Sequence record: OR896822.1
Origin: Salmonella phage vB_SenS-3
DNA length: 64,000 nucleotides
Strand: one strand, 5' to 3'
Made by a program: the position numbers and the translations under genes
The notes under the pieces: generated by a model
What the model was told of the DNA's origin: nothing
Databases searched by the model: none
What the model saw: the letters and a program-made list of their open reading frames with translations, nothing else
Shown: one piece after another, positions 1-64,000 of the stretch
Layout of the letters: each line of letters starts with the position of its first letter
Numbering within the stretch: position 1 is the stretch's first letter

Positions 1-170
1 GTAGCATCCCACGTCCAGACTTTAACTTCATCAGTAAAAGGAACTGGAACCTTCAATTCACCTTTACCCCACATAACAGATAGGAACAGAGAATAAATGG
101 TAATCATACCGATTAGGTTGACAAACCATACTAGACCTTTCCAGATACCCTTAAAAATCTTCTTCACCAT
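1..170 (-). CDS. hypothetical membrane protein, partial (runs off window start)
   Basis: ATG at 170 on minus strand with AGGAGG RBS upstream; hydrophobic N-terminus; open to window edge. Confidence 0.35.
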   Translation of the reverse strand, partial: MVKKIFKGIWKGLVWFVNLIGMITIYSLFLSVMWGKGELKVPVPFTDEVKVWTWDA

Positions 171-333
171 ATTCTCCCTCCTTAATAAGGAACTCTTTCC
201 ATTCTGCTGTATCCTCATAGATAACGCAGAAATCATCACTCTTCCATGAGAAGTCATCAGTAGCAAATTCGAAACGGTAGCACCAACTACCGTCTGGCCA
301 TACTAAAAGATCACACATGCTTTTCTGGGACAT
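151..333 (-). CDS. hypothetical small acidic protein
   Basis: C-terminal part of track ORF 151..474; internal ATG at 333 has GGAGGG RBS; upstream part overlaps Sir2 gene. Confidence 0.3.
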   Translation of the reverse strand: MSQKSMCDLLVWPDGSWCYRFEFATDDFSWKSDDFCVIYEDTAEWKEFLIKEGEYGEEDF

Positions 334-1162
334 AAATATTTCCCTCCATAAAAGCTTCAACTTGATCAATAAAGTGTTTATTACCAAAAACTTCGGCAGC
401 TCCAGCACGCCATACAGTAACACCACGTTTCTCATATTCAAGCTGTTCATCATAGCGAACTTGAGGGTTAACAACCATCATCTTAGTTCCACGACATACA
501 GCAGGGAATAGTTCCCAGTTGAAGTCAATCACTTGGTTGCTACAACCTACTACAATAACCATATCATTGCTAGTAAGTGTATCAAACAGGTTAATCTGAC
601 CCATATACCACGGAGCCGTCTCACCAAAGAATGTTACGTTTGGTTTTACCCATTCGTAATCTTCAGGAACAATTGCAGTGTATCCAACATCTTCGATGAT
701 TTGATTGCGACCCCGACGATAGATCACCTCTTTCAAGTACCCGTGAGCGTGAATGATTTCATCACGAGGGATACCAGCACGTTCCAGAAGGTCATCAACG
801 TTAGTAGTGAAGTTCTTCACGCTATCCGCACCATAACGCTGGAACCATTCTGCAATTCGCAGATGGGCAATGTTAGGCTCAACAGTCTGTAATTCCTGAC
901 GACGCATGTTGTAGAACTCATGAGTCTTGAGATACAGATCGTTACCCTCTTCATCAATGCCAGGGAAACGAGCACTGAAGTAGTTAGGATCATCTTCACC
1001 ACAGAAGCGACGGAAGCCAGCTTCAAAGTTAGGCAAGCTACATACTTCCTCTAGATCGTACTCATCCCACAAAGATTTTCCACTAGCAGTATCAGTACGG
1101 AAAGCACGAACACCACTATCAACACTTAAACCAGCACCACTAACAATGATTAGTCTACGCAT
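311..1162 (-). CDS. Sir2-family (sirtuin-like) NAD-dependent protein
   Basis: 283 aa; GAGLSVDSG Rossmann motif, TTNVDDL and HAHG motifs typical of Sir2 fold; zinc-ribbon cysteines not obvious. Confidence 0.7.
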   Translation of the reverse strand: MRRLIIVSGAGLSVDSGVRAFRTDTASGKSLWDEYDLEEVCSLPNFEAGFRRFCGEDDPNYFSARFPGIDEEGNDLYLKTHEFYNMRRQELQTVEPNIAHLRIAEWFQRYGADSVKNFTTNVDDLLERAGIPRDEIIHAHGYLKEVIYRRGRNQIIEDVGYTAIVPEDYEWVKPNVTFFGETAPWYMGQINLFDTLTSNDMVIVVGCSNQVIDFNWELFPAVCRGTKMMVVNPQVRYDEQLEYEKRGVTVWRAGAAEVFGNKHFIDQVEAFMEGNIYVPEKHV

Positions 1163-1356
1163 TATACGATTCCTTGCTTGAATCCTTCGATGATATTTTG
1201 GAGCAGAATTGCTTCTTCTGGGCGAACCTTCTCTTGCTTAATAAGCATATCCAAACCAGCAATACAGGTAGCTACTCCAGCATTATACCCAGCATTCCAC
1301 TGCTCCATAAGCATATTTTCTAAATTACTTTTTAGATTCTGATTCAAGAAGTCCAT
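1162..1356 (-). CDS. hypothetical protein
   Basis: Internal ATG of track ORF 1162..1440 with GGAGGA RBS; overlaps next ORF. Confidence 0.35.
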   Translation of the reverse strand: MDFLNQNLKSNLENMLMEQWNAGYNAGVATCIAGLDMLIKQEKVRPEEAILLQNIIEGFKQGIV

Positions 1357-1528
1357 AAAGTTTTTCCTCCAATTCCATAATACGATTTTCGTAAGAAGCA
1401 CGCAGCTTCTCGATGGACAAAGCACGAACTGTAACTTCATCTGAATTGATCGCTAGCTGAGCTAGATCTTCTGTTTCCATACGTCCGTTGTAAATTAAGC
1501 GATATTTAAGATGTTTTACGTTTTTCAT
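1325..1528 (-). CDS. hypothetical protein
   Basis: 67-aa ORF, AAGGAA RBS upstream of ATG at 1528. Confidence 0.4.
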   Translation of the reverse strand: MKNVKHLKYRLIYNGRMETEDLAQLAINSDEVTVRALSIEKLRASYENRIMELEEKLYGLLESESKK

Positions 1529-1537
1529 TCTTGTTCC

Positions 1538-1819
1538 TTAGTTCTGTACTGTAAATTCATTCTTATCACAGTGAGCATAATAATACCCATACATACGATA
1601 AATTTTCACAGCCTTAGTAGACCCCTTCGATTCTTCATAATCAATCCAGAGCCACTTGTCTTTACCTACATAATGTACCCGAAACTTCTTAACTTTCTTA
1701 TCATTCCATGTTGCAACAACACGACGATAATCAAATCCGCCCAACCAATCTAGAGCCTTACGTTCTTCACTAGGCTCTCCAAGATGGGAAACATCTACTT
1801 TCGGAAGCAATTCGCTCAT
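1538..1819 (-). CDS. hypothetical protein
   Basis: 93-aa ORF directly downstream of nrdD on minus strand. Confidence 0.45.
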   Translation of the reverse strand: MSELLPKVDVSHLGEPSEERKALDWLGGFDYRRVVATWNDKKVKKFRVHYVGKDKWLWIDYEESKGSTKAVKIYRMYGYYYAHCDKNEFTVQN

Positions 1820-1917
1820 AGCTTTCTCCTCTCAAATTTATAAATCAATTATACATAAGTTTTAGCTCGAAAGCAAATAAAATAAAAGCCAGGTCGACTA
1901 GCAACCTGGCTGATTCA

Positions 1918-3792
1918 TTATTTAGCGCGAATGTCTTGATGTTTCACTCGACCCATAACCTCATGTTGTTTACCTGGGTTAAACGGACGAGCACCTGGAT
2001 TTCCAAGATATCCACAAACTCGACGAGTTACCTCAAGAGTCTCAGGATCATGATTGCCACAAATTGGGCATTTGAAACCATCCTCAGAAGCTATAGTTTC
2101 ACCCAAGAACCCACATTCCCCACAAGAGTCTACTGGAGTATTAATACCGAAGTAATGAACTTTACTTGCAGCATAGTTAATAACCCATTCCAGTGCATCA
2201 GGGAATCGTTTCATATCAGGCAATTCCACATAGGAAATGCACCCACCAGAAGCAATTGGGGTAAAGTTAGACTCATAATCGAACTTCACGTTCGGAGCAA
2301 CCTTACGCTCCACATCAAGGTGATGAGAGTTAGTGTAATATCCTTTAACCAGAATATCTTCATGCTCTGGGAAATACTCACGATCTAGACGACAGAAGCG
2401 ATCACATAGAGATTCAGATGGTGTAGCATACAGACTATACCCTAATTGAGTCTCTTCCTTCTTCTGATCAGCACGATCACGCATGTATTGTAGCACACGT
2501 TGAACGAACTTGATACAGGATTCAGACATTGTATCTACATCTTTACCAAACATGAACTGTAACATTTCGTGGCAGCCAATATATCCTAGAGATACAGAAG
2601 CACGCTTGTAGAAATGATCAAATACATATTCATCTGGCCCCAGACGTAATCCAAAGGCTCCTGACATATAGAGGATGGGCGCAGCTTTAGCTTGAATGTA
2701 CTTTAAGCGATCAACCCTCCACTCCAATGCTTTTAACGCGGTATCCACACGCAGCTCAAGCAGATCGAAGAATAGATCAATATTACCTTCCGCTTCGATA
2801 GCAATTCGAGGTAGGTTTACAGAAACAACGCCTAAGTTGTTACGACCAGAAGTTTCACCATCTTCCGCAGCAGCCAGGAATGAACGACAGCCCATAGAGA
2901 CTTTGTAGTCTCCCGTAACTTCTACAACCTTATCATAACTGATGTAGTCAGGATACATACGTTCAGCAGTACATTTCATAGCTAACTTCTTGATATCATA
3001 GTTAACATCACCAGGTTTCATGTTTACGCCATCACGCAAAACAAATACCAGTTTAGGGAAGATAGCTGTACGTTTATTGATACCCAAACCATCCATACGC
3101 ACTTCTAGGATTGCTTTCTGTACAAGACGTGCTTCCCAAGAAGTTCCTAGACCAAACCCAAAGGTAATAAACGGACTTTGACCATTAGAGTTGAACATCG
3201 TATTGATTTCATACTCCAGGCCCTGACAGGCATCGTAAACTTCTTTCTCAGTCATTTCCGTAGCCATTACAGATGCTTTAGCTTCATCCTTAGTCCAACG
3301 CTTTGCAAACGCATGATTCTTATCATAAGACTTACGAACATAAGGAGCCAATACTTCATCTAATCGGTCTACAGAAGTACCCCCATATTGATGTGAACTA
3401 ACCTGAGTGATAATCTGAGCTGTGATAGCAGCCGCAGTAGTAATAGAGTTTGGTGTACTGATTTCAGCATTACCAACCTTCATACCATTCTTCAACATAT
3501 CTTCCAAAGCAACCAGGCAACAGTTAGTCATACCTAACGCAGCGTAATCAGCATCATGGAAGTGAATATCACCAATCATGTGAGCATTTCGAATCTGGAT
3601 TGGCATTTCTTCCAGAATCAGATGTTTACTCAATTCCCCTGCAAGCATGTCCCTTTGTGTAGGGAAACGTTCGCTTGGTTTGTTCGCATTATTAAAGAGT
3701 AGCTCTTCATCTGCTGATCCTTCGATAATTTCTTTGCAGTTTCGAATTAAGGACTGCACTCCTTTATACTTTAGTTCTTCATTGCGATTCAT
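1918..3792 (-). CDS. nrdD: anaerobic ribonucleoside-triphosphate reductase (class III)
   Basis: 624 aa; C-terminal glycyl-radical motif RVCGYLG and CPICG zinc site. Confidence 0.9.
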   Translation of the reverse strand: MNRNEELKYKGVQSLIRNCKEIIEGSADEELLFNNANKPSERFPTQRDMLAGELSKHLILEEMPIQIRNAHMIGDIHFHDADYAALGMTNCCLVALEDMLKNGMKVGNAEISTPNSITTAAAITAQIITQVSSHQYGGTSVDRLDEVLAPYVRKSYDKNHAFAKRWTKDEAKASVMATEMTEKEVYDACQGLEYEINTMFNSNGQSPFITFGFGLGTSWEARLVQKAILEVRMDGLGINKRTAIFPKLVFVLRDGVNMKPGDVNYDIKKLAMKCTAERMYPDYISYDKVVEVTGDYKVSMGCRSFLAAAEDGETSGRNNLGVVSVNLPRIAIEAEGNIDLFFDLLELRVDTALKALEWRVDRLKYIQAKAAPILYMSGAFGLRLGPDEYVFDHFYKRASVSLGYIGCHEMLQFMFGKDVDTMSESCIKFVQRVLQYMRDRADQKKEETQLGYSLYATPSESLCDRFCRLDREYFPEHEDILVKGYYTNSHHLDVERKVAPNVKFDYESNFTPIASGGCISYVELPDMKRFPDALEWVINYAASKVHYFGINTPVDSCGECGFLGETIASEDGFKCPICGNHDPETLEVTRRVCGYLGNPGARPFNPGKQHEVMGRVKHQDIRAK

Positions 3793-3901
3793 TACACCCT
3801 CCTTCTCTAATTAAGACTACTATTATAACTCATTCGAAGGCGGATGTCAACAATATTTTACCATAAAGTTCTGTAACATGATCTGAGTCAAAAAATTTTA
3901 T

Positions 3902-3930
3902 TTGCCAACCTCTATTAAAAATAGTATAAT
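3902..3930 (+). promoter_or_regulatory. sigma70-type promoter (TTGCCA N17 TATAAT)
   Basis: In divergent nrdD/phoH intergenic region. Confidence 0.5.
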
Positions 3931-4042
3931 CACACGCCCGTGTACGCGATATAAAATGATTATCTAGTACCATACATCTCCCAATAAAAGCAAGTAAATT
4001 TTTTATTTAAAAGCAATATCATGGGTTTATTTAAAATTATAC

Positions 4043-4071
4043 TTGCTTTTTGCTGTAAACCTTGTTATAAT
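4043..4071 (+). promoter_or_regulatory. sigma70-type promoter (TTGCTT N17 TATAAT)
   Basis: Second tandem promoter upstream of phoH. Confidence 0.5.
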
Positions 4072-4147
4072 ATATTTGTAAGTTGATAAACAAGATCTCT
4101 TTGTTGATCCTCTGTTAGAAGCGAAGTACACTATAGGAGTGTTATTT

Positions 4148-4900
4148 ATGGGAAAAGCACGTCAAAAAAGAGAGAACCGCAATGGTTCAAGAAAGCGTGG
4201 CAACAAGTATGATAGTAACGTAATTCAAGCAGATTTCTCTGGTGATTACGCCAATCCAGTTGCTAAATCCCTAGTTGGTAAAAACCGTGAGCAAAAATCA
4301 TATATCAATATGATCAAGAACAACACAGTGACTGTTGGTATTGGTGAACCAGGTACTGGTAAAACCTTTATTCCGTCCGTTCTTGCAGCTCAGGAACTCG
4401 TAGACATTCACTCAGATATTGAGCAAGTGATCCTCGTGCGTCCGAACGAACCTCTAGGTAAATCTCTTGGTATGCTCCCAGGTGATCTGGCAGAAAAGCT
4501 AGAGCCTTGGTTGGAACCAATAGCCGATGGCATGAAATGGGCAATCGGTGATCACGCCTACAAAGGATATGTCGAACGTCAGAAAATTAAATTCCTGGCT
4601 ATCGAACATGCCCGTGGCCGAACTTTCAACAACTCCTATGTAATTGTCGATGAAGCTCAGAATATCTCCGTTGAAGCAATGATCTGTCTCCTGACTCGTG
4701 TAGGACAAGATTGTCGTTTAATTATCTGTGGGGATATAGCGCAGAAAGACATCAAGGGTGATTCAGGTCTAGCACTTCTTATGGAAGTCTATGAGAAGTA
4801 TGAAAACTCTCCTTTCTCTATGATCGAACTGATCGACAACGTTCGCTCACCAGAGTCTAAAGCATTCTACGATATCTTTAAGGATATGGGGAAGGTGTAA
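4148..4900 (+). CDS. phoH: PhoH-like ATPase
   Basis: Walker A GEPGTGKT and IVDEAQN Walker B; AGGAG RBS 8 nt upstream of ATG 4148. Confidence 0.85.
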   Translation: MGKARQKRENRNGSRKRGNKYDSNVIQADFSGDYANPVAKSLVGKNREQKSYINMIKNNTVTVGIGEPGTGKTFIPSVLAAQELVDIHSDIEQVILVRPNEPLGKSLGMLPGDLAEKLEPWLEPIADGMKWAIGDHAYKGYVERQKIKFLAIEHARGRTFNNSYVIVDEAQNISVEAMICLLTRVGQDCRLIICGDIAQKDIKGDSGLALLMEVYEKYENSPFSMIELIDNVRSPESKAFYDIFKDMGKV

Positions 4901-4901
4901 T

Positions 4902-5144
4902 ATGGGAAACGTCGTACATCTGCACCGCAAAACTAAGATTCACCGTACTTCACTGAGTGCTGCTAATATGATTACACGTAAGGAAGGGGAAGAAAGTCCT
5001 AAGACTACCCTAGCGTGGAAAATTGTAGCCTCTAATCCAAATCGGCCTTTTAATTATAACGAATTGAGTACTTCTATAGACATTCTTATGGCTAAGGAAA
5101 TACGACAGAAACTAACTGATATGACCGATAAACTTAAATGGTAA
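4902..5144 (+). CDS. hypothetical protein
   Basis: 80-aa ORF abutting phoH stop. Confidence 0.4.
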   Translation: MGNVVHLHRKTKIHRTSLSAANMITRKEGEESPKTTLAWKIVASNPNRPFNYNELSTSIDILMAKEIRQKLTDMTDKLKW

Positions 5145-5267
5145 GACAGACGAGCCTGGGTATGAAAATATCCGGGCTCTTTTTATCTGTAAAATTGTAC
5201 TTGCAAAATGACCCAAAACAAAGTAGAATATTTCCTAAATCCTGATAACTACAAAAAGGAAAGCCAA

Positions 5268-7598
5268 ATGAGCCATCGCATCGAAAAAGTAATTAAACGT
5301 GACGGTACTGTTCAGGACTTTGCTCCTGAAAAACTCAATGATTGGGCTGCATGGGCATGTAAAGATACTGACGTAAGTTGGTCTGCCGTAGTTATGGCTG
5401 CCCTGAAAAATCTACCCAAAGGTGTTGTAGACTCCGATACACTCCAAGATGTGTTAATTAAAGCCGCTGAAGGTCTTATCAAAGACAACCCAGCATATGA
5501 TACTGTAGCAAAGGAATTACGTCTTGCGCAGATGCGTAAACGCCTATATGATTCCTTTGAACCTCCTTCTCTGCGTTTCTTCCACGATCATATGATTCGT
5601 GTTGGCGCCTGGGAAGACATGAGTGCATGGATTAGCGATGATCAGTTTGATGCTCTGAATCAAGTTATTGATCATGATCGCGATCGTTTATTCACCAGTG
5701 GTGGACTGAAACAGTTCTTCGACAAGTATTCCCGTCGTAATATTGCAACTGGTGAAATTTATGAAACCCCGCAGTTTGCCTACATGGGTATGGCAATGGC
5801 GATGTTATCTCAACCTAACTGGACAATTCTCGATGCAATCGACCTCTACAACGCAATGTCACTCCATAAAATCAACGTGCCGACTCCACCTCTCGTGGGT
5901 CTTAGGAGCAGCGACCGCGGTTTTGCTTCTTGTTGTCTTGTTGATAGTACTGATACCCTCGATTCAATCGACACAGCCGAGCACATCGTCTTCAAAATGG
6001 TCGCAGCCAGAGCGGGAATCGGGTATCATCTTGAAAGCCGATCAATTGCTGATCCGGTGCGAAATGGGGCATTCCCGCATTCCGGAAAACTGCCATATTA
6101 TCGACACATTGACCGATCAGTAAAAGCTAACACTCAGCAAACCCGTGGTGGTTCTGCTACTGTGTCTTACCCATACTTCGATCCTGAAATCATTCAGTTG
6201 ATGCAGGTTAAGCAGCAACGTGCTACAGACGAGAATAAAATCGATAAGATGGATTACTCTCTGAGCTTTAACAACCTTCTGTTAAAACGTTACCTGAAAA
6301 ATGAAGATATTACGCTAATGTCCTACTTCTACGCACCAGAAGTTCATGAAGCGTTTTATGGCGAAGATGAGGCTAAGTTTGAAGAAATCTACGTGGCAGC
6401 GGAGAAACGTGTGGCATCTCTTACAAAGATCGACCACGAAGGAAAAACAATTCCAGCAGCTCCTAGAATCTCTGCAAAAGAAATCCTAGATACTTGGTTA
6501 CGTATCCGTATGGAAACAGGGCGTATGTATGCTCATCACATTGGTGAATCTAACCGTCATGGTAACTTCCTTGACCCGATTCGTATGACCAACCTTTGTG
6601 TTGAAATTACTCAGCCAACCCGTCCATTCCATCACATTACGGAGCTGTATAAGACCCAAGATCAGTTAGACGATATGCGTCCAGAAGATATTGGTGAAGT
6701 ATCTCTGTGTAACTTAGGTGGTGTTGTACTAGGTCGTATGGAATCTCTGGCTGAATGGGAGAAAACTTGCTACATTCTTCTGAAATTCGTTGATACAATC
6801 ATCGAGATTCAGGATTACCCATTCCCAACTATGGAGTACACGGCTAAGAAACGTCGTAACGTTGGTATTGGTCTGATGAACGCAGCAGGTGCAATGGCAG
6901 CAGAAGGTTTGGCTTACGAAGGTGTTGAAGCCCGTAACTGGATTCACCGTGAAGCTGAAAAGCTGTCCTACTTCCTACATAAAGCCTCTGTACGTCTGGC
7001 TAAAGAACAAGGTGCATGTGACTGGTTTAATCGTACTAAGCCTTCGCAAGGAACTCTGGTAATCGACACGTACAAGAAAACTGTTGATGAACTGGTAACT
7101 GTAGGTCTAGAAATGGATTGGGAATCTCTGCGTGCAGATATTCTGAAATATGGTATGCGCAACTCTGTTCTGACTGCTCAGATGCCAGGTGAAAGTTCCT
7201 CTGTACTGCTAGGTGTTACTAACTCTATCGAACCGCCCCGTAAGATCGTATCTATCAAGGGTAGTGCAGTGAATAAAGTAATTGCAATTGCTCCAGGTGC
7301 AACTGATTGGGATACATTAATGAGCTATAAACTGGCTTATGATGTAGATCGTATCGAGTGGATCAAATGGGTAGCAACCATGCAGAAATTATTCAGCCAG
7401 TCTATCAGTACGAATATGTACTATGACTACACCAAGTTCGAGAATGAAATCATTCCCGGCCCAGTAGTAGTTCGTGACTTTATGACTGCTGTTAAGTACG
7501 GTTGGAAAACTTGGTACTACGCTAACTTCAACACTGAAAATGGTGGTGGAGCTGGTGAAGAAGCAGCAGGTTGTGCATCAGGTGGTTGTAACCTATAA
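5268..7598 (+). CDS. nrdA: ribonucleoside-diphosphate reductase large subunit (class Ia)
   Basis: ATP-cone-like N-terminus (IEKVIKRDG), catalytic-core NxC/E motifs; C-terminal CxxC tail; start set at ATG 5268 with AGGAAA RBS. Confidence 0.9.
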   Translation: MSHRIEKVIKRDGTVQDFAPEKLNDWAAWACKDTDVSWSAVVMAALKNLPKGVVDSDTLQDVLIKAAEGLIKDNPAYDTVAKELRLAQMRKRLYDSFEPPSLRFFHDHMIRVGAWEDMSAWISDDQFDALNQVIDHDRDRLFTSGGLKQFFDKYSRRNIATGEIYETPQFAYMGMAMAMLSQPNWTILDAIDLYNAMSLHKINVPTPPLVGLRSSDRGFASCCLVDSTDTLDSIDTAEHIVFKMVAARAGIGYHLESRSIADPVRNGAFPHSGKLPYYRHIDRSVKANTQQTRGGSATVSYPYFDPEIIQLMQVKQQRATDENKIDKMDYSLSFNNLLLKRYLKNEDITLMSYFYAPEVHEAFYGEDEAKFEEIYVAAEKRVASLTKIDHEGKTIPAAPRISAKEILDTWLRIRMETGRMYAHHIGESNRHGNFLDPIRMTNLCVEITQPTRPFHHITELYKTQDQLDDMRPEDIGEVSLCNLGGVVLGRMESLAEWEKTCYILLKFVDTIIEIQDYPFPTMEYTAKKRRNVGIGLMNAAGAMAAEGLAYEGVEARNWIHREAEKLSYFLHKASVRLAKEQGACDWFNRTKPSQGTLVIDTYKKTVDELVTVGLEMDWESLRADILKYGMRNSVLTAQMPGESSSVLLGVTNSIEPPRKIVSIKGSAVNKVIAIAPGATDWDTLMSYKLAYDVDRIEWIKWVATMQKLFSQSISTNMYYDYTKFENEIIPGPVVVRDFMTAVKYGWKTWYYANFNTENGGGAGEEAAGCASGGCNL

Positions 7599-7705
7599 TA
7601 AAAACAAGGAGATCTTCGGGTCTCCTTTTTTCTTTGAAATTTTACTTGCTAATCTCTACCAGATTTGCTATAATATTCCTGAAATAGTGAGAAAGAGGAA
7701 AATCA

Positions 7706-8851
7706 ATGACTACTTTACTAAACCTGAATTGGGATCATACTAACGCTGACCTTTTCCTGGGCGATTCTCTTGGTATCGCAGATTACGTTCGTGTAGCACA
7801 TCCTGAACTTGAGCGTCTAGCACTTCTGCAACGTTCTCAATTTTGGACTGAAACTGAAATCAGTCTGGAAGCTGATAAGAAACAATGGCCAAACCTCCCG
7901 CGTGATATCCAGGAAATTACTCTCCTGAACTTAGCATGGCAAACTCAAACAGATTCTTTCATTAGTCGTGCTCCTGAGGCAGCTATTATGCCACTTGTAA
8001 GCCGTCCTGAATTGGAAGGTATGCTCAAGCAGTGGAGCTACTTCGAAGATCTACATAGCCGTGCGTATAGTAACATTATTCGTAACGTTCTGACTGACCC
8101 AGCAGAATTTATTGATTCTGTAACTAAAAACCAAGAAGCATTTGCACGTATCGCAGATTCTGTTGAACTGTTTGATGAATTGTATCTGTTAGGTCAGTAT
8201 TTCCTTGCAGTACGTGATCATCGTGGTGATAATACTTATCCAGAAACTGAGTTCCCTGAAGTTAAACGTGAAACTCAGGCTAAACTGTTAGACGCTTACT
8301 TTGCAATCTACGGTCTGGAAGCAATGCAGTTCTACGCATCCTTTGCATGTACCTTTGCTCTAGCAGAGAACGATATTCTGCAAGGTATTGCTAAGAACCT
8401 GCAATTAATCGCTAAAGATGAAGCTCTACATACTCAAATGTCTAAAGCTATCATCCAGATTATGTTCCAGCAGTTTGATAAAGATCTGGTAGATGAAGCA
8501 TTAGCTAAAGCACCAGCACAACTCCTAAAAACTCTGAAAACTGAGATTGAATGGGGCCACTTTATCTTTAAAGGCCGCAGTCTGATTGGTTTGAACGCAG
8601 AATTGCTTGAAGAATACCTTTACTTTGTAGGACGTAACGCATTTATGCACATTGGTGTAGAATGGCCAAGCCACTTACCTGTAATTACTAAGAACCCTAT
8701 TCCGTGGATTATGAACTGGTTGGATACTACATCTTTACAACCTGCTCCACAAGAGATTCAGATTGGTGCAGCGTACCGTGTAGGTCAAGTAACTGAAACC
8801 TCTGCTGATACTCTGAAAGATCTTGGCAACGAATTTGAGGATATGTTCTAA
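7706..8851 (+). CDS. nrdB: ribonucleoside-diphosphate reductase small subunit
   Basis: 381 aa directly after nrdA; ferritin-like diiron E/H motifs; acidic C-terminus. Confidence 0.9.
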   Translation: MTTLLNLNWDHTNADLFLGDSLGIADYVRVAHPELERLALLQRSQFWTETEISLEADKKQWPNLPRDIQEITLLNLAWQTQTDSFISRAPEAAIMPLVSRPELEGMLKQWSYFEDLHSRAYSNIIRNVLTDPAEFIDSVTKNQEAFARIADSVELFDELYLLGQYFLAVRDHRGDNTYPETEFPEVKRETQAKLLDAYFAIYGLEAMQFYASFACTFALAENDILQGIAKNLQLIAKDEALHTQMSKAIIQIMFQQFDKDLVDEALAKAPAQLLKTLKTEIEWGHFIFKGRSLIGLNAELLEEYLYFVGRNAFMHIGVEWPSHLPVITKNPIPWIMNWLDTTSLQPAPQEIQIGAAYRVGQVTETSADTLKDLGNEFEDMF

Positions 8852-9381
8852 TGATAGCAGCAATCTATGCAACTGGGCCGAATGGGGAGTTCGGCCTCAA
8901 TGGTAAGCTCCCCTGGGGTTCTTTCAAAGAAGAACTAGATATCTTCTATGCTACATTGGATTCTCTGGCACCTGACAATATTATTGTAGGAGCAGGAACT
9001 TGGTTAGCATTCCCTGAGACTCTGCAAAAAAGAATACTAGGAGATTCTGACCTATTTATTTATGCAAATAGACCACTACCGAACTCTATAAGATCAGCTA
9101 CACGCATAAGCAACATTGGATACCGTCTGCCTGATTTTCTCAAGGAAGAGGTAACTGTAGTATTAGGGGGAGCAACTCTGCTTCTTGAAATGTATGTCAA
9201 AAATCATCTAGATATGGCGTATATCTCTACTGTTACTTCAGCCACACCATTATCTGCTGATGTACATCTGCATCATCATATTACTTTAACTAATTCAATG
9301 GCAACTAGAATGGACTATGTGGCAGGACAGAATGCAGATAAAACGCTTTCATTCTTACAAGAATTGGTGATATTTAAATGA
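8851..9381 (+). CDS. dihydrofolate reductase-like protein
   Basis: 176 aa; N-terminal IAAIYATG...LPW resembles DHFR; sits between nrdB and thyA. Confidence 0.65.
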
Positions 9382-10232
9382 AGCAATATATTGAAACTGG
9401 AAAACGTATTCTTGAAGAGGGTGTATGGGTAACGAATCCTAGAACAGGGGTTCGTTGCCTAACCATTATTGATGCAGACTTTACCTTTAACGTAGGAGCA
9501 GGAGAACTGCCGCTAGTAACTACTCGTAAAGCATTTGCTAAACAAGCAATAATGGAAATGATCGGATATCTACGTGGGTACGACTCAGCAGCACAATTCC
9601 GCGCTATTGGTGTTAATACATGGAATGCTAATGCAAATGAAAATATTGCCTGGCTAGGTAATCCATTCCGTAAAGGCGAGGATGATATGGGACGAGTCTA
9701 TGGTGTTCAAGGACGTCATTGGACTAATTCTGATGGTATGGTATTTGATCAGTTAGCCAAAGTCTACCATAATTTGAAAAGAGGGATTGACGATCGTGGA
9801 GAAATTTTAACTTTTTGGAACCCTGGGGAATTTCGTAAAGGATGCCTACGTCCGTGTATGCATACCCATCAATTCTCTATTTTAGGTGATACACTATACC
9901 TAAACTCTTTCCAGAGGTCTAATGATTTCTTGCTGGGCCAAGTATTTAATATGGTGCAATGCTATGCACTTCTAGCTATTATGGCACAGATTACAGGTCT
10001 TAAGCCAGGTATTGCTCGTCAAAAGATTATTAATCTTCATATCTATGAAGATCAGTATAATGTTCTGATGGAGCACAAGCAATTCGATCGTGAACCTTTT
10101 GCACCTCCTACTTTAGAAATCAATCCAAATATTAGAACTTTGGATGATGTATTAACGTGGGTAAGTAAGGATGATTTTACTGTTCGTGGCTATGAACACC
10201 ATCCTGCTATTGCATATCCATTTACGGTGTAA
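9378..10232 (+). CDS. thyA: thymidylate synthase
   Basis: 284 aa; active-site [10 protein letters not shown] matches the ThyA PCH..QF signature. Confidence 0.85.
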
Positions 10233-10235
10233 CAT

Positions 10236-10589
10236 ATGTTAATTATACTATTATTTGTCATATTCTTTCTAAAACATTTTATGGCCGATTATCCACTCCA
10301 AACACCATATATGCTAAGAAAGACGCATAAAATAGGGTGGAAACTTCCATTATTAACCCATTCGCTAGTACATGCTGGATTAACATTTGCAATTCTAATC
10401 CTATTCACATCACCAGGAATGTCTATAGCTTTAGCTATTATGGAATTAATTCTACACTTTATTATAGATTATTGGAAAGCACAACGCTGTAAATACGCTA
10501 TAAGCGATGCTAAGTTTTGGATAGCTTTAGGATTTGATCAGTTACTGCATTATCTGACATACGCCCTAATAATCTTGATTATAATCTAA
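10236..10589 (+). CDS. hypothetical membrane protein
   Basis: 117 aa, several hydrophobic segments. Confidence 0.45.
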   Translation: MLIILLFVIFFLKHFMADYPLQTPYMLRKTHKIGWKLPLLTHSLVHAGLTFAILILFTSPGMSIALAIMELILHFIIDYWKAQRCKYAISDAKFWIALGFDQLLHYLTYALIILIII

Positions 10590-10687
10590 TTCAAATAGCC
10601 CTTCGGGGCTATTATATTTAAATTTCATTTGCTTACTGAGTGAAATTCAAATATAATATACTTCTAATTTGACAGAAGGATTTAATA

Positions 10688-11266
10688 ATGACAGCCATAG
10701 TAGCATTTAAATATAAAGATAAAGTATACTTAGCTGGTGATCGTATGGGTTCTAATGGCTATACGAAACTGCTGGTTAAAAATCCGAAAGTATTCAAAAT
10801 CTCTGATGATTTGTACTTCGGATACACTAGTTCCTTCTACATGGGACAATTACTAGAGCATAGCTTTACTGTACCACCACGTTTAGCAGATATTTCCGAT
10901 GATAAATATTTATATACGGAAATAGTACCTAAATTACGTGATATGTTTAACCAGAAAGATTTTGGCGAAAAGAAAAATGAAAAATATGCTGAACCTAATC
11001 TGGGACAATTTATTATGCTCTACAAAGGAAGAATCTTTATTTTCCAATCTAATGCTTCTATTCTAGAAGTTGAATATGCCGGTGTAGGCTGTGGAGGAGA
11101 AGATGTACTTTCCAGTATTCGTACAGGTTTAGCTATTGCGGATTGTCGAGCCACAGATTTAGATGTAGATGATATATTTGAAATCATTGATCTGGCTTTT
11201 ACGCATTGTGCAGATTATATGTGTGGTGTATCTTCCCAACATGATGTTTTAGTAATTGGAGAATAA
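10688..11266 (+). CDS. Ntn-hydrolase / HslV-like peptidase (putative)
   Basis: N-terminus MTAIVAFKYKDKVYLAGDRMGSNG resembles HslV/proteasome beta subunit with Thr at position 2. Confidence 0.4.
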   Translation: MTAIVAFKYKDKVYLAGDRMGSNGYTKLLVKNPKVFKISDDLYFGYTSSFYMGQLLEHSFTVPPRLADISDDKYLYTEIVPKLRDMFNQKDFGEKKNEKYAEPNLGQFIMLYKGRIFIFQSNASILEVEYAGVGCGGEDVLSSIRTGLAIADCRATDLDVDDIFEIIDLAFTHCADYMCGVSSQHDVLVIGE

Positions 11267-11268
11267 AT

Positions 11269-11538
11269 ATGTCTATTCTTTTATCTGCTTTAGAAGCAAA
11301 ACAAAATACTATTGCTAGCATTAAAAAGGAAGTAATTGACCTAGAATCACTTATTGCCGTAGAGATTGACAAAGCTATTAAAGATAAAGAATTTAACTGT
11401 CACATCCAGGGATTAACTGAATACTCAGAAAACGCTAGAAATAGCGTCATGCAAAAACTTAGCAAACTAGGTTATGTTGTAGAAGCTAAGTATGAACAGC
11501 GTGAAGGTTTTTGGCTTGAAATTGATTGGAGCAAATAA
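11269..11538 (+). CDS. hypothetical protein
   Basis: 89-aa ORF. Confidence 0.4.
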   Translation: MSILLSALEAKQNTIASIKKEVIDLESLIAVEIDKAIKDKEFNCHIQGLTEYSENARNSVMQKLSKLGYVVEAKYEQREGFWLEIDWSK

Positions 11539-12014
11539 TGTCGGTTTTCCACATATATACAGATGGTGCATGTAAGGGCAATCCTGGTTTAGGTGCGTGG
11601 GGATTCGTTGTCTATAATGATAATGATGATCGTATTGGCTCTAAATCTGGCTTCAGCCATAAAACTACTAATAACGAAATGGAACTTACTGCAATTGTTG
11701 AAGTTCTTCGTTGGTCTACTAAGAAAGATAATCGTCCAGTAATTATCTACACTGATTCTGCTTACTGCAAAAATGGTATGGAAAGCTGGATGTGGTCTTG
11801 GCAGAAGAAAGGATGGAAGAAAGGAGATGGTGAAACTCCTCTTAATCTAGAACTCTGGCAAGAAGCGTTTAAACTAACTCAACAGTATATTAATTTCCAT
11901 GATACTAACCCAACCTTTGTTAAGGTTAAAGGTCACTCAGGTATTCGTGGTAATGAAGAAGTTGATGCTCTATGCAATACTGTAATTACTGAGCAAGAAC
12001 TTGCTGAGATGTAA
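11538..12014 (+). CDS. rnhA: ribonuclease H
   Basis: IYTDGAC..G, NNEMEL, YTDS and GHSG..NEEVD motifs of RNase H1; ATG 11538. Confidence 0.8.
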   Translation: MSVFHIYTDGACKGNPGLGAWGFVVYNDNDDRIGSKSGFSHKTTNNEMELTAIVEVLRWSTKKDNRPVIIYTDSAYCKNGMESWMWSWQKKGWKKGDGETPLNLELWQEAFKLTQQYINFHDTNPTFVKVKGHSGIRGNEEVDALCNTVITEQELAEM

Positions 12015-12034
12015 TAAATAAATTAAAAATTCAC

Positions 12035-12063
12035 TTGCTTAAAGCCCTCGAATTTATTATAAT
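12035..12063 (+). promoter_or_regulatory. early-type promoter (TTGCTT N17 TATAAT)
   Basis: A-rich UP-like tract AAAAATTCA upstream. Confidence 0.55.
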
Positions 12064-12090
12064 ATTCGTATTGAAAGTGAGGAGGGCTTT

Positions 12091-12369
12091 ATGCGAATTT
12101 ACAACTCAAATTCATTAGGATTTAAACCTTTGAGAAAACGCGCACAATCTCCGCGTCAGATCAGAAAGGCAAATATTGGTGAGCCAGAAACTAGGCTTCC
12201 ACCACCTCCGGAGCAACGTCTAGTTTACTTAGACGAAGAATTAGCCGAAAGGGAACGTAAAGCTCAAGAAGAAATTGAGCGTAAGAAACTGTGTACTGCT
12301 CCTGCATATAATAAGGGTGGTTATCAGTACGTTTCCAGTGAGGAACAAGCTAAGATGATCGGCAGATAA
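12091..12369 (+). CDS. hypothetical basic protein
   Basis: 92 aa; own promoter upstream. Confidence 0.45.
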   Translation: MRIYNSNSLGFKPLRKRAQSPRQIRKANIGEPETRLPPPPEQRLVYLDEELAERERKAQEEIERKKLCTAPAYNKGGYQYVSSEEQAKMIGR

Positions 12370-12385
12370 TTTTTAAAAAATTCAT

Positions 12386-12414
12386 TTGCTAAACGCTTCA
12401 AAATTTCGTATAAT
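12386..12414 (+). promoter_or_regulatory. early-type promoter (TTGCTA N17 TATAAT)
   Basis: Same architecture. Confidence 0.55.
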
Positions 12415-12452
12415 ATATCTCATAAATTGATCAACAAAAAGGAAAACAAATA

Positions 12453-12968
12453 ATGGCTAAGCAGAAAAACGCAAAAACTCAGGCAGCTCCGGCAGTTAAA
12501 ACTTTCGCTCAGACCGAAGCCAATCGTAAGGCTCGTCTGGAACGTCATCTGCGTAAGCATCCTACTGATGCTCAGGCTCAGACTGCCCTGAAGTCTGCGG
12601 CTCCGGTTCGCCAGAAGCCGAAGGCCAAGAACTCTACTCGCGCAACTGCTAAGCAGGTTGTGTTCATCAAGGGTGAAGGTCATAAGTCTGTACCGGTAAC
12701 TCTGAGCTTTAACGGTGGTGCTGAGATGTTCGCCCGCAACGGTATGGCTCTGAAAGACTACGAAAAAGCAGTCAATCAGAAGCGTAAGCCAATGGCTGAC
12801 GTAATGCGTGAATCGCGTGGACAGTTTGGCTCCGTTAAACCGAATATCTTCGGTGTAGAGTACAGCCGTGACAACGTTCGCGCTCTGTGCTACGGTATCG
12901 GTATTAAGTTTACTGGTGCTTCTGATCGTAAATCCGCTAAACCTACTCGTAAGCGTAAAGCGAAGTAA
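12453..12968 (+). CDS. hypothetical highly basic protein (possible nucleic-acid binding)
   Basis: 171 aa, Lys/Arg/Ala rich; codon usage shifted to CGT/CTG/GGT; own promoter and GNRA hairpin downstream. Confidence 0.55.
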   Translation: MAKQKNAKTQAAPAVKTFAQTEANRKARLERHLRKHPTDAQAQTALKSAAPVRQKPKAKNSTRATAKQVVFIKGEGHKSVPVTLSFNGGAEMFARNGMALKDYEKAVNQKRKPMADVMRESRGQFGSVKPNIFGVEYSRDNVRALCYGIGIKFTGASDRKSAKPTRKRKAK

Positions 12969-12976
12969 TGATTGAT

Positions 12977-12990
12977 GGGGCGAAAGCCCC
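12977..12990 (+). terminator. GNRA-tetraloop hairpin GGGGC GAAA GCCCC (terminator/RNA-stability element candidate)
   Basis: Immediately after stop of 12453..12968; no clear U-tract. Confidence 0.4.
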
Positions 12991-13029
12991 ATATACTAAC
13001 TCTTTCTCTGACTAATCAAGGATATTTTT

Positions 13030-13245
13030 ATGTTCTCTAAGAAACCACGTTCCGTTACTGAAATCGTTGCTTCCTTTACCACTATTACTGATGAACTTCA
13101 AGCTCGTATTGAAGCTGACCAGAAAACTGCTGCTGATATTCAGAAACAGCAGGAAGAACTCGCTCTGAAACTGGCTGAAACCAATAAGAGTGAAAAATCT
13201 GCTCAAACTATTAAGGAAAATATCCTTAAACTGCTGGGCAAGTAA
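13030..13245 (+). CDS. hypothetical coiled-coil protein
   Basis: 71 aa; followed by GGGGGCGAAAGCCCCC hairpin. Confidence 0.45.
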   Translation: MFSKKPRSVTEIVASFTTITDELQARIEADQKTAADIQKQQEELALKLAETNKSEKSAQTIKENILKLLGK

Positions 13246-13254
13246 TTTAAATCA

Positions 13255-13271
13255 GGGGGCGAAAGCCCCTC
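13255..13271 (+). terminator. GNRA-tetraloop hairpin GGGGGC GAAA GCCCCC followed by T-rich tract
   Basis: After stop of 13030..13245. Confidence 0.45.
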
Positions 13272-13286
13272 TTATTTGGAGAAACT

Positions 13287-13499
13287 ATGCGTAACTTCGT
13301 TGCAAAGAATGATTTTAACCGTGCTAGCACTCACAAGTCTGCTAGAGACTACACTCGTCTTTCTAAACATGAGCTTCTAGAAGAAATCATGGAAGAAAAC
13401 TGGGATGTTAGTGAAAATGGAACAGACCTGTTTGAAGAAGAGGAACTTCCTCTGAAAGACCCCAAACAGTGGGAGTCTATTAAAGAGACAGCTCTTTAA
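13287..13499 (+). CDS. hypothetical acidic protein
   Basis: 70-aa ORF. Confidence 0.45.
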   Translation: MRNFVAKNDFNRASTHKSARDYTRLSKHELLEEIMEENWDVSENGTDLFEEEELPLKDPKQWESIKETAL

Positions 13500-13529
13500 T
13501 AGTTTTCTACAACAATAAAGGACATAATT

Positions 13530-14231
13530 ATGAAATTCAAGCCCTTTGGTATGCTGGACATTGAATCTCTAGGTACTCCAGGAAATTGCGGTACTACTCA
13601 TATTGCAATGCCTTCTTTCGCTTTTGTAGCGATGCACGGAATTGATAAAGATCCTGATCTGGTATTCGTTACTCTAGACGTTCAAGATCAGCTTAATGCG
13701 GGTGCTAAGGTAACTGCCTCTACTATTGCATTCTGGATGGATCAAGCTAAAAACAGTCCATCTGCGCTCCATATTATGGAGGCTCTAAATGGTCGTAATC
13801 CTAAACTGATTGCCTTCCGTGATGGTAAGCATCACTGCACTAATGACGTAGGCTCTAATTATGCTGCCTTCTCTATGGCTCAGAACATTATGGAATTGTC
13901 TCTAGGAGATAATGCTCTGTATTATGGCAATGGCCCAGAGTTTGATATGACAATCTACTCTGCAAATACGTTCCATGCCGGAACCCATGAAGAAATAGTT
14001 CCGTGGAAATTCTGGAACTTAGGTAACGTTCGATCTTTCCGTAATCAGTGGATGCAAGCTGGTTATAGCTATAAAGATCTAGAAGCCGAAGGTGCTAGCT
14101 GGGCAAAAGCTAAAATGGAAAAGATGGACACCATTCGTTATGGAATCTATCCTGTGAAGCATGATCCAGCATTCGATGCTTTAGTTGAAAGTTATTGTGT
14201 AGCCGTCATGATCGAAAAAATCAAAATTTGA
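13530..14231 (+). CDS. DEDDh-type 3'-5' exonuclease-like protein (putative)
   Basis: LDIES (Exo I-like D-x-E) near N-terminus and HDPAFDAL (Exo III-like H-x4-D) near C-terminus. Confidence 0.45.
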   Translation: MKFKPFGMLDIESLGTPGNCGTTHIAMPSFAFVAMHGIDKDPDLVFVTLDVQDQLNAGAKVTASTIAFWMDQAKNSPSALHIMEALNGRNPKLIAFRDGKHHCTNDVGSNYAAFSMAQNIMELSLGDNALYYGNGPEFDMTIYSANTFHAGTHEEIVPWKFWNLGNVRSFRNQWMQAGYSYKDLEAEGASWAKAKMEKMDTIRYGIYPVKHDPAFDALVESYCVAVMIEKIKI

Positions 14232-14232
14232 T

Positions 14233-14261
14233 TTGCTTTCAGCTCCAAAATTCTGTATAAT
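14233..14261 (+). promoter_or_regulatory. early-type promoter (TTGCTT N17 TATAAT)
   Basis: Same architecture. Confidence 0.55.
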
Positions 14262-14301
14262 ATATTCATAAATTTGAGAGAACAACAAAAGGAAAATAAT
14301 T

Positions 14302-14484
14302 ATGCCAGTATCTAAAAACGTCCGTAAAAATGGTAAAGTAGCAAAACGTAACCTGGGTCTGCGTCGTATGGCTGAGCGTCAGTCCGGCATCCAGAAAATC
14401 TTTAATGTGCTGAATCGCGCCAACCCGAATATTGATAACAGTTCTGATACTGTTCTGCGCACTCTGCTGGCAATCGGTCTGTAA
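14302..14484 (+). CDS. hypothetical small basic protein
   Basis: 60 aa; own promoter. Confidence 0.45.
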   Translation: MPVSKNVRKNGKVAKRNLGLRRMAERQSGIQKIFNVLNRANPNIDNSSDTVLRTLLAIGL

Positions 14485-14537
14485 TAGACCATTTTTAAAA
14501 CAAATTCAAATCTCAAACTTCATATAAGGAAGAAATA

Positions 14538-15176
14538 ATGACTACTCGTATCTCTAAAACTCGTGCTCTGGCAACTATCAAGTCTCTAGAAGCTAAAATC
14601 CGTAAAGCTACTGAACAACAGCTTTTGATTGCTGTTGGTGAAGGTAAGGATAAGAACCAAGTTGTAGTTGGCGCTGCAATCGAAGTAGATGCTCTGTCTA
14701 CTCGTATTAAGACTGATTTCCAGTCTCTGTTGGATATGATGTCCCAGCGTGATCATCTGAAAGCAGCGCTGATCAAGAGCAATGCTGAAACTGTTGTAGA
14801 GATCGGTTCCCGATCTATGACTGTTGCGGAAGCAATCGAAGCTAAGCGTTCTATGGAACTCAAAGCTCAGTTGCTGGCTAACATGCGTAAGCAGTTCCAT
14901 GCTGCTACTGTTAAGTTTAACACTCAGAAGGCTCAGTTTGATAACAAGTATGAGCGTTTGCAGGATACCATGGCTACCCGCGACAAGAAGACTTCTGAGG
15001 ATGAAGTTAAGATGCAGCTTAACCTGCTGGAACTCAAGAACACTCCGTTCCTGATCGATCCGCTGGAGCTGGAAAAGCTGATCAAGCAACACGACGAAGA
15101 ATACCAGGATTTTGCAACCAACGTTGACTTTGTTATGTCTGAGTCCAACGCCTCTACTTTTATCGAAGTAGAGTAA
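14538..15176 (+). CDS. hypothetical coiled-coil protein
   Basis: 212 aa, helical heptad-rich. Confidence 0.5.
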   Translation: MTTRISKTRALATIKSLEAKIRKATEQQLLIAVGEGKDKNQVVVGAAIEVDALSTRIKTDFQSLLDMMSQRDHLKAALIKSNAETVVEIGSRSMTVAEAIEAKRSMELKAQLLANMRKQFHAATVKFNTQKAQFDNKYERLQDTMATRDKKTSEDEVKMQLNLLELKNTPFLIDPLELEKLIKQHDEEYQDFATNVDFVMSESNASTFIEVE

Positions 15177-15566
15177 TGATTTAAAAGACTAGTAAATCGG
15201 TAGACGAAAGCCCAAGCATCTTACCTCGCAGCAGCGGTTGAAATACGAGGTTAAATAAGACCGCTGACCATACTATAAAGTATAATCTATTGGAGATTAT
15301 CTTAATTTATTTTTCGGCAGATGTTGCATCTGTCAAAATAAAACAAGACGTCGTTGGTAGTACCAACACAACTTCAAAGATCAACGCTCAAGTATGAAAG
15401 CTGAAAAGTTAAAAGCACTCAAACTTCTAACCTTCTAAAGCTAAAAGATGCAAAGTATTCGTTGATGATTCAAACCCTAGATCAAAGGTACATGGCTCAT
15501 AAGATATGGCCTGTGGCGCCTCTAGGCTATTTATCGGTTTACTAGTTTCACAATTTAAAAATGTAT

Positions 15567-15595
15567 TTGCTAATTAGTTTAGTTTTCTGTATAAT
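15567..15595 (+). promoter_or_regulatory. early-type promoter (TTGCTA N17 TATAAT)
   Basis: Same architecture. Confidence 0.55.
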
Positions 15596-15625
15596 ATATT
15601 TTTAAATTGATGAGACGAGGCTATT

Positions 15626-15943
15626 ATGATTTTTCATATTCTTATTGATGATGTGCGTAACCTTCATGGAATGGACATTATAATTCGAACCCCCGAAGCC
15701 GCTGTTGAGTTTCTGAATAAAACCGATACCACAGGTCATTTCGTTTATATGGATAACGATCTGGCTGTAGATGATATGGAAGGTTATCAAATTCTTCGTT
15801 TACTCCTAGAATTTGGTCAGAGACCCAAGAAAGTGGTACTAGTAACCTCGAACCCAGTAGCTAAAGAGACCATGCGTAATGATCTCTTAGACGAAGGGTA
15901 TCAAGAAAGCCCTAATCGTATTGAGTACGATTGGCCGGAGTAA
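15626..15943 (+). CDS. hypothetical protein
   Basis: 105 aa; promoter upstream. Confidence 0.45.
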   Translation: MIFHILIDDVRNLHGMDIIIRTPEAAVEFLNKTDTTGHFVYMDNDLAVDDMEGYQILRLLLEFGQRPKKVVLVTSNPVAKETMRNDLLDEGYQESPNRIEYDWPE

Positions 15944-15948
15944 ATAAA

Positions 15949-16398
15949 ATGAAGGCAGCTTTGCTTTTAATAGCTGCCCTAACCTATAGCTTCAATAGTC
16001 ATGCTACCTACGACGCTAAACAGATTGATTGCATTGCAAAAAATGTCTATTTTGAGAGCCGAGGTGAGGGCACGAAGGGAATGGTTGCAGTTGCACAGGT
16101 CACCAAAAACCGTGTTAACTCTGGTACATTCCCGGATTCTTACTGTAAAGTAGTATATCAGTCTAACCAGTTCTCTTGGGTATCTAAGAGACCAAAAGTT
16201 GATAAAACCGATGCGGCTTGGCAAACTGCTAAGAATGTAGCTAGAGTGATATACTACGTTGATTTACCCCATGATCCAACATATGGAGCGTTATACTTCC
16301 ATAGTGGTAAAGAAAAGCCGTACTGGACGAAAACGTTCAAGAAAACAACTAAAATTCAAGGCCACACGTTCTATAAGCCTGTGACTAAGAAAATTTAA
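15949..16398 (+). CDS. secreted cell-wall hydrolase (SleB-like)
   Basis: Signal peptide MKAALLLIAALTYSFNSHA; NVYFESRGE...VAQV..NRV core resembles SleB-type hydrolase domain. Confidence 0.55.
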   Translation: MKAALLLIAALTYSFNSHATYDAKQIDCIAKNVYFESRGEGTKGMVAVAQVTKNRVNSGTFPDSYCKVVYQSNQFSWVSKRPKVDKTDAAWQTAKNVARVIYYVDLPHDPTYGALYFHSGKEKPYWTKTFKKTTKIQGHTFYKPVTKKI

Positions 16399-16406
16399 AA
16401 ATTCAA

Positions 16407-16435
16407 TTGCTTTAAGCCTTAAAATTCTGTATAAT
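16407..16435 (+). promoter_or_regulatory. early-type promoter (TTGCTT N17 TATAAT)
   Basis: Same architecture. Confidence 0.55.
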
Positions 16436-16467
16436 AACTGTATAAATTGATGAGAGGAAAGCGAACA

Positions 16468-16638
16468 ATGAAAACCTTAGTAATTATTGGTGTTAATACT
16501 CATGGTATTCGTACTACGAAAACAGTTAAAACTACTAACATTGCTGAAATTACTACAAATCCTAAGAAGTTTGATTTCGCCAAAGTCTCAGCAGTTATGA
16601 CAGAACAATCTTTTAACCAAGCACTGGGAATTAAATAA
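16468..16638 (+). CDS. hypothetical small protein
   Basis: ATG 16468 after GAGAGGAAAG RBS. Confidence 0.35.
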   Translation: MKTLVIIGVNTHGIRTTKTVKTTNIAEITTNPKKFDFAKVSAVMTEQSFNQALGIK

Positions 16639-17081
16639 TGGAAGAGAATATTCTAGATGTTTTGCGTAGGGCTTTGCAGGAATCCAAGTTTGATGGTTCT
16701 GATAAAGAAGTAGCTAAAAGCTACCAGACCATAATCGGAGATCTTCAGCGTGTTGATAAAGACTTCATTACTTCTGAACAGTTTATATCTTATCTAAAAG
16801 CTCAACTGAAAAGCATTAATCAGACGAAAGCTAAACTTCACAGTCAAGATCTTGATAATTATAGCTTGCAGTCTGCTCAGTATGAATATATACTGAACAA
16901 ATGGTTACAGCAGTATTTGCCTCCTCAGCTATCTGATTCTGAGATTCGCAAATACTTCGCAGAATTAGTTAAGCTGAATCCTGGGATTACAAAGGGTATG
17001 CTGATGAAAGCGATTAAGGAAGAGTTTCCTGGTCGTTACGACGGTGGCATTGCTGCTCAGGTTGCTGGCGAATTTAATTAA
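16638..17081 (+). CDS. GatB/YqeY-domain-like protein (putative)
   Basis: C-terminus NPGITKGMLMKAIKEEFPGRYDGGIAAQV resembles YqeY/GatB C-terminal domain. Confidence 0.45.
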   Translation: MEENILDVLRRALQESKFDGSDKEVAKSYQTIIGDLQRVDKDFITSEQFISYLKAQLKSINQTKAKLHSQDLDNYSLQSAQYEYILNKWLQQYLPPQLSDSEIRKYFAELVKLNPGITKGMLMKAIKEEFPGRYDGGIAAQVAGEFN

Positions 17082-17089
17082 AAATTAAT

Positions 17090-17118
17090 TTGCTAAACGC
17101 TTCAAAATTCTGTATAAT
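17090..17118 (+). promoter_or_regulatory. early-type promoter (TTGCTA N17 TATAAT)
   Basis: Upstream of HNH gene. Confidence 0.5.
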
Positions 17119-17124
17119 ATATTC

Positions 17125-17607
17125 ATGAAAAGGAAAGAATACCCTACTAAAGAAATACTTGAAAAATATTTTGTAGCTGATCCTGATAATGGGATACTAT
17201 ATAGGAAAACAAAGAAAGGTTTGAAAGAGTGTTGTGCCAATAATAAGAAATCACATCCAGATGTGGGATTTCAGGGCGACACCTATCAACTGCATGTCTT
17301 ATTATTTATTATGTACTATGGATATATGCCTGAAGAAGTAGATCATAAGGATACTAATCCTAGAAATAATAGGAAAAATAATCTAAGGGACGCCTCTAGA
17401 TCGCAAAATAATGCGAATAGAAACCAACAATGCAATAATACTTCTTGGTACAAAGGAGTAAGTTGGGAAGGCTCTTCCTTGAGATACCAAGTAAGACATG
17501 AAGGAAAAAATTACAGTAAAAGAGGGTTTAAAACTGCGGAAGAGGCTTTCGAGGCCTCTAAGATATTAAGAGAATCCTTACATAAAGAATTTACTAACTT
17601 TGGTTAG
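17125..17607 (+). CDS. HNH homing endonuclease with AP2-like domain
   Basis: VDHKDTNPRNNRKNNL HNH motif; YKGVSW...RYQVRHEGK AP2-like DNA-binding segment. Confidence 0.7.
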   Translation: MKRKEYPTKEILEKYFVADPDNGILYRKTKKGLKECCANNKKSHPDVGFQGDTYQLHVLLFIMYYGYMPEEVDHKDTNPRNNRKNNLRDASRSQNNANRNQQCNNTSWYKGVSWEGSSLRYQVRHEGKNYSKRGFKTAEEAFEASKILRESLHKEFTNFG

Positions 17608-18237
17608 TAATAGTGGGGTGCCGAAACCACTTATGTAACAACACTGCCGTCCTAGTATAATAGGTATTATTAGGGCTTCACCGCCTGAAGATGTGGGTTC
17701 GAGTCCCACGGTCGGAAAGAGTTGGATAACTGGTGCTTCTAATGGCGAAGCAATCGCAGGCAGTTGCGCACTGCCAAAACCACGCGGTAGTTGGTTCCAG
17801 GCTAACCAACCACTCTTGAAAAGTATATACTACGGTTTTGCTTGTTCAGGAAGCTTCGCATCGAAAATCGGAGGTGCGATTTTATCAGACCGCGTGGAGG
17901 ACGTCTCTCCGTTAAGTGACGAAAAGTGGGACGATTCAGGTAGAGCTGGATATGGAACACCTATACATATGCGGAGTGCGCACAAAGCATATTGCGGTGG
18001 TACTAAACGAAATTAGGAGTCATGACCTGCACAAGTTTAGTATGTCATAACCGATGTACATTCAGTACAAAAACCACTGAAGCTAAGATAGATAGTCACC
18101 TTGACTTAAACTGGAAGATATTGTCTGACGGAAGGGCTGCAGAGCTTAATCTGAGGGGGCTGACCCTACCTACCGTCGGGTATCTTTAAGAGTTCTTACG
18201 AGAACTCTTAAAGATACCTAAACATTAAGGAATACTG
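17608..18237 (+). ncRNA. candidate structured RNA (GC-rich, tRNA-like T-arm at 5' end, several hairpins)
   Basis: No RBS or promoter-proximal start; GTGGGTTCGAGTCCCAC T-arm at 17693-17709 without matching acceptor stem; local GC rise; many stems. Confidence 0.3.
18179..18218 (+). other. perfect 18-bp stem / 4-nt loop hairpin
   Basis: GGTATCTTTAAGAGTTCT / AGAACTCTTAAAGATACC inverted repeat just upstream of the ORF at 18238. Confidence 0.7.
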
Positions 18238-18747
18238 ATGAATCTAGGAACTACTTGTATATTTGATCACAGAGAAATGTGTTGCCCACATATTCTGTAT
18301 GTAGTTCACTTTGCAGAACGTCTTACTCTGGATGAAGCTCGTGAGAAAATGGGTGGAATTACTGGATATGATTTCCGTGAAGGTGAATACTTTAGCATTG
18401 CTCTTGATTACATTGACAATACCCGTCTCTATCATCTAGTGCAGCTAGGGGAAGAAACTGATGAAGTGAAAATGGCGAAAGATACTCTACGTCGTTATCG
18501 TCCTCAGATTCTAGAACGTACACTTCGTGGAGAACGTAGTGACCCATTGTTCTTGAAGTGCTATGACGCAGATGTTAATGAGTATCTAGGACAGCAACGG
18601 TTTTACACTGAAATCAAAGAGTTTGTTCGTGAAAAATACGACGCTCTACTAATTGATTCCAGAGCACGACGTGCAGCTAAAAATGCTGAGAAATCTGCTA
18701 AAGCAGCACTAGAAAGCCAAACCAAACTGAACGAAATCGTTAAGTGA
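18238..18747 (+). CDS. hypothetical protein
   Basis: 169-aa ORF, AAGG RBS. Confidence 0.5.
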   Translation: MNLGTTCIFDHREMCCPHILYVVHFAERLTLDEAREKMGGITGYDFREGEYFSIALDYIDNTRLYHLVQLGEETDEVKMAKDTLRRYRPQILERTLRGERSDPLFLKCYDADVNEYLGQQRFYTEIKEFVREKYDALLIDSRARRAAKNAEKSAKAALESQTKLNEIVK

Positions 18748-18755
18748 TCTAATTT

Positions 18756-18830
18756 CGGGGTGTAGTCTAAGGGATAGGCAGGAGTCTTCTAAATTCCTTT
18801 ATGCAGGTTCGAATCCTGTCACCTCGGCCA
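18756..18830 (+). tRNA. tRNA-Arg (anticodon TCT)
   Basis: Hand-folded cloverleaf: acceptor CGGGGTG/CACCTCG, T-loop TTCGAAT, anticodon loop CTTCTAA, CCA encoded. Confidence 0.65.
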
Positions 18831-18856
18831 ATCTTATTACCTGTTAGGAAAATAAA

Positions 18857-19057
18857 ATGAAAACACGATATATAGTAAAAGTAGTAGGTGAACATTCGCA
18901 AGTAAATACCACGGATGTTACAGCACTAGCATTTGAGGTAGTCTCCGGTATAGTCATATTTCATAATGGGGATATCAAAGCTCCTGAATTTGCTGTGGAT
19001 GCTGGCCTGTTTATTTCTGCAACTAAAGTAACTGTAGTAGCTAACTCTTCTAAATAA
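18857..19057 (+). CDS. hypothetical protein
   Basis: 66-aa ORF. Confidence 0.35.
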   Translation: MKTRYIVKVVGEHSQVNTTDVTALAFEVVSGIVIFHNGDIKAPEFAVDAGLFISATKVTVVANSSK

Positions 19058-19068
19058 TAAGGAAATAT

Positions 19069-20013
19069 ATGTTTACTAAAAACACTAAAGAACTGACTTC
19101 TGAGCAAAAAGTAATTCGTACTATTAAACGTTGGGGTGTTGGTGCTGCTATTAGTCTTGGTGCTCTTATTCTGGCTCTCAATTCCTATACAGTTGTTCAG
19201 GATGGTACTGTTAAGACCCAAACCTTCCTGGGTAAAGTTAGCCCTAATCCTGTATTGCCAGGCTTCCATATTGTTAACCCATTTGCTTCTTTTGATACTT
19301 TTAGTACGAAAGATATTTCCATGAAACTGGATAAACTTCAGGTTCCTAGCCAGGATAAGTTTAAGTCCACTGTTGACATTACCGTTATGTTGCAGTTTGA
19401 TGGTGCTAAAGCTCCTATGAACCGTGTTAACGCAGGTACTCAGGATCAAGCTCTGAACAAGTACGTTGAAGAGAAGATGCTGTCTACGATTCGTGAGTTT
19501 GGTAAGTCTGTACCAAAAGCACAAGATCTGTTCGACGCTAAGATTCAGGCTCAACTGCAAACCGCTATTCAGCAAGAAGTAGAAGAGTATGCGCGTCCTT
19601 ATGGTTACACCGTTAAGCAAGTATTCCTTCAGGATATTACTCTGCCACCGGTAATCATGGAACAGGTACAGAACACCAAAGTTCGTGAAGAACAAGTTAA
19701 CGCTGCAAAAGCTGAACTGGCTCGTGTTGAACAAGAAGCACAGCAGAAAGTTAAGCAAGCTGAGGCGGATCGTTCCGCTCGTGAAAACATGGCAGTAGCT
19801 AACGAACGTGACGCAGATGCTAAACTGTACGCAGCTAAGAAAGAAGCTGAAGCTAACGCCGCTCTGCAACGTACCATTACTCCTGAAATGATTCGTTGGA
19901 AGCAGCTGGAAGTTGAAATGCTTCGTGCTGAAAAATACCAAGGTGGTGTACCACAGACTGTTGTCGGTACTGGCTACGATGGTCAAATGATCATGGATAT
20001 GCGTAACAAGTAA
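19069..20013 (+). CDS. SPFH/band-7 (prohibitin/HflK-like) membrane protein
   Basis: N-terminal TM then VVQDGTVKTQTFLGK band-7 core and long coiled-coil Ala/Glu/Gln-rich C-terminus. Confidence 0.65.
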   Translation: MFTKNTKELTSEQKVIRTIKRWGVGAAISLGALILALNSYTVVQDGTVKTQTFLGKVSPNPVLPGFHIVNPFASFDTFSTKDISMKLDKLQVPSQDKFKSTVDITVMLQFDGAKAPMNRVNAGTQDQALNKYVEEKMLSTIREFGKSVPKAQDLFDAKIQAQLQTAIQQEVEEYARPYGYTVKQVFLQDITLPPVIMEQVQNTKVREEQVNAAKAELARVEQEAQQKVKQAEADRSARENMAVANERDADAKLYAAKKEAEANAALQRTITPEMIRWKQLEVEMLRAEKYQGGVPQTVVGTGYDGQMIMDMRNK

Positions 20014-20046
20014 TAGTTACACGTAATCTTCGAACCAAGCCCGCGT

Positions 20047-20082
20047 TTCCTTCGAGAGCGCGGGCTTTTCTGTATTTAAGGC
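20047..20082 (+). terminator. rho-independent terminator
   Basis: GCCCGCG...CGCGGGC stem followed by TTTTCTGTATTT. Confidence 0.6.
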
Positions 20083-20217
20083 AAAAGAAAAAGCCCATAA
20101 GTTATTCAACTAAGGTCTTTAGTATTTAATTCTTTAGAATCATATACTATTATTGCAGCAACAACGTGCTAACCTTAAGTGCCCTGCGATTTTCCTCTAA
20201 AAAGTTAAAAAATTCGA

Positions 20218-20246
20218 TTGCTTGAATGCTAAATTCTCTGTATAAT
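20218..20246 (+). promoter_or_regulatory. early-type promoter (TTGCTT N17 TATAAT)
   Basis: Upstream of nadR-pnuC. Confidence 0.55.
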
Positions 20247-20276
20247 ATATTTATAAATTTGAGAGAGGAATCAAAT

Positions 20277-21332
20277 ATGATTAAGACTGGTCTAGTAATT
20301 GGTAAGTTCGCACCATTAACGCGTGGTCATATTAACCTAATAAACACAGCAGCAACTATGTGTGAACGAGTTATTGTTGTAGTTAGTCATGATAATCGTT
20401 GGCTGGATAAGCAGAACACACGTGATAAGGAAGTATTACAGTTAAAGAATCGACTTCGTTGGTTAGAACAAACTTACGCGGATATTGAGCACATTTCGGT
20501 AGAGTACATTATTGAAGATGATATTCCTGAATATCCGAATGGTTGGCCGGAATATGCTAGAATCCTTAATGAAAATTACGGACATTTGCCTGAGATCACC
20601 GTTTTCTCTAGCGAACTAGACTATGATGCAGAATATAAGAAATATCTGCCGAAGTTTGGTCATTATATTGTAGATTCTGATCGGACTCGTGTTCCAATCT
20701 CAGCTACAATGATTCGTAATGATCTTATGAAGTATTGGGAGTTTCTTCCTAGCGTAGTTCGTAAAGATTACGTGCGTAAGGTTGTAATCATTGGGACTGA
20801 AAGCTCGGGAAAGACTACTTTAACAAAATACCTTGCGAAGCTATACAACACTTCGTGGGTAGAAGAATATGGTCGAACGTATTGTGAAGTTGATCTAGTT
20901 GGTAACGAAAATCTGCTTACCAGCGAAGATTATAGTAAAATTGCGTTCAGACACAAAGAGCTAGAGTTTGAAGCAGAACGTACTGCAAATAAGATCATGT
21001 TTGTGGATACAAATGCTTTTATTACTGAGTTCTACCACAGACTTTATGAACATAGTAAGAATCCTGTGGTTACAGCAATTGCAAAAGAAGAACATTATGA
21101 TTTAGTAATTGTTCTAGCGCCTACTGTCAAGTGGGTAGATGATGGTTTACGTATTAACTCCGATCGTTCAATTACTTCTGAACTATTCGAGCAGATGAAG
21201 AAAGAATTTCCAAATCAGTTCCCTGAAGGGCGTACTGTTTACATCGACTCTCCGGACTACAAAGTTCGTATGGACGAAGCAGTAAACGCAGTAGACTGGC
21301 TGATTCATCACTTTAACGTTGGAGAGTTTTAA
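20277..21332 (+). CDS. nadR: NadR-like bifunctional NMN adenylyltransferase / ribosylnicotinamide kinase
   Basis: GKFAPLTRGH nucleotidyltransferase motif plus IIGTESSGKTT P-loop; ATG 20277. Confidence 0.75.
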   Translation: MIKTGLVIGKFAPLTRGHINLINTAATMCERVIVVVSHDNRWLDKQNTRDKEVLQLKNRLRWLEQTYADIEHISVEYIIEDDIPEYPNGWPEYARILNENYGHLPEITVFSSELDYDAEYKKYLPKFGHYIVDSDRTRVPISATMIRNDLMKYWEFLPSVVRKDYVRKVVIIGTESSGKTTLTKYLAKLYNTSWVEEYGRTYCEVDLVGNENLLTSEDYSKIAFRHKELEFEAERTANKIMFVDTNAFITEFYHRLYEHSKNPVVTAIAKEEHYDLVIVLAPTVKWVDDGLRINSDRSITSELFEQMKKEFPNQFPEGRTVYIDSPDYKVRMDEAVNAVDWLIHHFNVGEF

Positions 21333-21333
21333 T

Positions 21334-21990
21334 ATGACTAACTATCTCGTAAATGACTTTAAAAACTGGAAACCTCTGGAATATCTGTGGCTGTTCATAG
21401 CGGTTGTCTTCATTAGTTTAGCAAACTATAATGGTACAGCTCTAGATTGGGCTACTGCAATAACCAATGTGGTTTGTGTTATTCTGGTTGCAAAAGGACG
21501 TATTTCCAACTATATTTGGGGCTTAGTGGGTGTTCTTACATATGGTATTACAGCTTTAAACGCAGATCTTTATGGTAACGCTGCACTAAACCTGCTATAC
21601 TACGTTCCTATGCAGTTTTATGGAATGTACTTATGGCATAAAAATAAGCCAAGTAATCTGCCAGATGTTCCAACTAAGGTTCTGACTAAAGCCCAAGCTC
21701 TGCTGACTCTAGGGATTCTAGCAGTAGCCACGTTAGGGTATGGTAGTTTCTTAGCTACTACGGCTGATCCATTTCCAATGTTGGATGCATTTACTGCTGT
21801 AGGTAGTGTGATCGCTATGTGGCTTATGGTTAAGCAATATGCCGAGCAGTGGCTGATCTGGATTGCTATTAACATTGGTACTGTGTACATTTGGCTTGTA
21901 ACTGCTCAATCTACAGGTGCATCTTATGCAATCCTAGCAATGTGGCTAGTATTCTTAGGTAACTCTATTATAGGAGCCTATAAAGGATAA
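21334..21990 (+). CDS. pnuC: PnuC-family nicotinamide riboside transporter
   Basis: Multi-TM protein with PnuC-like NxxxWxxG and LYYVPMQFYGMYLWHKN segments; immediately after nadR. Confidence 0.75.
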   Translation: MTNYLVNDFKNWKPLEYLWLFIAVVFISLANYNGTALDWATAITNVVCVILVAKGRISNYIWGLVGVLTYGITALNADLYGNAALNLLYYVPMQFYGMYLWHKNKPSNLPDVPTKVLTKAQALLTLGILAVATLGYGSFLATTADPFPMLDAFTAVGSVIAMWLMVKQYAEQWLIWIAINIGTVYIWLVTAQSTGASYAILAMWLVFLGNSIIGAYKG

Positions 21991-22018
21991 TTTGTACGCG
22001 TTAACAAATAAAGTAGTT

Positions 22019-22040
22019 ATAGCCCTCGCTTAGAGGGCTA
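22019..22040 (+). terminator. hairpin terminator candidate
   Basis: TAGCCCTC GCTTA GAGGGCTA stem-loop after pnuC. Confidence 0.5.
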
Positions 22041-22058
22041 TTATACAGAAATTTTCAC

Positions 22059-22087
22059 TTGCTTAATATAGAAAATTTCTGTATAAT
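22059..22087 (+). promoter_or_regulatory. early-type promoter (TTGCTT N17 TATAAT)
   Basis: Same architecture. Confidence 0.55.
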
Positions 22088-22117
22088 ATATTTATAAATT
22101 TGAGAGAGGAATCAAAT

Positions 22118-22414
22118 ATGAAACGCATTGTACTTGCATTGACTCTAGTATCTACTTCTGTATTTGCTGCTCCACAACAGGAACTTTGTCAAGTTCAAGT
22201 TTGTAATAAGCTAGAACGATTTACTCTAGACATTTGGTCCCACATTAAAGATAATATGGGTGAACAGTGTTTTGATATTGTTCTGCCAAAAGAACAAGCT
22301 GTTCCTGGGGCTGTTCTCAGCTCAGAATCACGTTGGTGGCAAGGTTCTTCTATCAACCCAACTAAGAAGTCAGTGACACGTATCAAACAAGTATATCAGT
22401 GCAACGTTCAGTAA
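22118..22414 (+). CDS. hypothetical secreted protein
   Basis: Signal peptide MKRIVLALTLVSTSVFAAP; Cys-containing. Confidence 0.45.
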   Translation: MKRIVLALTLVSTSVFAAPQQELCQVQVCNKLERFTLDIWSHIKDNMGEQCFDIVLPKEQAVPGAVLSSESRWWQGSSINPTKKSVTRIKQVYQCNVQ

Positions 22415-22422
22415 AATTTCAC

Positions 22423-22451
22423 TTGCTTAATGCCTAAATTTTCTGTATAAT
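22423..22451 (+). promoter_or_regulatory. early-type promoter (TTGCTT N17 TATAAT)
   Basis: Upstream of HNH gene and tRNAs. Confidence 0.55.
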
Positions 22452-22484
22452 ATATTCATAAATTTGGAAGATTAGGAACTATTT

Positions 22485-22994
22485 ATGTTAGACTATGAGT
22501 CTATACTTTATAGATTCCGTTTAGAAGATGGTGTACTGGTGTGGAATCCGCTCTCCGGAAACTCCAGAGAGGAGAAGATATTTAATACTAAGTTTGCCAA
22601 TAAACCTGCGGGATCTTTGCACAAAAGCTCTGGGTATATCAGAGTTAACGTTGATCACCAAGATTACTTAGCTCATATCATAGTATTTATACTATATTAT
22701 GGGTATAGGCCGGAAATGGTTGATCATAAAGACTGCAATAAGTTAAATATACATCCTTTAAATTTAAGAGCAGCGGATAGTACCACTAATACTCATAATG
22801 CTAGTAAATCTTCTAGGAATACTAGCGGATTTAAGGGAGTATCCTACCACAAAGCATCTGGTCAGTGGCAGGGTAGAATAATGTTTAAAGGTAAGTCATA
22901 CTCCGCAGGGCTGCACAGTACTCCTGAAGCAGCAAATGAAGCTCTAATTCAACTGAGAGAGAAACTTCATGGGGAATATGCCCGAAATAATTAA
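22485..22994 (+). CDS. HNH homing endonuclease with AP2-like domain
   Basis: VDHKDCNKLN HNH motif and FKGVSYHKASGQWQGRI AP2-like segment; paralog of the 17125 gene. Confidence 0.7.
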   Translation: MLDYESILYRFRLEDGVLVWNPLSGNSREEKIFNTKFANKPAGSLHKSSGYIRVNVDHQDYLAHIIVFILYYGYRPEMVDHKDCNKLNIHPLNLRAADSTTNTHNASKSSRNTSGFKGVSYHKASGQWQGRIMFKGKSYSAGLHSTPEAANEALIQLREKLHGEYARNN

Positions 22995-23083
22995 GGAAGA
23001 ATAGCATAACGGTATTGCAGCAGATTGCTAATCTGTCGGTTTGAAACATAGCCTTGTGGGTTCGATTCCCACTTCTTCCGCCA
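22995..23083 (+). tRNA. tRNA-Ser (anticodon GCT)
   Basis: Acceptor GGAAGAA/TTCTTCC, long variable arm, anticodon loop TTGCTAA, T-loop TTCGATT, CCA. Confidence 0.7.
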
Positions 23084-23088
23084 AATTT

Positions 23089-23166
23089 GGTTCTCAAGCT
23101 CATTTGGTATGAGCCGTCGCCTCATAAGCGAAAGGTAGGTAGGTTCGAATCCTCCGGGAGCCACCA
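23089..23166 (+). tRNA. tRNA-Met/Ile2 type (anticodon CAT)
   Basis: Acceptor with two G-U pairs, anticodon loop CTCATAA, T-loop TTCGAAT, CCA; one T-stem mismatch. Confidence 0.5.
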
Positions 23167-23315
23167 GATAACTAGGAGACTTTATGTCACGCTTTCACGA
23201 AATTAAGCAAGAACTAGAAGAATGTATGTGTACTGAATGTTGGGGTTCTGGCACTTAATGTTCCAGTGACTGGATTCCCTGATTGGCTGCAAGGTTACGA
23301 ACTCTAACAAAATTT

Positions 23316-23401
23316 GGATCTGTGGTGGAATTGGCAATACACACCATGCTTAAAACGTGGCGCTTAAATGATTGAGGGTTCGAGCCCCTCCAGATCCACC
23401 A
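23316..23401 (+). tRNA. tRNA-Leu (anticodon TAA)
   Basis: Acceptor GGATCTG/CAGATCC, anticodon loop CTTAAAA, long variable arm, T-loop TTCGAGC, CCA. Confidence 0.65.
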
Positions 23402-23417
23402 AATTAAGGAAGTAAAA

Positions 23418-23552
23418 ATGAAATCTATTAAGAAAGCTATTCGTGAACTTATCCGTTGTCGCTTCCATAGCATCAAGGCTTCAACTAATGGTACTACTTA
23501 CGATCGCTACGATCGCTATGATCCTAAGTTTGGCTTACATTCTAAATAACTG
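23418..23552 (+). CDS. hypothetical small basic protein
   Basis: 44-codon ORF with AAGGAAG RBS directly after tRNA-Leu; not in ORF track (below 60 aa). Confidence 0.25.
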
Positions 23553-23562
23553 GAGAAAACAA

Positions 23563-23769
23563 ATGGCTAATCCTGAAATTACGGCACAACGTTTTATGCT
23601 GAAAGGAATTATTGCTGAAGCAGGCGTGACACAAGAAGTGGAAGATTTCCATAAGCAGTTCCTAAATATTCTCACTCAAGCCAAAGAGCTAGGAGAGAAA
23701 GAACATGGCGCGGCTATTATGGCAATCACATTGGTTGGGCTTGATCTGGCAGAAGAATCAGGAGTTTAA
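23563..23769 (+). CDS. hypothetical protein
   Basis: ATG with GGAG RBS inside track ORF 23443..23769. Confidence 0.3.
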   Translation: MANPEITAQRFMLKGIIAEAGVTQEVEDFHKQFLNILTQAKELGEKEHGAAIMAITLVGLDLAEESGV

Positions 23770-23798
23770 CTTCTCCAAGCAGAAATTTTAAAAATGTA

Positions 23799-23829
23799 CT
23801 TGCTTTTTACTTAAGATTTCTGCTATAAT
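23799..23829 (+). promoter_or_regulatory. early-type promoter (TTGCTT, TATAAT, 19-bp spacer)
   Basis: Slightly long spacer. Confidence 0.4.
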
Positions 23830-23858
23830 AGTTATATAAGTTGATGAGAGGAATCAGA

Positions 23859-24134
23859 ATGTTAAAACGTTTTGCAGCAACTGGTATTGAAAGCTCAGTA
23901 TGTAAATCCTGGGGTGGTTGGGAAGGTGAGATCGAGTGGCTTTATTTCTACAATGTAGAACTTCTTCCAGAGATCAAAGCTCAATGTATTAAGGCTGGTA
24001 TGGCTCCTGATGCTACGGCTGATGTTGAAATCAGCATGAATAAGCTAGAGGGTCGAGTAGTCACTGTTACTGATGAAGGTGAAGAGGTATTCGAACTTCC
24101 ATTCACTTTGAAAGTCACTCCTTCATTTGATTAA
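23859..24134 (+). CDS. hypothetical protein
   Basis: 92 aa; promoter at 23799. Confidence 0.45.
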   Translation: MLKRFAATGIESSVCKSWGGWEGEIEWLYFYNVELLPEIKAQCIKAGMAPDATADVEISMNKLEGRVVTVTDEGEEVFELPFTLKVTPSFD

Positions 24135-24142
24135 CTGATACA

Positions 24143-24183
24143 GCACTTGAGCAAGTTCTTTAAAATTTGACTTGCTCAAGTGC
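24143..24183 (+). promoter_or_regulatory. 13-bp inverted repeat overlapping the -35 of a promoter (candidate operator)
   Basis: GCACTTGAGCAAG ... CTTGCTCAAGTGC flanking TTGACT -35; TATAAT at 24196. Confidence 0.45.
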
Positions 24184-24325
24184 CTTAAAACTTGATATAA
24201 TAGTTACCTAATTTGGAAACATATCTGAATGAGAAGTAATTAAGCGAGTTGCTTTGAGGGATAAAGTCAGGATAGCCGGAAATATTCCACCTTGAGTTTA
24301 ACCGACTTACTTTTCATTCAAATAT

Positions 24326-24406
24326 GGGGGATTGGCTCAGTGGCGACGGCGCCTGGCTGTAGACCGGGTATATCACGCGGAGGTTCGAGTCCTCCATCCC
24401 CCACCA
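24326..24406 (+). tRNA. tRNA-Tyr (anticodon GTA)
   Basis: Acceptor GGGGGAT/ATCCCCC, anticodon loop CTGTAGA, T-loop TTCGAGT, CCA. Confidence 0.6.
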
Positions 24407-24414
24407 AAATTAAT

Positions 24415-24489
24415 GCACCTATCGTCTAATGGTTAGGACATCAGGATTTCAATCTGAGAATTGAACTCCGATTCTCCGTGGGTGTGCCA
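24415..24489 (+). tRNA. tRNA-Glu-like element (anticodon TTC), aberrant T-arm, possible pseudogene
   Basis: D-arm TCGTCTAATGGTTAGGACA and anticodon loop ATTTCAA look Glu-like; T-arm region forms a 6-bp stem with 9-nt loop instead of canonical T-arm. Confidence 0.35.
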
Positions 24490-24498
24490 ATTAATAAT

Positions 24499-24569
24499 TG
24501 GGGTACGCATAGGTTGCTAGTGGGCCTCCAAAACCCATGAAAAGGTTTCGAATACCTTTACCCCTGCCA
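24499..24569 (+). tRNA. tRNA-Trp (anticodon CCA), weak D-arm
   Basis: Anticodon loop CTCCAAA, T-arm AAGGT TTCGAAT ACCTT, acceptor 6/7 pairs, CCA. Confidence 0.5.
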
Positions 24570-24575
24570 ATATTT

Positions 24576-24650
24576 GCACCTTTAGCTGAGATGGATTAGC
24601 GCTTGCCTGAAGAGCTTGAGAGGTTCGTTCAATTCGAACAGGGTGCACCA
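24576..24650 (+). tRNA. tRNA-Phe-like element (GAA loop) with disrupted anticodon stem
   Basis: Perfect acceptor and T-arm (GTTCG TTCAATT CGAAC), loop CTGAAGA, but flanking CTTGC/GCTTG cannot pair. Confidence 0.4.
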
Positions 24651-24667
24651 ATTTGAAGGAGATGCTG

Positions 24668-24940
24668 ATGCATCCTGAAAACTTCTTTATATACTGTACT
24701 AGTCCTTTGCTTAAACGCCGGATTAATAAAGTATATCACTACAGAGCTAGTCAACAGCCTTATGTTTATGATTCTAGTGGAGATCATATTCCACTTGAGC
24801 AACTAGGGACTGATTATATGGTTTTGAAGCACTTTAATGAGGCGAAGATCTCTAGCGTTCATAACCGACAAAACTCTAAAACGTGGTGGCATAAGAAGCG
24901 TAAGAAAGGCATCAAATTTCTTAAAAATGTAGTTGCTTAA
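24668..24940 (+). CDS. hypothetical basic protein
   Basis: AAGGAG RBS, ATG 24668; 3' end overlaps next promoter. Confidence 0.35.
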   Translation: MHPENFFIYCTSPLLKRRINKVYHYRASQQPYVYDSSGDHIPLEQLGTDYMVLKHFNEAKISSVHNRQNSKTWWHKKRKKGIKFLKNVVA

Positions 24941-24961
24941 ATCCTTAAAGTTCTGTATAAT
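24933..24961 (+). promoter_or_regulatory. early-type promoter (TTGCTT N17 TATAAT)
   Basis: Same architecture. Confidence 0.55.
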
Positions 24962-24989
24962 TATTACATAAATTGAACTGGAGAACTAG

Positions 24990-25178
24990 ATGAAAGCACC
25001 TAAACCGAAATTAGTTAAGTTCGACTGCTGTGATACTGAAATCTTATTTACTAAGTTTGGTGAATTTAAGATGTGTGAATGTGGAACATGTGGTTACGAT
25101 CATGGTGATGGATATTATTGCAGAACCCTAGGGCCTTCTGAACTAATCCACTTCTCATGGCCGGAAAGTAAAGAATAA
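24990..25178 (+). CDS. hypothetical Cys-rich small protein
   Basis: 62 aa with CC..C.C..C..C pattern (possible zinc ribbon). Confidence 0.4.
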   Translation: MKAPKPKLVKFDCCDTEILFTKFGEFKMCECGTCGYDHGDGYYCRTLGPSELIHFSWPESKE

Positions 25179-25180
25179 TA

Positions 25181-25256
25181 CGACCGTTGGCTGAATGGCT
25201 TAGGCGGAGGCCTGCAAAACCTCCTTATGTGAGTTCGAATCTCATGCGGTCGTCCA
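25181..25256 (+). tRNA. tRNA-Cys (anticodon GCA)
   Basis: Anticodon loop CTGCAAA, T-loop TTCGAAT, discriminator T, CCA; 5' base C. Confidence 0.5.
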
Positions 25257-25408
25257 ATTTGCTGAAAGAATTGTTAAATCAATTCAGGCACGCGTAGGAA
25301 CACTGCCTCAGTAATTGAAAGATGAGGCACGGTTTGGAGAGGTATGCCGCTACACGCTACGGTGCTAACTCCGTCTAGGTGAAAATCCTAGTCAGCAATA
25401 TAAATTTA

Positions 25409-25491
25409 GGGTCGTTAGCCAAGCGGTTTGGCGGTGGACTGTTAATCCATGTCGAAAGACAACGTAGGTTCGAATCCTACACGGCCCGCCA
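25409..25491 (+). tRNA. tRNA with anticodon GTT (Asn), atypically long variable region
   Basis: Acceptor GGGTCGT/ACGGCCC, anticodon loop CTGTTAA, T-loop TTCGAAT, CCA. Confidence 0.45.
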
Positions 25492-25594
25492 TATTCTATG
25501 TAGGATTAAGTAAACCGGTAGCCAACCAGCTATCATTACTGATATCGAATTCAGTCACAGATACCATTTTTCACTAACAACTGAGGAAATAGAT

Positions 25595-25780
25595 ATGACA
25601 ACTCGTGCAATTGCTCGACTAGAAGCTGATCGTGATAATCTGATTAATAATATTAAGGTTCGTGGTAATATTATTAAGGCTCTGAAAGCTGAACTTCTTG
25701 AAGAACTTCAAGGTCAAGTAGAGCGTCGTGAAGCTCTAAAAGAGGTTGAGGAAGCTATCGAAAAACTCAAGGCTGAATAA
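25595..25780 (+). CDS. hypothetical coiled-coil protein
   Basis: 61-aa ORF. Confidence 0.4.
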   Translation: MTTRAIARLEADRDNLINNIKVRGNIIKALKAELLEELQGQVERREALKEVEEAIEKLKAE

Positions 25781-25783
25781 ATT

Positions 25784-26365
25784 ATGCACGGAATATCCTT
25801 ACCCATTCCAGGGTTTGAGGAGTACTTAGTAAGTTTGGATGGGTTAGTATTTAGTATCAAATCAAACAAAATACTAACCCCAATAACCAGTAATTACGGA
25901 TACTTATCTATACGTCTCCATAAAAATGGTCAACAGAGAAATACCGGTGTACATAGGATTTTAGCATGTGCATTTAAGAAATTACCAAGTCTAGACTCTG
26001 AACTAGAAGTTGACCATATTAACACAGACATTACTTATTGGGGTCTTAATAACTTACAAGTGCTCACAAAAGAGCAGCATCTAGAAAAGACTTTAAAAGA
26101 TAAAGGATTTAGTAAACTAAACCATGATAATTGTTGTAAGGATTGTGGTAAAGCTATTTCTTTAAAAGCTGAAAAATGTCAGGAGTGCTCTTCACATAAA
26201 CCAAAAGATATCTCTATAACTAAAGAAATAATCGAGGTTACAGTAAGAGAGCTAGGCTGGTCAGGTGCAGGGAGAAAGTTAAATTATTCAGATAATGGGT
26301 TGCGTAAAAGATACACTTCTTTAGGAGGCAATCCTAAAGAACTTAAAAAGTTAAAGGTACTATAG
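25784..26365 (+). CDS. HNH endonuclease (NUMOD-like N-terminus, Cys-rich C-terminus)
   Basis: EVDHINTDITYWGLNNLQVLTKEQH HNH motif; CCKDCGKA..C.EC zinc-finger-like tail; 3' end overlaps tRNA-Asp 5' end. Confidence 0.6.
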   Translation: MHGISLPIPGFEEYLVSLDGLVFSIKSNKILTPITSNYGYLSIRLHKNGQQRNTGVHRILACAFKKLPSLDSELEVDHINTDITYWGLNNLQVLTKEQHLEKTLKDKGFSKLNHDNCCKDCGKAISLKAEKCQECSSHKPKDISITKEIIEVTVRELGWSGAGRKLNYSDNGLRKRYTSLGGNPKELKKLKVL

Positions 26366-26430
26366 TCTAACGGTTAGGATACTCCCCTGTCACGGGAGAG
26401 GTAGGGTTTCGATTACCCTTAGTACCGCCA
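26356..26430 (+). tRNA. tRNA-Asp (anticodon GTC)
   Basis: Acceptor GGTACTA/TAGTACC, anticodon loop CTGTCAC, T-loop TTCGATT, CCA. Confidence 0.7.
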
Positions 26431-26436
26431 AATTAT

Positions 26437-26513
26437 ACATCCATAGCTCAACTGGTCAGAGCTACCGCCTCTTAAGCGGAGGGTTGAAGGTTCAAGTCCT
26501 TCTGGGAGTACCA
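26437..26513 (+). tRNA. tRNA-Lys (anticodon CTT)
   Basis: Anticodon loop CTCTTAA, T-arm GAAGG TTCAAGT CCTTC, acceptor 6/7 pairs, CCA. Confidence 0.5.
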
Positions 26514-26715
26514 AACAAATAGAGTAAAGGCTACAGTAGGTGCACCCTTACGGACTGCTACACCGGACTCTATTCATTAACAAACATTCTAGCGTGGTGG
26601 AGAGGGGACACCAGCTGTGCGAGGGTAGAAGCTTGTTCGATTCAAGTGAAAGAATGGTTCTCGTAAATCCGCAGCAGTGATAGTAGGTTCAAGTCCTACC
26701 TAGATTGACTTATTA

Positions 26716-26790
26716 TGCGTTCGTAGTTAAAAGGTATAATTTTTGGTTGCCAACCAGAAGTTGAGGGTTCGATTCCCTCCGACCGCACCA
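26716..26790 (+). tRNA. tRNA-Gly (anticodon GCC)
   Basis: Anticodon loop TTGCCAA, T-arm GAGGG TTCGATT CCCTC, acceptor 6/7, CCA. Confidence 0.55.
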
Positions 26791-27041
26791 AATTTAGGTT
26801 TCTGCTTCCTAGAGAACGGACTCCTAGATAAACAAGGCGATGAGTTTCCGGCCGGTTCTAGTCGCTGAAAATCCTCCCGACCAGGTAGGTGTAGGTAAAC
26901 GAAAGTTTACTTATTGAGTAGGTTCCGATAGATCGGCGGATCTATTCTGGCATTTAAGAGAAGTCTCGCAAACTTCTTTGTCAGCAGAGCGTTTGAAGCG
27001 TGAGGTGGCCTACACAATAAGTAAATTTATTAAAAACTCAT

Positions 27042-27070
27042 TTGCTATTTCACTTAATTCTCTTTATAAT
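27042..27070 (+). promoter_or_regulatory. early-type promoter (TTGCTA N17 TATAAT) driving tRNA operon
   Basis: tRNA-Pro begins 33 nt downstream. Confidence 0.55.
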
Positions 27071-27102
27071 ATATCTTATAAAGTGAGTTAACAAAGAATA
27101 TT

Positions 27103-27180
27103 CTCCGTGTAGCTCAGTTTGGCCAGAGCGTTCCGTTTGGGGCGGTAGGGTCGGGGGTTCAAATCCTCCCACGGAGACCA
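27103..27180 (+). tRNA. tRNA-Pro (anticodon TGG)
   Basis: Acceptor CTCCGTG/CACGGAG, anticodon loop TTTGGGG, T-loop TTCAAAT, CCA. Confidence 0.6.
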
Positions 27181-27186
27181 AACAAT

Positions 27187-27264
27187 TGCGGGTTAGATCT
27201 CTGGTAGAGATCGCTAGTCTCATAAGCTAGAAAGAGGTAGGTTAGATTCCTACACCCGCTTCCA
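27187..27264 (+). tRNA. tRNA-Met (anticodon CAT)
   Basis: D-stem GATC/GATC, anticodon arm CTAGT CTCATAA GCTAG, T-loop TTAGATT, CCA. Confidence 0.55.
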
Positions 27265-27283
27265 ATTTAATAGAGGATACGAA

Positions 27284-27447
27284 ATGAAATTATTTCGATT
27301 GGTAGTAAGTGATAGACGGTCTAGCAAAGATCGTTCGAAGTATACCTTAGCCCATTATGGGAAAGATGAAAATGAAGTAATGGCTGAATTTGGTATTAAT
27401 CATCGCTACTTAGAAGTTTACTCTATTAAGGAAGTTTATCCGTATTA
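27284..27447 (+). CDS. hypothetical small protein
   Basis: 54-codon ORF between tRNAs with AGAGGA RBS. Confidence 0.3.
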
Positions 27448-27448
27448 A

Positions 27449-27526
27449 GGGTCGTTAGCTCAATTGGTTAGTAGCACTTGCCTTTTAAGCAATAGGTTGA
27501 AGGTTCGAGTCCTTCACGACCCACCA
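27449..27526 (+). tRNA. tRNA-Lys (anticodon TTT)
   Basis: Acceptor GGGTCGT/ACGACCC, anticodon loop CTTTTAA, T-arm GAAGG TTCGAGT CCTTC, CCA. Confidence 0.65.
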
Positions 27527-27535
27527 AATTACTTT

Positions 27536-27609
27536 GCTCGGTTAGTTTAATGGGAGAACCCCGTCTTTACACGGCGGTTGCGATAGTTCGATTCTATCAC
27601 CGAGTACCA
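27536..27609 (+). tRNA. tRNA-Val (anticodon TAC)
   Basis: Anticodon arm CCGTC TTTACAC GGCGG, T-arm GATAG TTCGATT CTATC, CCA. Confidence 0.6.
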
Positions 27610-27634
27610 ATTAACTCAAAATAAGGAATTGCAA

Positions 27635-27988
27635 ATGCAATTATCAAGCAAGATTCAAGGCTATTTTGGTCATGTAACAATGGAGTTCGCTATCTCTAAA
27701 GGTTGGGATTTCGAGCAAGATCTAGCTGAGTTCTACAAAGATATTGATCTGAACGTACCATACATGGGACTCTCCACTGGTCAAGAGATCACAGAAGGCG
27801 ATGTGTTCAAGGCAAGTCAAGGTGAGGTAACACCTAGTTTTGCCAAGTTCTGGTTAGGACTTACTTTGAAGGAAGATGCACCAGAGGATGGTGTGGTTAT
27901 GCAGAGTATGCACTCTGGAAGCTCTGATTACCTTTTCGTTAGCGACGTTAAGGAACTACAAGAAATCGCTAAAAATGTACTTGCTTGA
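27635..27988 (+). CDS. hypothetical protein
   Basis: ATG 27635 after AAGGA RBS. Confidence 0.45.
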   Translation: MQLSSKIQGYFGHVTMEFAISKGWDFEQDLAEFYKDIDLNVPYMGLSTGQEITEGDVFKASQGEVTPSFAKFWLGLTLKEDAPEDGVVMQSMHSGSSDYLFVSDVKELQEIAKNVLA

Positions 27989-28009
27989 TGCTTAATTTCT
28001 TGTTATAAT
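27981..28009 (+). promoter_or_regulatory. early-type promoter (TTGCTT N17 TATAAT) driving 250-nt leader plus tRNAs
   Basis: No ORF for 260 nt downstream, then tRNA-Ala pair. Confidence 0.55.
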
Positions 28010-28271
28010 ATTTATATAAATTGATGAGGAGAAATCCTCATCAAAGTTCACTAAGGTATTAGCTCGACCTAGGGCTGGCTGCCAAAAAGCACAATTGCAA
28101 TTAGACCCCTAATGGCGGGGGATACTTTGCAATAAGTTCTAGATTAGTCCACTAGATTCAGTGGCAACTGAATAGTGTATCGGGTTTGTGAAGAGCGGTT
28201 ATCCTCTACTGGCTAATGTCTGAGGGTAATACGCACACCGAGCTAATAGCCTTAGTAAACTTAAAGATTTT

Positions 28272-28350
28272 GGGGAATGGGTCTGCTTGGAGTGGACACC
28301 TCGCTTGCACCGAGGATATCAGAAGAGTTCGAATCTCTTATTCTCCACCA
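28272..28350 (+). tRNA. tRNA-Ala (anticodon TGC), copy 1
   Basis: G3:U70 pair in acceptor, anticodon arm CCTCG CTTGCAC CGAGG, T-loop TTCGAAT, CCA. Confidence 0.55.
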
Positions 28351-28355
28351 AATTC

Positions 28356-28431
28356 GGGGTCATAGGTTATTTGGTTAAACTTACTGCCTTGCAAGCAGTG
28401 GAACTCAGTTCAATTCTGAGTGACTCCACCA
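28356..28431 (+). tRNA. tRNA-Ala (anticodon TGC), copy 2
   Basis: G3:U70 pair, anticodon arm ACTGC CTTGCAA GCAGT, T-arm CTCAG TTCAATT CTGAG, CCA. Confidence 0.6.
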
Positions 28432-28450
28432 AACAAATTAAGGAAATAAT

Positions 28451-28669
28451 ATGGTATTCTTAGCAGCCTCTGTAGTTCTTGCAGCTTTAGCACTAGCTAT
28501 CTATTTTAGAACTATTAAAGATTTAGCTAAAGAAAAGAAAACTTTCTTTACTGATTATTCTTGGGGCGCTCCATATAACGTCCGCTTTATCAGCTTAGAA
28601 GCTATGCTGATAATGGTATTCAGTGGCATAGGTTCCATTGTTGCAGGGTTACTATTTATTTCTAACTAA
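28451..28669 (+). CDS. hypothetical membrane protein
   Basis: 72 aa, two hydrophobic helices. Confidence 0.4.
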   Translation: MVFLAASVVLAALALAIYFRTIKDLAKEKKTFFTDYSWGAPYNVRFISLEAMLIMVFSGIGSIVAGLLFISN

Positions 28670-28685
28670 ATAAAATGGGGATGTG

Positions 28686-28766
28686 GCGAAATTGGCAGAC
28701 GCGCTAGATTTAGGTTCTAGTCTTCGGGTGTGGGTTCGAGTCCCTCCATCCCTACCAAACATTGGA
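28686..28766 (+). tRNA. tRNA-Leu (anticodon TAG)
   Basis: D-arm GGCGAAATTGGCAGACGC, anticodon arm CTAGA TTTAGGT TCTAG, long variable arm, CCA. Confidence 0.7.
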
Positions 28767-28782
28767 TTAACTCATGATGAAA

Positions 28783-28950
28783 ACTCCTATAACTGATATC
28801 TGGTTAGCTGTTAATACATCAACTAAAGAGTATGTGTTTATAGAGTATGGTCAGAGGTATGACCAAAAGATGTATAATCTCATACTTCCAGTATCTGCTA
28901 ATGAAGTTTATGATTTAATCCTGAGATCTACGGAAGAGCAAATCGATTAG
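28783..28950 (+). CDS. hypothetical small protein
   Basis: 55-codon ORF between tRNAs; 3' end overlaps next tRNA candidate. Confidence 0.25.
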   Translation, partial: TPITDIWLAVNTSTKEYVFIEYGQRYDQKMYNLILPVSANEVYDLILRSTEEQID

Positions 28951-29024
28951 GTGACGAAAACCGCTTGGAAAGTGGCTGACTTGTTAAAGCAGGCTTGAGA
29001 ATTCGAATCTCTCTTCTTCCGCCA
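28932..29024 (+). tRNA. class II tRNA, tentatively tRNA-Ser (anticodon GGA)
   Basis: Acceptor GGAAGAG/TTCTTCC, T-loop TTCGAAT, CCA; anticodon arm assignment uncertain. Confidence 0.4.
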
Positions 29025-29045
29025 AACAACTAATAGGGAATATAA

Positions 29046-29288
29046 ATGAAAGTCAAGATTATGATGTTGGATTTAGCTAATGATAAGTTTTTCTTGCGTC
29101 ATACATTCCCTAGTAAGCAAGCTTTAGAGTTTCATATCAAGTACGCAATAGGCATGAAACTTCCTGAGCGAGAAATATTTGATAAAGCATGTGATACTGG
29201 AGTTATTTATGTATGGCAAACAACCTATCATGATAATCCAGAAGATCTTCGAAAAGAAGTAGAACAAATACTAGAAGATAGGACGTAG
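29046..29288 (+). CDS. hypothetical protein
   Basis: 80-aa ORF; 3' end overlaps tRNA-Ser(TGA) 5' end. Confidence 0.4.
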   Translation: MKVKIMMLDLANDKFFLRHTFPSKQALEFHIKYAIGMKLPEREIFDKACDTGVIYVWQTTYHDNPEDLRKEVEQILEDRT

Positions 29289-29362
29289 TGGTATGTAACC
29301 GGTCTTGAAAACCGGCCCGCTGTAGTGATACGGTGATGGTTCGACTCCATTATCTTCTGCCA
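29273..29362 (+). tRNA. tRNA-Ser (anticodon TGA)
   Basis: Acceptor AGAAGAT/ATCTTCT, perfect anticodon arm CCGGT CTTGAAA ACCGG, long variable arm, T-loop TTCGACT, CCA. Confidence 0.6.
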
Positions 29363-29687
29363 AATCTTGAAGTATGCCGGAATCGGTAGACGGGGCTTCC
29401 TAAAGGGCGTAAGGGGAACATCCACTCCTCATAAGATACCCGAAAACGAGGCTGAGATAACTGGTCTATCTCGTGAAGGTTCGAGTCCTTCTGCTTCTTG
29501 ATATTCATCAATGGCTCAAAGTGTAACGGTGCTATTTGATGCTCTTAGTAAGACTTTCCCGACATGCGTTCGGGAGTAAGCTGCTAAGGCTAGAGTAGAA
29601 GAGTTTCGGAGAGCCGCCACAATTGAAGTCTTTAGAATGGGTATCGCCCTTTAGCCCCTCCGAAAGGGATAACTAGAGATTTCAATT

Positions 29688-29764
29688 GTGGTTATATCAT
29701 AATTGGTTAATGATCCTGATTGTGAATCAGGCCTATGTGGATTCGAATTCCACTAACCACCCCA
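29688..29764 (+). tRNA. tRNA-His (anticodon GTG)
   Basis: Acceptor GTGGTTA/TAACCAC, anticodon arm CCTGA TTGTGAA TCAGG, T-arm GTGGA TTCGAAT TCCAC, CCA. Confidence 0.7.
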
Positions 29765-29770
29765 AATATT

Positions 29771-29845
29771 GCGTCCTTATTTCAATGGAAAGAATGTAAA
29801 GCTACGAACTTTACGATCGGGGTTCGATTCCCTGAGGATGCACCA
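29771..29845 (+). tRNA. tRNA-Arg (anticodon ACG)
   Basis: Anticodon arm GTAAAG CTACGAA CTTTAC, T-loop TTCGATT, CCA. Confidence 0.65.
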
Positions 29846-29869
29846 ATTAACTTATACAGGAACTAAAAT

Positions 29870-30070
29870 ATGGCTGATTTCTGCAAAGAATGCTCTATCG
29901 ATATGTGGGGCAAAGATACTGGTGATCTTTCTGGTCTGATTACAGAAGCCGAAGTTAAAGAAGGCTATGGTGCTGTTGTAATCTGTGAAGGTTGTGGTAT
30001 TATTCGTGTTGACCATAATGGTAAACGTCTAGAAGAACCAGATCCAATTGCCACGGTTCCTGTAGAATAA
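29870..30070 (+). CDS. hypothetical Cys-containing protein
   Basis: 66 aa; CKEC...CEGC pairs. Confidence 0.4.
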   Translation: MADFCKECSIDMWGKDTGDLSGLITEAEVKEGYGAVVICEGCGIIRVDHNGKRLEEPDPIATVPVE

Positions 30071-30077
30071 AAATTAT

Positions 30078-30153
30078 TGGGATGTAGATCAATTGGCAGA
30101 TCGTCGGCCTCTGACTCCGAAGGTTCCACGTTCGATCCGTGGCATCCCAGCCA
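30078..30153 (+). tRNA. tRNA-Gln (anticodon CTG)
   Basis: 5' U start, D-stem GATC/GATC, anticodon loop CTCTGAC, T-arm CCACG TTCGATC CGTGG, CCA. Confidence 0.65.
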
Positions 30154-30159
30154 AACAAT

Positions 30160-30235
30160 TGGAGAGTAGTGTAACGGTTAGCACAACGGCCTTTGACTCC
30201 GTTAATGGTAGGTTCGATTCCTCCTTCTCCAGCCA
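30160..30235 (+). tRNA. tRNA-Gln (anticodon TTG)
   Basis: Acceptor TGGAGAG/TTCTCCA, anticodon loop CTTTGAC, T-loop TTCGATT, CCA. Confidence 0.6.
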
Positions 30236-30241
30236 ATTTAT

Positions 30242-30316
30242 GCGTGATTAGTTCAGTGGCTAGAATAACTGGCTTCCAACCAGTAGACACGAGTTCGACT
30301 CTCGTATCCCGCACCA
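30242..30316 (+). tRNA. tRNA-Gly (anticodon TCC)
   Basis: Anticodon arm ACTGG CTTCCAA CCAGT, T-arm ACGAG TTCGACT CTCGT, acceptor 6/7, CCA. Confidence 0.65.
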
Positions 30317-30332
30317 AATATAAGGAAACGTT

Positions 30333-30554
30333 ATGGACGTTTTTGAGTTTCGTAATAAAAACCCCAATAGACGAGTTTTAATTATTGGTGAAACATATAG
30401 AGCTTATGAGCAAGAAGATGGTTCGGTTTTATTAAATGATGAAAAACAAGGCTATAGCTTTCATCCAGAAGAAACATATGAAGAATTTCGTACTAAGTTT
30501 CTTTTACCAGACTGGCTAGCAATAGCTGAGCAAAGAGAATCCAAAGATGGCTGA
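30333..30554 (+). CDS. hypothetical protein
   Basis: 73-aa ORF after tRNA-Gly. Confidence 0.4.
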   Translation: MDVFEFRNKNPNRRVLIIGETYRAYEQEDGSVLLNDEKQGYSFHPEETYEEFRTKFLLPDWLAIAEQRESKDG

Positions 30555-30711
30555 TAATCTAAAGCTAAAAGTAGATAAACGAATGAAGTGCGTTGAGGTT
30601 GAGTTGGGTGAAGAACGTTTAAAACTCTCCTTCGAATTCTTACAGCAGTTGGCTATGACAGTAATGTCTGATAAGTCTCCTGTATTTGAAAAAGAAATCC
30701 CGTTGAAATAA
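30547..30711 (+). CDS. hypothetical small protein
   Basis: 54-codon ORF overlapping previous stop; followed by CCCGTTGAAATAACGGG hairpin. Confidence 0.25.
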   Translation: MADNLKLKVDKRMKCVEVELGEERLKLSFEFLQQLAMTVMSDKSPVFEKEIPLK

Positions 30712-30720
30712 CGGGTTTAT
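30698..30720 (+). terminator. hairpin terminator candidate
   Basis: CCCGTT GAAATA ACGGG followed by TTTATT. Confidence 0.5.
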
Positions 30721-30721
30721 T

Positions 30722-30796
30722 GCTCCTAAAGCATTGCTGGCGATGCAGTTGCCTTGTAAGCATCTGAACCGGGTTCGATTCCTGGTGGGAGCACCA
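30722..30796 (+). tRNA. tRNA-Thr (anticodon TGT)
   Basis: Acceptor GCTCCTA/TGGGAGC, anticodon loop CTTGTAA, T-arm CCGGG TTCGATT CCTGG, CCA. Confidence 0.6.
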
Positions 30797-30811
30797 AATT
30801 TAAAAATTCAT

Positions 30812-30840
30812 TTGCCTTCTCTCTTATTTCTTGTTATAAT
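30812..30840 (+). promoter_or_regulatory. early-type promoter (TTGCCT N17 TATAAT)
   Basis: Same architecture. Confidence 0.5.
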
Positions 30841-30870
30841 ATTTATATAAATTAATGAGAGGGAAACCAA

Positions 30871-31164
30871 ATGAAACGTTATCTTTCTGTCGTATTCCAA
30901 ACGGGTGGTCAACGCTACACTTATGAATTTCCTGAGTCCTGGAAAATTAAAGAAGGTGATCAAGTTGTTGTATTAACACCTCGTGAAGGCTTCAAAGTAG
31001 TAACGGTTAAACAAGTATTTCCAAAAGATCACGAACCATCTAAGTCTATTCAGTACAAGATGATTCATGGTCTAGTTCGTAAAGTACCACGAACTGAGGT
31101 AGAAGTAGATAAGACTGGTGAAGCTAAATACCAGTATACTTCTTACTTAGACGAGTTGTTATAA
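30871..31164 (+). CDS. hypothetical protein
   Basis: 97 aa; promoter at 30812. Confidence 0.45.
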   Translation: MKRYLSVVFQTGGQRYTYEFPESWKIKEGDQVVVLTPREGFKVVTVKQVFPKDHEPSKSIQYKMIHGLVRKVPRTEVEVDKTGEAKYQYTSYLDELL

Positions 31165-31370
31165 TGAGAATTACTTTCACAGAAAAGATTATGGGCAATG
31201 GTGTTATGATCATTACCGCATGGGATGGTAATCAGTGGTGTAGTGTTTCAGGTATTAAGCCTGAAGAACAAACACTAGAAAATATCTCAAAGATTAAGCG
31301 AAGAATGGCAGAACGTGCACGACTTCCAGGTGCTCCTAGAAATGGTAAACGTTCTGCAATTAAATGTTAA
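31164..31370 (+). CDS. hypothetical protein
   Basis: 68 aa, ATGA overlap with previous gene. Confidence 0.4.
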   Translation: MRITFTEKIMGNGVMIITAWDGNQWCSVSGIKPEEQTLENISKIKRRMAERARLPGAPRNGKRSAIKC

Positions 31371-31371
31371 T

Positions 31372-31448
31372 GCTTCGGTAGCTTAGCGATCTAAAGCACT
31401 CGGCTGATAACCGAGAGATCGGGGGTTTAAATCCCTCCCGGAGTACCA
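31372..31448 (+). tRNA. tRNA-Ile (anticodon GAT)
   Basis: Anticodon arm CTCGG CTGATAA CCGAG, T-loop TTTAAAT, acceptor with G-U pairs, CCA. Confidence 0.6.
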
Positions 31449-31544
31449 AATTTAGGAAGTAAGACTATGCGTCCAGGAAAGTTTAAAAAAGCTAATTGGT
31501 CTAAAGAGTATAAAGAATACTTACTTAGTCTAGTAAAACATAAT

Positions 31545-31617
31545 AGTTAGTTGGCAGAGAGGTTATGCACCTCCTTCATACGGAGCGCCTACAGTGGTTC
31601 AAATCCACTACTAACTA
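31545..31617 (+). tRNA. tRNA with anticodon CAT (third CAT tRNA), CCA not encoded
   Basis: Acceptor AGTTAGT/ACTAACT, anticodon loop TTCATAC, T-arm AGTGG TTCAAAT CCACT. Confidence 0.45.
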
Positions 31618-31984
31618 CTAAACAGAGGATCAGATCATTGTACCAGATCCTGCTGAGAAGAGAGTCCACATTCTATAAATGGCCGGGCGTGACAGCAGGA
31701 AGTAGACTGCAACTCCATGCTATACAGGAGTATAAATGTAGAAGCTAGGGCTTTAGATAGCCATTGTCTTAGCGTGAGCAATCACGTAGTTGCAACAGAC
31801 CAGGGGATAGCAACGTTAAAATCAAAGCTCCTGTGCTTATTAAACTGAATGGGACTATCAATCCACAAGCCGGACTACGAGCGATTATCGGGTATTCACT
31901 TAATAAGCAAGCCTGCCTTCCAGTTTTTATCTTGCTTCTGGGTTAACAAAAAGCTGAGCCAAATTCTAGCATCAGGGAGATCTA

Positions 31985-32353
31985 ATGAAAGCATATCAAA
32001 GTCTTAAGTCTGGCGTAATTAACCTTGTTCATAACAATCAGATCATTCAACTATATTCTAAAGATGGTGAACTTAAACAGAAAGTTCTAGTCGAAGATCT
32101 AGAAGGTATCACACCTCACTTTGACCCTGAGGCCTTTCGCATTGTAGATGTGGAAGTGATTCCTCAAGTCGAGGGTGGTCAGCACCTAAATGTCAACGTG
32201 TTAAGCCGTGATCAGCTTTTGGATGCACAGAAACATCCTGAAAAATATCCTCAGTTGACCATCCGTGTCTCTGGATATGCTGTTCGATTTAACGCATTGA
32301 CGCGTGAACAACAGAACGACGTTATTAGTCGTACATTTACTCAGGCGATATAA
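31985..32353 (+). CDS. grcA: GrcA/YfiD-like autonomous glycyl-radical cofactor protein
   Basis: 122 aa; C-terminal [25 protein letters not shown] matches glycyl-radical domain fingerprint. Confidence 0.7.
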
Positions 32354-32434
32354 TGGGGTTTGGATATGATTTCTCCCAGCTACGCAAGGTAGTCGAGCAA
32401 ACTCCATTTATCTCCCAAGTTTTAGGAGAAATGT

Positions 32435-32734
32435 GTGGATCGAGCATTAAGACGCCATCACCGGCAACGTGTGAAAAACAATCGCAAAAAGTATTGGACA
32501 GTCTTCCCACATGAAGAAAGTCCTAAGCGGTTAGGCATTATCACTACCACTCCTTGCATCTGTTCTTGTTGGATGTGTGGGAATCCTCGCAAATACTATA
32601 AGAATAGTAAAGCAGGTATGAAAATCTCGGAGATTAAAAAGATGGATGCAATGATTATGGGCATCACCTTTACAGGCGGTATCTCTGATGAATTCGACGG
32701 TTTTGTAACTCAGGATATTGTCGAAATTATCTAA
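32435..32734 (+). CDS. hypothetical Cys-cluster protein
   Basis: GTG start with AGGAG RBS; basic N-terminus, CICSCWMC cluster; not a canonical CxxxCxxC radical-SAM motif. Confidence 0.4.
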   Translation: MDRALRRHHRQRVKNNRKKYWTVFPHEESPKRLGIITTTPCICSCWMCGNPRKYYKNSKAGMKISEIKKMDAMIMGITFTGGISDEFDGFVTQDIVEII

Positions 32735-32743
32735 TTAATAATA

Positions 32744-32778
32744 AACCCCAGCTATTGAATAGGTAGTCTGGGGTTTTC
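32744..32778 (+). terminator. rho-independent terminator
   Basis: AACCCCAG...CTGGGGTTTTC. Confidence 0.6.
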
Positions 32779-32801
32779 TTGTAGTATGTAGGATTTTCGA
32801 A

Positions 32802-32987
32802 ATGAAAATTTTTAAAGTGAACTATAGCGGCCTGTGGTTAGGTGGTACAGCTATTGTCGTTGCAGAAACTGCAGAAGAAGCAATCGAACTGGCTAGAAAC
32901 CATAGAAGTTCTATAGAATTCGAGGATGTGACAGTAGAAGAACTCCCGAGCAGTGGGGTAGTATACAACGACAACGGAGATTACTGA
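32802..32987 (+). CDS. hypothetical protein
   Basis: 61-aa ORF. Confidence 0.35.
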   Translation: MKIFKVNYSGLWLGGTAIVVAETAEEAIELARNHRSSIEFEDVTVEELPSSGVVYNDNGDY

Positions 32988-33045
32988 TGTTATATTTTGA
33001 AGTTCGCCCACATTAAGTTAATTTAAAAGACTTAATGGAGGTAAT

Positions 33046-33441
33046 ATGAGCCGTACATATCGTAAACAATCTGGTGATCGTCACTGGCGTGATGCACATC
33101 GTTCTACTTATAATTTTCATAGCACTAATATCCGTATTCCGTATATCTACACGGATAGGGATGGTAGGCAGTGGAAGTATTATCAAGTTCGATCCAATGA
33201 AGCATGGGCTAAAACTTGGGATGAAATTGAGAAGGAGATTCAGGAAAATATCATCCGTAACGAGAAGAAAGATGGGCACTGGTGGGATTCTGTTAGTAGG
33301 AATGTTAAGTGGCATTCTAACAAAATGGTTCGTCAGGGAAACCGTCGCGAACTTCATCGTGTGATGAAAGATCCAGAAAATTACGACTATAATCGCGATC
33401 ATGATCTGCGTAAGCGTGGGTTATGGTGGTGCTACGACTAA
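33046..33441 (+). CDS. hypothetical Trp/Arg-rich protein
   Basis: 131-aa ORF. Confidence 0.45.
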   Translation: MSRTYRKQSGDRHWRDAHRSTYNFHSTNIRIPYIYTDRDGRQWKYYQVRSNEAWAKTWDEIEKEIQENIIRNEKKDGHWWDSVSRNVKWHSNKMVRQGNRRELHRVMKDPENYDYNRDHDLRKRGLWWCYD

Positions 33442-33458
33442 TTTCATAAATAATTCAT

Positions 33459-33487
33459 TTGCTAAAACCCTCTCCTTTTGATATAAT
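33459..33487 (+). promoter_or_regulatory. early-type promoter (TTGCTA N17 TATAAT)
   Basis: Same architecture. Confidence 0.55.
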
Positions 33488-33517
33488 ATTTATATAAATT
33501 GATGAGAGGGCTTTGAA

Positions 33518-33790
33518 ATGAAAGAAGCAGAAATTAATGAAATGGCTAGAATATTCATCGTTTCCTATATGCAAGGCAGTTGCAATAGTTTATTCGAGTC
33601 TGCTATAGTATTTCAGGAAATGTTAGCCGAGAAAGGCGTACATATGGAAGATACTGAAATTGAAGATCTTCTAATGGAAACTTGTAGTAGTGCTGAAGTC
33701 TTCCAGTGTGGTAACTGTAATTGGTGGTGTCCAGAGCATGATCGTTCTGAAGAAGGTTCCTACTGTTCCGATTGTGAAGGAGAAGAATAA
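33518..33790 (+). CDS. hypothetical Cys-rich acidic protein
   Basis: 90 aa; CGNCNWWC...CSDC. Confidence 0.45.
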   Translation: MKEAEINEMARIFIVSYMQGSCNSLFESAIVFQEMLAEKGVHMEDTEIEDLLMETCSSAEVFQCGNCNWWCPEHDRSEEGSYCSDCEGEE

Positions 33791-34089
33791 TGAATAAGTT
33801 TATTATTGCTCTAGTAATTTCAGCAGTTAGTTTCGGTTCTCTGGCATCTACCAAAGTTTCTATGAAAAATGGTAATGTTAAAGTTCAGCAGAATGGCATT
33901 ACCACCGAATATGGTAAAGTACGTGATGTAAAAGAACGTAATGGCAAAGTAGAAATATATACTAATAAAAACTTCTCTACTCCGGCTGTTACTGTTAGTA
34001 AACGTGGTGAAATCACTACTCAACGTACTAATAGTTCTGATTCTTTTACTTGCCGTTATGACTGCGGCTTTGAAGGTGAAGATGAGTAA
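33790..34089 (+). CDS. hypothetical secreted protein
   Basis: Signal peptide MNKFIIALVISAVSFGSLAS. Confidence 0.45.
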   Translation: MNKFIIALVISAVSFGSLASTKVSMKNGNVKVQQNGITTEYGKVRDVKERNGKVEIYTNKNFSTPAVTVSKRGEITTQRTNSSDSFTCRYDCGFEGEDE

Positions 34090-34501
34090 TTTAGACCCTA
34101 GAATTAAACATGCAGTTGAAGAAATCCAAGATCAAATCGATGAGGATTTCACTGTTTGGTCAAGATTTGGTAATGGTGAAGGTTGTCAGCTTTATAGCAT
34201 GAAAATGGGTATCTCGATTGAACTTAGTATCAATCCCGAGGGTAACGTAGAAGCCCAACCCATGTTCAGTGTTCCAGGCTTCTCTGGATTTGTTATGGGC
34301 ATGAAACTATGTCTACCAAATAAACATCTTTACCGCGTTATCTGTCAGCTAGAAACAATTAAACATTTCTTACCAGAAGATAACATTAATGACTACTATC
34401 ATGAAGTTGTAGCAGCTTACATGATGAAAGAACGCAAACGTCGGAGAGCAGAACGTGAAAGAGCTAAATCTCAACAGTCTAGTACAGATTCCAGCAACTG
34501 A
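34082..34501 (+). CDS. hypothetical protein
   Basis: In-frame ATG 34082 (ATGA overlap with previous stop); basic C-terminus. Confidence 0.45.
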   Translation: MSNLDPRIKHAVEEIQDQIDEDFTVWSRFGNGEGCQLYSMKMGISIELSINPEGNVEAQPMFSVPGFSGFVMGMKLCLPNKHLYRVICQLETIKHFLPEDNINDYYHEVVAAYMMKERKRRRAERERAKSQQSSTDSSN

Positions 34502-34751
34502 TGCTGTACTAGACTTCCCCAAGCAGGAACATATTAAGTTCTGGACTAACTATGCAGAACAGTACGAAGAAACTTCTAGTGCAATAACATTCGCGGATAA
34601 ACGAATAGCTGAGTATACAGATCCTAGAGTTAAAAATGGTATGATTACCTTACCACTTTGGGATGTAATGGAAAAGTTTGGTAAAGATTTGTGCCCAGGT
34701 TGTATACCATTGTTTGTTACTATTCTAATTGACGAAAAGGATCTTAAATGA
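34455..34751 (+). CDS. hypothetical protein (start uncertain)
   Basis: Track ORF; only non-ATG start available, 47-nt overlap with upstream gene. Confidence 0.3.
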   Translation: MKELNLNSLVQIPATDAVLDFPKQEHIKFWTNYAEQYEETSSAITFADKRIAEYTDPRVKNGMITLPLWDVMEKFGKDLCPGCIPLFVTILIDEKDLK

Positions 34752-35032
34752 TTATCTCTCCATTTGCTTTGTGGTTTGTTATTGGTGCAGTTGTCGCGAT
34801 TTACAGTCTGATTGATGATCTGTATATCTCTAAAAATAAAGATGTTATTCTTTATGTTATAAACAAATATCGTCCGCCAGAATTAACAGAATTTGACGAT
34901 GAAAAGATGTTCAAATTCATTATGTCAGGTATGCTTATTATGGATACCTTGTTCGGGCCAGTAGCTACTTATTTCTTCTTCCGTAAAACTCGTAAGATGA
35001 AAAAGTTCCGTGCTGAAATGCAGAGCAAGTAA
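34748..35032 (+). CDS. hypothetical membrane protein
   Basis: 94 aa, two TM helices. Confidence 0.45.
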   Translation: MIISPFALWFVIGAVVAIYSLIDDLYISKNKDVILYVINKYRPPELTEFDDEKMFKFIMSGMLIMDTLFGPVATYFFFRKTRKMKKFRAEMQSK

Positions 35033-35148
35033 AGAACTCGCGTAGGACCGAGTTGCGTCACCTGCAACTGTTACGGATAAGGGAGTCGTGCCCCTTAGTG
35101 CGGTAAGTGGTGAGTTGGTCGCTGACCTCAACTTTAACTGGAGATATC

Positions 35149-35496
35149 ATGAGCTTTATTTTATTCATTGTAGCAGCATGGTTTATTATTGGTTTAGGCT
35201 ATGCTATTGCAGTTATTCGTCATCTGGATGAATATTCTGCTGAATGGTTTATTAAGTACCTACGTTTAGACGATCAAGAACACGAGTTCGACAGTGCTGA
35301 GGAAAGACAGGCTGTCCAGTCAATGACTCCCAAAGAATGCTTGCTTTACATGCGTGTAATTGGTTTCTTTGGACTGTTGGTAGCGGGGCCGCTAGGTCTT
35401 ACTATTGCTCCCTACAAAGAAGTTGTTGACGACATTAAACTATGGAGAACCGCTGGATCGCTACGTCGTGCTAGAGAATTAAGTAAACAAGAGTGA
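35149..35496 (+). CDS. hypothetical membrane protein
   Basis: ATG 35149 after GGAG RBS; N-terminal TM. Confidence 0.45.
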   Translation: MSFILFIVAAWFIIGLGYAIAVIRHLDEYSAEWFIKYLRLDDQEHEFDSAEERQAVQSMTPKECLLYMRVIGFFGLLVAGPLGLTIAPYKEVVDDIKLWRTAGSLRRARELSKQE

Positions 35497-35529
35497 TGAT
35501 AATCACCTCCTAGCAAGAATAATAATGAC

Positions 35530-35566
35530 AAAGCCCAGCCTGCAATTTTGCGACTGGGCTATTTTT
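35530..35566 (+). terminator. rho-independent terminator
   Basis: GCCCAGCC...CTGGGCTATTTTT. Confidence 0.6.
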
Positions 35567-35580
35567 GTAATAAAATTTCA

Positions 35581-35609
35581 GTTGCTCAGATGCCACAAGT
35601 ATTGTATAA
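35581..35609 (+). promoter_or_regulatory. early-type promoter (TTGCTC N17 TATAAT)
   Basis: Follows terminator at 35530. Confidence 0.5.
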
Positions 35610-35641
35610 TATGTTTATAGATTGAGGCAAAAGGATAATTT

Positions 35642-36340
35642 ATGAGAATCATTTCAAAGTTCAATGATGTATACGATTTGCAGAATAGTTTATTTGATCC
35701 AGATCGTGTCTGGGAGCGTAAAACTGAAGAGCTGCTAGTAAAAGTAACTGACGATGTAGAAAAGAATATCGTTCATAATCGTCAGGTGTTTCGTGAGGGT
35801 TCCTTATCCTTCCGTGGTGACTTCGAATACTCAGTAAATCCACTGTTTATTGCAGGTGAAGTTTACTGGTTACATGAACTGTCCTGCTGGCATCCAGCAT
35901 TCAGTTTCAAAACGTTCAACATCGATGCTGTGTTCGATAAAATGGAAGAAATGGGATTACATGCCCGTTCTTACTTACTAGATAAGAATCGTGGTGATGT
36001 TCGTGAAACCATGCGAGATATGTTGGTTGAAGCAAAACCTAAAGCAGAACGTATCTTATCTGAACTGCGCGTACCAATTGCATATGTGAAAGGTATTAAG
36101 AAGAACGATAACGATGATGTTCGTAACTTCGTAATTCAGACAAACATTCGTTTCCATCAGTCAGGTATTCCGTGGCAGGAAATTGAAAGTAACTTATACC
36201 GTTTACACCAAGTTCTCGAACAGTATATTTTCGGTGTACTAGGAACTGGTGAGCCTGATATGATTACCGTATCAGATAAAGACAGGTTAGCAGCACATGG
36301 ATTTGATACAAAAACTTCTTTCAGGAATATGGCAAGGTAA
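35642..36340 (+). CDS. hypothetical protein
   Basis: 232-aa ORF; promoter at 35581. Confidence 0.5.
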   Translation: MRIISKFNDVYDLQNSLFDPDRVWERKTEELLVKVTDDVEKNIVHNRQVFREGSLSFRGDFEYSVNPLFIAGEVYWLHELSCWHPAFSFKTFNIDAVFDKMEEMGLHARSYLLDKNRGDVRETMRDMLVEAKPKAERILSELRVPIAYVKGIKKNDNDDVRNFVIQTNIRFHQSGIPWQEIESNLYRLHQVLEQYIFGVLGTGEPDMITVSDKDRLAAHGFDTKTSFRNMAR

Positions 36341-36746
36341 GTGGTATATCCTGGGAGCTGGTCTTGCGATAGGTATCGGATTCGGTGCTTATCACTTAGT
36401 AAATAAGGTTGAAACTCTAGCTGGGGATCTTGCAGTTGCGGCTAAAAAGATCTCCACTCTAGAGACTTCCCTTAATAAGGTGAAAACTGAAAGTGAACTT
36501 CGGGAGACTCGAATGAACCAGTATTTCACAATGAATAATATTTCGCAAGCAGATCTAGACAAAAAGATTAAGCAGTTAGATAAAGCTCTTAATCGTCAAG
36601 ATGTTATCGCTGCAAAGCCTGGATTGGTAACATTAATTGCTAAAAAGCAGAATAAAGAGTTCGAGGAAAGATTAGCGTGTTTAACTGGAAACTTGGAGTA
36701 CTGCTCGCAGCCGCAATCACAATCACAGGCTGTGCAGAAGAAATAA
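36297..36746 (+). CDS. candidate i-spanin (N-terminal TM, periplasmic coiled coil)
   Basis: TM WYILGAGLAIGIGFGAYHLV followed by helical Lys/Glu-rich domain; 3' end overlapped by lipoprotein gene. Confidence 0.4.
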   Translation: MDLIQKLLSGIWQGKWYILGAGLAIGIGFGAYHLVNKVETLAGDLAVAAKKISTLETSLNKVKTESELRETRMNQYFTMNNISQADLDKKIKQLDKALNRQDVIAAKPGLVTLIAKKQNKEFEERLACLTGNLEYCSQPQSQSQAVQKK

Positions 36747-37030
36747 AACCAGAGCCATCCCATGAGTTAAAGCAAGCTCATATCGATTGGCCTAAAGGAC
36801 TTCAGCCTTGTAGTTTTGATTTCAAATTCGAAAAGAAATTAGCTACAAATGGTGAAGATGGCGTAGTAGTTGTTGTACCTTACAAAGATTGGAATGCAAA
36901 AGCAAAATGCGAGGAAGCAGTTTACTCTTACATTTCACGACTGACCGGTATGGTTTGCTTCTATCGTCAGGATTTACAAGAAAAACGTTGCTTAGTTTAT
37001 TATCCACCCATTACAAATAGGAAAGATTAA
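36677..37030 (+). CDS. candidate o-spanin (lipoprotein)
   Basis: GTG start, lipobox ITGC after signal peptide; overlaps 3' end of upstream TM/coiled-coil gene in another frame. Confidence 0.4.
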   Translation: MFNWKLGVLLAAAITITGCAEEIKPEPSHELKQAHIDWPKGLQPCSFDFKFEKKLATNGEDGVVVVVPYKDWNAKAKCEEAVYSYISRLTGMVCFYRQDLQEKRCLVYYPPITNRKD

Positions 37031-37782
37031 TGTCAGTATTAGTCGGTTTACATGGTGAGGCTGGTGCGGGAAAAGATACTGTTGCAAAATTAATGATTGA
37101 CTGGTGTAATGACACGTTCCCAACGTGTTTATCCCGTCGTTATAGTTTTGCTAAACCCGTTTACGAACTTGCATCCGTAATCCTCGGGGTAACTCCAGAG
37201 TTTCTGGGAGAGCGCAGGAGAAAAGAGATTGACCAATGGTTTACGATCACACAATCTCAATTGGAGCGAGCTAGAGACGTATGGTTTAAGTATGGTATCG
37301 ATAAGTTTGAGGACTTCTCGTACGTTTGGCCGATTTTTGAAGGAAAATACCTTGATCCTCAGCAGTTAATTGGGCAAGCTGATGATGCGCTGTATAGCGT
37401 GTTTATCTCCCCAAGAAAAATGCTACAGCTTGTAGGTACTGAGTTAGGAAGGCAGCTGGTGCATGAACGCATTTGGCTCATAATTCTGGAGCAATCCATC
37501 GATAAAGACGACCCAGACGTCGCAATCGTTACCGATGTGCGTTTCCCCAATGAGGGAGAGCTAATCATGGAAACCAATACTCTAGATATGGATTCCATGC
37601 TTATTAAGGTTGAATCTGGTATTACTAATAAGTATCGCATCGAGACAGATCATCCGTCTGAAAGCGGTATTCCTGAAAAATACATTTCTCATAAATTTGA
37701 GAATACCTTCAACGGACTTGATGCACTTCGTACCGATGTGTACCACTTCTGTGACTTAGAGCTAGAACCACTAGTTGGATAA
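37030..37782 (+). CDS. dnk: deoxynucleoside monophosphate kinase
   Basis: P-loop GLHGEAGAGKDT; 250 aa, T5 dNMP-kinase-like size and position. Confidence 0.7.
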   Translation: MSVLVGLHGEAGAGKDTVAKLMIDWCNDTFPTCLSRRYSFAKPVYELASVILGVTPEFLGERRRKEIDQWFTITQSQLERARDVWFKYGIDKFEDFSYVWPIFEGKYLDPQQLIGQADDALYSVFISPRKMLQLVGTELGRQLVHERIWLIILEQSIDKDDPDVAIVTDVRFPNEGELIMETNTLDMDSMLIKVESGITNKYRIETDHPSESGIPEKYISHKFENTFNGLDALRTDVYHFCDLELEPLVG

Positions 37783-37794
37783 TTAAGGATCACT

Positions 37795-38394
37795 ATGACT
37801 AATAAGAAAGAAGAAAAGACTAACTTGTTTCACACTGTTCGCCAATCTAACGAATATACCTTTTTCTTTGATGAAGAATTAGGCTCACCGGATGAGTATC
37901 GTGACCTATCCATGATACTTATGCAGGCTGGTGAAGAAGATGAAATTAATCTGATGATTAATGGGCCTGGTGGTTACGTTGATACTGCTGCACAACTATC
38001 TAACCTAATCGCTAACTGTCGTGGAACGGTTATTGGACACCTGCTCGGTCCTAGTGCTTCTGCTTACTGTACAATCTTCCTGTCTTGCCACGGTTGGGTT
38101 GTACATCCACATGCTACGCTTATGGGACATACGTTCTCTGGCGGATTCTGCGAGAAAGGTCAAGAAATCAAGAAAGCCTATGAATCCTACAACCAGTTTG
38201 TAGAAGATATGATGCTAGATATTTACTTTCCGTTCTTCTCTGTCGACGAAATCGAGGATATGGTAAAAGAGAATAAGAATATCTATCTCAACAGCAAAGA
38301 AATCAATAAGCGTATTGAAATTTTGGCGAATTATCGTAAAGAGCAGTGTAGTAAAGCTCAAGCCCCGCATCCAGAAGAACATGGAGAAGTGTAA
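37795..38394 (+). CDS. ClpP-like serine peptidase (putative)
   Basis: INGPGGYVDTAAQL resembles ClpP/S14 fold motif. Confidence 0.5.
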   Translation: MTNKKEEKTNLFHTVRQSNEYTFFFDEELGSPDEYRDLSMILMQAGEEDEINLMINGPGGYVDTAAQLSNLIANCRGTVIGHLLGPSASAYCTIFLSCHGWVVHPHATLMGHTFSGGFCEKGQEIKKAYESYNQFVEDMMLDIYFPFFSVDEIEDMVKENKNIYLNSKEINKRIEILANYRKEQCSKAQAPHPEEHGEV

Positions 38395-38403
38395 GTAGTT
38401 TTA

Positions 38404-38438
38404 AGCCAGAGTTTAACGACTCTGGCTTTTCTTTTGCC
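38404..38438 (+). terminator. rho-independent terminator
   Basis: AGCCAGAGT...ACTCTGGCTTTTCTTTT. Confidence 0.65.
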
Positions 38439-38550
38439 TAAAATTCTTCTTGACAACGACAAAAAATTGTGCTCCAGAAGTGATCTTAAAAAACACATTG
38501 TAATTTTACTCTAGAATTAGTATAATGGTAGTGGTTAGAGGAGGTTACAA

Positions 38551-39207
38551 GTGGAAAAGTTTATACAACTATTAACGATACTGCTACAAGAAGCGAAAGA
38601 TCCAGCTTCGCTACTAAAACGTCTGCTAACTATCTTAGTTGCTGTCATTATTTTCTTGTTTATAAGTAACACTAGCGAGGTGATGTCATTTTTAAAGACT
38701 TTCTCCACGTCTTCGGTTTTACAGGATGTTCAAACCCAAAGGATAGATAACTTTCCTAATGTAGCACGAGAAAAGAGTATGGTTCTTTTCTCCCAGACTG
38801 GTGCGGATGCCGTTTTTGTAGTAAAGTATAAACCAGATGCTATAAATGATTATTCAAACATTATTGCATGGGAAAGCAATGCGCAATTGGATAGGGCTGA
38901 CTTGGCAGATAAAGCAGTAAACAAGACGTCTGAACTTTATAGACGTCACCTGGAAGGCTTTAACTATGCTGCGGATTTAAGTGTAAAAGTAAATAAATAT
39001 ACGGGGTCAAATATACCAGCGTTTAAGAACATTACTTTTAATTACGTCTACACTTGTCCATATTTCAACCTAAATAATATCTATGCTGGATACATAGGTA
39101 TTGCATGGAAGGATAAACCCGTAGATACAGCTGATTCGGAACAATTTAATGAGTACTTAGCAAAGCTCTGTTCCCCACAACGGAGATCATTAGGTAGATC
39201 TATATGA
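38551..39207 (+). CDS. putative holin (membrane protein upstream of endolysin)
   Basis: GTG start with GGAGG RBS; N-terminal TM LLTILVAVIIFLFI; position immediately 5' of endolysin. Confidence 0.45.
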   Translation: MEKFIQLLTILLQEAKDPASLLKRLLTILVAVIIFLFISNTSEVMSFLKTFSTSSVLQDVQTQRIDNFPNVAREKSMVLFSQTGADAVFVVKYKPDAINDYSNIIAWESNAQLDRADLADKAVNKTSELYRRHLEGFNYAADLSVKVNKYTGSNIPAFKNITFNYVYTCPYFNLNNIYAGYIGIAWKDKPVDTADSEQFNEYLAKLCSPQRRSLGRSI

Positions 39208-39617
39208 GTTTTAAATTTGGTAAAAATAGCGAAAAACAATTAGCAACTGTTAAGCCCGAGCTACAGAAGGTAGCTCGTAGGGCTTTAGAATTATCTCCAT
39301 ATGATTTCACAATCGTACAGGGTATTCGTACAGTAGCACAAAGTGCCCAAAACATTGCTAATGGTACTTCATTTTTGAAAGACCCTAGCAAAAGTAAGCA
39401 TGTAACTGGAGACGCTATCGATTTTGCACCATATATTAATGGTAAGATTGATTGGAAAGATCTGGAAGCATTTTGGGCTGTTAAGAAGGCTTTTGAACAA
39501 GCTGGTAAGGAACTTGGTGTCAAACTTCGTTTTGGTGCCGACTGGAATAGTTCTGGTGATTATCATGATGAGATCGATCGTGGTACTTACGACGGTGGTC
39601 ACGTAGAATTAGTCTGA
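39204..39617 (+). CDS. lys: endolysin, L-alanyl-D-glutamate peptidase type
   Basis: 137 aa; H..D...H zinc-peptidase pattern (SKHVTGDAIDF ... DGGHVE). Confidence 0.75.
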   Translation: MSFKFGKNSEKQLATVKPELQKVARRALELSPYDFTIVQGIRTVAQSAQNIANGTSFLKDPSKSKHVTGDAIDFAPYINGKIDWKDLEAFWAVKKAFEQAGKELGVKLRFGADWNSSGDYHDEIDRGTYDGGHVELV

Positions 39618-39628
39618 TAATAAATCAA

Positions 39629-39650
39629 GGCGGGGTAATTCCCGCCTTTT
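39629..39650 (+). terminator. rho-independent terminator
   Basis: GGCGGG GTAATT CCCGCC TTTT. Confidence 0.65.
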
Positions 39651-39692
39651 AAAGCAAAGGGGGCTTTAAAAACTTAATGATAGGAGAAAGCC

Positions 39693-40109
39693 ATGTTTGC
39701 AGAACTATTCACCATGATATTACTAGGAATATGGAAAATAAGCCTAGTAGTTTTCATCTTAATGATAATTCTCACTGTTGTCGCACTAGTTACCCAAAAT
39801 GATACATTAAAGAAAGTCGTTCATGGGCTAGAGTATATAATTATGGGCACATTCGGCGTTTGCAAATGCAACTGCCAGAGGAATACGAAATATTGTTGGC
39901 TTTGGATGGAGTTAGAGAACTGCATCACAGTAGCCTTGGCTGTCTCATTCGGTATGATTCTTATGGCCCTTACTCTAGCATTGATACCACTAATGTTAGC
40001 TGGGGGAGTCACGGCTTATTTCACCCTTTTCTCCCCTATACTTATGTATTCAATATACCCAATAACTATGTACTTAGTTAGGAAGAGATTCCCACATCAA
40101 GCACACTAA
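39693..40109 (+). CDS. hypothetical polytopic membrane protein
   Basis: 138 aa, 3-4 hydrophobic helices. Confidence 0.45.
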   Translation: MFAELFTMILLGIWKISLVVFILMIILTVVALVTQNDTLKKVVHGLEYIIMGTFGVCKCNCQRNTKYCWLWMELENCITVALAVSFGMILMALTLALIPLMLAGGVTAYFTLFSPILMYSIYPITMYLVRKRFPHQAH

Positions 40110-40122
40110 TATAAAAAAGTAG

Positions 40123-40151
40123 TTGACTTTCCGCTGAAATTTTTATATAAT
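40123..40151 (+). promoter_or_regulatory. sigma70 promoter (TTGACT N17 TATAAT)
   Basis: Near-consensus -35. Confidence 0.6.
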
Positions 40152-40184
40152 ATTTGTATAAATTGAATCAGAGGAGTTTCACAA

Positions 40185-40595
40185 ATGTCAGATCGTTACT
40201 ATACTCAGATGGCTAACCATTACAATATGGCTCCGTATGAATTGAACATCGCATTACGTGACCTAGATTCACCAGAGCGTGCAAAACTTGAGAAAAAGGC
40301 GGGAATTCGTATGTCTAGCAAGGGCAAGAAACTTACTCGTATTGACTTAAATACCATGCTAATGGAAGAGCTTGGCGTGAATATTGAAGGTCAGAAGTTG
40401 CCTCTCAATGTTCTTGAAACGATGCTGGATAAAGTCAAGAAGAAAACCTATAAGAAAGTACAAGTACCGGAAGGCAGGCTAAAAGCCCCTTATCAAGCTG
40501 CTGTATCCGAGTGCTTAGGTGCTACCTTAGATCTTAGCACTGCAACTGTCAAGGTAATGAAAGGCTTTTTGGAGGCCATTAATAAACATGAGTAA
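40185..40595 (+). CDS. hypothetical protein
   Basis: 136-aa ORF; TTGACT/TATAAT promoter upstream. Confidence 0.45.
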   Translation: MSDRYYTQMANHYNMAPYELNIALRDLDSPERAKLEKKAGIRMSSKGKKLTRIDLNTMLMEELGVNIEGQKLPLNVLETMLDKVKKKTYKKVQVPEGRLKAPYQAAVSECLGATLDLSTATVKVMKGFLEAINKHE

Positions 40596-40878
40596 ATTAA
40601 TATATCTATTAAAAGGTTCCACTTGCAACCCATGTAAACTTTTCGAGCCTGTATTCGATAAAGTAGTACAGGGCTACAGTCTAGAAGTTCATAAAGAGAC
40701 TGATAATACAGAACTTATGCAGAAGTTCGGTGTTAGACAAGTTCCTGTAGTAGTTCTAGCAGATCGTCTACCGAATGGTCGTGTGGAAGCCAACCACATT
40801 CTGATTGATCGTCAGCTTCGTAAGGAAACTATGCACGATGCAATCAAAAACTTCCTGGAAGATAATCCAGAAGATTAA
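40588..40878 (+). CDS. thioredoxin/glutaredoxin-like protein
   Basis: CNPC redox motif near N-terminus, ~96 aa. Confidence 0.5.
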   Translation: MSKLIYLLKGSTCNPCKLFEPVFDKVVQGYSLEVHKETDNTELMQKFGVRQVPVVVLADRLPNGRVEANHILIDRQLRKETMHDAIKNFLEDNPED

Positions 40879-40886
40879 TAAATCCA

Positions 40887-40916
40887 ACCCAGATCTTAGC
40901 TGATCTGGGTTTTTCT
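40887..40916 (+). terminator. rho-independent terminator
   Basis: ACCCAGATC TTAGCT GATCTGGGT TTTTC. Confidence 0.65.
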
Positions 40917-40920
40917 TTAT

Positions 40921-40949
40921 TTGCTAAACGCTTAAAATTTTGATATAAT
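40921..40949 (+). promoter_or_regulatory. early-type promoter (TTGCTA N17 TATAAT)
   Basis: Upstream of phosphatase gene. Confidence 0.55.
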
Positions 40950-40980
40950 ATACCTATAAACTTGAGAAAGGAACCAGATA

Positions 40981-41844
40981 ATGAAAAAAGAATTTAACCT
41001 GCATGAAATGTTAGTAGTACCAGACGATGTTAACCTGTTCTTCGTAGGAGATATTCACGGCTGTAATGATATGCTGGAAGATGCTCTTAAACTAGCAGGA
41101 TATAAAGAGAAGCGTGACTATGTTGTCTGTGTTGGCGACTTAATTGACCGTGGCCCGCAGAACTTACAGGTTCTAGCCAAATTCTTATATAACCCACGCT
41201 TCCGCAGCGTTCGTGGCAACCATGATCAGTTTATGATTGCTGGTGACTACGCCAACTGGATGTATAATGGTGGAATGTGGGCAATGAATGATCTAGATAC
41301 CGATACAATTAAAGGTATCGCAGAAGATATGGCAGTTAAAATGCCAGTATTCATGACTGTACTCCATCGTGGCAAGAAATATGGTGTTGTTCATGGTGGA
41401 ATACCATTCCAATATAAAGATGCGGGATTCGATGTACATACACCTAATTGGGATGATATTATTGATCATATCGCTGCAAGTGAAAATGATCCTAATGATC
41501 ATCCTAGTTATTACATTGAGCCATATCTATGGGATCGTGATGTAATTCAGGAAATTGGTTTTCATCTGTCTAAGCAAGGTGCAGAGCACCCCTATTTCCA
41601 GCGTTATGCAGGATTTAAAGATGAATTGACGGTGGAAGTACCAGAAGTTGAAAGTGTGGATTTCGTATTCCACGGCCACACTGGTGTTCCTTACCCGATT
41701 CTATATAAGAACCGTGTTTATCTTGATACTGGCGGTGTTTTCAACGGGCAGTTGACGGTTGCGCAAGTTAATGATGAAGCCGGTAAAATCATGACATTTA
41801 CCACAGATAAAAATGATAGCTGTGGTGTACAGAGGATTCTATAA
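40981..41844 (+). CDS. Ser/Thr protein phosphatase (calcineurin-like metallophosphoesterase)
   Basis: GDIHGC, GDLIDRGP, RGNHD, GH motifs. Confidence 0.8.
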   Translation: MKKEFNLHEMLVVPDDVNLFFVGDIHGCNDMLEDALKLAGYKEKRDYVVCVGDLIDRGPQNLQVLAKFLYNPRFRSVRGNHDQFMIAGDYANWMYNGGMWAMNDLDTDTIKGIAEDMAVKMPVFMTVLHRGKKYGVVHGGIPFQYKDAGFDVHTPNWDDIIDHIAASENDPNDHPSYYIEPYLWDRDVIQEIGFHLSKQGAEHPYFQRYAGFKDELTVEVPEVESVDFVFHGHTGVPYPILYKNRVYLDTGGVFNGQLTVAQVNDEAGKIMTFTTDKNDSCGVQRIL

Positions 41845-42212
41845 TGGAACGTGAAGAACGTTATGTAGTAATAAAGTTGTCTGATATTGAGAAAGCCCTA
41901 GAATTAGGGCATATCACTCAAAGCAACTTTACCACTTTGGAACATATCTTATCCAAACTGTGGTATAGTCGAGCACAACGTGGAAAAGAGGATCTCAAAA
42001 CCGTTGTGGTAGAGCATGACTGGCCAGAGTATGAAGAAGTCTGGAAAATGCTAGAGAATCGTGTTGATTTTGAGCAAGCACGACAAGAAGAACTTGACAA
42101 AGGATATCAAGAAGCAAAAGAACATCATGAGATTCATGATGAAATATTCAAACTTCGTGGTATTAGTAGTTATTGTCAGGGTTGGAATAAATATGCGGAG
42201 GAAGTTCTGTAA
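41844..42212 (+). CDS. hypothetical acidic protein
   Basis: 122-aa ORF. Confidence 0.45.
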   Translation: MEREERYVVIKLSDIEKALELGHITQSNFTTLEHILSKLWYSRAQRGKEDLKTVVVEHDWPEYEEVWKMLENRVDFEQARQEELDKGYQEAKEHHEIHDEIFKLRGISSYCQGWNKYAEEVL

Positions 42213-42730
42213 TGAAAGTTTATTTTTGGAGCGACCTACACTTAGGGCATGTTAATATCCCTAAGTTTCGAACTATGTTCTCTAGTATGGAAGAGCACGA
42301 CGAATTTATCATGGATACTATTACGTCTATGAAGGATAAACGTACTGTATTTTTCATTTTAGGGGACGCATTTGTATCTAGAAAGGGTCTGGAGAAGTTT
42401 GAAAAACTATTTAGCAATGTTAGGACTACTTTAGTTCTGGGAAACCACGATTTGGAACGAGAAGGCTTATCTTTTACAGACTTAGTAGGTGTAGTAGATA
42501 ATGTGCAGTCTTTAGTTAAATATAAGAACTTCTGGCTTTCTCATGCCCCCGTGCACCCAGGAGAGTTAAGGGGTAAAAAGAATTTACATGGGCATACTCA
42601 CTTTGAATTAATGGGAGATCCACGTTACATTAACGTTTGTGTTGAGTATGCAAAGTCGCCTGTACGATTAGAAGATATTATGAGTGGTAAGTATACTTCT
42701 CATGATAAAACTAGCTGGATGTTGGAATGA
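42212..42730 (+). CDS. metallophosphoesterase
   Basis: SDLHLGH, GDAF, GNHD, HGHTH motifs. Confidence 0.65.
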   Translation: MKVYFWSDLHLGHVNIPKFRTMFSSMEEHDEFIMDTITSMKDKRTVFFILGDAFVSRKGLEKFEKLFSNVRTTLVLGNHDLEREGLSFTDLVGVVDNVQSLVKYKNFWLSHAPVHPGELRGKKNLHGHTHFELMGDPRYINVCVEYAKSPVRLEDIMSGKYTSHDKTSWMLE

Positions 42731-43194
42731 TATGGATACAAATTACAGAATATCCTAACTATGCTGTATCAGAAGATGGTGAAGTTAAGAATATATCACG
42801 AGGTAGACTTTTAACTCCCCATATAGATAGAGATGGATATGTTATTTATACACTATATAACAAGGGTAAACCTAAAAAGTTAAAAGCCCATAGATTAGTC
42901 GCGCAATACCATCTAGATTTACCAGATAACTGGGAAAACCTACCTGTTAATCACAAGGATGGGGATAAGCAGAATAACCATAAATCTAATGTAGAATGGT
43001 CTACTATACTGGAAAATAATAGACATACTAGAATTAATGGGTTAACTACAGATGCGCTTACAGTAGAACAAGTATGGGAAATTAGAAGTCTGCTTATACA
43101 AGGCAGATCTAATACCGAAATTGCCAAAATCTATAAAGTAGATCAGTCTACTATCAGTAATATAAAGACAGGAAGAACGTGGAATTATGTTTGA
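42727..43194 (+). CDS. HNH homing endonuclease
   Basis: NUMOD-like N-terminus, NHKDGDKQNNHKSN HNH motif, C-terminal HTH-like segment. Confidence 0.65.
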   Translation: MIWIQITEYPNYAVSEDGEVKNISRGRLLTPHIDRDGYVIYTLYNKGKPKKLKAHRLVAQYHLDLPDNWENLPVNHKDGDKQNNHKSNVEWSTILENNRHTRINGLTTDALTVEQVWEIRSLLIQGRSNTEIAKIYKVDQSTISNIKTGRTWNYV

Positions 43195-43296
43195 TTTTGA
43201 TGGCATGGCTCGTGAGATATTTATAGCAATAGGGATAGTAGTTCTTATCTCTTTCTTTACGGGCCTAGGCTTAGGCCTTTTATTTTAAAACTTCAT

Positions 43297-43325
43297 TTGC
43301 TAAAATGCTTAGTTTTCTGTATAAT
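43297..43325 (+). promoter_or_regulatory. early-type promoter (TTGCTA N17 TATAAT)
   Basis: Same architecture. Confidence 0.55.
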
Positions 43326-43356
43326 TACTTTATAAATTGATGAGAAGGAATCAAAA

Positions 43357-43788
43357 ATGCAAAAGATTGATAAAGCACTTTTAATCGCAACAGCAGATAA
43401 GTTTGAGCAAGTTAAAACTACTTTTAAGGCAGTCTTTCAGTCCTATGTTCAAGACAAATCGAACCCGATTTCTGAGCGTTTGATGATGTGGGAATGTTTT
43501 ACTTGCAATGCTCTGCTAATTTCCGATTATAGGGGAGAAGTATCTGAGGAATTGCAGGAGATCTTTATTAATGAAGATACTACACGCTATCAGTTAGTGA
43601 ACTTCCAGGATCTAGCCGAGCAAGTTATTCCAGATGATCTTTGGGACAAGTATTACGGTGATCCTGAAGAAGATGGTATGGAACCTGAGAAGTGCATCGA
43701 ACTGATCTGTAAGGATTATCCTGAAATTGCTGAGAAATTTGAGTTAGTATTTGCTTCGGAGTTCTCAGGTTTCGTTAACGATTGGTAA
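43357..43788 (+). CDS. hypothetical acidic protein
   Basis: 143-aa ORF; promoter at 43297. Confidence 0.45.
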   Translation: MQKIDKALLIATADKFEQVKTTFKAVFQSYVQDKSNPISERLMMWECFTCNALLISDYRGEVSEELQEIFINEDTTRYQLVNFQDLAEQVIPDDLWDKYYGDPEEDGMEPEKCIELICKDYPEIAEKFELVFASEFSGFVNDW

Positions 43789-43801
43789 ATAAATAATTTA
43801 C

Positions 43802-43830
43802 TTGCTAAATGTCCAGAAATCTTATATAAT
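43802..43830 (+). promoter_or_regulatory. early-type promoter (TTGCTA N17 TATAAT)
   Basis: Same architecture. Confidence 0.55.
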
Positions 43831-43862
43831 ATATTTATAAATTAATGAGAGAGGAAGTTCAA

Positions 43863-44123
43863 ATGGAAAACATGACTAAAACTGAAATGGCAAACGTATT
43901 GGCTATCCTGCTGGACATGCAAGGGTTTGAAGGTCAGCTCATGAAGATGTCTATTCCGGCAATGAAAAAGATGTATGATTCTCTGAACAAGAATGCTATG
44001 GCATTCAACCTAGCAAAACAGGAAGCACGTTTTGCGAAAGAGCATCAGGCAACTGCCGAACGTCGTGCAGCATCTTTTGAGCGTGAAGTTAAGCAACTGA
44101 AAGGTAAGAAAAATGGAAGCTAA
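43863..44123 (+). CDS. hypothetical protein
   Basis: ATG 43863 after GAGAGGAAG RBS. Confidence 0.45.
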   Translation: MENMTKTEMANVLAILLDMQGFEGQLMKMSIPAMKKMYDSLNKNAMAFNLAKQEARFAKEHQATAERRAASFEREVKQLKGKKNGS

Positions 44124-44271
44124 ACTAGCTATATTAGTAGTATTAGCTTTCCAAGCAATGGTATTAGGATTTATTCATGGTAAAGTGTCCCATTTAGAGA
44201 ATTCAGTGAAGGAATTAAAAGTAGAAATGTGCAAAAATATCCCAGATAATGAAAAATGCAGGAGCACTTAA
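44113..44271 (+). CDS. hypothetical small membrane protein
   Basis: 52-codon ORF, hydrophobic N-terminus. Confidence 0.25.
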   Translation: MEAKLAILVVLAFQAMVLGFIHGKVSHLENSVKELKVEMCKNIPDNEKCRST

Positions 44272-44552
44272 TGATTATAGAAATTTTAATTGGATTGCTG
44301 GTTCTTACTACTTTAGCAGCAATTGGAGGAATCATTGGCATTCTTAATGCTAGTAAAAATATGGAAGCAATGAAGGCTACCAACAATGCGCTTTGGGAAA
44401 AATATATAGCTGCGGAAAAAGATATCGAGGACACACAAAGACGTTCAGATCTTCTTAAAGAAAAGCTAAAGAATGTTGAAACTCTTGTTGGTAACACTAA
44501 ACTTCCTATTAAAGTCCTGCGCGCTCAGGTAATCACGGAGATTAAGAAATGA
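44271..44552 (+). CDS. hypothetical membrane protein
   Basis: ATG 44271 after AGGAG; TM then coiled coil. Confidence 0.4.
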   Translation: MIIEILIGLLVLTTLAAIGGIIGILNASKNMEAMKATNNALWEKYIAAEKDIEDTQRRSDLLKEKLKNVETLVGNTKLPIKVLRAQVITEIKK

Positions 44553-44794
44553 TGTTAATTATCTTAGCTTTTTATCTGGTTATTGTTGGTGTTCTGGTTA
44601 CTAAGTATCACACCTGGACTCCGAAGAACGTTGGTAAAGTAGCACTGTTTGTTCTGCCAGTTCCTATCATCATCGTTGCAATGCTGTTCACGATGTTGGC
44701 CGGTAAAGTGACAAAAACTGACGTTAAACGCATTGTAGACGAACTACAGCAATCTTCTGACATGATCGAGGATATTCTGAAAGATGAAGCTTAA
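44549..44794 (+). CDS. hypothetical membrane protein
   Basis: 81 aa, two TM helices. Confidence 0.4.
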   Translation: MMLIILAFYLVIVGVLVTKYHTWTPKNVGKVALFVLPVPIIIVAMLFTMLAGKVTKTDVKRIVDELQQSSDMIEDILKDEA

Positions 44795-45116
44795 TTTTAG
44801 TGAATTAACCCTGCTGGACGAGTTTCTAGGTTTTGTTACTGAACGTGGGTTTATTAACGTAGACCACCAGACACTAGAAGTCCTTCAATCTATCCAGAAT
44901 AAAACTAAAACAGATCTGGAAGACTTATGGCGACCGCTTTCTGAGTTAACTCCTCTTAATATGAAAGTGATTATTAAAAATATTGAAACTGGTGAAGAAC
45001 GTGAGATGGTTCGTAAAGAACTGGCTAATAGTTATTCTCCAGAGTCCCTAGTGATGCATCATGACGATGAACCAGAAACACTTTGGACAGCCCATTATAT
45101 TTGGCGTCTGCCTTGA
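44784..45116 (+). CDS. hypothetical protein
   Basis: 110-aa ORF. Confidence 0.45.
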   Translation: MKLNFSELTLLDEFLGFVTERGFINVDHQTLEVLQSIQNKTKTDLEDLWRPLSELTPLNMKVIIKNIETGEEREMVRKELANSYSPESLVMHHDDEPETLWTAHYIWRLP

Positions 45117-45215
45117 TTGATTTAACAACTGTTACGGCAATCTTAATCTTCGGTTTAGTGGTTGCAGTTTTCATAATCGTTGAGCAGGCCAAAGTAATAC
45201 GGAGACTTAAAAACA

Positions 45216-45416
45216 ATGCTAAGACTTCTTAGTTCCAAGCTCTCCCAATCCATTTGGGAGTATTTTATAATTCTACCAGCTTTTATGTTAAGTTGTGCAA
45301 TCATTAACATTATGTATCAAGAAGCTGGTTGGACAGTCCAAGATTTCCACATTTCACAAGTTCTTCCCTTCATGTATGAAGGCGTTATCGCAGCAATAAA
45401 TGGAGTTCGTAAATGA
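45216..45416 (+). CDS. hypothetical protein
   Basis: 66-aa ORF. Confidence 0.35.
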   Translation: MLRLLSSKLSQSIWEYFIILPAFMLSCAIINIMYQEAGWTVQDFHISQVLPFMYEGVIAAINGVRK

Positions 45417-45880
45417 CAGCACTGCAAAGATTACAAAATTACTGGTTTGATGGCCAATTTAATGATTTATTCATCCAGTTGTTTGTCGAAACGAATGGAC
45501 GCTTTAACTACCGCTTCTTTAATACCTTCCATGAAACGAAGTTCTCACATACAGAGATTAATGCGGCGATTCAAGATCTCACCGGTTCTAAGGTAGTTCC
45601 TTATCGTGATGTAGATTTTGCACCTGACTGTTTTGGTTTTGAACTGTTCAAGAAAGCATATAAGTTCGGTAAGTTTGAAAATGCACGACATTGGGTTCAT
45701 GACTTCTGGTATAATACCGATATCGTTCCTAGCCGTGTACTGATCCTCAACTGGATTGCTAAACAACATCCGCCGAAAGCACAATCGGCATTCCTTCCAA
45801 CTGATACAGGAAACCTTTACCATGACACAAAAGAAAAATCCAGTGCTAGAGCAGATGAAGCAGTTGGAGAAGCAGATTGA
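45413..45880 (+). CDS. hypothetical protein
   Basis: 155-aa ORF. Confidence 0.45.
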   Translation: MTALQRLQNYWFDGQFNDLFIQLFVETNGRFNYRFFNTFHETKFSHTEINAAIQDLTGSKVVPYRDVDFAPDCFGFELFKKAYKFGKFENARHWVHDFWYNTDIVPSRVLILNWIAKQHPPKAQSAFLPTDTGNLYHDTKEKSSARADEAVGEAD

Positions 45881-46205
45881 GGAAGGAAGCGTTGATGGGC
45901 AGTCAATTGTCAATCATGCTTTCGATCTTACAGTAGGATGTGCTAATCCGCTGGTGGCAGGTGAAACAACAGATATTCTTGGGCTTTTAATGGCTGTTGG
46001 CCAGTTAATTGAGATTACCAAAGAAGAGTTAGACAAGGATGAAGAAGTAACTGTTCATGATGTTCTTGGTGCTCTAGATCTGATTGTTAATGCTTATGCC
46101 TATAAACGCCGCCACTCAATTGATGAATATCTAGTTTCTCGAGAGATTACCGAATCTCTTCTGGAAACCGCTGATATGGCCTTAAACGGCAAGCAACTTC
46201 ACTAA
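45822..46205 (+). CDS. hypothetical acidic protein
   Basis: In-frame ATG 45822 within track ORF 45756..46205; overlaps upstream gene. Confidence 0.35.
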   Translation: MTQKKNPVLEQMKQLEKQIEEGSVDGQSIVNHAFDLTVGCANPLVAGETTDILGLLMAVGQLIEITKEELDKDEEVTVHDVLGALDLIVNAYAYKRRHSIDEYLVSREITESLLETADMALNGKQLH

Positions 46206-46210
46206 TCCTA

Positions 46211-46240
46211 GAGGCCAGGACTTAATTGTTCTGGCCTTTC
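46211..46240 (+). terminator. rho-independent terminator
   Basis: AGGCCAG...CTGGCCTTTC. Confidence 0.55.
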
Positions 46241-46249
46241 GTGTATGCT

Positions 46250-46768
46250 ATGAGAGATAAAATAAACGAATTACTTTATGAGGAAGCATTACAATTCCCC
46301 ATAAATAGCTTCACTAAATCAGATGGATCTATTAATAGAACTAAGCTCAAACAACTTCATCCAGACTTCCAGCAAGACGCACTTAATCTTATCTTTATCA
46401 GGAGAGCTGTAGAAGCACATGGTAAGTTCTTTGGATATGAAAGAGTTAAGTATAGAACTATGCAGCAGCAGGTTGAGATCTATTGCCCAGATCACGATGG
46501 TTACTTCTTGCAAACTGCACGGTCTCACTTAGAAGGACATGGTTGCCGATTATGCGCTCATAAAGTTGTGACACGCTTAACAGAGTATGGAGTGTACACC
46601 GTACCAGCACCTTTCCACAAATTTGTAGTTGACGGTGAGCATATAATTTGGTATAATAAAGATCAAAAGTTAAAACAGGAGTTAAAGAAAGATGGAGTAC
46701 GTAGTCTGGTCAAACCCATTAGCTCTACTCTCCCACAAACTGTTCAAGACGACGTGGGGAAGGCATGA
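46250..46768 (+). CDS. hypothetical protein with Cys/His cluster
   Basis: ATG 46250; CPDHDG...HGCRLCAH. Confidence 0.45.
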   Translation: MRDKINELLYEEALQFPINSFTKSDGSINRTKLKQLHPDFQQDALNLIFIRRAVEAHGKFFGYERVKYRTMQQQVEIYCPDHDGYFLQTARSHLEGHGCRLCAHKVVTRLTEYGVYTVPAPFHKFVVDGEHIIWYNKDQKLKQELKKDGVRSLVKPISSTLPQTVQDDVGKA

Positions 46769-46976
46769 AGTCTTTATAGATACAAATCCTTATCCAAATA
46801 GCCCTCCATTAGTTCCTACATTATTTAAGGTAAAAATTGATGGTAAAGAATATTTACTAGATTCTTTTGGGCATGAGTTTGTAATAGAAGCTGTAGAAAA
46901 TAATAGTATCTCTATGCGTGAAGTAATTAATAGAGTAGCCACCTTTGATAAGAGTTGGATGTTAATCTGGGGTTAA
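46692..46976 (+). CDS. hypothetical protein (start uncertain)
   Basis: Track ORF with 77-nt overlap on upstream gene. Confidence 0.3.
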   Translation: MEYVVWSNPLALLSHKLFKTTWGRHEVFIDTNPYPNSPPLVPTLFKVKIDGKEYLLDSFGHEFVIEAVENNSISMREVINRVATFDKSWMLIWG

Positions 46977-47202
46977 TATGGAAATTATAGTAAGTGTCTT
47001 AGTAGTTATGTTATTCATCGTAATACTCGTATCTTTCGCTATTATGCGTAGAACTAGCAGCAGATCTAACAAAGTTACGTGGCGAAGTAGCTGGTTTTAA
47101 ACTACAACGTGAAGCTCTCAAGTTATTCGTGGCTCAAGGTAGCCTAGAACATAAAGCGGAAGACTTTATCGTATATCTTAAACATTACATGGGAATCAAA
47201 TA

Positions 47203-47388
47203 ATGGAAACATTACTTCTTGTATTACTAGGCGGCTCACTCTTAACCATCCTAGGCTTGATAATTGTGTGCAGTCGCCTCAATACTAAGAATCTAGAGTT
47301 AATCTGTGAGAATGAAATTCTCAATAATGAACTCTTTCAATATAACATCGCAGCTCATAAACTGTTAGACAAACTGGAGAATATATAA
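47203..47388 (+). CDS. hypothetical membrane protein
   Basis: 61 aa, N-terminal TM. Confidence 0.35.
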   Translation: METLLLVLLGGSLLTILGLIIVCSRLNTKNLELICENEILNNELFQYNIAAHKLLDKLENI

Positions 47389-47993
47389 TGTTTACACAAC
47401 AACCTATTCAAGTAGTACCGGATCATGAACTGAACACATGGGATTATAGCTTTAAAGATTTAACTGCTACTGTACAATTCAAATCTATGAAGCTAACATT
47501 TGCACACAATGACCTTAGAGCATGTAAAGATCTTGAGGGTAAGCTCGAAGATGCTCGCAAGATTTTTGGTAAGGCCCGCATCCCGGCGGATAATCTGATT
47601 AATGCACTGATCGATGCAGGATACAAACTCGTGAAGACTGAGGTGAACCGCCCGAGTACTACAACTATTCCTCGTAATGACCCTTGGCATATTACTGCAC
47701 TGACTAATTCTGATAAAAGATTAATGTCTGATATGCACAATGTTCCTTGTGGTGGCGTGGTAAGCAATACGCAATCATATAAGTTTGGGGAGGATTGCAG
47801 TCCTTCTGTACAATTGAAACATACTCAAGAAGCTCTTGAATCTGATATGCGAAGCGTAGCACCAGCGGATACTGGAGTTTCTAGGAACTCATACACCATT
47901 CATCTGAGTACACCATCTAGTAGAAATGAGAGCTTTGCTGATGCAGTTATGGAAGCTCTTGTTGATCTGACTAATAGTAAGGGTTTTAATTAA
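47388..47993 (+). CDS. hypothetical protein
   Basis: 201-aa ORF. Confidence 0.5.
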   Translation: MFTQQPIQVVPDHELNTWDYSFKDLTATVQFKSMKLTFAHNDLRACKDLEGKLEDARKIFGKARIPADNLINALIDAGYKLVKTEVNRPSTTTIPRNDPWHITALTNSDKRLMSDMHNVPCGGVVSNTQSYKFGEDCSPSVQLKHTQEALESDMRSVAPADTGVSRNSYTIHLSTPSSRNESFADAVMEALVDLTNSKGFN

Positions 47994-48343
47994 TGGAACT
48001 AGTTACTGAATTTACTATAGGCCACTGCAAGGTGGCTTTTCTCAATGAAAAGTCTTTTAATAACGAAGAAACTATTGGGATCTTTGAAATTAAGGAGGAT
48101 GAATATGAACGTGTGGAAAGGCTAGCGTATTTATTCTTTGCTGATGGTCATTTAATGAATGATCTCAAAGAGCTAGTATTTAGGCTGCCAAAAGATATAC
48201 CTTTCACAGCTAGAAACATGTCTCATATTGTTGCTCAACTAAATCTAATATGGATTAAATTAGATCCCGCTATAGATAGAGTCATAACATTAAAAGAAAG
48301 ACCAGTTAAAAAATTTACAGGTGATCAAGCCTGTGATATCTAG
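47993..48343 (+). CDS. hypothetical protein
   Basis: 116-aa ORF. Confidence 0.45.
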   Translation: MELVTEFTIGHCKVAFLNEKSFNNEETIGIFEIKEDEYERVERLAYLFFADGHLMNDLKELVFRLPKDIPFTARNMSHIVAQLNLIWIKLDPAIDRVITLKERPVKKFTGDQACDI

Positions 48344-48354
48344 TAATAAAGCAT

Positions 48355-48377
48355 GAGCCTCTACGGAGGCTCTAAAA
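48355..48377 (+). terminator. hairpin terminator candidate
   Basis: GAGCCTC TACG GAGGCTC then TAAAATAAAAA. Confidence 0.5.
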
Positions 48378-48419
48378 TAAAAAGAAGGTCACAATGACCT
48401 TAAAAACGAGATATAACTA

Positions 48420-49301
48420 ATGTATAACTTTAAAGATAAACTAAGACAAAATGCTGGTAAAGGAAAAGCTAAAGAGAACAATAATATTCCTAGTGCTAAA
48501 ATATTACCTTTTCCTGAACTAACACAGGAAGAAAAAGATAAACTAGCATTTATGTTCGATGCACTTATAGGATTAAGTGGACGCCTATATTCCACTCTTA
48601 GTATTAATGAGAAACGTCTAGTAGAGATGTTCTGCAAACGTTATCAAGTTACTTCAAAAGGTAACTCTTATAAAGAAGGTGAAAAAGCATTCACAGTCTT
48701 AAAAATCAGTGCGTATGCACATCGTTTCTTAGTTTATGGATTACAGATGGAATACTTCACCCTCCCACCATTTAAATCATTCCATATCTTTGAGGATGAA
48801 CGAATGAATATTGATGATCTTTATGGAGATACGTACAAATATTCAGGAAGCCCATTCCATGATGCATTAAGAAGCTACCCTACTAGTTACCTACCAGTTA
48901 GAGCATCACAAGGCAAAGCTAGCATCTTTGCTGTATACTCAGGATCTAAAGCATCTGATCTAGAAACTTATATATTTAAAGAGCGTAAATCTGCAATTCC
49001 AGATGAAGCATTATATAATAATCCACTTCTTCCAGAAGAACCGGAGAAAATTGATGTAACTCCCCCAACCCCATCCGAATCTCAATATTTAGTCTATGAA
49101 AAACAAGTTAAGTTGTCTCTAGACATTGGGTTGGTTACACCGCTTGCTGCAGCATTCATAAATAAGTATCTAGAAATTCCTGACGAGTTCCATGCACGTT
49201 ATAACACGAATATTCAGATCACAGATGAACTAGTTGCATTAGCAAAAGATACACCTACTGACACTGAGGCGTATCAAAAAGCATACCAAGAGTTACTGTA
49301 A
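48420..49301 (+). CDS. hypothetical protein
   Basis: 293-aa ORF, last + strand early-type gene before repeat region. Confidence 0.5.
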   Translation: MYNFKDKLRQNAGKGKAKENNNIPSAKILPFPELTQEEKDKLAFMFDALIGLSGRLYSTLSINEKRLVEMFCKRYQVTSKGNSYKEGEKAFTVLKISAYAHRFLVYGLQMEYFTLPPFKSFHIFEDERMNIDDLYGDTYKYSGSPFHDALRSYPTSYLPVRASQGKASIFAVYSGSKASDLETYIFKERKSAIPDEALYNNPLLPEEPEKIDVTPPTPSESQYLVYEKQVKLSLDIGLVTPLAAAFINKYLEIPDEFHARYNTNIQITDELVALAKDTPTDTEAYQKAYQELL

Positions 49302-49310
49302 GATCCTGCA

Positions 49311-49340
49311 AGTCTCGGTGCACAATACCTGTACCGAGAC
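49311..49340 (+). terminator. hairpin after last early gene
   Basis: GTCTCGGT...ACCGAGAC 8-bp stem. Confidence 0.45.
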
Positions 49341-49829
49341 TCAAATACAAACTCTCGTTGACAGATAACTAAATGTATGTTATCATAACTCTATGAGTTA
49401 ATAAAATTAACCATTTAGAGTTGCCACACAGAAGGTGTGGTGGTTCAGGAATCTTAAATTACTGACTTGTAGCGTAGGTTACGGAGCGACAGGACAAGTC
49501 AACAGGTAATTTAATAAAGATTACTAGAAACATCACGAGACCTTCTGGCGGGGGCAAAGCTCTATATGAGAACCCTGGGGGATCTTATACTTATATAAAA
49601 ACTAATACTGTTGAATAGATAAATTAACGTTCAAGATGATACACTCGGTTGCCGCTCATCTGCTAGGATGGCACAACACTTTCTTCTAGACTCCTAAGTT
49701 TCTAGGAGAACTCTCGTCAACTCAGGCGGTTTTCATTGTTCCTAGAAACTCTAGCAATAGGCGGTTAATACAGGGCGGTTATAGGGAGGGCGGTTATTTC
49801 TAGGAGTCATTTTTTGAAAACACATTTCT

Positions 49830-50445
49830 GGAGATTGCTATCGGATTTGCACATTATGTTTCTAGAAATTTATGGTCGGATTTGCACAATTGCCTAAGTT
49901 TTTAGGAACATATAATCTCCCGAAAATAGCAGCATTATTTCGGGCCGAAGGCCCATGATTGCCTGAGTTTTTAGAGCCACAGGAATTTTCACTTGTCAAG
50001 CTATTTTGCCCCATTTTGCTAATAAAATTTCGCTTTATCTCCCCCAATCTCAATTCTAGCCAAAACATCCCGCATTATCCCCAAAAACGCAGCAAACCGG
50101 TGCTAAAGCACCATCACCGCTGCTCCTTCCGTAGTTACTCCCAAAATCTCATCGGATTCGCACTTCTCCCCAAACCCACACAATCACACACCCTCCAATC
50201 GAAGTCACAAAAATCTTGTCGGATTCGCACACCTTAACACTTGTCGGTTTTGCACATATTCTAGTAAATCCAGCTGGATTGCATCGCAGTTGCGGATTGC
50301 TAGAGTTTTTAGGAAAATTCATTGTCGGATTCGCACACTATAAAAATATTTGCCATCGGATTTGCACACTACCAAAAATTGTCGGATTCGCACATGCACG
50401 CTGGCACGTAATCCGTGGGGGCAAATGTCGGATTTGCACAAAAGC
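49830..50445. repeat. iteron array: about 9-10 copies of TCGGATT(C/T)GCACA plus TTTCTAGGAG-like and GGCGGTTA repeats
   Basis: Copies near 49843, 49876, 50146, 50220, 50245, 50326, 50353, 50379, 50428; motif resembles a degenerate DnaA box (ATTTGCACA). Confidence 0.8.
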
Positions 50446-50464
50446 GCAGGGCAAATAGAAAATG

Positions 50465-50640
50465 CCCTGCCTGCCGAAATGCGAATGATAATGAGATTGA
50501 TTCGCATTTGAGAAGTTGAATGCGAATGATAATGATTCGCGTTTAGAAAGGGGAATGAGAATGGTTATCCTTTACAGAGTTGAATGCGAATGAGTTGCGT
50601 AATGAGAATGATTCGCATTTAGAAAGGGAAGTGAGAAACA
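50465..50640. repeat. cluster of GAATGCGAATGA / ATTCGCATT inverted and direct repeats
   Basis: At least four TGAATGCGAATGA-like units alternating with ATTCGCATTT/ATTCGCGTTT. Confidence 0.75.
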
Positions 50641-50652
50641 CTATTATTTAAG

Positions 50653-50661
50653 TTATCCACA
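50653..50661 (+). promoter_or_regulatory. consensus DnaA box TTATCCACA
   Basis: Exact 9-mer; TTATCAACA variants follow at 50715-50740. Confidence 0.5.
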
Positions 50662-50742
50662 GGTTTATTAACAGCACGATCTGACTTGACAAAATCCTAG
50701 TGATTTTGAGGCGTTATCAACAGACTTATCAACAGGTTATTC

Positions 50743-50762
50743 TACTGTATATTTATACAGTA
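50743..50762. repeat. 20-bp perfect palindrome TACTGTATATTTATACAGTA (core also at 54516)
   Basis: Self-complementary; CTGTATATTTATACAG core recurs at 54516-54531. Confidence 0.8.
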
Positions 50763-50792
50763 TTACTGCGTAGTGAATAACTCTAATATAGC

Positions 50793-50822
50793 TCTAAAAC
50801 GCTCTGTAACTCATTCTAAGCG
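50793..50822 (+). repeat. 30-bp direct repeat copy A (TCTAAAACGCTCTGTAACTCATTCTAAGCG)
   Basis: 29/30 identical to 54942-54971, same orientation. Confidence 0.8.
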
Positions 50823-50907
50823 ATTTAATTTTGGAGGAGGTATTTTAATAGGGGGAATTTGAGGAAGGCCAGAAAAAGCGGGGCCAGATAGTTGCACCCC
50901 GTTATTA

Positions 50908-51102
50908 TTAGTCTGGTAGTCGATGTGTGATCTTTTCGCTTTCGCCGTAGGAGTCTACCAAATGTTGATAGTAACCATCGTTATCATAAATCACTTTATC
51001 ATAATCGCCACGCTCCACCGCTTGCCGATTTTCCAGCGTATCAGGCACAAAGAAAGTATCAACGGTAACAGTAGTTTTAGTTACAACAATTTTATCACTC
51101 AT
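50908..51102 (-). CDS. hypothetical protein
   Basis: 64-aa ORF, minus-strand block. Confidence 0.3.
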   Translation of the reverse strand: MSDKIVVTKTTVTVDTFFVPDTLENRQAVERGDYDKVIYDNDGYYQHLVDSYGESEKITHRLPD

Positions 51103-51232
51103 AACGCCATCGCTCCTAGAATGAGAATGATTATCAATATCATTGTAAAGCCATTACCAAATCGTAAACGCTGGGAATGTTTCCCAGCGGTATTATTAGA
51201 TTTATGGCTTTGTGTTTTTCGCCACCAGCTAT

Positions 51233-51445
51233 TCACGGTTTTAAATTCTCTATAGTTAATTTTGCGCGAATAGTGATTCCATATAATTCGCCTCCCTTGT
51301 TTCTTACATCAGGTAGCCAGTCCCACAATTCAGGGTATCCGCTTAAAATTCCTAGCGATGCAAGATTAGCAATAAAACCGGCTATAGTAACCGCTTCCAG
51401 TGAAATAGTTACACGATTATTAATAACTAAAGTAAACTTTTTCAT
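51233..51445 (-). CDS. hypothetical protein
   Basis: 70-aa ORF, minus-strand block. Confidence 0.35.
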   Translation of the reverse strand: MKKFTLVINNRVTISLEAVTIAGFIANLASLGILSGYPELWDWLPDVRNKGGELYGITIRAKLTIENLKP

Positions 51446-51786
51446 TGCGCCACCTTTCGAAACGCTGTTTCGATACTTTCAGCGGTTGATTGAATATACG
51501 CGCCTTTCATAATCAGGCGCTCTGTACACACTTTGCGGAAAATGTCAATAAATTCATTTTCATTTTCCGCTATTAACGCTTCCCCCATAACCTGAACGTC
51601 ACAAGACCCAAAAGTTAAAAATTGAAATGCTAGTTCACGGGCGACAACGGCAGAAATTTTATAATGTGCTTTGCCCTCATAGATATTAACCACGCCTTTA
51701 TAAACTGGTGAAAGCTGATTTAAATAGTTTGCTAATAATGCCGGACGGCAATTAGTAATAAAGCGATTGCCCTCATAAATTACCAT
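51442..51786 (-). CDS. hypothetical protein
   Basis: 114-aa ORF, ATGA-type overlap with downstream ORF. Confidence 0.4.
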   Translation of the reverse strand: MVIYEGNRFITNCRPALLANYLNQLSPVYKGVVNIYEGKAHYKISAVVARELAFQFLTFGSCDVQVMGEALIAENENEFIDIFRKVCTERLIMKGAYIQSTAESIETAFRKVAQ

Positions 51787-51909
51787 CTGCCAACCTCCCT
51801 AGCAAATAGCCAAAACAAATCGAATAAACGCCTAACAGTGCAGGATCACTTTTAAAGTAGGTAGCAATAAAGCCACCAGCAGCACCGAGCAAAATAGAAA
51901 ATAAAGTTT

Positions 51910-52122
51910 TCATAATACCCCACGAAACGCAGCGTAAAAGGTGGCAAAGTGTTTAACCGTTTCGGCTACCAAATTGCCGCGCTTGTCAAATTTCTTTTCT
52001 GTAACACGGAAAGCGTTTTTGTTGCGTGCTACATATTCGATTTTACAATCTGGACGCTCGAACGTGTTAACATCCACCAGCTTAAAACCTTTGGAACGGG
52101 CAAGGGAAACATTCTTTAACAT
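51910..52122 (-). CDS. hypothetical protein
   Basis: 70-aa ORF. Confidence 0.35.
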   Translation of the reverse strand: MLKNVSLARSKGFKLVDVNTFERPDCKIEYVARNKNAFRVTEKKFDKRGNLVAETVKHFATFYAAFRGVL

Positions 52123-52124
52123 TT

Positions 52125-52274
52125 TTATTCCCCTTTACCAGTCATACAGCCTAACAAGTAAGAAAACCCCGCGATACCTGCTCCGATAATAACCACGTGA
52201 ACGCCGAAAGCTATTACAAACAGCGATAAAATAGCGCCCAAGATACTAGCCAGAATAGATCGAAAAATAACCAT
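52125..52274 (-). CDS. hypothetical small membrane protein
   Basis: 49-codon ORF with AGGAGG RBS; hydrophobic; below ORF-track cutoff. Confidence 0.3.
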   Translation of the reverse strand: MVIFRSILASILGAILSLFVIAFGVHVVIIGAGIAGFSYLLGCMTGKGE

Positions 52275-52381
52275 TTTAACGCCTCCTAGAAATTAGGGAA
52301 AATTTTCAGTCCACCGTTTCGGTGTAAAGGCATTATAACAAAAAAGGCCGCCGATTAGGGCGACCTTTACAAAACTTTACA

Positions 52382-52876
52382 TTAGACTATTTCTAGTGCT
52401 TCCACGCCGAAACAGCGTTTTAATTCTTTCTGTAAAACGGCATATTCATCCCAACGGGAATTATCAGGAATATAAACAAGCTGTTTTAGTCGATTTGCAT
52501 ATAATAACGCCTTGTTACCAATTATTTCCGCGCCACCGTGTTTAATAATTAGTTTCATAACGGTATTAATAGGATCGCCGCCATTTACATAAGTACCGGA
52601 CTTACTCAATTGATAATGATAAAGACTCGCATATACATTATCATTTTCAATCCATTCCCCTGTTTCTTCATCTTCTTCCCCATCGCTACCGAAACGAGAA
52701 GCATTATCATATGCGTGTTCGTTTGCGAAAGCGTCCAGATCACAGCCAGCGGGAACAAAATGTTCCTCCGTCCAGCCTTCCCCACAATAGCCAGTGTGAC
52801 AATCAACTAAAACGATCATATCGTGTTTAGCTTCATTCACACTTTCTAGAGAAAAGCCATATTTTTCTTCTGACAT
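52382..52876 (-). CDS. hypothetical acidic protein
   Basis: 164 aa with Asp/Glu-rich stretch SDGEEDEETGEWIEND. Confidence 0.45.
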   Translation of the reverse strand: MSEEKYGFSLESVNEAKHDMIVLVDCHTGYCGEGWTEEHFVPAGCDLDAFANEHAYDNASRFGSDGEEDEETGEWIENDNVYASLYHYQLSKSGTYVNGGDPINTVMKLIIKHGGAEIIGNKALLYANRLKQLVYIPDNSRWDEYAVLQKELKRCFGVEALEIV

Positions 52877-52889
52877 AACTAGACTCCTA

Positions 52890-53198
52890 TTAATTAGCAG
52901 GGAAATAAAGAGAATTTGCTACACTGTAAAATCCTTTATTTAAGAAAATTACGTCATCACGGACTATTTCATCCATTCCATAATCCAGCAAAGTTTCGTC
53001 TACAAAAATACATAGCCAGCCATAACCACGATCAAAGAAAGCATGATAATTATTAGCGCTTTCTACATGTTCCCATAAAAAGGGACGGCCTTGTTTTTCC
53101 CATATAGGAATATTGCTTTGATCGTCCGAATAATTAACATGGGGGCTATTCGGCATTTTTTCGGCTAATTGCGTCAACATGATTTGATTCAGTTGCAT
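52890..53198 (-). CDS. hypothetical protein
   Basis: 102-aa ORF. Confidence 0.45.
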   Translation of the reverse strand: MQLNQIMLTQLAEKMPNSPHVNYSDDQSNIPIWEKQGRPFLWEHVESANNYHAFFDRGYGWLCIFVDETLLDYGMDEIVRDDVIFLNKGFYSVANSLYFPAN

Positions 53199-53264
53199 AA
53201 TAAGTAGTCTCCTAACAATTAACAGGGAAATAGTAAAGCGGGAAATAATCCCCGCTAGTAATTA

Positions 53265-54266
53265 TTACTCTGTTTCGGCGCTTTGGGTAAAGGTAGAAAT
53301 GTCAATGCCTTTTACCATTTCATCGATCATTTCAGCAATATTGAAACTCTGTACCATTTCCAGCATTGCCGCTTCCATTGCCGCGCCTGCTACCGCTTTC
53401 GCTTTCGCATTAGTCGGGGCGTACTGGTCAACCGCTACGCTTAACAGGTTAGCGATCACTACGCGACCGATCGGCGTATCGATATAACCTTTAATCATAA
53501 ACGGCGCTTTTTTCGCCGCTACTTTTGTGATTTGAGTCAGTGCAATTTTACCCGCTTCCAATTTAGCAGCGTTAACAACGGCGGATTTATTAGCGGCAAC
53601 GATAGAAGATACTTTAGACATAATATTTCCTTTATTTTCAGTAGTTTGCGCATTTGCGCTTGAAGTTTGAGATTGTACAGCCTGTTTTGTTACATTGTCA
53701 AGCGATTTTAATGTAAATCCAGCGTTTGCAACGTTTGATTCATTCCCATACTCTAAATAATCGTTAGGAATCAACATGTTACCGCTAGCGCGTTCAAAAC
53801 ACAATACGCCAGTTGTTTCGATTGCGTCACTATCCGCACCTTTATAACTGGATGATAATTCACGCCAGATACTATTTAATAACGATCCGACACTATCCAG
53901 TCTGATATTATTTACTTTTGTTGCTGTTACCTGCTCTTTTTCTTGCACGTTATATAATCGCGCAATGTAACCACTATGAGACTCACTATAACCAACAATG
54001 ATAAAATCAATATCAGTTCCCCGACTATTACGGAAAATGTGATAATCACGGTTGAAAATTACTAGCGCCCTTGTCTGGTCTAGTAATAGCGTGAAATCAT
54101 CGACTGAATAATGAGTATCATTATTATCTAAAATTTCATCGTGAATCTTTTCAACCATTGCCGCCGTATGTTGTACGCTTGCCACACTACTACCATCTAG
54201 CAGGTTGCGCAAACTACCCTTAATAATAGTGGCGTTTGCTGGTACTGCAATTCTTACAGTAGACAT
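53265..54266 (-). CDS. hypothetical protein
   Basis: 333-aa ORF, first gene of minus-strand block, Ala/Lys-rich C-terminal half. Confidence 0.5.
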   Translation of the reverse strand: MSTVRIAVPANATIIKGSLRNLLDGSSVASVQHTAAMVEKIHDEILDNNDTHYSVDDFTLLLDQTRALVIFNRDYHIFRNSRGTDIDFIIVGYSESHSGYIARLYNVQEKEQVTATKVNNIRLDSVGSLLNSIWRELSSSYKGADSDAIETTGVLCFERASGNMLIPNDYLEYGNESNVANAGFTLKSLDNVTKQAVQSQTSSANAQTTENKGNIMSKVSSIVAANKSAVVNAAKLEAGKIALTQITKVAAKKAPFMIKGYIDTPIGRVVIANLLSVAVDQYAPTNAKAKAVAGAAMEAAMLEMVQSFNIAEMIDEMVKGIDISTFTQSAETE

Positions 54267-54515
54267 TTCTTTGTCTCCCTCGTTAATCGGTGAGTGAATG
54301 ATATAGATAATTGTTCGCTAGGGGCAAGAAAAAAGAAAAGGTTTTTTATTCCTTGCCTACTGCCCGTTTTTATGATAATCGCGCGTTTTCTATTTCTAGC
54401 TCTCTGTAAGCGTACACAAGGCTTTATTATAATAAGGGTAGCAGTGAGAAAACGCCGTGTAGCGCGTTCTAGGCCGCTTAAATTTGATTGCGGTTGTTAC
54501 TGCTACCATTCTACC

Positions 54516-54531
54516 CTGTATATTTATACAG
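54516..54531. repeat. palindrome core CTGTATATTTATACAG (second copy)
   Basis: Identical core to 50745-50760. Confidence 0.8.
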
Positions 54532-54553
54532 TAGGATAACCTGTATATAAGTC

Positions 54554-54611
54554 TGTGGATAAGTCACCAAAACGTCGCCTATTGCGTCAAGTTATTTTGT
54601 GCTGTGGATAA
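54554..54611 (-). promoter_or_regulatory. two DnaA boxes in minus orientation (TGTGGATAA at 54554 and 54603)
   Basis: Reverse complements of TTATCCACA; a third AGTGGATAA at 54888. Confidence 0.5.
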
Positions 54612-54941
54612 CTTTGTGCATAACCTAAATGATAGTGGTTCTCACTTAGCCCGATAGTTTCTCATAGTTATTATTTCTCATTAATTTATGTGTATATTAT
54701 ATATTATGAAATAGTTAGTTGGCTAATAGATTTTTAGGGTATTAATAGTCTGCTAACTGTTTCGGCTGTTACAATCCACCAGCGTGATTATCGTCCTAGC
54801 GATTATTAGTCTGCTAATGCTCTGATGCACGTCCAGACTTATTTGTCAATGAAAAATAACAGCAGAAAATACTTTTTTGAAAAATCAAGTGGATAACTCA
54901 TTAAATTTCATTTTTGCTTTTTGTATAAGTTATTAACAGGG

Positions 54942-54971
54942 TCTAAAACGCTCTGTAACGCATTCTAAGCG
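54942..54971 (+). repeat. 30-bp direct repeat copy B (TCTAAAACGCTCTGTAACGCATTCTAAGCG)
   Basis: 29/30 identical to 50793-50822. Confidence 0.8.
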
Positions 54972-55316
54972 CCTCAAAGGAAAAGATAGGCAATCATAAG
55001 GGGTACACCGAGAAAACCTCACCACGAGGATTTTAGATTTTGTCAAGTACCCTAGAGCAGATATAAATGAAAAAATTACTTGCTAAAATGGTTGTTTTGG
55101 TGTTATTCGCGCGCCCGTTTCATTAAATTTAATGCGCCGCTGGACGTTTGCGAGTAGTGGTTTTCTTTACGTTTCTTTACAAAAATACGCTTGCGCCCTT
55201 CTCGGTATTCTCCTATTATTTATCACGTAGGGCGGCAATGACGAACTACACGGCGGGGATAACAGCGATTGACAGTCTGTTTGACCTTTCAAAACCCTGC
55301 CATGCTCTTTAAAAAT

Positions 55317-55342
55317 TAGGGAACATCTTAAAGCCTATCGGC
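55317..55342. repeat. 26-bp inverted repeat, left arm
   Basis: TAGGGAACATCTTAAAGCCTATCGGC; partner at 55593-55618 (25/26 complementary). Confidence 0.75.
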
Positions 55343-55374
55343 GGTAAACTTAGATATTATAAGGAATCGACGAT

Positions 55375-55584
55375 ATGAAACAAACGCTTTTGATCACTGG
55401 CAAGCCTATCAAGTCGCTTGATAGCAGAACAAAAAATTTGTTGACAGTAGCGCAACGATCTGTAAAATACAGATTCAAGCAATACAAGAAAGGCAAGCAA
55501 CAAGGGCTGGAAATGGTGTGGCGTAATATAATGATTGATTTATATAACTCCCATCAAATCGAAAAAAGTTTAAAAAACGATTGA
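55375..55584 (+). CDS. hypothetical small basic protein enclosed by 26-bp inverted repeats
   Basis: 69-aa ORF, GGAATCGACGAT then ATG; flanked by IR arms. Confidence 0.3.
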   Translation: MKQTLLITGKPIKSLDSRTKNLLTVAQRSVKYRFKQYKKGKQQGLEMVWRNIMIDLYNSHQIEKSLKND

Positions 55585-55592
55585 CACGCTAG

Positions 55593-55618
55593 CCGATAGG
55601 TTTTAAGATGTTCCCTAG
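55593..55618. repeat. 26-bp inverted repeat, right arm
   Basis: GCCGATAGGTTTTAAGATGTTCCCTA. Confidence 0.75.
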
Positions 55619-55815
55619 TTTTTAAATAGTGATAACTTGATAAAATTTGACGGTCGGCACTTACCATAATGTGCCTCGCCCCCTAACTGGGATATAGCGG
55701 CCCGCGCGGAGTTCTTTAAATTTATTATATTGGCGAGCGGATTATAATCTAATAGCGTTTCAAAGTATCGAGGCGCTATTGTGGAATAATCCCACAATAA
55801 ACCGGAGTATTAAAA

Positions 55816-56067
55816 ATGCAAAACGTTATCACCGCACCGAAAGTAGGTCAATCCGTTTTTATTCCTTTCGTTACTAAAACGGATGAATTAACTGGAAAAG
55901 CTGAACGTATTAAAGGTGCGGCGCTTGATCCCTTTGATAAAATTGAAGCGGTATACGCGGAAACGGAACGCAGTAACAACGGCAAGCCAATTTATAACGT
56001 TCGCGTTAAATCTGGCGACGTTGTAAAAATCATTCAGAAAGATGATAAATGGCAAGCTATTAGCTAA
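55816..56067 (+). CDS. hypothetical protein
   Basis: 83-aa ORF with GGAG RBS. Confidence 0.4.
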   Translation: MQNVITAPKVGQSVFIPFVTKTDELTGKAERIKGAALDPFDKIEAVYAETERSNNGKPIYNVRVKSGDVVKIIQKDDKWQAIS

Positions 56068-56166
56068 TTAGTGTTACTTTTATATTCCCCTGAAATATGG
56101 GGAATATATGGATTAACATTAGTTAATCATAATCCCTTAATTAATAATTGAATGGAGTATTAAATT

Positions 56167-56583
56167 ATGTCTAACGTTAAAACCGAAAAAACCGCAAAAT
56201 TCGCTTGGAACGAAGAAAACACTGAAAAAGCTGTTTCTATGTATTCTGAAATGGTCGCTAAAAGCGGAATTGAATTTGCTAACAGTGACGGCCTGAAAGA
56301 AATTGCCGCCGCCGTTGGTGCTGCTAGTCCGGTGTCTGTACGTTCTAAACTGACAAGCGCAAAAGCCTATCAGAAAAGCGATAAACCTCGCAAAGTTGGC
56401 GGCGGTAGCTCAATTCGTAAAGCTCACTATGTGCGTGTTATTGCAAAACATGCCATCGACGCTGGCGTTATTAAAGACGCTGATGACTTGGCAAGCCTTG
56501 AAAGTGCTAAACTGGAAACACTGGACGCCGTAGCGCAATTATTAGGCGTAGCGGAGGAAGTAAAACAGGCCGCAGGTGAATAA
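56167..56583 (+). CDS. hypothetical protein
   Basis: 138-aa ORF, Ala-rich; hairpin AGCGGGG AATATT CCCCGCT follows. Confidence 0.45.
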   Translation: MSNVKTEKTAKFAWNEENTEKAVSMYSEMVAKSGIEFANSDGLKEIAAAVGAASPVSVRSKLTSAKAYQKSDKPRKVGGGSSIRKAHYVRVIAKHAIDAGVIKDADDLASLESAKLETLDAVAQLLGVAEEVKQAAGE

Positions 56584-56633
56584 ATTTTAATTAGCGGGGA
56601 ATATTCCCCGCTAACCCTTAAAGGAGAATAATC

Positions 56634-56861
56634 TTGATCTTTTATCCTAGCGAAGCGTTTATTTTAGGTTTATTTATTATTGCCGCTATATTTATATTTA
56701 ATTACGGCAAATATATAATTTCTATTATCGGCATTAATTCAGCTTATGCCGCTGATATGTTTAAACGTCAAGCTAATAAACAAAAATATCTGGCGATTAT
56801 ATTTTTAACGCTGGCTATTAGTTGCGGTTTTAGTTCTAGTCTTATGCCAATTCTAGAATAA
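56634..56861 (+). CDS. hypothetical membrane protein
   Basis: TTG start after AGGAG RBS; two TM helices. Confidence 0.3.
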   Translation: MIFYPSEAFILGLFIIAAIFIFNYGKYIISIIGINSAYAADMFKRQANKQKYLAIIFLTLAISCGFSSSLMPILE

Positions 56862-56969
56862 TATTGCAAATTATAACGCCTTTTAAATTGTCCTCACTTC
56901 AGGCAAGGCGTTATATTTGGCAATATTGCCAGTATTAATATTTATCCCTTTATAGGAGTTGATTTAGTT

Positions 56970-58634
56970 ATGAATATTTCCGCAGAAAAACAAGCTCAAA
57001 TTTTGAAAATGGCCGCTGATTTCAATTTCTACGGTAAGCGTTTACGCGCTACTAAGCTGGAAGTTTGCGACGATATTTCAAAAGCTGTTTATGATACGCC
57101 GAAACATTCAACCGCAATTTGTGACTGGCTGGAAGCAAACAAGCCAGCGAAACCGAAAGCGGCAAAAGCTGAAAAGGCGATTAAAAATGATGATCGCCCC
57201 GAGGCGGCGGGAATTGTTTCTAGCACCGTTGAGCAATGGGAAGTTAAATCCGGTCGCCGTTTTATTCTAACGTCGATTCAGAATAATACTTTCCCGCATA
57301 AAAACTTTTTAGCAAGTCTGGAAAAATTCGCTGAATATTGCGGCGCTGAATTACTTGTTAGCAAATTCATTTACAACAAAAACGGATTTCAGAACGGGGA
57401 AGGGGCAAACGGTATTAAATACGATCCCGCATTTGATAAATATGTTTGTGATAAAAACGTATTTTTAAATAACCGCCGCTTTGCCTTCATGGCTGAAATT
57501 AACGTTTTACCAACGGCAGATTATCCGCTTTCAGGATTCGCAGAAACCGCCACGGCTTTAAATATCGAAGGTCTGGCAATTGGTCACGCAAAAATTACCG
57601 CTGAAAGTGTTCCCGCGCTTAAAGGTGAAGTAGTGCGCCGTATGTATTCAACCGGAACGGCTACGCTTAAAAACTACATTCAGCAGAAAGCAGGACAAAA
57701 GGCCGAGGCTTTACATAACTACGGCGCTTTGCTGGTAGAATTTGACGACGGCGGAGAATTTTTCGTGCGCCAGCTTGAAACAATGGACGAAAGCGGAATG
57801 TTCTATGATCTGAATATTTGCGCCACTCCTAGCGGTTGCAAAGAAATTACCGGACACATTTTAGGCTTACAATATGGCGATATTCACGCCGAAAAATTAG
57901 ATGATGAATGCGCCGTCGCTTCATGGGCTAGTGAAAATTCATTGCTTGATATTCTTAAACCGAAATATCAGTTTATTCATGATGTGCATGATTTTACATC
58001 GCGTAACCATCACAACCGCGCTAGTGGTGTATTCCTTGCTAAACAGTACGCCGCAGGACGTGATAAAGTTATTGATGATCTCATTGATACCGGTCGCGTG
58101 TTGGAATCTATGGAACGTGAATTTAGTCAAACAATCATTGTGGAATCCAACCATGATTTAGCTCTTTCACGCTGGCTTGATGATCGTAACGCAAACATTA
58201 AGGACGATCCCGCAAACGCCGAGCTATATCACAGCCTAAACGCTGCGATTTACGCCGCAATTGCAAAACAAGATGATACCTTTAACGTATTGGATTACGC
58301 GCTTAGAAACGTTGCAGGTTGCGAATTTAACGCTATTTTCCTGACTACTGACCAGTCATTTAAAATCGCTGGCATTGAATGTGGCGTACATGGTCACAAC
58401 GGCATTAATGGCAGTCGGGGCAATCCTAAACAGTTTAAAAAGTTGGGACGCCTTAACACTGGTCACACTCACACGGCTAGCATATACGGCGGCGTTTATA
58501 CCGCTGGCGTGGCGGGGTCGCTTGATATGGGCTATAACGTGGGCGCGTCAAGCTGGACGCAAACGCATTTAATTACCTATGCAAACGGGCAACGTACTTT
58601 GATTGATTTCAAAAACGGTAAATTCTTTGCATAA
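56970..58634 (+). CDS. A1: pre-early A1-like protein (metallophosphoesterase domain)
   Basis: 554 aa; GDIHAE, HDVHD, GHNG, GHTH metallophosphatase motifs in C-terminal half; size matches T5 A1 as recalled. Confidence 0.65.
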   Translation: MNISAEKQAQILKMAADFNFYGKRLRATKLEVCDDISKAVYDTPKHSTAICDWLEANKPAKPKAAKAEKAIKNDDRPEAAGIVSSTVEQWEVKSGRRFILTSIQNNTFPHKNFLASLEKFAEYCGAELLVSKFIYNKNGFQNGEGANGIKYDPAFDKYVCDKNVFLNNRRFAFMAEINVLPTADYPLSGFAETATALNIEGLAIGHAKITAESVPALKGEVVRRMYSTGTATLKNYIQQKAGQKAEALHNYGALLVEFDDGGEFFVRQLETMDESGMFYDLNICATPSGCKEITGHILGLQYGDIHAEKLDDECAVASWASENSLLDILKPKYQFIHDVHDFTSRNHHNRASGVFLAKQYAAGRDKVIDDLIDTGRVLESMEREFSQTIIVESNHDLALSRWLDDRNANIKDDPANAELYHSLNAAIYAAIAKQDDTFNVLDYALRNVAGCEFNAIFLTTDQSFKIAGIECGVHGHNGINGSRGNPKQFKKLGRLNTGHTHTASIYGGVYTAGVAGSLDMGYNVGASSWTQTHLITYANGQRTLIDFKNGKFFA

Positions 58635-58686
58635 TTAAATTTAATCGGCGGTTGAAATATACCGCCATTAATAAAAGGTTTATTAA

Positions 58687-58965
58687 ATGGCTAGTAAAAT
58701 TAATATATCTATCCCTGATAGCAATTGTTTAGAAGATATTGCATGGTCTGAAATGTCTTTTGATAGTTGCGTTTATTTAGTTACCCGTGGAATGTACGCG
58801 GGAATGTACGCCGTATGGGATAGTAATATTGGCGAAAATATGATCTTTTTCGGAAAAGATTCTATTCAGGTAATGACAGGCGATTACCTTAATCAAGAAA
58901 GGAAAGACGGCGACGAAACATATTTTCGTAAAACTGATTTATCTTTAAATGTATTTTTTCAATAA
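58687..58965 (+). CDS. hypothetical protein
   Basis: 92-aa ORF. Confidence 0.4.
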   Translation: MASKINISIPDSNCLEDIAWSEMSFDSCVYLVTRGMYAGMYAVWDSNIGENMIFFGKDSIQVMTGDYLNQERKDGDETYFRKTDLSLNVFFQ

Positions 58966-58997
58966 ATCCCGTAATTAAATAATCTGGAGTCATAAAC

Positions 58998-59390
58998 ATG
59001 AAAAACCAAAACATTCCTTTTGATCGTGCTACTTCTTCCATCGTTCTAGTTTATTCTAATGGCGAACGTTATCACGTCGAAGCGGGGCAAGTTAATTTCG
59101 ATTTGCTGAATTATAACGACGCTTTGCAGGTTACTACCTTTGCTTATGATACCGGCAAAGTGGCAAGCCATACGAAAGCAAAAGGCGTTTACGCTGATAC
59201 TTTGACAGTGCAAACAATCATTATTGATGCGCTTAAATCCGGTCTAGCGTTTGCGGTTGTTAAGCCGTGTCCGGTCTGCAATCCCGAAGCTAGCGCAATG
59301 GTTTATACTTGCGCGGGTATCCGTTCTAGCGTACATGGTGAAGATCTTTCCTTTATCGGTGACGCGCTAGCGTATGGCCTCACTAACTAA
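58998..59390 (+). CDS. hypothetical protein (possible A2-like pre-early protein)
   Basis: 130 aa adjacent to A1-like gene; assignment by position and size only. Confidence 0.35.
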   Translation: MKNQNIPFDRATSSIVLVYSNGERYHVEAGQVNFDLLNYNDALQVTTFAYDTGKVASHTKAKGVYADTLTVQTIIIDALKSGLAFAVVKPCPVCNPEASAMVYTCAGIRSSVHGEDLSFIGDALAYGLTN

Positions 59391-59477
59391 TAGTTAATTG
59401 AACATTGCCAGCTAATCTAATATAATTAGCTGGCAAGATTGAATTAACCTAAATCCCTTAAATGGAGAATGTAACAA

Positions 59478-60212
59478 ATGAATCAAGTCAACATGAATAT
59501 TACCCGCACTTTCTCGCATATTTCCCGCGTTATGATTTGGGATTTAGACGGGACAATCATTAATTCATTCCATCGTGTAGCGCCTTGCTTTGATGATAAC
59601 GGGAATTTAGATTTAAATAAGTATTCCCGCGAAGCCTGCAAACATGAATTAATTATGCAGGATTCCTTATTACCATTGGTTGAATATATGCGCCAATGTA
59701 TGAATGATCCCAATACCTTAAACCTTATTTGTACCGCTCGCTTAATGGGTAAATCTGATTATTATTTCTTGCGTAAACAAAGTCTAAGAGGACGCGGAAA
59801 TAGTAATATTCGCGTATTTTCCCGCGATACTTTGCATAAATACTTTGAAGCGGATAAGGTTAGCGAAATATACCACAGCAAAGATGCTGTATATAAATCT
59901 TATTACTTTGAACTGTTTAAACAGCTATATCCTAACGCTGATTTTACGATGATTGATGATCATAAAGGTGTATTATCGGCGGCGGCAAGTGCTGGATTTA
60001 AAACGCTGGACGCTCAAGCCGTTAATGATATCCTATCAATCGGCGTAACATTGATCGGTGAAACCTTTATTGATGAATCACTTGATGATGATAACGATTA
60101 TCAATTCCTAGCCGAACGTTTAAAAATGTGTTGGGAAGGTATGACCGAGGAAGAACGAGCGGAATATAGTACCACACCGCAACAATTCATTGATAAATTA
60201 AAAGTCGCGTAA
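59478..60212 (+). CDS. dmp: 5'-deoxyribonucleotidase (HAD-like), dmp-like
   Basis: 244 aa; N-terminal WDLDGT HAD motif I; size matches T5 dmp as recalled. Confidence 0.65.
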   Translation: MNQVNMNITRTFSHISRVMIWDLDGTIINSFHRVAPCFDDNGNLDLNKYSREACKHELIMQDSLLPLVEYMRQCMNDPNTLNLICTARLMGKSDYYFLRKQSLRGRGNSNIRVFSRDTLHKYFEADKVSEIYHSKDAVYKSYYFELFKQLYPNADFTMIDDHKGVLSAAASAGFKTLDAQAVNDILSIGVTLIGETFIDESLDDDNDYQFLAERLKMCWEGMTEEERAEYSTTPQQFIDKLKVA

Positions 60213-60375
60213 TAATTAAAAATAAAATAGTCACACTGTGTTATCATCACATAGTGTGACTATTAGCTTGCTAAGTACCGGGGCGGTAATGAGACTCATT
60301 CTCATCTAGGGAACCTCTGGGCACACCTTCATGTGTAATCTTATGAAATTTCGAGAATTGGTAATTAGCGCTAAC

Positions 60376-60621
60376 TTAGGAAGAACACCGGTCTACTGGC
60401 TTGTCTCCTGATTCTGACATACGAAATCTCCTCCGCGACGCCCGAGATCCATCAGACCATTCTCGCTCAAACTCCGCACGTTTCTCCGCAAACCTCCGCT
60501 CTCTTTCCGAAAGCTCCCGCGATACTCCCGCAATATATTCACGATGCTTATTAATCGCCCCGAGTGTTCCGAAGATTCCCGCAAGTACCCCGATAATGAA
60601 GATAGCTACAAAGCTAAACAT
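60376..60621 (-). CDS. hypothetical membrane protein
   Basis: 81 aa, N-terminal TM, Arg/Glu-rich tail. Confidence 0.35.
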   Translation of the reverse strand: MFSFVAIFIIGVLAGIFGTLGAINKHREYIAGVSRELSERERRFAEKRAEFEREWSDGSRASRRRFRMSESGDKPVDRCSS

Positions 60622-60808
60622 CTAATTCCCTCTCAAGTTGGTGAATACGTGCCCGATCATTACGTTGGGAGTCCAGTAACTTATCCATATTAATGTTTAG
60701 TTGGGTGACTTTATCCTCTAGCCGCTGTATACGATTACGATGTGACGTCATATATCCAACAATCCAGACAAGCCATACTACAAGTGTAATAAGTCCTAGC
60801 CAATCCAT
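60614..60808 (-). CDS. hypothetical membrane protein
   Basis: 64 aa, N-terminal TM then coiled coil. Confidence 0.35.
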   Translation of the reverse strand: MDWLGLITLVVWLVWIVGYMTSHRNRIQRLEDKVTQLNINMDKLLDSQRNDRARIHQLERELDV

Positions 60809-61376
60809 TATTTATCTCCCCGCAGCTTACGTTCGATATGAGCTAAGTGGTTATCTAAAATGCACTGCCCGATAATTACCACAACTAGTAAAGCAATAAT
60901 TACTACTTCCATTATAACCACCCCGCCATAGCTGCTAACCAAAAGAGTACAAAGATAAAGAATAACACAGTCCCGAATCCGAAACTATTTATCCAACTTT
61001 CGTACACTTCCCCGCGTCTGTTCTTTCTTCTGTTGTCGCCTGACATCTCTTTGCTTCTCCTGTAAGTCCGGTATTTGGAATACCCTAGCAAATTGCACGA
61101 ACCATTATGACTGTCCCGATAAGATCCATTACTTCGTCGAAGCCGGATTCTTCTAGTAAGAAGGATGTTCCCATCACGTCTTCTATTGTATCTTCTATGA
61201 CGTCTTGAATGATTTCATCAATTGCATCATGTATTGCTTTTTAGTCCTGGGATCTATTTCAAAGTTAACAGGTTCCTGAAAGGACTTTTCTTCATCTTGC
61301 ATTGTGTTTGCTACCTGTACCTCATCCCAGAAATAAAAATTTTTGTTTACTTCGAGATCTTTTTACTTTATACTAA

Positions 61377-61643
61377 TTACAAGTGACCAGATTGTTCTAG
61401 TTTAAATTTGCAATCGCCATATTTGAGATCAAACTGTGACAGATCCCACCACCCAAACTTAGTGCGTAACTGAGTTTTAGGGAATCGATAGCCCACAGTA
61501 CGTGCTTCTCGAATATCTAAAGCATAGTGTTCTTCACCAACATGACCATAAGACTTCACGTATGCCTTACAGAACGGCTTAGGAGCTGGTACACAACCAG
61601 TCAACACTACTGCTGCAACTACGATAGCTAGTAACTTTTTCAT
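61377..61643 (-). CDS. lipoprotein, candidate lytic-conversion / receptor-blocking protein (Llp-like)
   Basis: Signal peptide with lipobox LTGC; divergent from and adjacent to the receptor-binding-like gene. Confidence 0.45.
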   Translation of the reverse strand: MKKLLAIVVAAVVLTGCVPAPKPFCKAYVKSYGHVGEEHYALDIREARTVGYRFPKTQLRTKFGWWDLSQFDLKYGDCKFKLEQSGHL

Positions 61644-61726
61644 AATCGTTCCTCTGTTTAATTTATAAATATATTATAGCAAAATAGAGGGATCTAAGCA
61701 AATACATTTTTAAAGAAGGAGATTGT

Positions 61727-63508
61727 ATGAGTTTTTTCGCAGGAAAATTTAGTGATGGTAAAACTGTATTATCTCTAAACGCTGCTAATGGTGGTGATGT
61801 AAATCAGCACTACTCTCCAAATACTAATAGTATCTTCCACTCAGATATGCCATTTGTCCTAGTTGATGGGACTTACGAGGCTGCTCTAGGTGATGCAGGT
61901 AATGGGTATTTTGTTACTCAGATGCCTTGGGATATTATAAACATTAAATCCAATGATCCTGGTAGAGTTATATTAACTGCTATTGAGATAAATGGTACTC
62001 ATAGGGGTTTCCTTAATGGTACACAATCTCAGGTTGGCCAGTTCTTATCATTCTTTGAAGACCAACCACGTGCTGGTGCTGAATTATCTGTAACATCTGC
62101 TTTTGCGATCGGTGATAGTTTAGCTCATGGTACCTATATCTATAATGGTGGTCTTGGCCATGAGGAATCTATTGCTCGGCAAGGTTCTGGAGGCAGTTTA
62201 CTACAGTCCTCTGGTTTCCAGATCTTTAGACCTGGTGGTGTTTCTGCTGGTGAAGCCATTGCCAGAGCCTGGAGTCTTATGGGTTTTCCAACTGGTGTCT
62301 CTACTGTTCCTTTAGATGGTGGTAACGCAGATTATTGGGAACCTAACTGGCAGGCGCCTGTTGGTTCTGCGGGTAGAGGCCATGATTGGTTTTATGTTTG
62401 TAGTTCTAATATTCGTGGCTTCGCAGGTAAAAAAGGCGTACTACCAGATAACGTAAACGTTCTTTACCAATCTCCTGCATATCCAGAAAAAATATATGTT
62501 TGTAGAGGTTCTACTTCTAATATGGCTGCTCAGTCCGCTAGAAAGGTATATGTACAGGACTGGTATAATGTTACGCCAACTAAGGTTATTTGGTATGTGC
62601 TAAATCTGCGCTATTCTAATGGTAGTATGGGAGTTTCTGGTAATCCATTTACCGGTTCAGATATCCTAATATCTCCATCTAACTTTACTATTAAAGGGGT
62701 TAGTTTACCAAATACAGGATATAAATTCATTAACCAGAATGCCTTTGGAAACTTAGGCTATCGCCCTGATATGGAGTATGTTGGTAATAATGCTGCGTAT
62801 ACCGGAGTTTTTGGTGATAATACTGCACGATGTGAATTTATCGGCTCTAGTAATGGTGGGTTGTGGTCGCCCGTTAACTACGGGGGTGCAGCTTCTCAAA
62901 TTAGCTTATATAAATTTGGTGTAGGTAAACAATGGTATGTAGATACTAATACCAACTCCATTGGTAATGAACATGGACCTGTGTGGAGTCCTAGTACTGT
63001 ACCACTCAGGTTATTCCCAGGCAACGTTGCAAGTACTTATGTAGGGGACGATATAACTCCATCCTACCCTGGTGCTGGTGACTTCTACACACCTTTGGCC
63101 ACAGTTTGGTTGGGATTACCGAATGCTCACTCTACTGTTATATTAACTACTGAAGTTATTATGGGTAATCTTAATACTGCTGGAATGCCTGTGCGTACTT
63201 ACGGCGGTAGCGCTTGGCAGGTACAAGGTAGACGTCAACAAAGTTATACAGCTGGTGATGGTGTATTCCATCAGATTCTTACTCTGCCACCTGGATATCT
63301 AGTACCTTATCACAGTACAACTTCCTATAGTTATACACAAACTTGGGCTAGTAGGCCTGATGAGTTTGCTTTCCGTAGGAACGGATATATTTATACTATT
63401 AAAAACCTTGGTAATGGCAACGTTGAGTTGGGTGTTATCATTCACGCTGCAGAAGCGGCAGCTGTTTTCTTGCCAAGACTACGTGTAACAGTTCAACGCC
63501 TAACCTAA
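61727..63508 (+). CDS. tail receptor-binding protein candidate (pb5/Oad-like)
   Basis: 593 aa, Gly/Asn/Thr/Ser-rich, no enzymatic motifs; adjacent divergent lipoprotein as in T5 llp-oad arrangement. Confidence 0.45.
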
Positions 63509-63528
63509 AGGAGGATATATGGCAAATG

Positions 63529-64000
63529 ATGTATTAGTTCCCGATCTCATGTCTCCCGAAGGCATGGATGTTATTGAAGCCTATTTACAGTGTGGTAGTG
63601 ATATTCCTGCCGCTGCTCGTAGTCTTGGGATGTCCGAGATTGCATTCCGTGATATAATGAATCGTGGGGAAGTTAAAAACTATCTCAACGATATCTTTAT
63701 GGAAAGTGGCTTCCGTAATCGTGACCGCTTATTCGGAGTTCTTGATGAAGTTATCAAGCGCAAGTTGGAAGAACTCGAAGAAACTGGCATGGGTTCTGAC
63801 CAGGATATCATGGATATTCTCTGGAAGGCGCACAAGATGAAAATGGAAGAAATGAAAATGATGGTAGAACTGGAGAAAGTGAAGGCAGCAGCCCGTACTC
63901 CGGCTAACCAGACTAACATTCAGAATAATATTATTGCTGGAAGTGGTGACGAAAACTATATGAATCTTATTACCGCTCTAGCAGGAGGAGGTAAGAGATA
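63529..64000 (+). CDS. hypothetical protein, partial (runs off window end)
   Basis: ATG 63529 after AGGAGG RBS; no stop before window end; helix-turn-helix-like N-terminus. Confidence 0.4.

What the first reader, a model, noticed from the sequence alone, without database searches (positions are those of the whole stretch)
50743..54971. Minus-strand gene block bracketed by matching repeat sets (palindrome, DnaA boxes, 30-bp direct repeat)
The only sizeable minus-strand block (50908-54266, about nine ORFs of unknown function including a 164-aa acidic protein) is bracketed by two regions sharing the palindrome core CTGTATATTTATACAG (50745 and 54516), DnaA boxes in mirrored orientation (50653 plus strand; 54554 and 54603 minus strand) and a 29/30-identical 30-bp direct repeat (50793 and 54942). 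This could mark a recombination-delimited cassette or a pair of regulatory regions recognised by the same protein.
Basis: seen in the sequence. Interest (0 to 1): 0.7.

Follow-up and report, generated by a model that had tools for sequence, protein, structure and literature searches.

The report
Known T5-type injection-stop repeats, LexA-like
The two matching repeat sets are real, but they are the already published inverted repeats of the first-injected end of T5-like phage genomes; what I add is that their palindrome looks like a top-grade binding site for the host SOS repressor LexA, and that the gene block between them has been flipped in some related phages.

Summary
The window is Salmonella phage RA40 (T5-like, Epseptimavirus). 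The finding lies in its terminal-repeat, pre-early (first-step-transfer) region.

The two flanks are arms of a 132-nt inverted repeat. They are orthologous to T5's published IRC-spacer-IRD and IRD'-spacer-IRC' (with palindrome D). The 30-bp repeat belongs to T5's IRB family. These elements have been described since 1987, and DnaA binding was proposed as the injection-stop mechanism in 2020. No function has been tested.

New here:
- The palindrome scores as an SOS (LexA) box, equal to or better than genuine E. coli boxes. It flanks the block in all 41 A1-linked loci examined.
- Each arm carries two "double DnaA boxes" with the 3-bp spacing that DnaA binds in vivo.
- The 30-mer is three phased 10-bp units, conserved even in Vibrio relatives.
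- The block is inverted relative to A1 in My1-like and IME260-like phages.

It is not a presence/absence cassette: none of 541 related records carries a deletion or inversion junction. A 2026 T5 deletion mutant, as I mapped it from its primers, lacks the block and the A2-side arm and is viable.

Verdict: a known element, with a modest new and testable hypothesis.

The parts
50143..50650 (.). Injection-stop-region direct repeats outside the left arm: TGTCGGATTCGCAC-type units (T5 'DRD') and 50-nt AATGAGAATGATTCGCATTT-type units (T5 'DRC/DRE'). The inner boundary of the terminal repeat maps to about 50,020-50,180.
   Evidence: families D1-D8; window 49157-50883 aligns to T5 11000-9208 at 81.6%; the T5 and saus132 repeat ends are projected onto the window from this alignment; T5 annotation
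50629..50760 (.). Left arm, on the injection-stop side: orthologue of T5 IRD'-spacer-IRC' (T5 9332-9462)
   Evidence: I1; 12-arm alignment
50653..50673 (+). Double DnaA box TTATCCACA-GGT-TTATTAACA
   Evidence: geometry as in PMC11317965
50714..50734 (+). Double DnaA box (variant boxes) TTATCAACA-GAC-TTATCAACA
   Evidence: Davison's 'DnaA*' boxes
50743..50762 (.). LexA-type SOS box TACTGTATATTTATACAGTA (T5 'palindrome D'); 19/20 to the consensus TACTG(TA)5CAGTA
   Evidence: 26.9 bits, above all 18 genuine E. coli boxes; conserved in relatives
50793..50822 (+). 30-bp iteron, copy a: three phased ~10-bp units TCTAAAACGC / TCTGTAACTC / ATTCTAAGCG, starting 33 bp inside the palindrome core
   Evidence: (D6)
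50908..54266 (-). Accessory pre-early gene block, 10 ORFs, listed in transcription order:
- 53265-54266, 333 aa: DUF7566, homologue of T5 gene 011/012.
- 52890-53198, 102 aa.
- 52382-52876, 164 aa: acidic.
- 52125-52274, 49 aa.
- 51910-52122, 70 aa: homologue of T5.015, the Ung-dependent nickase.
- 51773-51913, 46 aa.
- 51442-51786, 114 aa: homologue of T5 ORF016.
- 51233-51445, 70 aa.
- 51099-51236, 45 aa.
- 50908-51102, 64 aa.
   Evidence: T5 gene functions
52343..52368 (-). Intrinsic-terminator-like hairpin inside the block (10-pair stem followed by a T run). A second, weaker one lies at 53237-53256.
54298..54327 (-). Promoter-like site TTGCCC-18-TATCAT upstream of the 333-aa gene. It aligns with T5's annotated pre-early promoter P4 region; a promoter upstream of T5 gene 011 has been characterised experimentally.
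54446..54475 (-). 30-bp iteron, copy b: degenerate and inverted relative to copies a and c; orthologue of T5 IRB'
   Evidence: (D6, 67%)
54514..54533 (.). LexA-type SOS box CCCTGTATATTTATACAGTA
   Evidence: 22.2 bits; genuine boxes have a median of 19.3
54516..54647 (.). Right arm, on the A2 side: orthologue of T5 IRC-spacer-IRD (T5 6022-6152). It lies between the divergent pre-early promoters.
   Evidence: I1; (window 54503-54646 aligns to T5 6164-6022 at 78.6%)
54542..54562 (-). Double DnaA box TTATCCACA-GAC-TTATATACA
54603..54623 (-). Double DnaA box TTATGCACA-AAG-TTATCCACA (both boxes fit the consensus)
54876..54896 (-). A further, weaker double DnaA-like box between the right arm and iteron copy c
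54942..54971 (+). 30-bp iteron, copy c; orthologue of T5 IRB (T5 5285-5310)
   Evidence: (D6)

Best explanation
What it is (shown). The bracket is the conserved cis-acting architecture of the first-injected (pre-early, terminal-repeat) DNA of T5-like phages. It consists of two inverted copies of a ~130-bp module. Read from outside towards the block, each copy holds:
- a double DnaA box;
- a 40-bp gap containing CTTGAC;
- a second double DnaA box;
- GGTTAT;
- a 20-bp LexA-type SOS box;
- about 30 bp further in, a 30-bp triple iteron.

The left copy is the universal one and sits immediately before the injection-stop repeats. The right copy is an inverted duplicate lying in the divergent promoter region between the A2-A1-dmp operon and the accessory operon.

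The DNA between the copies is the accessory pre-early operon (host take-over genes, including the T5.015-type nickase). It is not a mobile cassette. Its content drifts, and the operon has been inverted relative to A1 in at least one lineage, as expected from recombination between the inverted arms.

How it most likely works (inferred, untested). The sites are near-optimal targets for two abundant host proteins that are present before any phage protein is made: DnaA, which binds as dimers on double boxes, and LexA. On entry they load onto the module and build a stable nucleoprotein block at the inner end of the first-step DNA. That block holds or anchors the DNA at the stop point, and it bars RNA polymerase leaving the accessory operon from running into the DNA that has not yet entered. 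A1 and A2 later relieve it.

The DnaA part of this was proposed by Davison. The LexA part is my addition.
For: Identity.
- The window is 100% identical to phage RA40, and 531 related records were found.
- The arms and the 30-mer align to T5's annotated IRC/IRD, IRD'/IRC', palindrome D and IRB/IRB'. These elements are described in Davison 2020.

LexA reading.
- Against a matrix built from 18 E. coli SOS boxes (PMC3009722), the two sites score 26.9 and 22.2 bits.
- Genuine boxes score a median of 19.3 and a maximum of 25.1 (leave-one-out).
- The next best site in the 64 kb scores 13.2. The best site per shuffle averages 12.3.
- The box is 19/20 identical to the E. coli istR-2/tisB box.
- A LexA-type box sits next to DnaA boxes in Klebsiella, Erwinia, Proteus, Pectobacterium and Vibrio relatives. 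Across them the centre varies while CTGTAT/ATACAG is kept.
- All 41 A1-linked loci have at least one box of 19 bits or more flanking the block. None of the 21 loci that hold the same protein domain but no A1 has one.

DnaA reading.
- There are 6 double boxes in the window against 0.70 expected, and 4 of them are in the arms.

Stop function.
- The left arm abuts the stop region.
- Davison cites a second first-step DNA band of ~5.8 kb, near the other arm.
- Phages that lack the right arm keep the left one.

Inversion. Homologues of the 333-aa and 164-aa proteins are co-directional with A1 in IME260-like and My1-like phages, but divergent from A1 in 30 Markadamsvirinae loci and in KEY and the Proteus-like phages.
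Against: - No binding or functional experiment exists for any of these sites. Papers from 2023 and 2026 say so.
- A T5 mutant is viable, with smaller plaques when combined with other deletions. By my mapping of its primers it lacks T5 5393-9081, that is the whole block and the A2-side arm. So the pairing, and one whole arm, are dispensable in the laboratory.
- T5-like phages are propagated on recA1 hosts such as DH5alpha (host field). LexA cleavage therefore cannot be required; at most LexA binding matters.
- The palindrome could equally be the site of a phage protein. A2 is a dimeric DNA-binding protein essential for the second transfer step.
- No convincing promoter overlaps the boxes. The only candidate is a 9/12 match, TTATCA-16-TATATT, at 50726-50753.
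- In vitro, T5 ejects its whole genome through its receptor without this stop (Davison's review of the literature).
Confidence: 0.55

Rival explanations
1. Transcriptional operators or insulators only. The modules regulate or wall off pre-early transcription. LexA and DnaA would act as repressors or roadblocks at the ends of the accessory operon and in the divergent promoter region, with no role in stopping DNA entry.
For: - The right arm sits between the divergent promoters: the P4-like site at 54298-54327 and rightward promoter-like sites from 54843 onwards.
- The inverted symmetry means a polymerase leaving the block on either side meets the sites in the same order and orientation.
- DnaA-box complexes are documented roadblocks to RNA polymerase.
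- A weak promoter-like match has its -35 in a DnaA box and its -10 in the LexA box.
Against: - No strong promoter overlaps either box.
- The operon already has intrinsic terminators (T5 palindrome C).
- Near-maximal site strength is unusual for a tunable operator.
- Deleting the right arm together with the block gives a viable phage.
Confidence: 0.25
2. The palindrome and/or the 30-bp iteron are sites for a phage protein, not for LexA. The most plausible candidate is A2, alone or with A1. In this reading they serve to restart transfer or to process the terminal repeats, and the likeness to an SOS box is incidental.
For: - A2 is a dimeric double-strand DNA-binding protein, essential for second-step transfer and conserved in every relative examined, including Vibrio phages at 38-42% identity.
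- The 30-mer matches no host-factor motif that I recognise, yet it is conserved in Vibrio relatives at 5-7 mismatches out of 30.
- Davison proposes that A1/A2 cleave at a palindrome.
Against: - The palindrome stays unchanged while A2 diverges to ~40% identity. This fits an invariant host protein at least as well.
- The variants actually seen are the ones genuine LexA boxes tolerate: CCAG or CTGG in one half-site, and an ATCC centre.
- The match to the LexA matrix exceeds that of real SOS boxes.
Confidence: 0.25
3. DnaA-dependent replication origin. Clusters of DnaA boxes next to AT-rich direct repeats would act as an oriC-like origin in each terminal repeat.
For: - Four double DnaA boxes lie in the two arms.
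- AT-rich repeats lie just outside both arms.
- Davison notes the resemblance to oriC.
Against: - Electron-microscopy mapping places T5 origins near the middle of the genome, and the replication genes are not yet in the cell at the first-step stage (Davison).
- One arm can be deleted.
- A LexA box has no role in known origins.
Confidence: 0.07
4. Mobile or excisable cassette. The block would be a transposon-like or recombinase-moved unit bounded by terminal inverted repeats, or excisable through the 30-bp direct repeat.
For: - Long inverted repeats plus a direct repeat bracket a variable gene set.
- The block occurs in both orientations across the family.
Against: - None of 541 records shows a deletion junction or an inversion junction.
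- No recombinase or transposase family is detected in the block proteins.
- No target-site duplication abuts the arms.
- The arms are present whatever lies between them, and one arm persists alone in some lineages.
Confidence: 0.03

Closest known systems
Bacteriophage T5 inverted repeats IRC-spacer-IRD and IRD'-spacer-IRC', with palindrome D and IRB/IRB' (Heusterspreute 1987; Wang 2005 annotation AY587007; Davison 2015, 2020)
   Same: Orthologous by alignment. They share the same position in the terminal repeat and the same 131-132-bp inverted pair around the variable ORF block. They also share the DnaA-box pairs 3 bp apart, the palindrome and the IRB-type repeat.
   Different: - RA40 lacks the HNH-endonuclease insertion that splits T5's repeat regions 1 and 2.
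- The block content differs: RA40 has 102-, 164-, 46-, 70- and 45-aa ORFs that T5 lacks.
- The published descriptions do not call palindrome D a LexA box (0 occurrences of 'LexA' or 'SOS').
- They describe the My1/IME260 blocks as replaced rather than inverted.
E. coli SOS boxes (LexA operators), e.g. istR-2/tisB, umuDC, sulA
   Same: A 20-bp TACTGT-N8-ACAGTA palindrome. It is 19/20 to the consensus and 19/20 to the istR-2/tisB box, and its matrix score is above that of genuine boxes.
   Different: It is not placed over a recognisable promoter. It lies in a virulent phage, next to DnaA boxes. Binding and SOS-dependence are untested.
Double DnaA boxes of the E. coli DnaA regulon, DARS2 and mioC (Stringer, Fitzgerald and Wade 2024), and the asnC-mioC DnaA roadblock (Schaefer and Messer 1988, 1989)
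   Same: Two 9-mers in the same orientation, 3 bp apart, with one box often imperfect. In E. coli such complexes can stop elongating RNA polymerase.
   Different: Here two double boxes start 61 bp apart in each arm, and the arms are duplicated in inverted orientation 3.7 kb apart. Which orientation blocks polymerase could not be checked, because the 1989 paper is not held.
Invertible segments bounded by inverted repeats (Hin/Gin/Cin switches; inverted-repeat-mediated inversions)
   Same: A gene block lies between inverted repeats and is found in both orientations among relatives.
   Different: There is no invertase gene. No flipped form occurs among 541 close relatives. Inversion here is a rare evolutionary event, not a switch.

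Membership tests
T5-family first-step-transfer inverted repeats (IRC/IRD pair) | Lies in the terminal-repeat, pre-early region of a genome encoding A1, A2 and dmp | tested here: met
   A1 at 56970-58634, A2 at 56167-56583; 244-aa ORF at 59478-60212, at the position of the rokbiter dmp gene; terminal-repeat ends projected to about 50,020-50,180 and about 60,220-60,335
T5-family first-step-transfer inverted repeats (IRC/IRD pair) | A ~131-bp inverted pair flanking the variable ORF block, alignable to the T5 elements | tested here: met
   I1 (132 nt, 76%); (78.6% and 81.6% to the orthologous T5 stretches)
T5-family first-step-transfer inverted repeats (IRC/IRD pair) | Two pairs of DnaA or variant DnaA boxes per arm, boxes 3 bp apart | tested here: met
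   definition from Davison 2020
T5-family first-step-transfer inverted repeats (IRC/IRD pair) | Acts as, or belongs to, the injection stop signal | not testable with these tools
   Two-step transfer has been shown only for T5 and BF23. The role of the repeats is untested.
LexA operator (SOS box) | CTGT-N8-ACAG palindrome with a matrix score in the range of genuine boxes | tested here: met
   (26.9 and 22.2 bits; genuine boxes median 19.3)
LexA operator (SOS box) | Overlaps or adjoins a promoter that it represses | tested here: inconclusive
   Only a 9/12 promoter-like match at 50726-50753. The P4-like promoter lies about 190 bp away from the right box.
LexA operator (SOS box) | Bound by LexA, with expression or function that is SOS-dependent | not testable with these tools
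   No experiment was found.
Double DnaA box | Two 9-mers close to TTWTNCACA, same orientation, spaced 2-3 bp apart | tested here: met
   (4 in the arms; 6 in the window against 0.70 expected); criterion
Mobile cassette / transposon | Encodes or is associated with a recombinase or transposase | tested here: not met
   (no such family among the block proteins)
Mobile cassette / transposon | Presence/absence polymorphism with junctions at the repeats; target-site duplication | tested here: not met
   (0 of 541 records); the bases flanking the arms are unrelated
Site-specific invertible switch | Invertase gene, and both orientations among close relatives or within a stock | tested here: not met
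   Opposite orientations occur only between distant lineages.
oriC-like DnaA-dependent origin | DnaA-box cluster plus an adjacent AT-rich unwinding element that fires replication | tested here: inconclusive
   Boxes are present and AT-rich repeats are adjacent. Initiation is not testable, and the literature places T5 origins elsewhere.

The most novel reading that the evidence does not exclude
Palindrome D of T5-like phages is a genuine, maximal-affinity LexA operator. Together with the adjacent double DnaA boxes, it lets pre-existing host LexA and DnaA assemble the plug or anchor that halts DNA entry after the first 8% of the genome. Host proteins would then be the long-sought injection stop factor. 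The nested inverted repeats have, in addition, repeatedly flipped the accessory anti-host operon during family evolution.
Probability: 0.2. Interest if true: 0.75.

Novelty: already known. Interest (0 to 1): 0.4.

Why it matters
How T5 stops injecting its DNA after 8% has been an open question for more than 50 years, and the repeats seen here are the only candidate signal.

Two readings are added here: the palindrome reads as a first-rate LexA site, and the DnaA boxes have exactly the paired geometry that DnaA binds in vivo. Together they name two concrete host proteins to test. Reverse-genetics tools for this region became available for T5 in 2026.

If LexA and DnaA prove irrelevant, the finding remains an ordinary orthologue of a published, annotated element.

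Tried and rejected
- **Rfam scan of 49.5-55.7 kb.** Only one sub-threshold hit, so no known RNA family.
- **Promoter and terminator scan.** No strong promoter over either palindrome. The conserved CTTGAC in the arm spacer has no usable -10 element in either direction.
- **Palindrome centre as an inversion marker.** I first took the asymmetric centre (ATTT versus AAAT) as a marker of a large inversion and as evidence that the two copies are direct. Wider sampling showed the centre is polymorphic among close relatives at the stop-side arm (15 ATTT to 7 AAAT). I dropped the argument.
- **Inner-flank similarity.** It suggested that the flanks are swapped between T5/RA40 and other genera. However, KEY and Proteus keep the RA40 operon orientation with the "swapped" flanks, so breakpoints cannot be mapped. 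I treat this evidence as ambiguous.
- **Flank-anchored scan of viral contigs** with TTATCNACAGGTTATNC. It mostly returned unrelated tandem DnaA boxes and gave no unbiased logo.
- **Sequence search of solved structures** for the 164-aa and 333-aa proteins and A2: nothing found.
- **Papers not held.** Davison 2015 and Schaefer and Messer 1989 could not be read. Whether LexA was ever mentioned there, and which DnaA-box orientation blocks polymerase, remain unchecked.
- **Transcription-start data.** No transcription-start-site data for T5 pre-early genes were found.

Full report
**Where we are.** The 4.8 kb around the finding is 100% identical to Salmonella phage RA40 (Epseptimavirus, Demerecviridae, T5-like), and 531 related phage records match it. 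The window runs in the reverse orientation of the standard T5 map.
- Downstream on the + strand lie A2 (56167-56583), A1 (56970-58634) and the dmp-sized gene at 59478-60212.
- The ends of the annotated terminal repeats of T5 and saus132 project onto about 50,020-50,180 (inner end) and about 60,220-60,335 (genome end).
- The finding therefore lies inside the ~10-kb terminal repeat, the DNA that enters the cell first.

**The observation.**
- The palindrome core sits at 50745 and 54516, the only two CTGT-N8-ACAG sites in 64 kb.
- Consensus DnaA boxes sit at 50653 (+), 54554 (-) and 54603 (-), the only three in the window.
- The 30-mer at 50793 and 54942 is 29/30 identical.
- The left arm is present in 546 records, so this is not chance.
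- The block has 10 ORFs, and it is not the only minus-strand coding stretch in the window.

**It is a published element.** The T5 record AY587007 annotates inverted repeats C and D (6022-6152), D' and C' (9332-9462), palindrome D (9330-9349, TACTGTATAAATATACAGTA) and inverted repeats B/B'. The window aligns to these stretches.

| Window element | T5 element |
|---|---|
| Right arm 54516-54647 | IRC-spacer-IRD |
| Left arm 50629-50760 | IRD'-spacer-IRC' |
| 30-mer copy c (54942) | IRB |
| 30-mer copy b (54446) | IRB' |
| 30-mer copy a (50793) | unannotated copy at T5 9270-9299 |

Davison's 2020 preprint describes the pair in 25 T5-like phages. It notes eight DnaA boxes in pairs 3 bp apart, stresses that the repeats are better conserved than the ORFs between them, and proposes that membrane-bound DnaA stops injection. 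Papers from 2023 and 2026 state that this remains untested.

**New point 1: the palindrome reads as a LexA box.**
- I built a matrix from the 18 SOS boxes tabulated in PMC3009722.
- The two sites score 26.9 and 22.2 bits. Genuine boxes score a median of 19.3 and a maximum of 25.1 in leave-one-out. The next best site in the window scores 13.2, and the best site per shuffle averages 12.3.
- The box differs by one base from the E. coli istR-2/tisB box.
- The same kind of box sits beside DnaA boxes in Klebsiella (IME260), Erwinia (KEY), Proteus, Pectobacterium (My1) and Vibrio relatives whose A1 is only 31-34% identical. CTGTAT/ATACAG is kept while the centre varies, and one copy uses the CCAG variant common in real SOS boxes.
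- In 62 viral-contig loci retrieved through the 333-aa protein, all 41 with A1 nearby have at least one box of 19 bits or more flanking the block. None of the 21 without A1 has one.
- "LexA" and "SOS" are absent from Davison 2020 and from every T5 paper I could search. I could not read the 1987, 2005 and 2015 papers.

[quoted passage not shown] It also shows that DnaA can block elongating polymerase. The window has six such pairs against 0.70 expected. Four are in the arms and a fifth lies at 54876-54896.

**New point 3: the 30-mer is a triple 10-bp iteron.** It reads TCTAAAACGC / TCTGTAACGC / ATTCTAAGCG.
- It is conserved with 5-7 mismatches out of 30 even in Vibrio phages.
- The usual layout is one copy about 30 bp inside each palindrome, inverted to each other, plus a third copy beyond the right arm.
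- Its binding partner is unknown. A2, the one known DNA-binding pre-early protein conserved family-wide, is my guess.

**The block.** It is the accessory pre-early operon.
- The 333-aa protein is DUF7566 and the homologue of T5 gene 011/012. The 70-aa protein is the T5.015-type Ung-dependent nickase. The 49-aa and 114-aa ORFs match T5 ORF014 and ORF016. The others have no known function.
- T5 genes 011, 013 and 015 are toxic to E. coli when expressed alone.
- Content varies between close relatives. Only 107 of 531 records cover at least 80% of the query, and saus132 lacks the 333-, 102- and 164-aa genes and the promoter region.

**Cassette test.**
- Synthetic junctions for deletion through the 30-bp repeat and for arm-to-arm inversion found no contiguous match in 541 records.
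- There is no recombinase gene and no target-site duplication.
- Across genera, however, the operon is flipped. It is co-directional with A1 in IME260-like and My1-like phages (six loci). It is divergent from A1 in 30 Markadamsvirinae loci, in KEY, in Proteus-like loci and in three loci that have only the stop-side box.
- On an A1 tree this needs at least one inversion, and most parsimoniously two.
- Breakpoints could not be mapped. The inner-flank evidence was ambiguous, and the palindrome centre proved polymorphic.

**Experimental constraint.** A 2026 preprint deleted "hegG to 017" in T5. Mapping its primers onto AY587007 places the deletion at about 5393-9081. That removes the block and the whole A2-side arm, while keeping palindrome D and IRD'-spacer-IRC'. 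The phage is viable, with smaller plaques when combined with other deletions. So the bracketing as such is dispensable. Only the stop-side module is universal, in agreement with the lineages that lack the other arm.

**Mechanism.**
- *Shown:* identity, site content, conservation, inversion across lineages, and dispensability of one arm.
- *Inferred:* LexA and DnaA, both present before infection, load onto near-optimal sites on the entering DNA and form a stable complex at the inner end of the first-step DNA.
- I favour a holding or anchoring role that doubles as a barrier to transcription running towards the DNA that has not yet entered, with A1/A2 undoing it. Supporting points are the position of the left arm next to the stop, and the old report of a second ~5.8-kb first-step band near the other arm.
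- Growth on recA1 hosts means LexA cleavage cannot be needed.
- A purely transcriptional role, or binding by A2 instead of LexA, are live rivals.

**Verdict.** The element is already known and annotated in T5. The cassette reading largely fails, while the "same protein" reading fits. The added value is a specific, cheap-to-test host-factor hypothesis (LexA plus DnaA dimers) and the recognition that the block has been inverted.

Noticed in passing
window 50745-50760 versus loci L133-L162 (stop-side palindrome): The 2-nt asymmetric centre of the palindrome (ATTT or AAAT) differs among phages that are more than 90% identical: 15 ATTT to 7 AAAT at the stop-side arm. It is almost fixed at the other arm. 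A recurrent TT<->AA flip suggests hairpin template-switching or arm-to-arm conversion.
   Followed up: partly
window ~50487; L001 position 1: The rokbiter record starts at about window 50487, inside the injection-stop repeats. The T5 and saus132 terminal-repeat ends project to about 50,020-50,180. The rokbiter 'end' may reflect the 7.9% nick site rather than the true terminus.
   Followed up: partly
window 52875-52907 and 53200-53232: A 33-nt repeat (85% identical) covers the ribosome-binding regions and starts of the 164-aa and 102-aa genes. It suggests a duplicated translation-initiation region.
   Followed up: no
window 55441-55468, inside ORF 55375-55584: The best promoter-like match in the region (TTGACA-16-TAAAAT, 11/12) lies inside the annotated 69-aa ORF, close to where T5's annotated pre-early promoters P1/P2 project. 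The ORF or its start may be mis-called.
   Followed up: no
L012 (saus132) versus window 52393-53258 and 53387-54379: This Epseptimavirus lacks the 164-, 102- and most of the 333-aa genes together with the P4-like promoter, yet keeps both arms. This is natural evidence that these genes are dispensable.
   Followed up: partly
loci L013-L132 (viral contigs): Tandem consensus DnaA boxes 2 bp apart (TTATCCACAGGTTATCCACA), often in arrays, occur in many unrelated viral contigs. They are probably phage origins.
   Followed up: no
loci L172-L194: The conserved C-terminal ~130 aa of the 333-aa protein (DUF7566: ...NK...AKLEAG...P.M..GY...) occurs in 21 viral-contig loci that have no A1 within 10 kb and no LexA-type boxes. 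The domain is therefore not restricted to T5-like phages.
   Followed up: no
window 51099-51236 (-): A 45-aa ORF with a GTG start, 97.8% conserved in rokbiter, is not annotated in the RA40 record.
   Followed up: no
L010 7351-7436 and 9884-9935; L011 450-545 and 3908-3955: In Vibrio T5-like phages the 10-bp iteron unit TCTAAAACGC lies directly against DnaA boxes and against half-degenerate copies of the same palindrome (CTGTATATTTATACAT, ATGTATATTTATACAG). The three motifs travel together, but with different spacing.
   Followed up: partly

What the first reader, a model, noticed from the sequence alone, without database searches (positions are those of the whole stretch)
52382..52876. Acidic protein in the pre-early-type block as candidate DNA mimic / anti-restriction factor
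The 164-aa product has a dense Asp/Glu stretch (SDGEEDEETGEWIEND) and a net negative charge. It lies in the first-injected block where T5-type phages are expected to carry host-takeover and anti-defence functions. Strongly acidic small proteins in such positions are often DNA mimics.
Basis: inference. Interest (0 to 1): 0.45.

Follow-up and report, generated by a model that had tools for sequence, protein, structure and literature searches.

The report
Acidic orphan pre-early phage protein

Summary
Window 52382-52876 (minus strand) encodes a 164-aa protein with pI 4.55 and net charge -17. It carries the run SDGEEDEETGEWIEND and lies inside the T5-type pre-early block of an Epseptimavirus. It belongs to a small family found only in T5-like phages (phrog_6741, the 'My1_018' ORF that Davison called 'curious'). 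Two confident AlphaFold models match no solved structure, including every deposited DNA mimic.

All the negative charge sits in the N-terminal 101 residues (net -19); the C-terminal domain is neutral. Acidity is conserved in all 37 aligned members. No plausible catalytic residues are conserved: only one Thr, two Gly and two Ala are nearly invariant. The acidic run is a hypervariable beta-hairpin, and in 19 of 37 members it is a four-cysteine knuckle.

Anti-restriction is not supported. T5, Bas32 and Bas33 resist restriction but lack the gene. Bas27 and Bas28 carry it and belong to the restriction-sensitive group.

My best reading is inferred, not shown: a non-enzymatic acidic decoy that binds a basic surface of an unidentified host or defence protein. 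A narrow-target DNA mimic is not excluded. The finding is a moderately interesting but unproven candidate.

The parts
52382..52876 (-). Coding sequence of the 164-aa acidic pre-early protein (phrog_6741 / My1_018 family). The stop codon is at 52382-52384.
   Evidence: ORF; composition; full-length PHROG match at E 2e-88; identical or near-identical copies in over 120 phage records.
52574..52876 (-). N-terminal acidic domain, residues 1-101, net charge -19. It contains the TGYCGE beta-hairpin, the acidic helix 47-61 and the acidic hairpin. This domain is the core shared by the whole family, and short members consist of it alone.
   Evidence: Model secondary structure; charge partition and conserved acidic columns; short members P0045-47 and P0059-62; N-domain HMM hits.
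52640..52687 (-). The acidic run SDGEEDEETGEWIEND, residues 64-79. It forms a beta-hairpin (strands 66-68 and 75-77). It is hypervariable in length and is replaced or extended by a CxxC...CxxC knuckle in 19 of 37 homologues.
   Evidence: The knuckle-bearing homologue P0012 models with the same topology at pLDDT 89.
52385..52573 (-). C-terminal neutral domain, residues 102-164, net charge +2. It is the most conserved part among close relatives (RLKQLVYIP motif). It reassorts independently of the N-domain.
   Evidence: C-domain HMM.
52884..52888 (-). Shine-Dalgarno sequence AGGAG, 7 nt upstream of the ATG. It lies between the target and the stop codon of the upstream 102-aa gene.
   Evidence: Read directly from the sequence.
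52343..52368 (-). Intrinsic-terminator-like hairpin (10 bp stem, 6 GC pairs, T-tract), beginning 14 nt after the target's stop codon.
52890..53198 (-). Upstream 102-aa gene (phrog_16959, function unknown, pI 4.5). It is tightly linked to the target in this window but absent next to the target in TrudiRoth (Bas30), so it is a separate module.
53237..53256 (-). Terminator-like hairpin downstream of the T5.011-like gene. It marks the upstream edge of the variable slot that holds the 102-aa and 164-aa genes. T5 has an annotated terminator at the equivalent place.
53265..54266 (-). T5.011-like gene (DUF7566, 333 aa). It is the conserved upstream synteny anchor of the family across Demerecviridae.
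   Evidence: Pfam E 2e-142; synteny.

Best explanation
The ORF is a genuine accessory pre-early gene of a T5-like Epseptimavirus. It belongs to a small family (phrog_6741 / My1_018) found only in T5-like phages. The protein has two domains.

The N-domain is strongly acidic. It contains a conserved TGxCG hairpin, a helix with conserved acidic positions (E53 and D57 inferred to be exposed), and a hypervariable acidic beta-hairpin that is a four-cysteine (probably zinc) knuckle in half the family. The C-domain is neutral, better conserved, and reassorts independently.

I infer that the protein is not an enzyme. It most likely acts stoichiometrically in the first minutes of infection: the acidic face of the N-domain occupies a basic, probably nucleic-acid-binding, surface of a host or defence protein. 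The variable hairpin would set specificity, and the C-domain would provide scaffold or partner contacts.

What is shown:
- the gene, its charge and its conservation;
- its pre-early synteny and its narrow phylogenetic range;
- a fold with no structural match;
- its absence from restriction-resistant T5, Bas32 and Bas33.

What is inferred:
- that it is non-enzymatic;
- the decoy or binder mechanism;
- that the target is a nucleic-acid-binding protein.

The protein is not the determinant of T5-type general restriction insensitivity.
For: - The ORF has a Shine-Dalgarno sequence and a terminator.
- The window is 100% identical to Salmonella phage RA40 and 98.8% identical to rokbiter.
- The pre-early position, downstream of the DUF7566/T5.011-like gene and near the AP-endonuclease and A2/A1, is kept in Sugarlandvirus, Eos, an Enterobacter phage and metagenomic T5-like contigs.
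- The family is tiny: 32 representatives among 1.84 billion proteins and 37 clusters among 5.8 billion. There are no plasmid hits.
- The AlphaFold models are confident: pLDDT 87 with pTM 0.82, and pLDDT 89 with pTM 0.79, with the same topology.
- No PDB fold or sequence match was found.
- Only T28, G29, G32, A55 and A59 are nearly invariant, which does not look like a catalytic constellation.
- All members are acidic, with pI 4.05-4.8.
- The charge is confined to the N-domain. Acidic columns are conserved, no basic column is conserved, and the loop is always acidic.
- The two halves reassort: the window protein against P0012 shows 45% identity in the N-half and 100% in the C-half. Together with the variable loop, this is the pattern expected for a protein under host-interaction pressure.
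- About 60% of Salmonella and Escherichia and about 85% of Klebsiella records that encode A1 carry the family, so it is an accessory gene.
Against: - There is no experimental or interaction evidence of any kind, and no target is identified.
- Whole-protein acidity is only the 5th of 103 ORFs in this window, and acidic small proteins are common in phages.
- The models rest on shallow alignments of 15-16 sequences.
- Lack of conserved catalytic residues across a 22%-identity alignment is suggestive, not proof.
- A four-cysteine knuckle could instead point to a regulatory or nucleic-acid-related role.
- Thirteen of 17 T5 pre-early genes are dispensable in the laboratory (bioRxiv 10.64898/2026.04.02.716235). 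Phenotypes of such genes may be subtle or depend on the host.
Confidence: 0.4

Rival explanations
1. One reading: a classical DNA-mimic anti-restriction protein of the Ocr or ArdA type. It would block Type I restriction-modification (and BREX) by occupying their DNA-binding grooves, protecting the second-step DNA.
For: - It is a pre-early gene with a strongly acidic N-domain: net -19 over 101 residues and 23% D/E.
- Acidity is conserved family-wide.
- DNA mimics are structurally diverse, so a new fold does not exclude mimicry.
- Epseptimaviruses resist Eco29kI and Esp1396I despite having many sites, which implies some unidentified anti-restriction function (PMC10644984).
Against: - There is no fold or sequence similarity to any solved structure, including Ocr, ArdA and other deposited mimics.
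- T5, Bas32 and Bas33 are broadly restriction-resistant but lack the gene.
- Bas27 and Bas28 carry it and belong to the Epseptimavirus group (Bas26-29) reported as generally restriction-sensitive. Bas27 is restricted by Type I EcoR124I and is the most BREX-sensitive phage tested.
- The acidic run is a variable loop or Cys4 knuckle, not a fixed charge ladder.
- There are no homologues in plasmids, where ArdA-type genes reside.
Confidence: 0.1
2. A host-takeover or self-regulation factor unrelated to immunity. One option is an acidic binder of a host nucleoid or transcription protein such as H-NS, HU or RNA polymerase. Another is a modulator of a neighbouring pre-early protein that is toxic when expressed alone (the T5.011-like DUF7566 protein, the Ung-dependent AP nickase, or A1).
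For: - Synteny is conserved directly downstream of the DUF7566/T5.011-like gene and upstream of the AP-endonuclease family gene across distant Demerecviridae.
- T5.011, T5.013 and T5.015 are toxic when expressed alone and disturb the nucleoid (bioRxiv 10.64898/2026.04.02.716235).
- Acidic proteins commonly bind DNA-binding host factors.
Against: - T5 and Bas33 keep T5.011 and the nickase without this gene, so it cannot be an obligatory antidote or partner for them.
- Hypervariability and domain reassortment fit an arms-race target better than a conserved housekeeping target.
Confidence: 0.2
3. An enzyme, or a zinc-ribbon nucleic-acid-binding regulator.
For: - Half of the family carries a CxxC...CxxC motif that gives weak zinc-ribbon Pfam hits.
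- The conserved glycine-rich motifs (TGxCG, NGGDP) could form ligand-binding loops.
Against: - The window protein and many other members lack the cysteines altogether.
- The knuckle is embedded in a loop with 6-12 acidic and 0-2 basic residues, and the family has no conserved basic position. This is incompatible with nucleic-acid binding.
- No conserved Asp/Glu/His/Lys/Ser constellation typical of an active site is present.
- There is no structural match to any enzyme fold.
Confidence: 0.05
4. A non-functional or unexpressed ORF.
For: No direct expression data exist for this phage. T5-like phages can lose the gene.
Against: - Full-length conservation extends down to about 25-30% identity in several genera, with fixed synteny.
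- A good Shine-Dalgarno sequence and a terminator are present.
- The predicted fold is confident.
Confidence: 0.02

Closest known systems
phrog_6741 / 'My1_018' ORF family of T5-like phages (uncharacterised)
   Same: The match is full-length (E 2e-88). My1_018 itself (P0051) is recovered by the family profile. Davison (bioRxiv 10.1101/866236) noted it as a 'curious' ORF shared by My1, DU_PP_V, chee24, Shivani, SW2, EPS7 and Stitch, with no T5 homologue.
   Different: Nothing differs; the window ORF is a member. The family has no assigned function, structure or Pfam entry.
T7 Ocr (gp0.3) and plasmid/transposon ArdA: DNA-mimic anti-restriction proteins
   Same: Both are small, acidic and expressed from the first DNA to enter the cell. 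ArdA is about the same length (roughly 166 aa, from my own knowledge).
   Different: There is no sequence or fold similarity. Charge here is confined to one domain and a variable loop, not spread over an elongated dimer. D+E is 18% here against roughly 28-29% for Ocr and ArdA (my own knowledge). Phages carrying the gene remain sensitive to Type I restriction-modification and BREX. The family is absent from plasmids.
Small alpha/beta DNA mimics with narrow targets (Ugi, p56 and SAUGI against Ung; AcrIIA4 against Cas9; T4 Arn)
   Same: The family core is an alpha/beta domain of about 80-100 aa carrying -13 to -24 net charge. This is similar in size and charge to those proteins. The gene sits two genes upstream of an Ung-hijacking nickase homologue.
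T4 Dmd (antitoxin against RnlA/LsoA)
   Different: The score is below the usual significance level, sequence identity is 13%, and the match covers only part of one domain. I treat it as a common small beta-alpha motif, not as homology.

Membership tests
phrog_6741 / My1_018 family | Full-length profile match | tested here: met
   E 2e-88 over residues 1-164 of a 164-position profile. All 37 aligned relatives hit the same PHROG.
phrog_6741 / My1_018 family | Location in the pre-early block of a T5-like (Demerecviridae or related) phage, downstream of the T5.011-like gene | tested here: met
   Seen in the window and in rokbiter, Bas28, Bas30, Sugarlandvirus, Eos, an Enterobacter phage and a metagenomic contig.
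DNA-mimic proteins (functional class) | High density of negative charge | tested here: inconclusive
   The whole protein has 18% D/E and net -17, ranking 5th of 103 ORFs. The N-domain alone has 23% D/E and net -19 over 101 aa, which is within the range of small mimics.
DNA-mimic proteins (functional class) | Surface carboxylates arranged like the phosphates of B-form or bent DNA | not testable with these tools
   Model coordinates are not exposed (one search shows only FASTA files). Only secondary structure and pLDDT are returned.
DNA-mimic proteins (functional class) | Binds the DNA-binding site of a DNA-binding protein and competes with DNA | not testable with these tools
   This needs biochemistry or complex prediction.
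Ocr (T7 gp0.3) family | Sequence or fold homology to Ocr | tested here: not met
ArdA family | Sequence or fold homology to ArdA; typical residence in plasmid or ICE leading regions | tested here: not met
T5-type pre-early 'restriction insensitivity' determinant | [quoted passage not shown] | tested here: not met
   T5 has no hit by tblastn across positions 1-111,000. It has no hit by family HMM at E of 1 or less across 1-111,000, nor with filters off in the first-step-transfer region. Bas33 and Bas32 pre-early regions lack it.
T5-type pre-early 'restriction insensitivity' determinant | Carriers should be protected from restriction-modification systems | tested here: not met
   Bas27 and Bas28 carry the gene and belong to the Epseptimavirus group Bas26-29, reported as generally restriction-sensitive (PMC10644984; PMC8594841). 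Bas27 is restricted by EcoR124I and is the most BREX-sensitive phage tested.
Zinc-ribbon proteins | Four Cys/His ligands in a CxxC...CxxC arrangement | tested here: not met
   The window protein has no cysteine in the loop, whereas 19 of 37 homologues have at least four there. The window copy is a cysteine-less variant.

The most novel reading that the evidence does not exclude
The family is a structurally new class of acidic decoy (DNA-mimic-like) proteins specific to T5-like phages. Its variable hairpin, sometimes tipped with a zinc knuckle, plugs the nucleic-acid-binding site of a particular host nuclease or defence system. One candidate is whatever makes Epseptimaviruses insensitive to Eco29kI and Esp1396I. 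Others are RecBCD, or a Gabija- or Ung-type enzyme. Modular swapping of N- and C-domains would retarget the protein between hosts.
Probability: 0.15. Interest if true: 0.6.

Novelty: new member of a known kind. Interest (0 to 1): 0.3.

Why it matters
T5-like phages carry out several classic pre-early functions whose genes are still unassigned, including protection from restriction enzymes, CRISPR and RecBCD, and avoidance of host methylation. These phages are also widely used in Salmonella and E. coli biocontrol.

This work removes one tempting candidate from the list for general restriction insensitivity. It also defines the candidate as a compact, phage-restricted, two-domain acidic protein with an unmatched fold and signs of rapid diversification. 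That gives experimenters a concrete, cheap-to-test accessory gene for anti-defence or host-takeover screens. Natural carrier and non-carrier phages for such tests already exist in the BASEL collection.

Tried and rejected
1. PDB sequence search gave a weak hit to the phiKZ gp174 baseplate pin (E 0.12). The hit vanished with family profiles and was absent from the Foldseek PDB hits listed, so I rejected it as chance.
2. A hint of Pfam DUF7167 for one short member (E 0.0034) was not reproduced in other short members. Rejected.
3. T5.012, the 76-aa gene in the same slot in T5, is not related to the target or to the 102-aa neighbour.
4. The afdb50 fold library was unavailable.
5. BFVD returned only uncharacterised Demerecviridae homologues.
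6. NCBIfam and PADLOC gave nothing meaningful.
7. The plasmid search was empty.
8. I looked for direct expression data in the Bas33 transcriptome and proteome study (PMC13250531), but Bas33 lacks the gene.
9. Literature searches for anti-defence work on T5-like pre-early genes found nothing on this family beyond Davison's remark. The Silas-lab screen and the retron Eco2 paper were irrelevant.
10. A metal site formed by C26, H27, C31, H39 and C45 was considered. I rejected it because those positions are not conserved.
11. An obligatory antidote role for the neighbouring toxic genes was rejected, because T5 and Bas33 keep those genes without this one.

Full report
**Observation.** An AGGAG Shine-Dalgarno sequence lies 7 nt upstream, and the TAA stop of the preceding 102-aa gene is only 13 nt from the ATG (sequence). 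A strong terminator-like hairpin (52368 to 52343, minus strand) begins 14 nt after the stop codon. The protein has pI 4.55, 30 Asp+Glu against 13 Lys+Arg, and net charge -17. SDGEEDEETGEWIEND is residues 64-79. Against this phage's own background it is acidic but not extreme. It ranks 5th of 103 crude ORFs by net charge per residue, about 10% of those ORFs have pI below 4.6, and its acidic run is only marginally the densest.

**Genome context.** The window is 100% identical to Salmonella phage RA40 and 98.8% identical to Epseptimavirus rokbiter, where this gene is gp007, 'hypothetical protein'. The gene lies inside the T5-type pre-early (first-step-transfer) block. On one side is a repeat-rich, injection-stop-like non-coding region at 49.8-50.65 kb. 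On the other are the A2, A1 and dmp homologues at 56.2-60.2 kb. The minus-strand operon reads as follows:
- the T5.011-like DUF7566 gene, followed by a terminator;
- the 102-aa gene;
- the target, followed by a terminator;
- a 49-aa membrane protein;
- the homologue of the Ung-dependent AP nickase.

T5 itself has only the unrelated 76-aa T5.012 in this slot. The slot's content varies between relatives. Bas28 has the 102-aa, 164-aa and 76-aa genes. Bas30 has the 164-aa and a 75-aa gene at the T5.012 position, without the 102-aa gene. T5 and Bas33 have only the 76-aa gene.

**The family.** Pfam, NCBIfam and PADLOC give nothing for the target. PHROGs gives a full-length match to phrog_6741, 'unknown function'. 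A profile search of 1.84 billion representative proteins found only 32 relatives, and a 5.8-billion-protein search found 37 clusters. No plasmid carries a homologue. Every context I examined is a T5-like or related large phage:
- Sugarlandvirus, Eos, an Enterobacter phage and a metagenomic contig keep the gene downstream of the T5.011-like gene and near A2/A1.
- More distant contigs carry N-domain-only forms among small early-type genes, one of them near an A2-like gene.

About 60% of Salmonella and Escherichia and about 85% of Klebsiella phage records that encode A1 also encode this family. It is therefore a common accessory gene, not a core gene. Davison had already remarked on the family: 'ORF My1_018 is curious... 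having no homolog in T5' (bioRxiv 10.1101/866236). My1_018 is P0051 in my family search. I found no functional study of the family.

**What the alignment says.**
- Across 37 members at a mean column identity of 22%, only T28, G29, G32, A55 and A59 are nearly invariant. This does not look like a catalytic constellation, which argues for a binder rather than an enzyme (inference).
- All members are acidic, with pI 4.05-4.8.
- In the window protein all the charge is in residues 1-101 (net -19, 23% D/E), while residues 102-164 are neutral (+2).
- Positions E33, E37, D46, D48, E53, D57 and the loop are conserved as acidic family-wide. No position is conserved as basic.
- By helical periodicity, E53 and D57 lie opposite the buried invariant alanines and so are probably exposed next to the hairpin (inference).
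- The hairpin varies from 11 to 39 residues, always with 6-12 acidic and 0-2 basic residues. In 19 of 37 members it carries at least four cysteines, most in a CxxC...CxxC pattern.
- A knuckle-bearing homologue (P0012) models with the same topology at pLDDT 89, and the insert is a confident elaboration of the same hairpin.
- The two halves of the protein reassort between lineages. The window protein against P0012 shows 45% identity in the N-half and 100% in the C-half; P0012 against P0019 shows 99% and 62%.
- Short family members of 81-128 aa consist of the acidic N-domain alone.

**Testing anti-restriction against published phenotypes.** T5 shows no trace of the gene. tblastn across positions 1-111,000 gave a best E-value of 0.11. 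The family HMM gave no hit at E of 1 or less across the same span, nor with filters off in the first-step-transfer region. The Tequintaviruses Bas33 and Bas32 also lack it in their pre-early regions. [quoted passage not shown]

The Epseptimaviruses Bas27 (63% identity), Bas28 (98%) and Bas30 (99%) all carry the gene. The Epseptimavirus group tested, Bas26-29, was 'generally more sensitive to R-M systems'. Bas27 is restricted by Type I EcoR124I and is the most BREX-sensitive phage tested. BF23 carries the gene in both terminal repeats and is resistant.

Presence of the gene therefore does not track resistance. It cannot be the T5-type restriction-insensitivity determinant, and Ocr-like activity against Type I systems and BREX is unlikely.

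Two caveats apply. Recognition sites inside the first-step-transfer DNA can be cut before any pre-early protein accumulates. Epseptimaviruses also resist Eco29kI and Esp1396I by an unknown mechanism. A narrow-spectrum role is not excluded.

**Most likely mechanism (inference, confidence about 0.4).** The protein is a non-enzymatic pre-early accessory protein. Its acidic N-domain, through the exposed face of helix 47-61 and the variable hairpin, binds a basic, probably nucleic-acid-binding, surface of a host or defence protein. The C-domain acts as a conserved scaffold or partner module. The charge conservation, lack of catalytic residues, loop hypervariability, domain shuffling, accessory distribution and early expression context all fit this reading. 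None of them proves it, and the target is unknown.

The rivals are:
- a classical DNA-mimic anti-restriction protein (0.1);
- a host-takeover or self-regulation factor tied to the neighbouring toxic pre-early genes (0.2). This is weakened because T5 and Bas33 keep those genes without this one;
- an enzyme or zinc-ribbon nucleic-acid binder (0.05). This is disfavoured by the cysteine-less variants and the absence of any conserved basic residue;
- a non-functional ORF (0.02).

**Verdict.** The gene is an ordinary member of a catalogued but uncharacterised orphan family. Its unmatched fold and diversifying acidic tip make it a reasonable, though unproven, candidate for anti-defence screening. Interest is 0.3.

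Noticed in passing
window 49800-50650: This is a repeat-rich non-coding region at the border of the pre-early block. It holds at least 8 copies of TGTCGGATT[C/T]GCACA, 4-5 units of AATG[A/C]GAATGAT and several inverted repeats. Its position matches the T5 injection-stop-signal (iss) region.
   Followed up: partly
window 52890-53198 (-), compared with L003, L008, L019, L020, L002: The slot downstream of the T5.011-like gene is a variable cassette site. Relatives carry different combinations of the 102-aa gene, the 164-aa gene and a T5.012-like 76-aa gene. Bas32 lacks even the T5.011-like gene. The 102-aa protein matches only the first half of the 196-position profile phrog_16959.
   Followed up: partly
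window 53701-53672 (-): A near-consensus sigma-70 promoter-like site (TTGACA, 18-nt spacer, TACAAT; 11 of 12 matches) lies inside the T5.011-like coding sequence, pointing towards the downstream genes.
   Followed up: no
window 33518-33790 (+) and 43357-43788 (+): Two small ORFs outside the pre-early block are more acidic than the target. One is 90 aa with pI 4.05 and net -17 (phrog_2855). The other is 143 aa with net -18 (phrog_4979). Both are of unknown function. By charge alone they are at least as good 'mimic' candidates.
   Followed up: partly
family alignment A1 (window protein, P0012, P0015, P0019): There is clear recombination within the gene between the N- and C-terminal halves. P0012 has a C-half 100% identical to the window protein but an N-half only 45% identical.
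   Followed up: yes
L012 5720-6300 (+): A distant large-phage contig (GCA_040384245) carries two adjacent N-domain-only paralogues of the family, among a run of small same-strand ORFs near a TROVE/Ro60-like gene.
   Followed up: partly
window 51910-52122 (-): This 70-aa ORF is 93% identical to the T5 Ung-dependent AP-site nickase. That protein is numbered T5.014 in NC_005859 and called T5.015 in the literature. It lies two genes downstream of the target.
   Followed up: partly

What the first reader, a model, noticed from the sequence alone, without database searches (positions are those of the whole stretch)
55317..55618. Small ORF enclosed by a 26-bp near-perfect inverted repeat
TAGGGAACATCTTAAAGCCTATCGGC (55317-55342) and its reverse complement with one mismatch (55593-55618) flank the 69-codon ORF 55375-55584. 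Such a long stem is unusual for a terminator and could be an RNase III-processed stem, an invertible or excisable mini-cassette, or a regulator binding-site pair.
Basis: seen in the sequence. Interest (0 to 1): 0.55.

Follow-up and report, generated by a model that had tools for sequence, protein, structure and literature searches.

The report
Promoter-embedded RNA stem bracketing phage hdi
The inverted repeat is real and is the already-annotated 'IRA/IRA′' pair of phage T5; comparison of many relatives suggests that it forms a long RNA stem closing the cell-division-inhibitor gene hdi into a loop, with its downstream arm doubling as the core of the strong promoter P-D/E20.

Summary
The repeat is real and longer than reported: 38 nt at 92%, at 55305-55342 and 55592-55629. 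The window is a T5-like Salmonella phage, in the pre-early region. The repeat is the 'inverted repeat A/A′' already annotated in T5, and the ORF is Hdi (T5.008), a published FtsZ inhibitor.

Every Demerecviridae locus with enough upstream sequence, across five genera plus an unclassified contig, keeps a 24-38 bp stem here although the sequence diverges. Of 22 pairs, 17 show compensatory changes and no shuffle matches this. Arm mismatches are mostly G·U on the sense strand, with no matching mutation bias. Pectobacterium phages carry two or three tandem units with unrelated arms.

A conserved, unannotated candidate promoter upstream would put the left arm in the hdi 5′UTR.

Best reading: a sense-strand long-range RNA stem, probably an RNase III substrate, though cleavage is untested. 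An invertible switch, an operator pair and a mirror promoter are all disfavoured.

The parts
55191..55219 (+). Candidate promoter for hdi: TTGCGC (55191-55196), 17-nt spacer, TATTAT (55214-55219). The inferred start is near 55225, which would put the left arm in the hdi 5′UTR.
   Evidence: Read from the sequence. The same TTGC[GA][CGA]-N16/17-TA[TA]TAT element, followed in most loci by TTATCTCGTAGG, is conserved 60-150 nt upstream of the left arm in all Tequintavirus, Epseptimavirus and Sugarlandvirus loci, T5 included. It is not annotated in either T5 record. Its activity is inferred, not shown.
55252..55301 (+). Leader hairpin: GGCGGGG (55252-55258) pairs with CCCTGCC (55295-55301). Its sequence and loop size vary between phages, but a hairpin is kept at this position.
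   Evidence: Predicted in the minimum-energy fold of 55225-55640. T5 has a CGGCGG/CCGCCG hairpin at the equivalent place. Variants are visible in the sequences printed.
55304..55317 (+). Leader motif GCTCTTTAAAAATT, which directly precedes the left arm and, in this phage, forms part of the extended arm.
   Evidence: It precedes every left arm in every genus and every tandem unit. It is not enriched genome-wide: 5 matches against 2.6 expected. Its role is unexplained.
55305..55342 (+). Left arm (T5 'inverted repeat A′'). The universally conserved core is 55317-55342.
   Evidence: Annotated as a repeat_region in phage bux and as 'inverted repeat A′' in T5 record AY587007.
55375..55584 (+). hdi (T5p008 homologue, 69 aa). 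Its Shine-Dalgarno AAGGA is at 55361-55365. The stop codon TGA (55582-55584) lies inside the -35 hexamer of P-D/E20.
   Evidence: ORF. It is 77% identical to T5p008, E = 8e-36. Hdi function is described in PMC10714956.
55441..55468 (+). Promoter P-H22 homologue inside hdi: TTGACA, 16-nt spacer, TAAAAT.
   Evidence: The scan matches 11 of 12 consensus positions. It is annotated as 'similar to P-H 22' in phage S114 and as P-H 22 in T5 record AY692264.
55581..55609 (+). Promoter P-D/E20 homologue: -35 TTGACA at 55581-55586, 17-nt spacer, -10 TAAGAT at 55604-55609. The inferred +1 is at 55616/55617, which is the end of the core right arm.
   Evidence: The scan matches 10 of 12 consensus positions. 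Annotated in S114 and in T5 record AY692264. The +1 position is inferred from promoter geometry only.
55592..55629 (+). Right arm (T5 'inverted repeat A'). The core is 55592-55617. It spans the promoter spacer, the -10, the discriminator and the start site.

Best explanation
The repeat is the T5 IRA/IRA′ pair. It is maintained because the two arms base-pair in the sense-strand RNA.

Transcripts that encode Hdi must start upstream of the left arm. The most likely source is the conserved candidate promoter at 55191-55219. These transcripts carry the left arm in their 5′UTR. When RNA polymerase reads on through the P-D/E20 region, the RNA copy of that promoter's spacer, -10 and start region pairs with the left arm. 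The result is a 26-38 bp duplex that closes the whole hdi cistron into a 249-nt loop.

Transcripts that start at P-D/E20 itself begin at the end of the core arm. They therefore lack the core duplex.

The duplex is consistently at least 24 bp long, which makes it a natural substrate for host RNase III. Cleavage would excise an hdi mini-mRNA and separate it from the downstream p007-A2-A1 message.

Shown here: the repeat, its overlap with the promoter, and its conservation by compensatory change with a sense-strand G·U bias. Inferred: activity of the upstream promoter, formation of the stem in vivo, RNase III cleavage, and the consequence of cleavage.
For: (a) Identity. T5 records annotate IRA 4682-4706 and IRA′ 4950-4974 flanking T5p008, with P-D/E20 over IRA.

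(b) Conservation. Every Demerecviridae locus with enough upstream sequence has the repeat. This covers Tequintavirus, Epseptimavirus, Sugarlandvirus, Pectobacterium phage My1, Hongcheonvirus and an unclassified metagenome contig, giving 29 distinct arm pairs.

(c) Covariation. On 24 distinct arm constructs, 96.9% of cells pair, against 30-44% when the partner is slid. Of 22 pairs, 17 show both-sided changes. None of 500 shuffles reaches any measure.

(d) Strand asymmetry. There are 38 G·U cells against 7 A·C cells, and about 15 G·U sites against 5-6 A·C sites (binomial p about 0.02-0.04). Only about 3-5 mismatches are transversions. A control on the same strand in p007-A2-A1 gives a G·U-creating fraction of 0.48-0.53 overall and at third codon positions, and 0.29-0.43 at non-coding sites.

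(e) Tandem units. DU_PP_V has three and My1 has two, with unrelated arms. Each folds as its own long-range stem, z = -10.5.

(f) Variable interior. The arms are kept whether the interior holds hdi alone, an extra ORF plus hdi, an unrelated ORF alone, or other ORFs. The geometry is constant: the first ATG is 16-34 nt after the left arm, and the last stop is 4-19 nt before the right arm.

(g) Bulges. The 1-nt bulges in Sugarlandvirus and My1 fall in the left-arm copy of the -10 hexamer. This breaks an antisense -10 but keeps RNA pairing.

(h) Expression. The upstream promoter-like element is conserved. Hdi acts within 10 min of infection, so hdi is transcribed from upstream of P-H22.

(i) Folds. 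The stem closes in the window, T5 and Roth50, with z between -5.4 and -8.0.
Against: - No RNA-end data were available, so neither the stem in vivo nor RNase III cleavage is shown.
- No paper linking T5 pre-early mRNA to RNase III was found.
- The G·U excess is only moderately significant when counted by independent sites. The Gostya9/L039 clade, My1 and DU_PP_V unit 3 each carry one or two A·C mismatches.
- Compensatory change alone is also expected from gene conversion between the arms or from a co-evolving DNA-binding protein.
- A loop of 140-406 nt filled with translating ribosomes may delay or prevent stem closure.
- The upstream promoter matches only 3 of 6 positions in its -35 hexamer and is not annotated or tested.
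- It is unexplained why the 3′ arm should coincide so exactly with a promoter core.
Confidence: 0.45

Rival explanations
1. The sense-RNA stem forms but works without RNase III. It would close the cistron 5′ to 3′, acting on mRNA stability or translation. For example, it could protect the ends, bring the stop codon next to the ribosome-binding site for re-initiation, or hold read-through hdi mRNA in a defined state, as in the hok fold-back pairing.
For: All the RNA-level evidence applies. The geometry is tight and constant. The last stop is 4-19 nt before the right arm, so a terminating ribosome would melt the inner stem. The first ATG is 16-34 nt after the left arm. The enclosed proteins include a toxic host-takeover factor.
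Against: Closing a loop or protecting ends needs far fewer than 24-38 bp. The consistent length of two or more helical turns points to a reader of double-stranded RNA. There are no experimental data either way.
Confidence: 0.25
2. A DNA-level operator pair. A phage or host protein (for example A1 or A2, involved in pre-early shut-off) binds both arms and loops the DNA, occluding P-D/E20 and enclosing P-H22.
For: One arm covers the promoter core, and the arms are 250-400 bp apart, as in looping systems. A1 is reported to dampen transcription from pre-early promoters. Covariation of the two arms is compatible with a co-evolving binding protein.
Against: - The three tandem units in DU_PP_V have unrelated arm sequences, so no single protein could read them all.
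- Arms of 24-38 bp are much longer than protein half-sites.
- The mismatches are strand-asymmetric (G·U far exceeding A·C), which double-stranded DNA recognition does not predict.
- One-nucleotide bulges are tolerated.
Confidence: 0.08
3. A mirror promoter or invertible promoter switch. The left arm would be an inverted copy of the P-D/E20 core. Recombination between the arms would flip the interior, which carries the -35 and P-H22, and re-point transcription leftward.
For: The -35 lies just inside the interior and the -10 lies in the arm. A flip would therefore rebuild a complete leftward promoter at the left arm (sequence). Leftward pre-early genes start about 1.1 kb to the left.
Against: - None of 420 records carries the inverted junction.
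- In the present orientation the left arm has no -35 on the minus strand (CTAAGT, 2 of 6).
- In Sugarlandvirus and My1 the left-arm copy of the -10 is broken by an indel.
- No recombinase is annotated nearby.
Confidence: 0.04
4. A single-stranded DNA or recombination structure, or a repeat with no function that is kept alike by gene conversion. One form of this is a hairpin on the nicked strand during injection, replication or recombination.
For: G·T pairs are also tolerated in single-stranded DNA of the same strand. T5 virion DNA is reported as nicked in the 'minus' strand, which may be the window's + strand if that paper uses the record's strand numbering (PMC10644984). L015 has the same 1-bp insertion in both arms, which gene conversion would also produce.
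Against: - A functionless 25-bp repeat would not survive across genera whose p007 proteins are only 44-57% identical while its sequence turns over.
- Arms of 24-30 bp with 140-400 bp spacers are poor substrates for cruciform extrusion or efficient conversion.
- The tight bracketing of cistrons and the coincidence with promoters fit transcription units rather than replication.
Confidence: 0.1

Closest known systems
T5 'inverted repeat A / A′' (GenBank AY587007 annotation; 'Repeat Region 1' in Davison, bioRxiv 10.1101/866236)
   Same: It is the same element. The arms flank T5p008/hdi at the same positions relative to P-D/E20 and P-H22, and the core sequence is nearly identical.
   Different: In this Epseptimavirus the pairing extends to 38 nt and position 5 of the core is A-U instead of U-A. 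The sources read here list the repeat, and Davison notes that it is conserved, but they assign no function.
RNase III processing stalks of rRNA operons (16S and 23S)
   Same: Long-range pairing between sequences 5′ and 3′ of a functional RNA encloses the whole unit in a loop. The duplex is longer than two helical turns.
   Different: Here the loop is a short mRNA cistron, the 3′ strand doubles as a promoter core, and cleavage has not been shown.
RNase III sites in phage T7 early mRNA
   Same: A phage early polycistronic message from strong sigma-70 promoters would be cut between cistrons by host RNase III.
   Different: T7 sites are local hairpins with internal loops that lie between genes. 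They are not long-range stems that bracket a cistron, and they do not overlap promoters.
hok/sok-type fold-back (fbi) 5′-3′ pairing in toxin mRNAs
   Same: The 5′ and 3′ ends of a short mRNA for a toxic peptide pair and enclose the reading frame.
   Different: There is no antisense RNA partner or 3′-trimming logic evident here, and the stems are much longer.
T4-type PeSL cassettes (promoter-early stem-loop motifs flanking small early ORFs; recalled from the literature, not re-read here)
   Same: Small host-takeover ORFs sit in modular units, each with its own sigma-70 promoter and a structured element, and the content varies between relatives.
   Different: PeSLs are direct repeats, each containing a local stem-loop. 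Here each unit has its own inverted arms that pair across the ORF.
Invertible promoter switches (fimS, hin)
   Same: Inverted repeats flank a segment that carries promoter elements.
   Different: No inverted state was found in 420 genomes, no recombinase is annotated nearby, and the arms are unit-specific.

Membership tests
T5 inverted repeat A/A′ | The arms flank the T5p008 (hdi) homologue. | tested here: met
   The ORF is 77% identical to T5p008. The T5 features are at 4682-4706 and 4950-4974, around the CDS at 4715-4918.
T5 inverted repeat A/A′ | The downstream arm lies within promoter P-D/E20, and the arm sequence is homologous. | tested here: met
   TTGACA-17-TAAGAT at 55581-55609 overlaps the arm at 55592-55629. 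In the arm alignment the cores are identical except at the one or two positions that vary between lineages.
RNase III substrate | A double-stranded RNA helix of about 20-22 bp or more. | tested here: met
   Predicted stems are 24-38 bp in every lineage. This is a prediction, not structure probing.
RNase III substrate | Both strands of the helix are present on one transcript. | tested here: inconclusive
   A conserved candidate promoter lies upstream of the left arm. The scan found no terminator-like site between 55220 and 55629. Hdi is made during infection. Transcript ends are not mapped.
RNase III substrate | rnc-dependent staggered cleavage in vivo or in vitro. | not testable with these tools
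   No end-mapping data were accessible, and no literature link was found.
Intrinsic (Rho-independent) terminator | A short-loop G+C-rich hairpin immediately followed by a U tract. | tested here: not met
   The loops are 140-406 nt. A U tract follows the core stem only in some Epseptimavirus phages (GTTTTT at 55618-55623). It is absent in T5, Sugarlandvirus and DU_PP_V unit 1.
Invertible DNA switch | Both orientations are found among genomes or populations. | tested here: not met
   None of 420 records covers at least 80% of the synthetic inverted junction.
Invertible DNA switch | A dedicated site-specific recombinase is encoded nearby. | tested here: not met
   No recombinase is annotated within 5 kb in phage S114, phage bux or T5. 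Only HNH endonucleases are present.
Operator pair / DNA looping | One shared recognition sequence at all sites, with sequence conservation that is strand-symmetric. | tested here: not met
   Arm sequences differ between the tandem units. G·U cells number 38 against 7 A·C cells.
Transposon / MITE terminal inverted repeats | Multiple dispersed copies and target-site duplication. | tested here: not met
   The core occurs only as the two arms in 64 kb. The flanks (CCATG and TGATA) are not duplicated.
Rfam RNA families | A match to a curated covariance model. | tested here: not met
   There were no matches at E ≤ 1 in 54200-56200.

The most novel reading that the evidence does not exclude
Demerecviridae pre-early regions may be built from 'closed-loop cistron' modules. 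Each module has an AU-rich leader (GCUCUUUAAAAA), a unit-specific 5′ arm, one or two small host-takeover ORFs, and a 3′ arm that is also the spacer/-10 core of the next promoter. Read-through RNA from one unit would fold onto the next promoter's transcript copy and be cut or insulated there. Every unit's mRNA would then have a defined 5′ end whatever promoter made it. Units could be duplicated, lost or refilled without disturbing their neighbours. This would be a previously unrecognised way of coupling promoter sequence to mRNA processing.
Probability: 0.25. Interest if true: 0.7.

Novelty: new variant of a known kind. Interest (0 to 1): 0.5.

Why it matters
P-D/E20 and P-H22 are classic, very strong T5 promoters. 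The pre-early region controls host takeover and two-step DNA injection, yet how pre-early expression is organised and shut off is unresolved.

If a promoter core has been kept for a long time as one strand of a conserved RNA duplex, then promoter sequence in these phages is under a dual constraint, one on the DNA signal and one on RNA structure. Expression of Hdi and its neighbours would then be set after transcription as well as at initiation.

The idea gives a concrete hypothesis that can be tested with an rnc host for a repeat that has sat unexplained in the T5 annotation. It also suggests a design principle for compact, insulated expression units. If the stem turns out to have no effect, the feature remains a well-conserved curiosity.

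Tried and rejected
- **Invertible switch.** I built both inverted-state junctions and searched one against 50,697 phage records. No full-length hit was found. Rejected.
- **Mirror promoter on the minus strand.** I found no -35 by inspection, and the -10 copy is broken by indels in two genera. Rejected.
- **Intrinsic terminator.** The U tract is not conserved and the loops are far too long. Rejected.
- **Strand-biased mutation as the cause of the G·U excess.** Polarised transitions in the flanking genes on the same strand show no bias. Rejected.
- **Mobile element.** The arm is single-copy and there is no target duplication. Rejected.
- **Known RNA family.** Rfam found nothing.
- **Leader motif as a genome-wide signal.** It is not enriched.
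- **Link of the leader's GCGC to T5 nick sites.** The BF23 paper gave no nick consensus. Dropped.
- **More distant relatives.** A second IMG/VR scan with a protein profile added no loci. Klebsiella phage FKP3 (Stephanstirmvirinae) has a p007 homologue but no repeat, and it is an unrelated phage.
- **Literature.** Davison 2015 (PMC4743489) is not held. A search for the mapped start of P-D/E20 found nothing, so +1 rests on geometry. My first multiple alignment included a wrong T5 range, and that row should be ignored.

Full report
**1. Observation**

The repeat finder extends the pair to 38 nt at 92% complementarity, at 55305-55342 and 55592-55629, with 249 nt between the arms. The 69-codon ORF at 55375-55584 is present.

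The 24-nt core occurs exactly twice in the window, against zero expected in 100 shuffles. The pair is the second-longest inverted repeat in the 64 kb. RNA folds of 55295-55640 and 55225-55640 pair the arms along their whole length, with z = -7.1 and -7.4.

**2. Where the repeat lies**

The region is 99.9% identical to Salmonella phage RA40 and matches 444 T5-like phage records. In annotated relatives it lies in the pre-early, first-step-transfer part of the terminal repeat. It sits at the head of the operon p008-p007-A2-p005-A1-dmp.

Phage S114's annotators label the ORF 'similar to T5p008'. They also mark two promoters, 'similar to P-H 22' inside the ORF and 'similar to P-D/E 20' at its end. 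The window has the corresponding sites: TTGACA-16-TAAAAT at 55441-55468 and TTGACA-17-TAAGAT at 55581-55609.

**3. The repeat is already annotated**

T5 record AY587007 carries 'inverted repeat A' (4682-4706) and 'inverted repeat A′' (4950-4974). Record AY692264 places T5p008 at 4715-4918, P-D/E 20 at 4664-4738 and P-H 22 at 4810-4867. The finding is therefore the IRA/IRA′ pair.

Davison's preprint lists IRA, IRA′ and IRB as 'Repeat Region 1'. It notes that the repeat regions are conserved, and it excludes Region 1 from the injection-stop signal without giving it a function.

T5p008 is Hdi, a published FtsZ-targeting division inhibitor. It acts within 10 min of infection. A T5 Δhdi mutant is viable but is outcompeted by wild type. 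The window protein is 77% identical to T5p008. A 2026 preprint reports that fragments of this locus could not be cloned because of the two strong promoters.

**4. Anatomy**

The right arm begins 5 nt after the -35 hexamer of P-D/E20. It contains the last 12 nt of the spacer, the -10 hexamer TAAGAT (55604-55609) and the discriminator. The core arm ends at the inferred start site, 55616/55617. That start site is inferred from geometry, because no mapped start was retrievable.

The hdi stop codon (55582-55584) lies inside the -35 hexamer. Transcripts that start at P-D/E20 therefore lack the core arm. Only RNA that starts upstream of the left arm carries both arms.

P-H22 lies inside the ORF, so Hdi must be translated from such an upstream transcript. 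A promoter-like element sits 85 nt upstream of the arm: TTGCGC (55191-55196), a 17-nt spacer, and TATTAT (55214-55219), followed by TTATCACGTAGGGCGG. With small variations it is conserved in every Tequintavirus, Epseptimavirus and Sugarlandvirus locus, T5 included. Neither T5 record annotates it.

Between this element and the arm lie a hairpin of variable sequence and the motif GCTCTTTAAAAATT.

**5. Comparative evidence**

I collected about 75 loci from IMG/VR, metagenome contigs and GenBank. Every Demerecviridae locus with enough upstream sequence has an inverted repeat in the same place. Together they give 29 distinct arm pairs.

The arm sequence differs by lineage:

| Lineage | Left-arm core |
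|---|---|
| T5 | TGGGTACATCTTAAAGCCTATCGGC |
| This window and other Epseptimavirus | AGGGAACATC... |
| Gostya9 / L039 | CAGGTGCATTTTAAAGCCCATCGGC |
| Sugarlandvirus | ATTGGGATTCTATAAAAAGCGTTATCGGC |
| My1 | GAACATCATCAATAAAGCCCATTCGCT |
| DU_PP_V | ATCGGAAAATTATCATATAGCTCGTTTGC |
| L062 (metagenome contig) | AATCTGGTGTCTATTATGCGCCGCT |

In each case the right arm follows the left arm and contains the local -10 hexamer: TAAGAT, TAAAAT, TATTAT, TATGAT or CATAAT.

I aligned 24 distinct arm constructs. RNAalifold recovers a 22-bp stem, and 17 of its pairs show both-sided changes. In the pair count, 96.9% of cells are paired, against 30-44% when the partner is slid. None of 500 shuffles reaches any of the five measures.

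**6. RNA or DNA?**

Four observations favour RNA of the sense strand.

- **Mismatch types.** Mismatches between the arms are mostly transitions that read as G·U on the + strand. There are 38 G·U cells against 7 A·C cells. Read as sense RNA, 96.9% of cells pair, against 91.0% read as antisense RNA. Counted by distinct site and lineage, the split is about 15 G·U to 5-6 A·C (binomial p about 0.02-0.04), with only about 3-5 transversions. The widespread variants are all G·U.
- **Mutation-bias control.** I polarised the transitions in the downstream genes on the same strand. The G·U-creating classes (C>T plus A>G) make up 0.48-0.53 of transitions overall and at third codon positions, and 0.29-0.43 at non-coding sites. 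Mutation bias therefore does not explain the excess.
- **Tandem units.** Pectobacterium phage DU_PP_V carries three tandem units and My1 carries two. Each unit has unrelated arms, its own small ORF or ORFs, the same leader motif, and a right arm that looks like the spacer and -10 of a promoter whose -35 lies just inside the unit. The 956-nt DU_PP_V region folds into three separate long-range stems, z = -10.5. A single DNA-binding protein could not read such different arms.
- **Bulges.** In Sugarlandvirus and My1 the stem has a single-nucleotide bulge. It falls inside the left-arm copy of the -10 hexamer. This removes a potential antisense -10 while costing little RNA pairing.

**7. What the arms enclose**

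The loop content varies, but the bracket does not. The window and T5 hold hdi alone. L015 and L035 hold an extra 52-aa ORF plus hdi. Gostya9 and L039 hold an unrelated 56-aa ORF alone. Sugarlandvirus holds a homologue of that ORF plus an Hdi-like protein. My1 holds an Hdi-like protein plus a 53-aa ORF. L062 holds two other ORFs.

In all cases the first ATG is 16-34 nt after the left arm, and the last stop codon is 4-19 nt before the right arm. The stem therefore serves the transcription unit rather than Hdi specifically. The pattern looks more like differential loss and gain inside a fixed frame than like a mobile cassette.

**8. Mechanism**

It is shown that complementarity is under selection, that the selection shows a sense-strand signature, and that the 3′ arm is a promoter core. 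The following steps are inferred.

- The upstream promoter fires.
- Read-through RNA forms the duplex.
- A perfect or near-perfect duplex of 24-38 bp is cut by host RNase III.

The consistent length of at least two helical turns is the main argument for a reader of double-stranded RNA rather than a simple closing helix.

Cleavage would excise an hdi mini-mRNA. It would also give the downstream message a 5′ end close to that of primary P-D/E20 transcripts. I put 0.45 on this reading and 0.25 on an RNA stem that acts without RNase III.

I found no paper connecting T5 pre-early RNA to RNase III, and Rfam has no matching family.

**9. Rivals tested**

- **Flip switch.** Geometrically this is attractive, because the -35 and P-H22 would be re-pointed leftward. 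However, none of 420 records carries the inverted junction, and no recombinase is annotated nearby.
- **Mirror promoter.** It lacks a -35 on the minus strand (CTAAGT).
- **Terminator.** It fails on loop length and on the non-conserved U tract.
- **Transposon ends.** They fail on copy number.
- **Gene conversion, or a single-stranded DNA structure on the same strand.** These cannot be fully excluded. They do not explain the tight fit to cistrons and promoters, or survival of the repeat across genera.

**10. Verdict**

This analysis adds four points:
- the overlap with the promoter core;
- the covariation across genera and its strand bias;
- the tandem modules in Pectobacterium phages;
- the conserved candidate promoter upstream.

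Interest is moderate. The stem is a new variant of known RNA-processing stems, and it awaits a simple experiment in an rnc host.

Noticed in passing
window 50629-50760 and 54516-54647: This is the longest inverted repeat in the window: 132-nt arms, 76% complementary, 3755 nt apart. It brackets the whole leftward pre-early operon. It probably corresponds to Davison's IRD′spacerIRC′ / IRCspacerIRD pair, which carries DnaA boxes. A TTATCCACA box is visible at 50653-50661.
   Followed up: partly
L063 (Pectobacterium phage DU_PP_V) about 1419-2335; L042 (My1) 1514-2208: There are three (DU_PP_V) or two (My1) tandem units. Each consists of a small ORF or ORFs bracketed by its own 24-38 nt inverted repeat. 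Each is preceded by GCTCTTTAA[AT]AA and ends in a promoter-like spacer and -10. One DU_PP_V unit encodes a 39-aa hydrophobic peptide.
   Followed up: yes
window 55304-55317; also 55711-55724: The leader motif GCTCTTTAAAAATT always lies on the sense strand, just 5′ of each left arm, and usually follows a stem. A related GTTCTTTAAATTTA lies in the p007 leader. The motif is not enriched genome-wide, and its role is unknown. It might be an RNase E site, an S1-binding platform or part of the initial transcribed sequence.
   Followed up: partly
window 55191-55219: A conserved but unannotated promoter-like element (TTGCGC-17-TATTAT) lies upstream of hdi. The simple scan missed it because its -35 matches only 3 of 6 positions.
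   Followed up: partly
window 56860-56927: A 23-nt, 91% complementary hairpin with a 22-nt loop lies between the p005 homologue and the A1 start at 56970. It may be a regulatory or processing structure upstream of A1.
   Followed up: no
window 56589-56616 (minus strand): A strong terminator-like palindrome, TTAGCGGGGAATATTCCCCGCTAA, lies just after A2. It is symmetric, so it could act on either strand.
   Followed up: no
window 55357-55385 (minus strand): TTGTTT-16-TATAAT on the minus strand overlaps the hdi ribosome-binding site and start codon. It could be a leftward antisense promoter reading through the left arm. The TATAA may instead simply reflect the TAAGGA Shine-Dalgarno context.
   Followed up: no
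L015 and L035/L036, interior of the repeat: A 52-aa ORF (MQTIYNDHPATHDTIEKIEQW...) is inserted between the left arm and hdi. The loop grows from 243 to 398 nt while the arms stay intact. L015 also has the same 1-bp insertion in both arms.
   Followed up: partly
L009 (about 250 nt upstream of the candidate promoter); L002 4036-4320; L066 936-1277; T5 5411-5929: HNH homing-endonuclease genes are inserted at different points of the non-coding region upstream of hdi in different phages. This fits a hotspot for endonuclease invasion.
   Followed up: no
L065 (Gostya9) about 800-920: About nine tandem copies of TATAGTTATTATTTC lie in the non-coding region upstream. This is probably the DRD repeat array of the injection-stop region, brought close by deletion of the leftward genes.
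   Followed up: no
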